A DNA stretch of 12,233 nucleotides, taken from Nitrospirota bacterium (GTDB lineage: Bacteria > Nitrospirota > UBA9217). The stretch covers positions 1-12,233 of the forward strand of contig CAVUHW010000023.1 in assembly GCA_963741205.1 (NCBI GenBank). Reading direction: 5' to 3'. Below, piece by piece: positions 1-12,233 of this stretch. Both the position numbers and the translations under genes were made by a program. How positions within the stretch are numbered: the stretch's first letter is position 1; each line of letters begins with the position of its first letter. Under the pieces are notes generated by a model, which was not told where the DNA came from, made no database searches, and saw nothing but the letters and a program-made list of their open reading frames with translations.

Positions 1-79
1 CCCCTCCTTTGCAAAATACACGAAAAGCAAAAGAGCGGAATCAAACATGATAAACCTGCCCCTGTGATGTGCCTGGAAA

Positions 80-120
80 ATAACATCTTGTTATATTGTT
101 GCGCATATTGTAATATATGC
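80..120 (+). promoter_or_regulatory. Putative sigma70 promoter overlapped by two palindromic operator-like sites
   Basis: TTGTTA (88-93)-17 bp-TAATAT (111-116). Inverted repeats ATAACA-tct-TGTTAT (80-94) and GCATAT-6-ATATGC (103-120). Confidence 0.35.
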
Positions 121-165
121 CACACGCATATCATCGGCCCGGGGGCCAAACTAAGGAGGGTTACA

Positions 166-552
166 ATGAATTCAAAGAAGTTTCTATTCGTGCTGTCCCA
201 TGCAACGTCAAATCCCATGGAAGTGATCGTCATGCTGAAAATTATATCCAATATGAAGGCATTCGACGACGAGGCAGAGATAGCGGTTTTCCTGGTCGGT
301 GAAGGCGTCCAACTCGCGAAAAAAGGAATGGGAAAAACCATAACAATGGAACTGGAAGGCAATATGGTCAATGTCGGCGAACTGCTGGACATGATGCCCG
401 AGTTCAATGTGAAGTTTTACGTCTGCCACGCCTTCATGCCGCTCTTTAGCGTTGCCAAGGAAGAGCTTATCGAAGGTGCGGAGATGAAAGGAAGTTCCTA
501 CCTCGGCGAGCTGCTCCTGGCCGGCTACACTCCTTTTCCGATGGCAATGTAG
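166..552 (+). CDS. DsrE/DsrF-like family protein (128 aa)
   Basis: RBS AAGGAGG (153-159) precedes ATG 166. The protein has the DsrE-type pattern KFLFVLSH...IAVFLVGEGVQLAKK...VKFYVC...ELIEGAE. Confidence 0.8.
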   Translation: MNSKKFLFVLSHATSNPMEVIVMLKIISNMKAFDDEAEIAVFLVGEGVQLAKKGMGKTITMELEGNMVNVGELLDMMPEFNVKFYVCHAFMPLFSVAKEELIEGAEMKGSSYLGELLLAGYTPFPMAM

Positions 553-560
553 AGGAATGC

Positions 561-638
561 AAGTAAGAATTAAGAAGGTAGAAGTAAGAAAGTGGGGATA
601 GTTCCTATTTCTTAATTCTTAACCCTACCTGCTTACTT
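561..638. repeat. Heptamer tandem repeats forming an imperfect inverted repeat
   Basis: AAGTAAG AATTAAG AAGGTAG AAGTAAG (561-588) faces CTTAATT CTTAACC CTACCTG CTTACTT (611-638). Confidence 0.7.
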
Positions 639-640
639 GA

Positions 641-673
641 AAGGCCGGAGAAACATTCCGGCCTTTTCTTTTT
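641..673 (+). terminator. Rho-independent terminator of the DsrE gene
   Basis: 9-bp stem AAGGCCGGA/TCCGGCCTT with a 7-nt loop, followed by TTCTTTTT. Confidence 0.8.
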
Positions 674-702
674 GTACTTATTCTTCGGTTGCGGTTTCTT
701 CC

Positions 703-1110
703 TACTTCATCCTTCTTAATTCTCTTTCTTAGCTCGAGTGGCAATTTCAACGTCTGACCCGGGGCTGTCCCCTATTTTTGGATCTTCCGACTTTGACGTG
801 GGTGGAATTAATGCCTATATGACTTAATATGCAGTATTATTGTCCTTTTTTGATCACGTTTGTTGTCACCTTTCTTGCTTGCCCGAAGAAAGGTGACCCA
901 AAGAAGGCACCCCGGCTAAAATCTTAACGCCATGCTCGGTCGTCCTCAGTACATTTCGGAAACTCGGCCTGCGGCCTCAGACAGTCCGAAATGCTTAACC
1001 CTCGTCCTCGGTCGCCTGGCTAAATTTTCGCATGGGTAAGCATACAAGACTCTTAGATTCTAAGCTTTACCCCAAACACTTCATCCTTCTTACTTCATCC
1101 TTCTTAATTC
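703..1110. repeat. 20-bp direct repeat TACTTCATCCTTCTTAATTC (703-722 and 1091-1110) built from heptamers
   Basis: The two copies are identical. The second overlaps a 14-bp tandem (1078-1105) and supplies the VOC stop codon. Confidence 0.75.
865..1037. repeat. Highly structured intergenic element (MITE-like or ncRNA-like)
   Basis: 12-bp perfect hairpin GTCACCTTTCTT/AAGAAAGGTGAC (865-897). Nested stem CATTTCGGA (951-959)/TCCGAAATG (985-993) closes GGCC-TGC-GGCC. Outer pairings ACCC/GGGT and GCCA/TGGC. Confidence 0.55.
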
Positions 1111-1550
1111 GTTTTCTCCGGATACTGCGCGAGTTCCATAAGGATTCCATCGGGGCCATGGAAATAAACGAGGCGCTTTCCTGTTTTTTCCCAGGTCCGA
1201 ATCGGGCTTAAGAACTCAACGCCGAACTCCTTGAGCCGTGCAACCGTATGTTCAATATCTTTAACGGAAAAAGCCAGGTGACGGAAACCGATACGACCCG
1301 GATAACCGCAATCCGGATCGGACAGGGGTTTCGGATTGCTGAAGTGCAGGAGTTCTATGACGAGTTGACTCGACTGATGCTTCATCCCCACAAACGAACC
1401 GGCTGCCTCCTTGATACCGGTGACGGACTCGAGGAATGCAGCGTCAAGTGTCGATCGGATCGCCTCCTCGAATCCGAGGATCTCAAAAAACTTCCTGCTT
1501 CTTTCAAGATCAGTAACGACAATCGCAAGGTGATCGATTTGCTTTATCAT
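1104..1550 (-). CDS. VOC/glyoxalase family protein (148 aa)
   Basis: GAGG RBS precedes ATG 1550. Motifs IDHLAIVVTDLERSRKFF, IELL, GFRHLAFSVKDIE and YFHGPDGILMEL carry the H/E/H/E metal ligands. Confidence 0.9.
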   Translation of the reverse strand: MIKQIDHLAIVVTDLERSRKFFEILGFEEAIRSTLDAAFLESVTGIKEAAGSFVGMKHQSSQLVIELLHFSNPKPLSDPDCGYPGRIGFRHLAFSVKDIEHTVARLKEFGVEFLSPIRTWEKTGKRLVYFHGPDGILMELAQYPEKTN

Positions 1551-1558
1551 GGCTGACC

Positions 1559-2122
1559 TCATCGGATTTCCGGGCGAACCTGTTTCCCCTGAGGCACCCG
1601 GAAAGAGCGGACGATCAGGGGGACGACGATCATCGCGCCAAGAACTATCCACATCGTTGTGTCGGGATCGCGAAAATACCTGTTCAGGCGCAGGGTCGTG
1701 ACTGCAATGACGGCGTAATACAGCATGTCGCCCGCGATCGCGATAGCCCAGCCCATCAGGAATCCATGGCCGGCAGCCAGCGCCGAGGCCCGCCCGGTCA
1801 TCGGGTCCGCGCCAAAGGAGATCATAACGAGCGCAATGGGGCCTGCACCGGTGCCGCTGAAATGGGCCGCGCTGCGGGCCATTGCAGCCTTCATCCTTGC
1901 GCTGAAACGGGCGAGAAACGGGACTCTTCCCCCCAACCATGCGAGAAGTTGAAGGACCGGCTCGAATGCGAGGGCCAGCAGCACATCGGAAACCAAGTAG
2001 AGCCCGGCGGTCACGGGCCAGGCCAGACCCTTGGTCCGGGCGAGCAATACGCCTGCCGGGATTCCGCCCCCGACAGGGATAAGGAAGAGCATCAACACGG
2101 AAAACATGATGGATACTAACAA
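1559..2122 (-). CDS. Hypothetical multi-pass membrane protein (LFLIPVGGGIPAGV motif)
   Basis: Several hydrophobic segments. Ends 8 bp from the VOC gene, so probably co-transcribed. The start is uncertain (TTG 2122 or a nearby downstream ATG). Confidence 0.75.
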   Translation of the reverse strand: MLVSIMFSVLMLFLIPVGGGIPAGVLLARTKGLAWPVTAGLYLVSDVLLALAFEPVLQLLAWLGGRVPFLARFSARMKAAMARSAAHFSGTGAGPIALVMISFGADPMTGRASALAAGHGFLMGWAIAIAGDMLYYAVIAVTTLRLNRYFRDPDTTMWIVLGAMIVVPLIVRSFRVPQGKQVRPEIR

Positions 2123-2185
2123 AAGTGCCGGCCAAAGGCAAGCGGCGGGACAGGTTTCGTATTGTGTTGTTGGCTAAGGTATCTG
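2015..2185. repeat. ~170-bp direct repeat, copy 1 (leader + 5' end of membrane protein gene)
   Basis: Aligns along its whole length with 3537-3707, with scattered substitutions and two 1-bp indels. Confidence 0.9.
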
Positions 2186-2186
2186 G

Positions 2187-2215
2187 ATAATATGAGAGAA
2201 AAATGTCAATTGCAA
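2187..2215 (-). promoter_or_regulatory. Putative sigma70 promoter of the membrane protein-VOC operon
   Basis: TTGCAA-17 bp-TATTAT on the minus strand. Confidence 0.45.
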
Positions 2216-2372
2216 AGTCTGCCCCCAAGTAGTCCTTCACTCATTAAAAAGTATTACCAAGTATGGTAAAGACTGCGTACCTGAACCGGATTTATAATTA
2301 AGTTAGACACACTTTGTTAAAAAGATTTTCATGAGAAGCGCAGCATCAGATGCTTCGCCTGGAGAACAGCAT

Positions 2373-3413
2373 ATGAAAACATATAGTATTGCTGGTGAAG
2401 ACACCGGGACATTGACATTCGGGGACAAACTGCACGACCTCCTGAACAGCCAGATAATTTCACGGCTCATTTATGTCGTCGCAAAGCTTGGCGTCCCTGA
2501 CGTGATGACGGAAGGTGTGATGACTTCAGATCAGATCGCCATTGCCGTAAACGCCGACCCCGGAGCGCTCTACCGCGTCATGCGTACGCTCGCGGCGTAT
2601 GGACTGTTTGCCGAAAAACCGAAAGGCTATTTCGAGCTGACGGAACTCGGGAGTCTGCTTCGGTCCGACCATCCCGATTCGCAGAGGGCATTTGCGATCC
2701 TGGCATGGGAACCCTGGATGCGCGCAGGGTGGGACGGAATCCTTTCAACGGTCTCAACCGGGACAACCGCCTTCAATCGGGTACACGGCATGGGGTTCTT
2801 CGAATACCTGAATAAGCACCCCAACGCGGCCGACCTGTTCAACCGCGCGATGACGAGCCTCACCCGGAAGGAGATCGACTCCATCCTGTCGGTGTACGAC
2901 TTTTCCCGCTTTGCCAAAGTTGCCGACGTGGGAGGAGGCTACGGCGGGTTCCTTGCCGCAATCCTCAAAAAACATCGAAGCGTGGCCGGTATTCTGTTCG
3001 ATCTCCCTCACGTCGTGGAAGGGGCAAAGAACCTGCTGGAAAAGGAAGCAGTGCTCGATCGCTGCACGCTGTCTGCGGGCGACTTTTTTTCCTCGATTAC
3101 GCCGGGAGCGGACGCGTATATCCTGAAGAGCGTCATTCATGACTGGAACGACGAGGAGGCAGTGCGCATTCTCAGGAACTGCCGGGCAGCCGTCCCGGAC
3201 ACAGGGCGGATTCTTGTGATCGAGCGCCTGATCGAAGAGGAAGCCGCGCCATCTCCCGCCAGGATCCTGGACATCGTCATGCTCGTCAATGTGAGCGGCA
3301 AAGAACGAACCGAGGAGGAGTACGGGAGCCTGTTTGCAGATTCGGGTTTCCGCCTGCAGAGGACGATCCCCACGTCGTCAGAGATGAATATCATCGAGGC
3401 AGTGCCGGTGTGA
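2373..3413 (+). CDS. SAM-dependent O-methyltransferase, class 2 (dimerisation domain + Methyltransf_2)
   Basis: GGAG RBS precedes ATG 2373. Motifs VADVGGGYG, LFDLPHVV, GDFF, YILKSVIHDWNDEEA and GKERTEEEY. Confidence 0.93.
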   Translation: MKTYSIAGEDTGTLTFGDKLHDLLNSQIISRLIYVVAKLGVPDVMTEGVMTSDQIAIAVNADPGALYRVMRTLAAYGLFAEKPKGYFELTELGSLLRSDHPDSQRAFAILAWEPWMRAGWDGILSTVSTGTTAFNRVHGMGFFEYLNKHPNAADLFNRAMTSLTRKEIDSILSVYDFSRFAKVADVGGGYGGFLAAILKKHRSVAGILFDLPHVVEGAKNLLEKEAVLDRCTLSAGDFFSSITPGADAYILKSVIHDWNDEEAVRILRNCRAAVPDTGRILVIERLIEEEAAPSPARILDIVMLVNVSGKERTEEEYGSLFADSGFRLQRTIPTSSEMNIIEAVPV

Positions 3414-3536
3414 TTCGATAGTGAAAAAGATCCCGGGGGCCGCAGTGATCGAAAGGACTTTTCCCCCAATCTCTTGCGTCCCCTTTCACTATTTAATAGC
3501 CTGGAAGTCAAGGTGGGTATTTTAAATTGGTGCCAG

Positions 3537-3707
3537 GGGCCGGACAGGCCCTTGGTCTTGGCGAGCTATACGCCTGCCGGGATTCCGCCCCCGACAGGGA
3601 TAAGGAAGAGCATTAACACGGAAAACATGATGGATATTAGCAAAAGTGCCGGCCAAAGGCAAGCGGCGGGGCGGGTTTCGTATTGTGGTATTTGGCTAAG
3701 GCATCTG
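3537..3707 (-). pseudogene. Direct repeat copy 2: truncated, nonsense-mutated 5' fragment of the membrane protein gene with its leader
   Basis: From TTG 3643 it reads LLISIMFSVLMLFLIPVGGGIPAGV* (TTG>TAG at 3566-3568), then LAKTKGL and breaks off near 3537. Confidence 0.85.
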
Positions 3708-3823
3708 AATTGGAGTCTTAATTCTGATTTGTCAACAAATGAGATTTTACTCCAATTCGCTCCGATGTTAAGCAGTAATTCAGAGAAAAGTCCAACAGTA
3801 TGGACCCTAAGAAGTTTGGTGCC

Positions 3824-4911
3824 CTACACATTAAACCTGAAATTGATCATATCCCCGTCCTTTACTTCATAGGTCTTTCCCTCGAGCCTGAAATGCCCTT
3901 TTTCCCGTGCCGCATGTATACTGCCCGTGGCAATAAAATCATCATAGGAAACGATCTCCGCCCGTATAAAACCTCTCTCGATATCCGAATGTATCCTGCC
4001 TGCCGCCTGCTGTGCATTCATGCCCTTTTCTATGGTCCAGGCCCTGACCTCGTCTTCACCGTAGGTCAAAAAAGATATCAGGCCGAGCAGGTCATACGAA
4101 ACACGGATAAGCTTGTTCAGCGCCGGCTCCTTGATGCCGAGGTCGTCAAGAAAAGCCTTCGCCTCGTCGGGAGAAAGCTGGGCTATCTCCATCTCGATCT
4201 TCCCGCACATGCTCAAGACCGTCACCTGCCGCCCTTTGAACAATGACTGAAGATCAGAGACCGTCTTGTTGGTTGTTTCCGAATTCACTTCCTGTTCAGC
4301 GACGTTCAGCACAACGACCTCGGGCTTGATGCGACATGAACTGCAGATGGCGCATGGCCTTCAGGTCCTCCCCGGAAAAATCCGCATCCCGGAGCGGCTT
4401 CTCGGATTCCAATATCTCCCTGCATTTGAGCAAGAGCTTCTTTTCGCCCTCATCAGGCTTCTTTCCCCTCTTCTGGCCCTGCTCCATCCGCTCCAGCCGT
4501 TTCTCGACCAGTTCAAGATCGCCGAAGATCATCTCCATCTCCAATCGTCTGGGCATCTCTCTGCGGGTCGACCGTGCCCATGGGATGGGGCACTGACTCG
4601 TCCTGAAAGCCCCTCACAACATGCACGAGCGCGTCTGCATCCTTGACAAGGTCGAACACCTTCCGGTTCTGCTCCATGTCGCCCTTGGTCAGTCCGATAT
4701 AATCAACATACTCAACCGTTGCATAGGTGGTCTTCTTCGGCTTGTATATCTCCGAAAGCTTGTCGATCCTGCTGTCCGGCACCTTTACGACGCCATGATG
4801 AGGTTCTGCTGTCACGGTAGCATAGACCGTCGTCTCCAAATTCAGACCCGTAAAGGCATTAAATATCGTTGTCTTTCCTGAATTCGCAAGTCCCGTAATG
4901 GCTATCTTCAT
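3824..4911 (-). CDS. ychF: Redox-regulated ATPase YchF (Obg family), split by two +1 frameshifts (~4551, ~4331); sequencing error or pseudogene
   Basis: GLANSGKTT P-loop, VKVPDSRIDKLS, YVDYIGL, ADALVHVVRGF, EVRAWTI, AGRIHSDIERGFIRAE and EGKTYEVKDGDMINFRFNV. AAGGAG RBS. Removing 2 nt gives 361 codons. Confidence 0.92.
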
Positions 4912-4936
4912 TTTTTTCTCCTTTAGAACCGCTTAA

Positions 4937-4960
4937 GGGCCAGGTCTTTACTGTTAACAT
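4937..4960 (-). repeat. REP-like end motif downstream of RAYT (minus strand ATGTTAACAGTAAAGACCTGGCCCT)
   Basis: 4943-4960 is the reverse complement of 5840-5857 at 17/18 positions and overlaps the RAYT stop codon. Confidence 0.8.
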
Positions 4961-5808
4961 CAGCCCCGTTCATTCATTATCCGGCTGATACTGGCATAGT
5001 GCATACCGAGATGATTGGCAATTTCTCGCTGGCTGTACAGATGTTTCTCAACTGCCTCTGCTATTTTCCGATCCCGCTTTTGCTTATCTCGAATTATCGT
5101 CTCCGTGAATATTCTCTCGAGGAGCGGTCTGTTCGCATACCGCTGACTCTTGGGTATCTCTGGAACATCCTTGTGCTTCTTGAGATAATCAACCAGTCGT
5201 TCGGCAAACGCTTCCTCTCCCAGGATGGCCTGACCCCTGACTTCCGTCCAGATATTTTTATCCGATCCCCATTGAACAAACTGCCGGTATTCCTGCTCAG
5301 CCTTTCCCCTCTTTCCGCCGAACTGACCCAGAACCCAGTCAGTGGTAAGGCATGGATGTCGATCCTCCCGTCCGGCCGTCGCCCGGTAGCTGCCCCATTT
5401 CCATGCATTCGGCGCTTCAACCATCTTTGCCCTGACTGGATTAAGGACAACATACCGGCATACTTCGAGCAGGTGGCTATCTTTCTGGATAAGGATAGAC
5501 TTATACCTTCCCTGGAGCAGATGACCAGTTCGTCCATGCAGTTTGTTAAAAAGTTGTGTGTATACACCGTTTAGCTGCCGCATGCCGATAGAGAGATTGC
5601 CGTCAGGGGTCTCGATCAGCAAATGGTAATGGTCATCCATGAGGCAATAGGCGTGGCAGATCCAATTATATCGTTTGTTGACATGCTGGAAGATGTTGAG
5701 AAAATTGATCCGGTCCTGGTCGCTTTTAAAAACGGCTTTCTTTTCATTGCCGCGGGAGGTGATATGGTAGACCGCACCGGGATATTCTATTCGGAGTGGA
5801 CGGGCCAT
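4960..5808 (-). CDS. REP-associated tyrosine transposase (RAYT; Y1/HUH, IS200-like) with C-terminal HTH
   Basis: MARPLRIEYPGAVYHITSRGN N-terminus, HUH motif AYCLMDDHYHLL, GHLLQGRYKS, catalytic Tyr in RYVVLNPVRA and HTH YSQREIANHLGMHYASISR. Confidence 0.92.
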   Translation of the reverse strand: MARPLRIEYPGAVYHITSRGNEKKAVFKSDQDRINFLNIFQHVNKRYNWICHAYCLMDDHYHLLIETPDGNLSIGMRQLNGVYTQLFNKLHGRTGHLLQGRYKSILIQKDSHLLEVCRYVVLNPVRAKMVEAPNAWKWGSYRATAGREDRHPCLTTDWVLGQFGGKRGKAEQEYRQFVQWGSDKNIWTEVRGQAILGEEAFAERLVDYLKKHKDVPEIPKSQRYANRPLLERIFTETIIRDKQKRDRKIAEAVEKHLYSQREIANHLGMHYASISRIMNERG

Positions 5809-5817
5809 AATAGACAG

Positions 5818-5846
5818 ACGGTAGCAATAAAAGAGGCCAATGTCAA
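5818..5846 (-). promoter_or_regulatory. Putative RAYT promoter with its -35 inside the end motif; leaderless mRNA
   Basis: TTGACA (5841-5846)-17 bp-TACCGT with TG extension, 9 nt upstream of ATG 5808. No RBS. Confidence 0.5.
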
Positions 5847-5863
5847 CAGTAAAGACCCTAAGA
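5840..5863 (+). repeat. REP-like end motif upstream of RAYT (ATGTCAACAGTAAAGACCCTAAGA)
   Basis: Inverted partner of 4943-4960, and 18/20 identical to 3793-3812. Confidence 0.8.
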
Positions 5864-6237
5864 GGTTACGCGGGGCCTGCCCTGCGTATCGAGCGCCACG
5901 TAGGTGAGATAGGCCGTGGCCGCATTCCGCACTTCGCCGATGATGAGGTTCTCGGCTTCGACCCGCACGCCGATCTCCATGGAGGTTTTGCCCACGAGGT
6001 TCAGGCCTGCAGTGACGGTCAAAAGGTCTCCCTCAAACACGGGGGTGTGGAAATCCATGCGGTCGATGGAGGCGGTGACCACATTGGACCGGGCATGGCG
6101 TGACGCTACCACGCCCGCCGCCTCGTCGATGAGTTTCACGACCACGCCGCCGTGAACGTTCCGGCAGGGTTGGCGTCCCGGGGAATCATCATCTGCGCCA
6201 TAACGACCGTGCTGTCCTGCACCCGCTTTCCTTCCAT
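5858..6237 (-). pseudogene. Acyl-CoA thioesterase (YciA/hotdog family), -1 frameshift near 6160, C-terminus apparently truncated at the RAYT end motif
   Basis: GGAGG RBS precedes ATG 6237. Reads MEGKRVQDSTVVMAQMMIPRDANPAG/NVHGGVVVKLIDEAAG...VGKTSMEIGVRV...YLTYVALDTQGRPR, then stops inside the motif. Confidence 0.8.
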
Positions 6238-6374
6238 ATGCACACCTCCCGTTTGTGACAGGTACTCATTGTATCAGAACCGGTTGAAAACGAGTCTTCG
6301 CGAACGTCCATCCACCTCGTTTTATTCCCGATGCCCTATTAAAAAACAGTGATCATCAAAGTTCTTCAATTTCG

Positions 6375-6403
6375 TTGTAATTATCAGGGCCGTGAAGTAT
6401 AAA
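6375..6403 (+). promoter_or_regulatory. Putative sigma70 promoter of the DUF1848 gene
   Basis: TTGTAA-17 bp-TATAAA. Confidence 0.4.
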
Positions 6404-6432
6404 GAATATATCCTCATTGAGAAGGTCGATAC

Positions 6433-7338
6433 ATGATCATAAGCGCAAGCAGAAGAACCGATATACCTGCTTTTTACAGCGACTGGTTCCTGAAACGCAT
6501 TGAAGAGGGTTTCGTAATGGTTCGGAACCCCATGAACCCCCGTCAGGTCAGCAAGGTTTCTTTGGAGCCGGGAGCGGTGGATTGCATCGTCTTTTGGACC
6601 AAGAACCCTGCGAACATGATCGGTAAGCTCACGTACCTTGAGGAAAGAAAGTACAGCTACTACTTCCAGTTCACCCTTACGCCGTACAACAAAACGATCG
6701 AACCGAATCTGGCGCCTAAAGATGACGTGATCTCAACCTTTATCGCGCTGTCTGAGCGGATCGGCAAGGAGCGGGTTATCTGGCGGTACGATCCGATTCT
6801 TTTCACGAATGAGCTGGACAGGGAATATCACTACCAGTCCTTCGAATCCCTGGCAGGGAAACTGGCGGGCCATACCGATAAGTGCGTCATCAGTTTCGTG
6901 GATTTCTACGCAAAATGCCGTAAGCGGCTTACGAGCCTGAACGCCAGAGAGATAACCCGGGAGGATATGTACGCCGTCGCGCGTGCCTTTGCCGGCATAG
7001 GAAAAGCACAGGGTATAAAGATCGAGACGTGCGCTGAAGAAGCCGATCTTTCGGAGTTTGGTATTGTCCATGGGAAGTGCATCGACGATGGGCTTATTGC
7101 AAGGATCACCGGACGGCAGCTTGAGGTGAGGAAGGACAAATCGCAGCGAGAACTATGCGGCTGCGTCGCCAGTTTCGATGTGGGCGCTTACAATACATGC
7201 TTTTTTAACTGTCTTTATTGCTACGCGAACAATGGCAAGGAGGTGGTAACGGAGAAGACCGCAAACCATAAACGAGAGTCCCCCCTGATGAAGGGCGACT
7301 TAGAAGATAGCGACAATGTTTGTCTTAAAACCAGTTAA
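6433..7338 (+). CDS. DUF1848 domain-containing protein (radical-SAM-like CxxxCxxC at the C-terminus)
   Basis: Family signatures MIISASRRTDIPAFYSDWF, VFWTKNP, WRYDPI, CAE, CID, CGC and YNTCFFNCLYCYAN. Confidence 0.92.
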   Translation: MIISASRRTDIPAFYSDWFLKRIEEGFVMVRNPMNPRQVSKVSLEPGAVDCIVFWTKNPANMIGKLTYLEERKYSYYFQFTLTPYNKTIEPNLAPKDDVISTFIALSERIGKERVIWRYDPILFTNELDREYHYQSFESLAGKLAGHTDKCVISFVDFYAKCRKRLTSLNAREITREDMYAVARAFAGIGKAQGIKIETCAEEADLSEFGIVHGKCIDDGLIARITGRQLEVRKDKSQRELCGCVASFDVGAYNTCFFNCLYCYANNGKEVVTEKTANHKRESPLMKGDLEDSDNVCLKTS

Positions 7339-7525
7339 CTTATTTCCTGCCATTCTCCCCTTTCTGAACTCCATTATTTTATCCCTACGAGACGGTAATC
7401 GACAATTGTAACACCGCAAGACCTGATAATCATATAAAGGGCACCTCCAGAGCATACCAGAACGGTTAAGCTCTGATATGCTCTTGGGAAAGACGACCAA
7501 TCTTACCAATCCCAGGAGGTGCTTT

Positions 7526-8616
7526 ATGAGATTGTACACAGGAATTGATCTGCATTCAAGCAACAGTTATCTGGCGATCATCGATGAAACCGGTAAGCGG
7601 GCTATTCAAGAAGAAGCTGCCGAATGATCCGGGACAGATCATTTCGAGCCCTGCGCCATACAAGGATACGACATTACCGGTATCGTCGTCGAGTCTACGT
7701 ACAACTGGTACTGGCTGGTGGATGCTGCTCATGGCGGAGGGATACAAGGTGCATCTCGCCAACCCCAGCGGCGATCACAGAAATATACCGGGCTCAAGTA
7801 TTCAGATGATCAGCATGATGCCTTTTGGCTGGCCGAAATGCTGCGACTCGGCATCCTGCCCGAAGGCTACATTTATCCGAAAGAAGACCGACCGATCCGC
7901 GACTTGTTGCGCAAACGAAGTCATCTGGTAAGGCTCAGGACTTCGCTCATCATCAGCCTGCAGAACATCGTCTGCCGCAACAACGGGTTAGGCTCAAAGA
8001 CGAACGACGTCAAGGCATTGAAGACGGACCGGGTTGCGCCGTTTCTCGCGGAGAACGAAGACCTGGCTTTGGCCGGCAAGGTCAGCAAGGAGTACCATAG
8101 ATTTTCTGACCCGTCAAGATCAAAACCATTGAGACGTTATCGAAGGGAAAGGTGGAACTGCGCGAACCATACAAAAATCTCCTCACGTTCCAGGCAGTCG
8201 GTAAGATTCTGGGACTTACCATCATGCTGGAGACCGGCCCGATCAGCCGCTTTCGAGAAAGTCGGCAACTATTGCTTCCTACTGCCGGAAAGGTTTCGAG
8301 CAAATGGATCAGCAACGATAAGGCGAAAGGCAAAGGGAACAAGAAAAGCGGCAACAAGTATCTGGCGTGGGCCTTTTCCGAAGCTGCCGAGATCGCCCGG
8401 CGCTATTATCCGAAGGCCCGGGCATATTACAACCGCAAGATGCAGAAGACCAACTTCATGATAGCGCATCAAGCCCTGGCCCACAAACTGGCGCGGGCGG
8501 CATATTACATCATGAGGGATCAAGTGCCGTTCATGCCGGAGAAGATGTTTACACAGAGTCATAGGCTGGCTGGGACGGTGAACCTGACTTGGGGTTGGCA
8601 AAACCACGAGACCTGA
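7526..8616 (+). pseudogene. IS110-family DEDD recombinase/transposase with multiple frameshifts
   Basis: AGGAGG RBS precedes ATG 7526. Pieces across frames: MRLYTGIDLHS, IVVESTYNWYW, KYSDDQHDAFWLA, DRPIRDLLRKR, WISNDKAKGKGNKKSGNKYLAWAFSEAA and ALAHKLARAAYYIM. The true 3' end is probably near 8555. Confidence 0.88.
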
Positions 8617-8937
8617 TTGGTAATCCGTCCCACCCTTTATATATAGCGTTATCAGCATCTTTACTGCCCATGCCGTGAGCCATCTTGGGGCTGGTTAACA
8701 ACCATGAGACCTGTACAATCATTGGACACGGCATGGAACCGAAGATTTTCTGGTCCGCCATAAGGCGGAAAGGGTCATGGATAAAGAGCTTCACCAATGA
8801 CCTTAATCCTGATGGGTGACTGGTGCAGTGAAGACTGACACCGAAACCGAATGAAACTGCGGCAATGGTAAGGATGAAGATAACGAAAAGGCTCGGCGAG
8901 AAACGTTCCGTTTCTCGCCACAAGATAGCTTTTTTCG
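8571..8937 (+). ncRNA. Putative bridge/seek RNA: two target-binding loops + one donor-binding loop
   Basis: Three units of the form GA(A/G)CCN-guide-TGG...CC(A/T)-guide-..TGG at 8571-8632, 8668-8736 and 8736-8823. The guides match the target and the donor junction. Confidence 0.75.
8884..8937 (+). terminator. Strong hairpin closing the IS 3' non-coding region
   Basis: GGCGAGAAACG-ttc-CGTTTCTCGCC (8895-8919) sits within CGAAAAGGCT/AGCTTTTTTCG. Confidence 0.55.
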
Positions 8938-9055
8938 CTTGACGGTGCCCTTTAAATGGGTGACCCTCATGATTCCCTTAACCCTAAAGGTTCCCTTTTC
9001 AGACACAATGTCCCGGAGTTGTACTTTCCACCCGGCGATTCAAGCGGCAAGAGAT

Positions 9056-9457
9056 CTACTTCATTTTGAGCCCGCCGTTCGCCGGGGAATATTCTCCGAG
9101 CTTCTTCCCGGTCTTCTGGTCGATGACCAGAACAATATTCTTTTGCGGATCTTCTGTTTTATAATAGGCCCAGACCGCATTGAGGATCTGTTCCTTCTCT
9201 TCGATCGATAACTCGATGAATTGCCGGCCGACCAACACGCGGGTAACGGGACTATTGTCCTCGATCTTGGAAATGATGCCGAGTTTGATCGTGTCCTTTA
9301 TAAAGGCGAGTCTTTTCTGCTGCAATTCCGGATCGCCACGATGCGCTGTTTTTTTGTTTGCTGAAGTCGCCTGGGGAAAGGCCTTCCCGTTCGCTGCGAT
9401 TAAAACGACAACCAATCCGATCCCGAGAAACCGTGTCCATCTGAAAGACAAATGCAT
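9056..9457 (-). CDS. Hypothetical exported protein (133 aa)
   Basis: GGAG upstream, N-terminal signal/TM segment FLGIGLVVVLIAA, and protein-like composition. Confidence 0.7.
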   Translation of the reverse strand: MHLSFRWTRFLGIGLVVVLIAANGKAFPQATSANKKTAHRGDPELQQKRLAFIKDTIKLGIISKIEDNSPVTRVLVGRQFIELSIEEKEQILNAVWAYYKTEDPQKNIVLVIDQKTGKKLGEYSPANGGLKMK

Positions 9458-9544
9458 TTTGATCTCGCTCCGAAACCACCAAGGAAACGTTGTTGCACCC
9501 TTGCGTCGCCCACGTTCTCTCTGTCATTACCTGAGACCCTTGAT

Positions 9545-9562
9545 GGTCAGGTCTTTAATGTT
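9545..9562 (-). repeat. REP-like motif copy (minus strand AACATTAAAGACCTGACC)
   Basis: Same family as the RAYT ends and the IS target. Abuts the stop codon of the HAD gene at 9563. Confidence 0.7.
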
Positions 9563-10138
9563 CTACGAGTCTGGTCCCAGGATATAGCGCAGAACAGCCT
9601 TCAGGTCCGGAAACAGCCCGAACCCATTGCCCGCATATGCCCTGTTCCACGGAAACAGCAGCCCGGCGCCCTTCGCGCCGCGCGCCACCGCCCGCTCGAG
9701 TGTTGCCGGCGCATCATCGACGACCACGGCGGCACGGTCGAAGAGCACGGTCTTGTCGAACGAGAGATGGAGTTCATCATAGGCGAGCGCATGCCGCGCA
9801 AGCCATCGTTCCGTGGGTTGTCTCGTTTCGGCCATTCGGTGACTTGCGATGATGATATGGAACCCCCGGTCCCTGAGCGACAGGAGGAAGTCGCGCGCCT
9901 CGGGGTAGGGCCGGAAGCGGTCGCTGTCCTGTTCTAAATGGATCGAATTGATCGCTGCCATGAACTCTTCTTTCGAACAGTATGGTTCCCAGAAGTCGAA
10001 GGTCGACCACTGATCGATCGGAGGGAATTGCGGGTTCAGCTTCTGGAGCTCCAAGTAAAAGGCGTCGCAAAACTGCCACAGCGTGTTGTCGATATCAATA
10101 ACCGCTGTCTTCTTCATAACCGGCGTTTTTCCCATCAC
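9563..10138 (-). CDS. HAD-superfamily hydrolase, 5'(3')-deoxyribonucleotidase (NT5C)-like
   Basis: Motif I AVIDIDNTL, RPYPEA, motif II IIIASHR, TERWL, K and VVVDD, LFPWNR. The start may be a few codons downstream. Confidence 0.85.
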   Translation of the reverse strand: MMGKTPVMKKTAVIDIDNTLWQFCDAFYLELQKLNPQFPPIDQWSTFDFWEPYCSKEEFMAAINSIHLEQDSDRFRPYPEARDFLLSLRDRGFHIIIASHRMAETRQPTERWLARHALAYDELHLSFDKTVLFDRAAVVVDDAPATLERAVARGAKGAGLLFPWNRAYAGNGFGLFPDLKAVLRYILGPDS

Positions 10139-10235
10139 GCATTGTAACTTCTTTGTCGCTGGAATTCAACTCTGTCCTTATGGAGGTGTCGTTCGCTATC
10201 AAAAGGAAGAATTGTCGAGCCGCAAGAACTGCGCC

Positions 10236-10463
10236 TCAGATGTGTTTGAGAACGTGGGAAGCCTGACATTTCAGACCAGAACCCAGGCTGCTCTCTGTTT
10301 CGGGAAACAAGGATACCTTGAAATGGTGTTGGCGAAACAATGGGCAGAGTGTAAACCAAACACCTTTACAATACTTCTCCGATGAGAAAAGCGTGTTGGC
10401 CAAGAGATTGCTTGTAGATCTGCAGGGTTTCAAACGGTTATATACGAGTAGTGGGCAATCCAT
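10236..10463 (-). CDS. Small Cys-rich hypothetical protein (CP-x9-C-x17-C-x7-CP)
   Basis: GGGGGAGA RBS precedes ATG. Four regularly spaced Cys suggest metal binding. Confidence 0.5.
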   Translation of the reverse strand: MDCPLLVYNRLKPCRSTSNLLANTLFSSEKYCKGVWFTLCPLFRQHHFKVSLFPETESSLGSGLKCQASHVLKHI

Positions 10464-10711
10464 TAGTTTCTCCCCCGGCTAACGTGCAACAGCTTGGATG
10501 AAAGCCGTTAGTTTCGCACATCGTAAATTTAAAAATCAATCGTCAATATAACTGCAATTCGCGCACCGTTTTCTTGTCATTTTAATTCGCTAGGAAATTA
10601 AGTAGTTTCCAGAAAGAAAGCTGACAAAAATTGACAATTTTCGGTTAGCGGCTGACATGATCCGGCACCCGTAAAGAAGGAGGAAGCTGTTGACGGAACA
10701 TTAAGGGTGAA

Positions 10712-10848
10712 CTAGTGGTTGTCCATTAGGCAATGCGCACGGCAGATCCAGTTATAGGGTTAATTCACATGCTGGCGGTGTTCAGAAAATTGATCCGGTC
10801 CTGATTGCACTTGAAAACGGCTTTCTTTTCATTGCCGCGGGAAGTGAT
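10712..10848 (-). pseudogene. Degenerate fragment of a second RAYT gene
   Basis: Aligns to 5626-5763. Reads ITSRGNEKKAVFKCNQDRINFLN...YNWIC..CLMDNH*, with a frameshift and TAG in the HYH motif. Confidence 0.85.
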
Positions 10849-10860
10849 GAGCGCCAGCGT

Positions 10861-10883
10861 CCTTCGGGGGGCCACCCCGAAGG
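10861..10883. terminator. GC-rich hairpin (terminator or REP-like)
   Basis: CCTTCGGGG-ggcca-CCCCGAAGG, 9-bp perfect stem, no U-tract. Confidence 0.4.
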
Positions 10884-11147
10884 TTATGACAGCGCTGCGA
10901 GTGGCTCAATGCTGCGACTGCGTTGTTCTACTTGATGTGCAATTCGCTTTATGAGTTGTTCACTCAATGCGACATTACCTACATTTAGAAGTATTTCAGG
11001 CTTACTCCCATTAAACAAACGGAGAGAATCAGGAGATTCTTTAATCAAATACCAACCGGGACTAGCGAGCACGGGACGTACGTCGACGCGCTCGCCGACT
11101 GCAGAGCTGAGCCATTGCGTGAGCCATGTAAAGGAAACGTCTCGTCG

Positions 11148-11450
11148 TTATCGTTTTTTCTTAGCTGTCTTCTTGTCCCCTGCCTTTTTCTTGGCCTTCT
11201 TCGCTGTCACCTTTTTTGCCACTTTCTTTTGTGCGGCCTTTTTCCCCGTCTTTTTCTTGGCCCTCTTCTTCGCTGCCACCTTTTTCCGGGACGTTGCCGC
11301 CCGCGGGGAGGGAACTTCCGGAACATTCACTTCAGTCGTTTTTAGACTGCAGCAGTATATCGGCTCCTCGTATACGTCTCCTGTCGTCGTCACATCGATT
11401 TTTCTGCCGCATACCTTGCATTCGTACTGCATGATCTTCTTAATTGCCAT
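11148..11450 (-). CDS. Desulforedoxin-like metal-binding domain fused to a Lys/Ala-rich histone H1-like tail (100 aa)
   Basis: AAGGAGG RBS precedes ATG 11450. YECKVCG...IYCC is followed by KKVAAKKRAKKKTGKKAAQKKVAKK repeats. Confidence 0.75.
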   Translation of the reverse strand: MAIKKIMQYECKVCGRKIDVTTTGDVYEEPIYCCSLKTTEVNVPEVPSPRAATSRKKVAAKKRAKKKTGKKAAQKKVAKKVTAKKAKKKAGDKKTAKKKR

Positions 11451-11637
11451 GTGTCTTTCCTCCTTAGATAAGATCCTAAAATACTCATTGCGGTAGATCT
11501 TGTCCTTGCCGTCTGCCATTCGATCAGCTTGGATACCGAAGTGGCTTCTTTCAGTCGTTGACTTTTTCTTATCATTCATTTTGACAACCTTGCACCAAAA
11601 TAAACGTAGAGATCATACTCACAACCTTACTACTGCA

Positions 11638-12219
11638 CTACTGCCCCTGTCTCGCTGCACTCTCCAGGTCTTTATTGCCGTCGATGAACTTTAGATTGAA
11701 CTTGAACCGGTCGATTTTCCAGCCGCCGTCCCCTTTGACGAGATGGTAATCATAACTTCCCACAAAGACCCGGGTGTTCTGGTTCGTGGGGTTCGGGAGG
11801 TAGTGATAGGCGATACCGTAGCAGAACAGGTCCGCTTCGTTTCCTTTGATTGTCGCCTGGTAATTACCCGCCTGGTGATGGATTGCCCTGATAGCCTTTA
11901 ACCCCTGTTCCCACATGTCCGCGATCTGTTGGGGCGTCTTTTTCTCGGGCTGGCCGCCGGAAAGGGAGGTCATGTCAAAGAGCACTTCGGGAGCGAACAC
12001 ATCTTTGACGCAGGCCCAGTCACGATTGTCAGTGCAGATGAAGAGCTTGTTGGCAACGTCTATGACGTCGTTCCGGTCCTTGAGATCGGATAATTCATGG
12101 TGAAACTTTTCATGATGGTGAGATGCGCAGCCTGCAATGATCAGGAGCACTAATGTGCAGTTCAGGACGGCGGGCCATATTTCCCTGTGATAGGCATAAG
12201 TTCCTCTCAATCGGAGCAA
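11638..12219 (-). CDS. NTF2/SnoaL-like family lipoprotein
   Basis: Lipobox LIIAG-C followed by a His-rich linker, then DNRDWA, FAPEVLFD, HHQAGN, GSYDYHLVK and GWKI. The start is uncertain near the window edge. Confidence 0.85.
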   Translation of the reverse strand: MLRLRGTYAYHREIWPAVLNCTLVLLIIAGCASHHHEKFHHELSDLKDRNDVIDVANKLFICTDNRDWACVKDVFAPEVLFDMTSLSGGQPEKKTPQQIADMWEQGLKAIRAIHHQAGNYQATIKGNEADLFCYGIAYHYLPNPTNQNTRVFVGSYDYHLVKGDGGWKIDRFKFNLKFIDGNKDLESAARQGQ

Positions 12220-12233
12220 ATAGGAAGCGGACC

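Follow-up and report, generated by a model that had tools for sequence, protein, structure and literature searches.

Organization of the locus

The window analysed here is a 12,233-nt stretch of DNA from a Nitrospirota bacterium (assembly GCA_963741205.1, contig CAVUHW010000023.1). It carries a gene for a RAYT-like Y1 transposase, an insertion sequence (IS) with a DEDD transposase, and several copies of a short repeat that brackets the Y1 transposase gene and resembles the site occupied by the IS (Table 1).

Table 1 Features of the window, in order of position (TIR, terminal inverted repeat).
Feature	Position	Strand	Basis or remark
Degenerate TIR-like copy, AATCAAACATGATAAACCTGCCCCTGTGATG	33-66	+	counterpart on contig C26 at 362465
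Solo TIR copy, short form, ..CCAACAGTATGGACC-CTAAGAAG	3790-3815	+	orthologous-site comparison
Downstream TIR of TIRYT, ..ATGTTAACAGTAAAGACCTGGCCCTTAAG	4937-4960	-	sequence and TIR comparison
TIRYT, RAYT-like Y1 (HUH) transposase, 282 aa	4960-5808	-	profile searches
Upstream TIR of TIRYT, short form, ..AACAGTAAAGACC-CTAAGAGGTT	5837-5868	+	inverted relative to 4937-4960
Left half of occupied target, solo TIR of another subtype, CGACAATTGTAACACCGCAAGACC	7400-7423	+	comparison with paralogue
Insertion sequence, assigned to IS1111 group (IS110 family)	7424-8960	+	1537 bp counting one TG core
Left subterminal inverted repeat, TAAAGGGCACC	7435-7445	+	partner GGTGCCCTTTA at 8944-8954
DEDD transposase gene	7526-8564	+	frame split into three ORF pieces in this assembly
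Putative seekRNA/bridge-RNA-like target-binding module	8568-8635	+	predicted fold, guide-flank covariation
Module outer stem	8568-8578 with 8625-8635	+	predicted
Module 3-bp stem	8582-8584 with 8619-8621	+	predicted
Internal-loop 5' guide, top-strand complement, CTTGGGGT	8588-8595	+	complements right target flank
Hairpin within module	8596-8598 with 8604-8606	+	predicted
3' guide, bottom-strand match, GAGACCTG (GAGACC+TG)	8608-8615	+	copies left flank and core
Second internal loop, similarly built and enclosed by stems	8660-8740	+	CTTGGGGC at 8684-8691, GAGACCTG at 8706-8713
Junction-mirroring segment, GATGGGTGAC	8811-8820	+	mirrors right junction
Right core TG and right target flank, ACCCTCAT	8961-8970	+	read at IS junction
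Solo TIR copy, AACATTAAAGACCTGACC, then ATCAAGG	9545-9562	-	26 nt, 96% to a relative's downstream TIR

The limits of the IS were set by homology to 18 full-length relatives. A TG core stands at both junctions (7424-7425 and again 8961-8962): the left flank, ...TGTAACACCGCAAGACC, ends at 7423 before TG, and on the right the IS closes with ...AAATGGG (8960), after which TG ACCCTCATG begins at 8961. The reconstructed empty site reads ...GCAAGACC-TG-ACCCT... The subterminal inverted repeat is perfect over 11 nt and has one mismatch when extended to 14 nt; with the 14-nt repeat, the left terminal extension is ~6 nt and the core (ATAATC plus core), and the right one is 3 nt (GGG). These repeats and extensions fit the description of the IS1111 family in passages of PMC11187229, with subterminal repeats of ~11-13 bp and short, asymmetric extensions (left, ~6-7 nt; right, 3 nt). 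The non-coding ends measure ~100 nt on the left, upstream of the transposase gene, and ~400 nt on the right (8565-8960), and as in the IS1111 layout it is the longer, downstream region that holds guide-like segments.

The transposase pieces of the window match PF02371 (39.7 bits, cut-off 21.3) and, across the broken frame, PF01548 at 21.2 bits, under the cut-off of 29. Compared with four close relatives, the coding sequence contains ten insertion events totalling 11 nt, possibly caused by assembly errors; an ORF of 339-359 aa is present in 17 of the 18 relatives' copies. The intact relative L004 (342 aa, 90% identical in DNA) passes the cut-offs of both PF02371 and PF01548 (71.5 and 45.7 bits) and reaches 178.1 bits against NCBIfam transpos_IS110 ('IS110 family RNA-guided transposase', cut-off 140). 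The N-terminal DEDD/RuvC-like PF01548 domain and C-terminal PF02371 domain of the IS110 family are thus both represented and, judged by its sequence, the element at 7424-8960 is a member of the IS1111 group of that family. The group is also characterised by a circular intermediate and RNA-dependent insertion; no sequencing run contained more than 11% of the sampled words.

The Y1 transposase and its terminal repeats

The Y1 transposase gene is the only full-length copy in this assembly (tblastn against the genome). Its product matches Pfam Y1_Tnp (PF01797, 49.3 bits, cut-off 23) and NCBIfam REP_Tyr_transpos (87.7 bits, cut-off 80), combining the Y1 HUH fold with a RAYT signature, and residues H60-Y61-H62 and Y102 (RYKS), read from the sequence, would by analogy be catalytic. 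About 140 aa follow the Y1 domain; helix-turn-helix matches at 247-281 all fell below cut-off (best HTH_37, 18.3 bits versus 27), and PF13384 was precomputed on 2 of 120 homologues among the matches listed. At least 8000 homologues in the protein collection reach E ≤ 0.001 (8000 of 8000 scored candidates), several of them named RayT or transposase of Nitrospirota.

The repeat motif is closely associated with this gene family. Among 40 full-length homologues it lies within 130 nt upstream in 34 and downstream in 35, against a background of 0.003 per 130 nt, and in 31 it stands inverted at both ends. Upstream and downstream TIRs are alike within an element over ~25-35 nt and unlike between elements, and even homologues with as little as 37-57% protein identity retain a GGGGWSAS-type box. 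This box is AGGGTCAG in the window's clade (7/8) and AGGGCCAG in the window's own downstream TIR; in the distant homologues L064, L068 and L072 the reverse complement of TGACCCC reads GGGGTCA(G). Multiple full-length copies of the gene occur in other genomes, at least four each in G003, G014, G019 and G026, and G019 has at least seven that are uninterrupted, an IS-like number.

The preliminary description had taken the gene and its repeats for a REP/RAYT pair, an identity that we rejected. RAYT (TnpA-REP) genes are typically single-copy and flanked by highly abundant REP hairpins, whereas the TIRs here are not palindromic REPs, the gene is multicopy in relatives and only 29 TIR-related sites occur in this genome. 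The gene is instead bracketed by long TIRs that include the GGGGWSAS box, and the name TIRYT (or TIRtron, for the element) is the better one, by the description of the class in passages of Di Nocera et al. 2013 (PMC3733652), where a RAYT-like Y1 transposase is combined with long, box-bearing TIRs. Passages of the same paper and of PMC6006769 also report TIR copies that are single or in groups and a C-terminal helix-turn-helix extension; in the scheme of Quentin et al. 2018 (PMC6006769), TIRYT is subclass 2.1. Relative to the TIRtrons so described, the box sequence of the window's clade and the IS-like copy number in some relatives are distinctive.

The downstream TIR in the window includes a target-like site that is unoccupied and differs at one position (G instead of A following TG), and the upstream TIR lacks 5 nt, one GACCY unit that includes the TG core. 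Sites orthologous to the short copy at 3790-3815 have the long form, with GACCT, on contigs C26 and C24; the C26 counterpart of the degenerate copy at 33-66 matches a relative's upstream TIR; and the copy at 9545-9562 directly follows the stop codon of a HAD-family gene. The repeats are TIRYT terminal inverted repeats together with solo relics of several TIR subtypes, presumably spread by the TIRYT transposase. Homology with C26 has its right breakpoint at the repeat at 4937-4960, and homology with C26 and C24 its left breakpoint at that at 9545-9562. Further breakpoints among C23, C24 and C26, at 6264, 6416 and 7339, are located away from motif copies.

Recurrence of the motif exceeds chance: AAGACCTGACCC has four copies in the genome versus 0.6 expected from base composition, and of 87 one-mismatch matches to AGACCTGACCC, 29 are in DNA that shows homology to ends of Y1-transposase elements.

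The occupied site and insertions in relatives

The IS interrupts AAGACC-TG-ACCCT, which is also the terminal motif of the repeat at 4937-4960 and has a further copy at 9545-9562. The earlier observation that the empty site resembles the ends of the transposase element holds. The strings quoted for it are present within 1 nt of the positions given, with TGTTAACAGTAAAGACCTGGCCC as the reverse complement of 4937-4959 (the quoted 24-mer requires 4936) and AACATTAAAGACCTGACC as that of 9545-9562. The left half of the occupied site has a near-identical unoccupied paralogue at C26:348912 (-). The site (..ATTGTAACACCGCAAGACC) and the neighbouring TIR (..AACAGTAAAGACC) belong to different TIR subtypes, which makes the neighbour a family-level partner of the IS and not the source of the occupied copy.

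Since this assembly, 84% complete, contains one full IS copy and one 90-nt right-end fragment, targeting is not demonstrable from this genome alone. In IS pieces that share at least 85% identity with that of the window, RGACY-TG adjoins the left end in 9/9 cases, and at 16 right ends (T/C)G-ACCC is exact in 11, has one mismatch in four and is absent in one. Independent copies in other genomes are thus placed at the same TG of the motif (9/9 left ends, 15/16 right ends). In G020:C72 and G014:C5 the IS sits inside a TIR, 20-30 nt past the TIRYT stop codon. More distant IS relatives (74-78%) have other flanks, which match their own guides.

A putative guide RNA region that covaries with the target

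An RNAalifold consensus of 12 sequences (16 pairs, two of them compensatory) shows an internal loop, bounded by conserved stems, that has variable segments on each of its strands. We compared guides and flanks over 11 IS lineages with different flanks; these lineages are kin, and the permutation figures given here overstate their independence. The longest common substring of the 3' guide and the left flank averaged 6.18 for cognate and 3.52 for non-cognate combinations (0/10000 permutations), and that of the reverse-complemented 5' guide and the right flank 5.18 and 3.60 (4/10000). [quoted passage not shown] No Rfam family matched. In the window itself, the right flank offers the guide only four Watson-Crick pairs and one G-T wobble.

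The 3' segment of the second loop covaries with the left flank (1/10000 permutations), and its 5' segment shows no convincing covariation (1120/10000). The junction-mirroring segment repeats the last nucleotides of the IS, then the TG core and two nucleotides of right flank next to it; its post-core dinucleotide equals that of the flank in 9/11 lineages, a value reached by 1/10000 permutations. The simple two-guide picture leaves the roles of this segment and of the second loop unexplained.

CTTGGGG is present at 8588 and 8684, and the preliminary description proposed that it also pairs with CCCTAAG at 3805-3811 and 5856-5862. Both strings are there, and pairing with one G-T wobble is possible, but the sites are not valid targets: they should not be used because they are the 5-nt-shorter forms, without the TG core and with a different left flank in register.

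Probable RNA-guided insertion into TIR tips and its alternatives

We consider it highly probable that the full explanation of the locus is an IS1111-type IS that is RNA-guided to a motif at the tips of TIRYT/TIRtron repeats. The 5' guide, CTTGGGGT (CTTAGGGT in close relatives), would base-pair with the right target flank, ACCCTAAG, on its top strand, and GAGACC-TG with the left flank and core, AAGACC-TG, on the bottom strand; the two pairings together would lead the circular IS to insert at the TG of AAGACC-TG-ACCCTAAG. This 16-mer is the outer tip of the TIRs of the RAYT-like element family, its other strand containing the conserved GGGGWSAS-type box, here (A/G)GGGTCAG. As TIRYT elements are multicopy and leave solo ends, they would offer many equivalent, mostly intergenic landing sites; the window's IS occupies one such end, a solo copy at a distance of 1.6 kb from the single full-length TIRYT gene. 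The earlier proposal of landing in RAYT-propagated repeats survives in that the guides specify a repeat motif of the neighbour's type, with a TIRtron in place of a REP/RAYT pair as the partner. The guide RNA is presumably made and bound, this copy is or was probably active, and insertion may disable the TIR.

A real but lesser chance attaches to the window copy being an inactive relic, an old insertion with a decayed transposase gene and a drifted guide (A to G in CTTGGGGT), so that the locus would record past targeting and nothing here would function now. The ten insertion events, set against intact ORFs in 17/18 relatives' copies, the departure of the window's guide from CTTAGGGT and the single full copy in the assembly are in keeping with this. 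However, two single-base insertions are also present in ychF, a conserved gene of this contig, while ychF on C26 has three others and that on C24 is intact, which indicates assembly or consensus errors rather than decay. The transposase changes are likewise all insertions, an error-like pattern, and the non-coding RNA region and both IS ends are well conserved. We regard as doubtful a more elaborate version in which the IS is a dedicated TIRtron parasite that remodels TIR ends. Its core would split the GGGGWSAS box and disable recognition by the Y1 transposase, and three features would be scars of repeated or aberrant RNA-guided recombination at the TIR site: the perfect 14-18-nt tandem duplications starting exactly at TG, the right-end IS fragment on C24 between 17-nt direct repeats, and the 5-nt-shorter TIRs without core. 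The guide RNA would then comprise two target-reading loops and a product-junction-mirroring segment, unlike the two-loop bridge RNA of IS621, and motif-bounded gene modules of the region would be shuffled as a by-product.

That the motif is instead the site of another recombination system (integron attC-like, or Xer/dif-like module boundaries), with the Y1 gene and the IS as cargo moved from one such site to another, seems very improbable. Breakpoints among C23, C24 and C26 do lie mostly at or within ~20 nt of the motif (3803, 4942/4951, 5870, 9526, 9563), and the window has 4.6 kb (4952-9562) between two direct motifs where C26 has a single copy, but motif copies occur in both orientations without fixed relation to genes, and the motif is not a dyad. 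Reading it by eye, we saw neither an attC R''/R' pair nor a second Xer arm, and its consistent partner is the TIRYT gene, at both ends in 31/40. Least credible of all is that the IS boundaries are mis-set and the motif halves are part of the IS or of a larger duplicated block, reflecting shared ancestry instead of targeting. BLAST alignments with close relatives extend 5-7 nt past TG on both sides, yet this reading is already contradicted: the motif is common in uninterrupted form without an IS (68 aligned TIR ends and, in this genome, 29 sites), relatives that share the IS termini differ entirely in their flanks, and the flanks of close copies are mutually unrelated beyond ~25 nt.

Relation to known systems

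RNA-guided insertion into TIRtron tips has close parallels. IS621 (E. coli), ISPa11 (P. aeruginosa) and ISPpu9 (P. putida) are IS110/IS1111 elements that insert in REP sequences, according to PMC11208160, PMC11187229 and PMC12288879. With these the present IS shares a DEDD recombinase, an element-encoded guide RNA (predicted here), a short site in a multicopy extragenic repeat, a target repeat linked to a Y1 transposase family, a dinucleotide core and scarless insertion. It differs from this REP-targeting group in that the repeat is the tip of long TIRs of a multicopy TIRYT and not a GTAG-type REP hairpin, and in a core that is TG and not CT; unlike in IS621, the guide RNA region lies in the right end (IS1111 type). 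IS4321 is reportedly an IS1111-family element with subterminal inverted repeats that targets the terminal inverted repeat of a different transposon, at Tn21 ends. The IS described here likewise targets a transposon's terminal inverted repeat, but its host is a small Y1 (HUH) element and not a Tn3-family DDE transposon, and solo ends are also targeted. The locus adds one more case to the known habit of mobile elements homing into the ends of others; IS621 at REP sequences and IS4321 at Tn21 ends are comparable. In the IS1111-attC group (ISKpn4, ISPst6 and others), as portrayed in passages of PMC11187229, closely related IS recognise one conserved class of recombination site by seekRNA; here the target is a transposon end and not an integron attC site. 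Among the 25 papers listed in our literature search, none mentions TIRYT or TIRtron as well as IS110 or IS1111.

The locus would extend the natural targets of RNA-guided IS110/IS1111 recombinases, so far REPs, attC sites and Tn21 ends, to the conserved box at the ends of TIRtrons, RAYT-like elements of a little-studied class. At least eight naturally reprogrammed IS relatives with known flanks form a series that is useful for deducing the guide rules of IS1111-type RNA, which is less well characterised, and that also covers the second target-like loop and the junction-mirroring segment. For annotation, the TIRtron repeats would account for the short-repeat cluster, mosaic breakpoints and assembly breaks of this lineage.

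The insertion sequence and its junctions

Sequence comparisons indicate that the insertion sequence (IS) at 7424-8960 (+) is a putative RNA-guided element of the IS1111 type, the natural target of which would be the conserved end-box of TIRtrons, i.e., elements in which a RAYT-like Y1 transposase gene (TIRYT) lies between terminal inverted repeats (TIRs). We consider this finding to be real. Homing of IS110/IS1111 elements into repeats is already known; it is established for REPs (IS621, ISPa11, and ISPpu9; PMC11208160, PMC11187229, PMC12288879) and for attC sites (PMC11187229). The TIRtron end-box as a target is the new part, and none of the matches listed in a literature search joins TIRYT or TIRtron with IS110 or IS1111.

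Left of the IS, the flanking sequence ends ...TGTAACACCGCAAGACC at 7423, with TG next to it (7424-7425), and the IS itself ends ...CCCTTTAAATGGG at 8960, followed by TG ACCCTCATG from 8961. Joined via one TG, the flanks read ...GCAAGACC-TG-ACCCT..., the core of which is also that of the reverse complements of 4937-4960 (..AACAGTAAAGACCTGGCCCTTAAG) and 9545-9562 (AACATTAAAGACCTGACC). All strings quoted in the preliminary description were recovered within 1 nt of where it had placed them. A DNA search of 60 related genomes returned 18 full-length relatives (74-90% identical) together with many fragments, and homology is limited by the two TGs. The perfect 11-nt subterminal inverted repeat, the right terminal extension of 3 nt, the short left end, and the ~400 nt of non-coding DNA that follow the transposase gene are as described for the IS1111 group (IS110 family) in PMC11208160 and PMC11187229.

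The transposase consists of three ORF pieces matching PF01548 and PF02371, and an intact 342-aa relative passes both Pfam models as well as the NCBIfam model "IS110 family RNA-guided transposase"; like TIRYT, it is a member of a known family. Relative to four close relatives, the window copy has 10 insertion events. Assembly error is as likely a cause of the broken frame as decay, since the ychF copies on C23 (the contig of the window) and C26 each have single-base insertions of their own that break the frame, and the copy on C24 is intact (373 aa). The three ychF copies suggest that mixed strains and consensus errors are present in the source assembly (G000; 50 contigs, 84% complete), of which the window is all of contig C23.

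Of this IS, G000 has one full copy and, on C24, a 90-nt piece of the right end. This fragment lies between 17-nt direct repeats (TGACCCTAAGAGGTTCC) with its internal junction again at TG, and could be the product of aberrant recombination. At the right IS junction of locus L037 (G011:C3), the final 15 nt of the element (CCCTTTAAATGGG and TG) are tandemly duplicated, and the true flank beyond the duplication matches the guide of that same copy. Five further IS110-family transposase genes in G000 are distant (23-28% identity).

TIRtron ends as the probable target of the IS

The TIRYT gene at 4960-5808 (-) encodes 282 aa; the protein scores above the cut-offs of Pfam Y1_Tnp and of NCBIfam REP_Tyr_transpos, and its named Y1 transposase homologues come from Nitrospirota metagenome bins. 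A PDB sequence search returned only weak, KtrA-type matches to residues 196-254 and no Y1 transposase. In its behavior TIRYT is unlike a classical RAYT, being multicopy in relatives and bracketed by long TIRs. Uninterrupted full-length copies number at least seven in G019 and at least four each in G003, G014, and G026. The motif at the tip of the TIRs, AAGACC-TG-ACCCT at the window's IS, occurs inverted within 130 nt upstream of 34 of 40 full-length homologues fetched, downstream of 35, and at both ends of 31, the background rate being 0.003 per 130 nt. Those lacking a full pair include the window's own upstream end, which has a short form, and one downstream end split by a copy of this IS. 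The two TIRs of one element agree over ~25-35 nt and the interiors differ between elements; the tip AGAC(C/T/G)-TG-ACCC(T/C) persists down to homologues at 37-57% protein identity. Read from the opposite strand, it is (A/G)GGGTCAG and corresponds to the GGGGWSAS box that PMC3733652 describes for "TIRtrons", in the TIRs of their "TIRYT" transposases; the IS thus has its TG core inside this conserved box. According to Quentin et al. (PMC6006769), most TIRYTs fall into TnpA-REP subclass 2.1, with a C-terminal helix-turn-helix.

The proposal that copies of the IS sit in this motif was borne out for close copies. Among IS pieces at least 85% identical, left ends abut RGACY-TG in 9/9 cases, and 15 of 16 right ends abut (T/C)G-ACCC (11 exactly, 4 with one mismatch), the remaining one showing no match. 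Across all identities, 10/25 left ends lie in the motif, as do 20 of 39 right ends exactly and 7 with one mismatch, and the off-motif ends belong to relatives with other guides. Since the TIR interiors in the left flanks differ between copies, the insertions are independent. Two copies, a left-end fragment (G020:C72) and a full-length IS (G014:C5), lie 20-30 nt past a TIRYT stop codon, inside the TIR; judged from 500-1500 nt of flank, the TIRs at the remaining sites are solo copies.

At the occupied site, the sequence (..ATTGTAACACCGCAAGACC) agrees with that of the upstream TIR of a TIRtron in G035 and with that of an unoccupied paralogous TIR of the same subtype at C26:348912, the sole such find in the empty-site search of G000. 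It does not match the TIR of the neighboring TIRYT gene, which therefore belongs to the targeted family without having given rise to the occupied copy. The preliminary description had cast this neighbor as a RAYT partner; the assignment stands at the level of the domain models, but the gene belongs to a multicopy, TIR-flanked TIRYT, and the occupied TIR is another element's. No empty IS site was found in G000, where the DUF1848 paralogues (C21, C19) and the C24 copy of the 133-aa gene have other neighbors.

G000 holds one full TIRYT gene and fragments, in addition to an internally deleted TIRtron of ~230 bp that keeps both TIRs. A fragment homologous to TIRYT residues 16-60, with counterparts on C24 and C26, is the relic of another TIRtron. 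Matches to AGACCTGACCC with at most one mismatch occur at 87 sites in G000; for 29 of them the surrounding DNA (23-245 nt) is homologous to TIRtron ends, and 23 of these are on C23, C24, C26 (348-373 kb), and C28, with interiors of several types. The motif is multicopy and RAYT-linked as had been suggested, given these 29 sites and the motif-bracketed homologues. Co-occurrence of the IS clade with TIRYT across genomes is not a useful test: TIRYT homologues occur in 46/61 genomes and IS-related DNA in 34/61, and G004 has IS pieces without a TIRYT match.

Perfect 14-18-nt tandem duplications start exactly at the TG of the motif at 5/69 TIR ends vs. 7/2340 random TG positions, one example being TGACCC with adjoining unique flank, repeated twice as a unit. 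Two IS copies are also followed by such duplications.

Putative guide RNA region

The consensus fold of the non-coding region (12 sequences) has 16 pairs, 2 of them with compensatory changes. Strong variability is confined to the two sides of the internal loop between its stems. On the 5' side the window has CTTGGGGT (8588-8595), the reverse complement of which, ACCCCAAG, matches the ACCCTAAG of the motif except for one G-T wobble; close relatives carry perfect CTTAGGGT. The 3' side, GAGACC-TG (8608-8615), is a copy of AAGACC-TG. Within the IS clade, copies with the guide pair CTTAGGGT / GAGACCTG would be expected in TIRtron ends, with AAGACC-TG-ACCCTAAG as the full target; the flank in the window is ACCCTCAT. 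IS1111-family seekRNAs are reported to have the same order (PMC11187229), the top-strand complement preceding the bottom-strand match.

Guides and flanks were compared by the length of identical runs across 11 lineages with different flanks; these lineages are kin, so their independence is overstated. The mean run was 6.18 nt for cognate vs. 3.52 nt for non-cognate left flanks (0/10000 permutations) and 5.18 vs. 3.60 nt for right flanks (4/10000). The targets nevertheless include at least eight different sequences, each in agreement with the guides that belong to it. In a second stem-enclosed loop of the same design, covariation with the left flank is seen for the 3' segment (1/10000) and not convincingly for the 5' segment (1120/10000), in the same kin lineages. 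Further downstream, GATGGGTGAC mirrors the right junction, from the end of the IS across the core to the second base of the flank, and tracks the flank in 9/11 of these kin lineages (1/10000). This segment recalls the handshake guides of IS621 (PMC11208158), yet is not the same; the bridge RNA of IS621 has two loops, whereas the non-coding region here has more modules.

Rfam gave no match at E ≤ 1 across the whole window, which says only that no curated family covers the putative guide RNA. None of the public runs among the matches listed was of RNA, and the best DNA run contained 0.11 of the sampled words.

Short-form TIRs and mosaic contigs

The guide had been noted to pair also with the tails at 3805 and 5856. 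This is formally correct, but both sites are 5 nt shorter (GACC-CTAAG, one GACCY unit being missing): the right half is kept, the TG core is lost, and the left half is shifted, so they should not be targets. The short-form pattern CAANNNNAWRGACCCTA has 16 matches in 61 genomes vs. 16 for a reversed control, i.e., no enrichment, and the long-form pattern CAANNNNAWRGACCTGACCCTA has 32 vs. 0. The orthologues of the 3802 site on C26 and C24 are of the long form. The two short forms on this contig could be assembly artefacts.

C23 shares mosaic stretches with C26 and C24 (93-97% identity). The majority of its breakpoints fall at or within ~20 nt of motif copies (3803, 4942/4951, 5870, 9526, 9563), others away from them (6264, 6416, 7339). 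As motif copies bound mosaic modules, we considered whether the motif might be an integron attC or Xer/dif site, and compared it with the attC and dif consensus sequences. This reading was rejected on account of the mixed orientations, the lack of dyad symmetry, and the tie to the TIRYT gene.

Where C26 has a single motif copy (C26:367422-367443), C23 carries 4.6 kb (4952-9562). This extra DNA sits between a HAD-family gene and ychF, is bounded by two direct TIR copies, and contains the TIRYT gene, a thioesterase gene, a DUF1848 gene, the IS, and a 133-aa ORF. Elsewhere in the window, a methyltransferase gene lies between two direct repeats, a pair also found on C26, and a further repeat is not related to the TIR motif.

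Coordinates of features in the window and the source assembly
Feature	Position	Remark
Subterminal inverted repeat of IS	7435-7445 with 8944-8954	
Conserved outer stem	8568-8578 with 8625-8635	consensus fold
Small hairpin	8596-8598 with 8604-8606	consensus fold, which also has a 3-bp stem
Second stem-enclosed loop	8660-8740	
Junction-mirroring segment	8811-8820	
IS right-end fragment	C24:10192-10304	locus L002
Other IS110-family transposase genes	C5:5568-6596; C41:14223-15251; C9:13292-14320; C32:2312-3199; C12:49134-49895	
Internally deleted TIRtron	C26:353864-354078	
TIRYT fragment	10715-10848 (-)	
Tandem duplications, TIR ends	L092, L088, L078, L056	fetched loci
Tandem duplications, right IS flanks	L035, L010	fetched loci
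Tandem duplication, G000	C24:8370-8420	
ychF, three copies	3824-4911 (-); C26:366250-367440; C24:19400-20590	93-95% identity
Direct repeats, 177 nt	2012-2188 and 3534-3710	90% identical
Methyltransferase gene	2331-3413	
Repeat, ~170 nt	865-1036	4 more partial C26 copies near 360.5, 363.4, 363.5, and 370.4 kb (83-89% identical)

Follow-up and report, generated by a model that had tools for sequence, protein, structure and literature searches.

An IS1111-type insertion sequence with an intact 3' non-coding region

The window, that is, the whole 12,233-nt stretch of Nitrospirota DNA analysed here, contains an IS1111-type insertion sequence. It has the layout of that group, with a left end of about 100 nt (7426–7525), a DEDD transposase gene and a right non-coding region of about 400 nt (8565–8962). 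All features are collected in Table 1. The dinucleotide TG is found at both junctions (7424–7425 and 8961–8962), the left junction reading AAGACC-TG/ATAATC (7418–7431) and the right one ATGGG-TG/ACCCT (8956–8967). The subterminal inverted repeats, of 10 bp each, fall inside the 7–17 bp range of the group, and both ends align with those of relatives. Insertion occurred at a specific site, with no target duplication beyond the common TG. The uninterrupted target AAGACCTGACCCTAAG is present on contig C24, and the host genome contains 18 target-like sites, versus 1 control match.

A preliminary description of this DNA had proposed an IS1111-type element with a guide RNA at its 3' end, and the transposase domain, the ends and the 3' region all agree with it. 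The ten motifs that it quoted were each recovered exactly in place. Its three-nucleotide core, TGA, has to be shortened: comparison of relatives gives a core of 2 nt common to donor and target, the TG found at both junctions, whereas the A is the first base of the right target and also of the IS left end.

The transposase reading switches frame repeatedly in the window, where, compared with an intact 342-aa gene (L010, 88% nucleotide identity), extra nucleotides occur in about nine stretches of 1–2 nt. Domain PF02371 was detected above cut-off (40.4 bits, at 8173–8430), and PF01548 weakly, below cut-off, on a 104-aa fragment (E 9.7e-5). Close homologues, up to 90% identical, are intact proteins of 339–340 aa with both domains, as is proper to DEDD transposases of the IS110 family, IS1111 group. 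The non-coding region of about 400 nt is intact in the window copy.

Upon circularisation, G8962 would be joined to ATAAT (7426–7430), so that a -10 hexamer GATAAT would face the -35 hexamer of the right end and form a putative junction promoter; junction promoters have been described for IS1111-type elements (PMC11187229). The hairpin and T run at 8895–8935 are kept in relatives and in a solo right end on C24. A strict terminator scan of 7380–9020 called no terminator, this hairpin included, and an Rfam search of 7300–9100 matched no family at E up to 1.

Table 1. Positions of the insertion sequence, its gene and its RNA elements in the window
Feature	Position	Strand	Evidence or remark
IS1111-type insertion sequence	7426–8962	+	junctions, subterminal inverted repeats, ends aligned with relatives
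Left subterminal inverted repeat AAAGGGCACC	7436–7445	+	partner GGTGCCCTTT at 8944–8953
DEDD transposase gene, several frame breaks	7526–8564	+	family-frame stop TAG at 8562–8564
U1, putative target-binding loop, seekRNA-like hairpin	8565–8636	+	stem covariation, guide–flank matches
U1 outer stem	8571–8578/8625–8632	+
U1 CC/GG clamp	8583–8584/8619–8620	+
U1 right-target guide	8585–8595	+
U1 inner hairpin	8596–8606	+
U1 left-target guide AGACC, then core TG	8609–8613, 8614–8615	+
U1 handshake AT	8616–8617	+
5' strands of long-range helix L (8647–8658) and CTTTACTG (8659–8666)	8647–8666	+
U2, additional hairpin, paralogue of the target loop	8668–8736	+	structure counts, covariance model, flank covariation
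U2 outer stem	8668–8677/8727–8736	+
U2 5' guide-like strand	8682–8691	+
U2 inner hairpin	8692–8704	+
U2 3' strand AGACC, then TG	8707–8711, 8712–8713	+
U2 variable A-rich insert	8714–8720	+
U2 ATTGG	8721–8725	+
U3, putative donor-binding multiloop	8737–8833	+	match to circle junction; compensatory pairs in hairpins
U3 right-donor guide strand GAAGATTTTC	8741–8750	+
U3 hairpins	8754–8769 and 8772–8803	+	compensatory pairs in both
U3 left-donor guide ATGGG, core TG, handshake AC	8812–8816, 8817–8818, 8819–8820	+
U3 closing strand CAGTGAAG	8826–8833	+
3' strand of helix L	8874–8885	+	pairs with 8647–8658, encloses U2 and U3
Hairpin GGCGAGAAACG/CGTTTCTCGCC (8895–8919), then T run (8930–8935)	8895–8935	+	read from sequence
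-35 hexamer TTGACG (8939–8944) and 17-nt spacer	8939–8962	+	read from sequence

Three units with one scaffold in the RNA region

Three units, U1, U2 and U3, share a scaffold in the RNA region, U1 and U2 both following the pattern GARCC...TGG...CCA...TTGG. The window has two copies of the composite CTTGGGGYTGG-N4-8-CCAYGAGACCTG (8588–8615 and 8684–8713), versus 0.00 expected from 200 shuffles, and GAGACCTG alone has two occurrences for 0.32 expected. TGGGACGG at 2730 and CACGGCATGG at 2784 fall within a methyltransferase gene and were treated as chance matches.

U1 has the composition of a bridge RNA target loop: the left target and core are on one strand and the complement of the right target on the other, and its guides covary with the flanks. 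Its stem is paired in 99.3% of cells, with compensatory changes in 6 of 8 pairs. U3 matches the two IS ends as they are joined in the circle junction, as a bridge RNA donor loop does. Its ATGGGTG is that of the IS right end, and its strand GATTTTC differs from the left end by one mismatch, which is kept in the family; the match is perfect in L060 and L044. The left-donor guide of U3 follows variants of the IS end (GGATG in the L008 group, GGGAG in L043). The preliminary reading is thus upheld as to what the units spell: the target in both U1 and U2 and, one mismatch apart, the donor junction in U3.

U2 is placed on the 5' shoulder of the U3 multiloop, between its closing helix and the right-donor guide strand. 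Helix L has compensatory changes in 9 of 10 pairs. The adjoining CTTTACTG can pair either with 8826–8833 (helix P) or with 8867–8873, the two fitting about equally. For the whole RNA, pairing was counted in 93.7% of cells over 37 sequences, with both-side changes in 35 of 57 pairs.

U2 is conserved once per element

The covariance model R1 was used to look for U2 in 160 loci among the matches listed, 80 of them genome loci and 80 metagenome loci. U2 was found in 145 of these (78 of the 80 genome loci and 67 of the 80 metagenome loci); of the 15 loci without it, 11 are truncated by a contig end. Among the matches listed, each of the 145 loci has U2 once, and no fourth unit. U2 is also present in two finished Burkholderiales plasmid elements, L163 and L164, with 51% and 48% transposase identity. 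R1 cross-matches U1 weakly (26 and 25.5 bits), as expected since U1 and U2 are paralogues.

The hairpin structure is itself conserved. Over 110 sequences, 92.5% of U2 cells are paired, versus 87.9% in shuffles, and none of 500 shuffles reached the observed pairing; both-side changes were counted in 75 cells, versus 19 in shuffles, and concern 10 of 17 pairs. The U2 scaffold is better conserved than that of U1, and better than U2's own guide-like strands. The word "duplicated", if taken to mean a recent copy, is therefore misleading, as U2 is ancient.

Since the three units are conserved family-wide, they are due neither to chance nor to an assembly artefact. A false or private duplication in the window contig could be suspected from the source assembly, 84% complete and in 50 contigs, and from the many small extra bases in the adjoining transposase gene. 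However, the 145 relatives with the hairpin (among the matches listed) and the two finished plasmids were assembled independently, and the non-coding region is 92–95% identical to four loci in other assemblies. The probability of such an artefact is negligible, and two objections anticipated in the preliminary description, an assembly artefact and the absence of loop 2 from relatives, do not hold.

The same counts bear on a further proposal, that the three units are tandem modules of a miniature guide array like those of TIGR systems, or a possible intermediate between bridge RNAs and multi-guide arrays. TIGR arrays, which accompany Tas proteins, likewise have two short guides per unit between short conserved motifs (PMC12045711), and here motifs common to the units flank dual guides of 9–11 nt. 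[quoted passage not shown] In contrast to an array of many units in variable number, there is one U2 in each of the 145 loci and there are at most three units, among the matches listed. Each unit has its own conserved stems, two of them are aimed at one site rather than at different sites, and the neighbouring gene encodes an IS110-family transposase, not a Tas (Nop-domain) effector. With a constant loop number, scaffolds that differ, and a U2 that branches from the donor multiloop instead of standing in a row with the others, the array interpretation fails, and we regard it as very unlikely.

The third loop does not appear to be a general requirement of IS1111 elements, as judged from an ISEc11-family copy (L177) in which U2 was not detected. 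This copy and an enterobacterial IS110-family copy (L178) were reached in a plasmid tblastn with P0001 only at E up to 5. Neither had repeated guide words, a search that a U2 differing in scaffold, with a 4–5 nt match, would escape; with its filters off, R1 scored no higher than 12.1 bits on the two (E 0.3), at a place that is not in a non-coding tail, and such a divergent U2 would escape it as well. From the stop codon to the right end L177 has about 280 nt, versus the about 400 nt of the non-coding region here.

Strands of U1 and U2 covary with the insertion flanks

In 76 dereplicated loci, contiguous matches to the flanks were, for U1, 5.04 (left) and 5.36 (right), versus 2.58 and 2.25 in shuffles, and for U2, 4.24 and 2.95, versus 2.65 and 1.74, all of these against controls that leave the relatedness among loci in place. 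For U2 the maxima over 200 shuffles were 3.04 on the left and 2.17 on the right. Position by position, in 82 loci, the U2 3' strand agrees with left-target positions -1 to -5 at 0.84, 0.74, 0.66, 0.63 and 0.65, versus 0.40, 0.33, 0.42, 0.46 and 0.56 in shuffles. The U2 5' strand pairs with the right target at positions 0–3 only (82 loci). The covariation between guides and insertion flanks that the preliminary description had made a test is thus found for both loops. Its extra loop does spell the target, but U2 is not the equivalent of U1: it covers fewer right-target positions, tracks the target more loosely and lacks a handshake.

The handshake is the dinucleotide that follows the core. That of U1 reproduces the IS left end (70 of 72 loci), and that of U3 reproduces right-target positions 0–1 (49 of 56 loci, versus a shuffle mean of 20.3). 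At the corresponding place in U2, the IS left end was matched in 2 of 74 loci and the right target in 4 of 74.

Do U1 and U2 change together? Among 43 non-overlapping nearest pairs of loci, positions changed in both loops 35 times, in U1 only 59 times, in U2 only 50 times and in neither 286 times (odds ratio 3.4, Fisher p 7e-6). The change was identical in U1 and U2 in 21 of the 35 joint cases; altogether, 109 of 144 changed positions were altered in one loop only. Where the two loops disagree, the flank sides with U1 rather than U2 (68 versus 27 positions on the left, 39 versus 16 on the right).

These figures have to be weighed against a purely architectural or protein-binding U2, an old copy of the target loop that would remain as a hairpin of the donor multiloop without pairing to DNA, its likeness to the target being inherited or synchronised with U1 by occasional exchange. 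The preference of the flank for U1, the lack of a handshake guide, a scaffold that surpasses the guide-like strands in conservation, and distal U2 positions that keep close to the family consensus where U1 departs from it are all in line with it. So is the short one-loop RNA that was enough for transposition in ISEc11 (PMC11187229). Against it, core-proximal U2 positions change with U1 and the flank in independent close pairs. Between L008 and L006, at a scaffold distance of 0.01, AAATG has become AAGTG in U1, U2 and flank alike, and in the L120 clade the 3' strand is 1 nt shorter in both loops. Moreover, the anchors common to U1 and U2 are just 3–5 nt long, which would make a poor substrate for gene conversion. 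We hold the architectural explanation to be somewhat unlikely.

According to another alternative, U2 would read something besides a fresh target: either the occupied junctions at excision, or target-like DNA or recombinase that it would hold as a regulatory decoy, tuning directionality or copy number. U2 adjoins the donor guides, so that every half-site guide of the integrated state, four in all, is found in U2 and U3 taken together, and the absence of a handshake would suit a loop not built for productive exchange, given the role described for handshakes (PMC11208158, PMC13626964). The window U2 insert ACAATCAT also agrees in 7 of 8 positions with the IS left end ATAATCAT. However, this likeness is not family-wide: over 93 distinct inserts the mean best match was 4.61/8, versus 4.47 for shuffled inserts (sd 0.07, max 4.67) and 5.24 for scrambled queries, and the insert was accordingly rejected as a left-end guide of the family. 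No feature tells the junction-reading or decoy role apart from the reading favoured below, and we consider it unlikely.

A possible working of the three-loop RNA

U2 may well serve as a second loop for reading the target: bound by the recombinase and tethered to the donor loop, it would capture or check the target core. This is the interpretation that we favour. The anatomy of U2, its conservation, secondary structure and covariation with U1 and the flanks are observed; its binding to DNA or protein and its part in the reaction are proposed from them. U1, directly after the transposase stop codon, would be the main target-binding loop. Its 5' strand would pair over about 7 nt with the right-target top strand, and its 3' strand would supply 5 nt of left target, the TG core and the 2-nt handshake matching the IS left end. 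U3 would be the donor-binding multiloop, with a handshake matching the right target. The U2 strands would hold the middle of the U1 target, namely left-target positions -5 to -1, TG, and right-target positions 0 to 3. Being less stringent and without a handshake, U2 would capture or check the core and not drive strand exchange. U1 might then act as a detachable high-specificity loop, the counterpart of the short seekRNA.

More tentatively, it is possible that a large IS1111 clade, present in Nitrospirota, Desulfobacterota, Burkholderiales and others, uses such a three-loop guide RNA, with two distinct loops reading one target: a detachable, high-specificity U1 with a handshake, and a short-guide U2 without handshake, fused to the donor loop. 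Retargeting would then be a coordinated change in both loops, and each transcript might offer two RNA-guided routes, a target-loop-only RNA and a full bridge domain.

Comparison with known guide RNAs

Programmable recombinase guides are being developed from bridge and seek RNAs, for which a two-loop working model is used. The RNA described here has three scaffold-sharing loops, the third of which, U2, is conserved. If a third, target-tracking loop is indeed kept in a widespread IS1111 clade, the present rules for reprogramming such systems may be incomplete, and if two loops do read the target, retargeting, natural or engineered, needs coordinated changes in both. A target-tracking third loop would also give a concrete component to the unexplained "long seekRNA" and multiloop donor domain, and would provide a natural experiment on a guide loop without handshake, relevant to target capture, proofreading or directionality control. 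U2 illustrates the duplication and specialisation of guide modules within one RNA, which is relevant to the relationship proposed between bridge RNAs, tigRNAs and box C/D RNAs, though the RNA here is no array.

The closest known systems are the IS1111 elements ISEc11, ISPa11 and ISKpn4 (Siddiquee 2024, PMC11187229; Durrant 2024, PMC11208160). As in these, a DEDD transposase of about 340 aa is followed by a long non-coding region, inverted repeats are subterminal, and insertion is site-specific without duplication. An RNA hairpin starts from the stop codon, with the top-strand match 5' of the bottom-strand match, the order described for IS1111 elements (PMC11187229); donor guides lie in a multiloop (PMC11208160), and a junction promoter is predicted on circularisation (PMC11187229). 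IS1111 elements have a short RNA of 82–96 nt after the stop codon and a longer one, of 145–170 nt, with no known role; in ISEc11, the one-loop short RNA sufficed for transposition (PMC11187229). The RNAs in the IS1111 texts covered here have either a single target loop with a single donor loop, or a short and a long form (PMC11187229, PMC11208160); the present RNA differs from them by its third conserved internal-loop hairpin bearing target-like strands. A second target loop or third loop goes without mention in the texts covered here on IS1111 elements, bridge RNAs and seekRNAs; figures or supplements may draw one (Durrant Extended Data Fig. 10c and Supplementary Table 5; Siddiquee Supplementary Figs 6–7).

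Like the bridge RNAs of the IS621/IS110 group (Durrant 2024; Hiraizumi 2024, PMC11208158; PMC13626964), the RNA is bispecific, with target and donor loops and a common core of 2 nt, and its 2-nt handshakes match the non-cognate partner, here the IS left end for U1 and the right target for U3. Unlike them, it lies 3' of the gene with a mirrored strand order, its handshakes extend the left and not the right guides, it has a multiloop as donor loop, and there is an additional target-like loop without handshake. CazIS110-1 produces an abundant target-loop-only (TBL-only) RNA besides a full-length bridge RNA, and the idea of two RNA species per element is common to both systems; in CazIS110-1 the two species have one common target loop (bioRxiv 10.1101/2025.10.25.684509), whereas here the detachable U1, on one side, and the donor-linked domain of U2 and U3, on the other, would have a target-type loop apiece.

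Sequences in RNA libraries

No sequencing run contained half of the sampled words with which runs were searched. Four RNA libraries aligned at 80% likeness. They contain contigs of relatives that span U1, U2 and U3, in which DNA carry-over is possible; such contigs do not report on RNA ends, strand or level. A joint from 8635 to 8722 in one contig is most simply explained if the 3' sides of U1 and U2, being similar, were cross-aligned.

Element, junctions and target

The insertion sequence (IS) lies on contig C23, which the window covers entirely (12,233 nt), in an assembly that is 84% complete and consists of 50 contigs. Its left junction reads AAGACC-TG|ATAATC and its right junction ATGGG-TG|ACCCT. 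The preliminary description had taken TGA as the core. The TG is indeed common to both sides, but the junctions of relatives showed that the following A is not core: the base after TG opens the right target at one junction and the IS left end at the other. The uninterrupted target AAGACCTGACCCTAAG is present on a second contig of the same genome, C24. In the host genome, 18 sites agree with AGACCTGACCCYNAG when up to one mismatch is allowed, versus a single match for a control pattern; the target is therefore a dispersed or tandem host repeat. Circularisation would line up TTGACG (8939-8944), a 17-nt spacer and GATAAT into a predicted junction promoter; such promoters are known for the IS1111/IS110 family (PMC11187229).

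Coordinates of the features in the window
Feature	Position	Strand	Remark
DsrE-like protein	1-552	+	
O-methyltransferase	2331-3413	+	
IS200-like Y1 transposase	4960-5808	-	282 aa
DUF1848 protein	6433-7338	+	directly upstream of the IS
Insertion sequence	7426-8962	+	junctions and subterminal inverted repeats read in the sequence
Subterminal inverted repeats	7436 and 8944		10 bp, read in the sequence
Transposase gene	7526-8564	+	reading frame switches repeatedly
U1, putative target-binding loop	8565-8636		
U2, extra target-like hairpin	8668-8736		
U3, putative donor-binding multiloop	8737-8833		

The window transposase gene shares 88% nucleotide identity with an intact 342-aa gene (locus L010). 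Measured against that gene, it has some nine additional runs of 1-2 nt and no missing ones within the gene; the neighbouring genes are intact. This one-sided pattern of extra bases alone could reflect a local assembly error rather than decay. PF02371 scored over its cut-off in the window copy, and intact homologues of 339-340 aa, with up to 90% identity, carry both PF01548 and PF02371. No Pfam match was obtained for the ORFs at 3474-4646.

Target-like sites were clustered on C24 and C26, and in the right flank (8961-9000) a unit of about 18 nt stands twice in tandem, as ACCCTCATGATTCCCTTA and ACCCTAAAGGTTCCCTTT. On the minus strand of C24 (L002, 1490-1620), a solo IS right end of about 90 nt, 87% identical to window 8875-8967, is flanked by two direct copies of TGACCCTAAGAGGTTCCT and immediately follows AAGACCTG, a target that is intact; this right end resembles a remnant within a tandem host repeat. 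Other IS110-family elements of the same genome account for at least 13 more Transposase_20 matches (including loci L167-L176), and none of them has U2. One of them (L168, contig C45) is followed, about 200 nt downstream, by a target-like site, CAGACCTGACCCTTAGG, at 2090-2110.

Three units, conserved across the clade

All motifs reported in the preliminary description were confirmed at their positions. A common frame runs through the three units, GARCC - strand A - TGG - distal hairpin(s) - CCW - strand B - TG - x - TGG, and the composite CTTGGGGYTGG-N4-8-CCAYGAGACCTG occurs twice in the window versus 0.00 times expected in shuffles. Stem strands of U1 and U2 recur within the methyltransferase gene as an identical 8-mer and 10-mer (2730 and 2784), which were judged to be there by chance.

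An alignment of 13 intact transposases served to find relatives, and 160 loci were taken from among the matches listed, half (80) in species genomes and half (80) in metagenomes. The 426-nt non-coding region of the window had a blastn match in 134 of them, and four loci of other Nitrospirota assemblies share 92-95% identity with it. A covariance model of U2 (R1) was built from 110 distinct U2 sequences. It detected the hairpin in 78/80 genome and 67/80 metagenome loci, again among the matches listed. Of the 15 loci without a match, 11 end at a contig edge before U2, one (L147) has U2 with an insertion of about 100 nt, one (L124) is a truncated element, and in two degenerate copies (L024, L070) U1 is lost as well. 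R1 also matched plasmid elements of Paraburkholderia (49 bits, transposase identity 51%) and Burkholderia ubonensis (41 bits, 48%). With R1, U2 was not found in an archaeal relative (31% identity), in an enterobacterial IS110-family copy, in an ISEc11-family copy (which lacked it by two tests), or in ten further IS110-family loci of the window's own genome.

Whether the loop number varies had been posed as a test. Among the loci scanned with R1, no element had two U2 units, and the double matches in L003, L005 and L049 come from second or partial copies of the IS. Therefore the three-unit layout is the rule for the clade and ancient, and not a variable-length array. Contigs of relatives spanning U1, U2 and U3 were present in four metatranscriptome libraries, such contigs giving neither RNA ends nor proof of transcription.

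Folding of the RNA region

Folding with RNAalifold and independent pair counts on 37 diverse sequences agreed. U1 is a free-standing hairpin starting immediately 3' of the stop codon, with 99.3% of cells paired and compensatory changes in 6/8 outer pairs. A long-range helix (8647-8658/8874-8885, compensatory changes in 9/10 pairs) encloses U2 and U3. Within it, U2 branches from the 5' shoulder of the donor multiloop, and no linker separates it from the right-donor guide strand (CATGG|AACC-GAAGATTTTC). This agrees with the donor guides of IS1111 lying in a multiloop (PMC11208160). The segment CTTTACTG (8659-8666) can pair with 8826-8833, closing the donor multiloop, or with 8867-8873, extending the long-range helix; the two pairings are mutually exclusive, equally conserved and both fit, possibly as two conformations of the donor domain. 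Over the whole structure 93.7% of cells were paired and 35/57 pairs had both-side changes, values reached in none of 500 shuffles, with slid controls 30-43% paired.

The units had been likened to a TIGR-like array. This is contradicted by a unit number that is fixed, by scaffolds that differ between units and by the nesting of U2, and the TIGR paper itself calls the IS110 bridge RNA a single two-stem unit (PMC12045711).

Guides and flanks

Both IS ends were located in relatives and the loops compared with the flanks. The predicted co-variation of guides and flanks was borne out for U1 and, more loosely, for U2. The 3' strand of U1 equals the left target at -1 to -5 (0.77-0.88, versus 0.36-0.50 in shuffles) and then the core, and its 5' strand pairs with the right target from 0 to about 6. 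For the 3' strand of U2, agreement at left -1 to -5 was 0.84, 0.74, 0.66, 0.63 and 0.65 (shuffles 0.40, 0.33, 0.42, 0.46 and 0.56), and pairing of its 5' strand with the right target is limited to 0-3. Mean contiguous matches of U2 were 4.24 (left) and 2.95 (right), versus 2.65 and 1.74 when shuffled; 0/200 shuffles were as high. Where U1 and U2 were discordant, the flank agreed with U1 at 68 left positions and with U2 at 27 (right, 39 versus 16).

To lessen the effect of relatedness, 43 non-overlapping nearest pairs were chosen on scaffold columns alone. Compared position by position, both loops changed in 35 cases, U1 only in 59, U2 only in 50 and neither in 286, so that co-change exceeded expectation (odds ratio 3.4, p 7e-6), and the change was identical in 21 of the 35. 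Between L008 and L006, whose scaffolds are nearly identical, AAATG became AAGTG in U1, U2 and flank alike. The coupling is real but loose. The U1 core is CG in L053, L151 and L161, with U2 and U3 still TG (L053 has CG at both junctions as well), and AG occupies all three loops and both junctions in L043; the core is therefore changeable, at times in one loop alone.

The two nucleotides after the core of U3 equal the first two right-target bases in 49/56 loci (shuffle mean 20.3, maximum 28). Those of U1 agree with the dinucleotide that opens the IS left end in 70/72; this dinucleotide is almost invariant, and the sole locus with AA in U1, L016, has AA at its left end too. These matches are arranged as a mirror image of the handshake guides in IS621 (PMC11208158), and probably mark U1 and U3 as the exchange-competent pair. 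In contrast, the two nucleotides after the U2 core matched neither partner (2/74 and 4/74 loci); U2 is different in kind.

The RNA region is best read as a three-module bridge RNA, in which U1 would be a detachable, specific target loop, U3 the donor multiloop, and U2 a second loop, tethered to the donor loop and reading the target core. DNA binding by U2, and its purpose, are inferred: a loop with guides this short and no handshake would seem suited to capture, checking or restraint, and not to catalysing exchange. Alternatively, U2 could be an architectural relic, or a junction-reading or regulatory loop. Under the three-module reading, U1 fits by position and size the short seekRNA of 82-96 nt, and U1 through U2, about 170 nt, falls in the size class of the long seekRNA, which is left unexplained in the text of that report (PMC11187229). 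No second target-type loop is described in the texts consulted, though published IS1111 folds may draw an uncommented hairpin in figures or supplements.

Partial copies and atypical loci

In L024 (2190-2295) and L070 (2510-2830) the transposase gene looks intact and the guide-RNA region is deleted, leaving only the hairpin and the right end in the former and the 3' donor strand alone in the latter; such copies could be mobile solely with RNA given in trans. In L049 the non-coding region is followed, about 1 kb downstream, by a second, partial copy (U2 and U3, 3672-3847); the interval carries no transposase gene, and this copy may be MITE-like or truncated. An exception in this otherwise bacterial clade is a complete element, all three loops included, on a contig binned as a Methanosarcinaceae archaeon (L060), by either mis-binning or transfer. 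In L003 (1390-1510) the last 14-15 nt of the right end are tandemly duplicated, as also at the right ends of L013, L100 and L030. This right end adjoins a truncated second IS copy beginning exactly at U2 (TG|CCCATGCC), and the U1 guides of L003 are similar to the internal site at that start, so that it looks like an IS-into-IS insertion.
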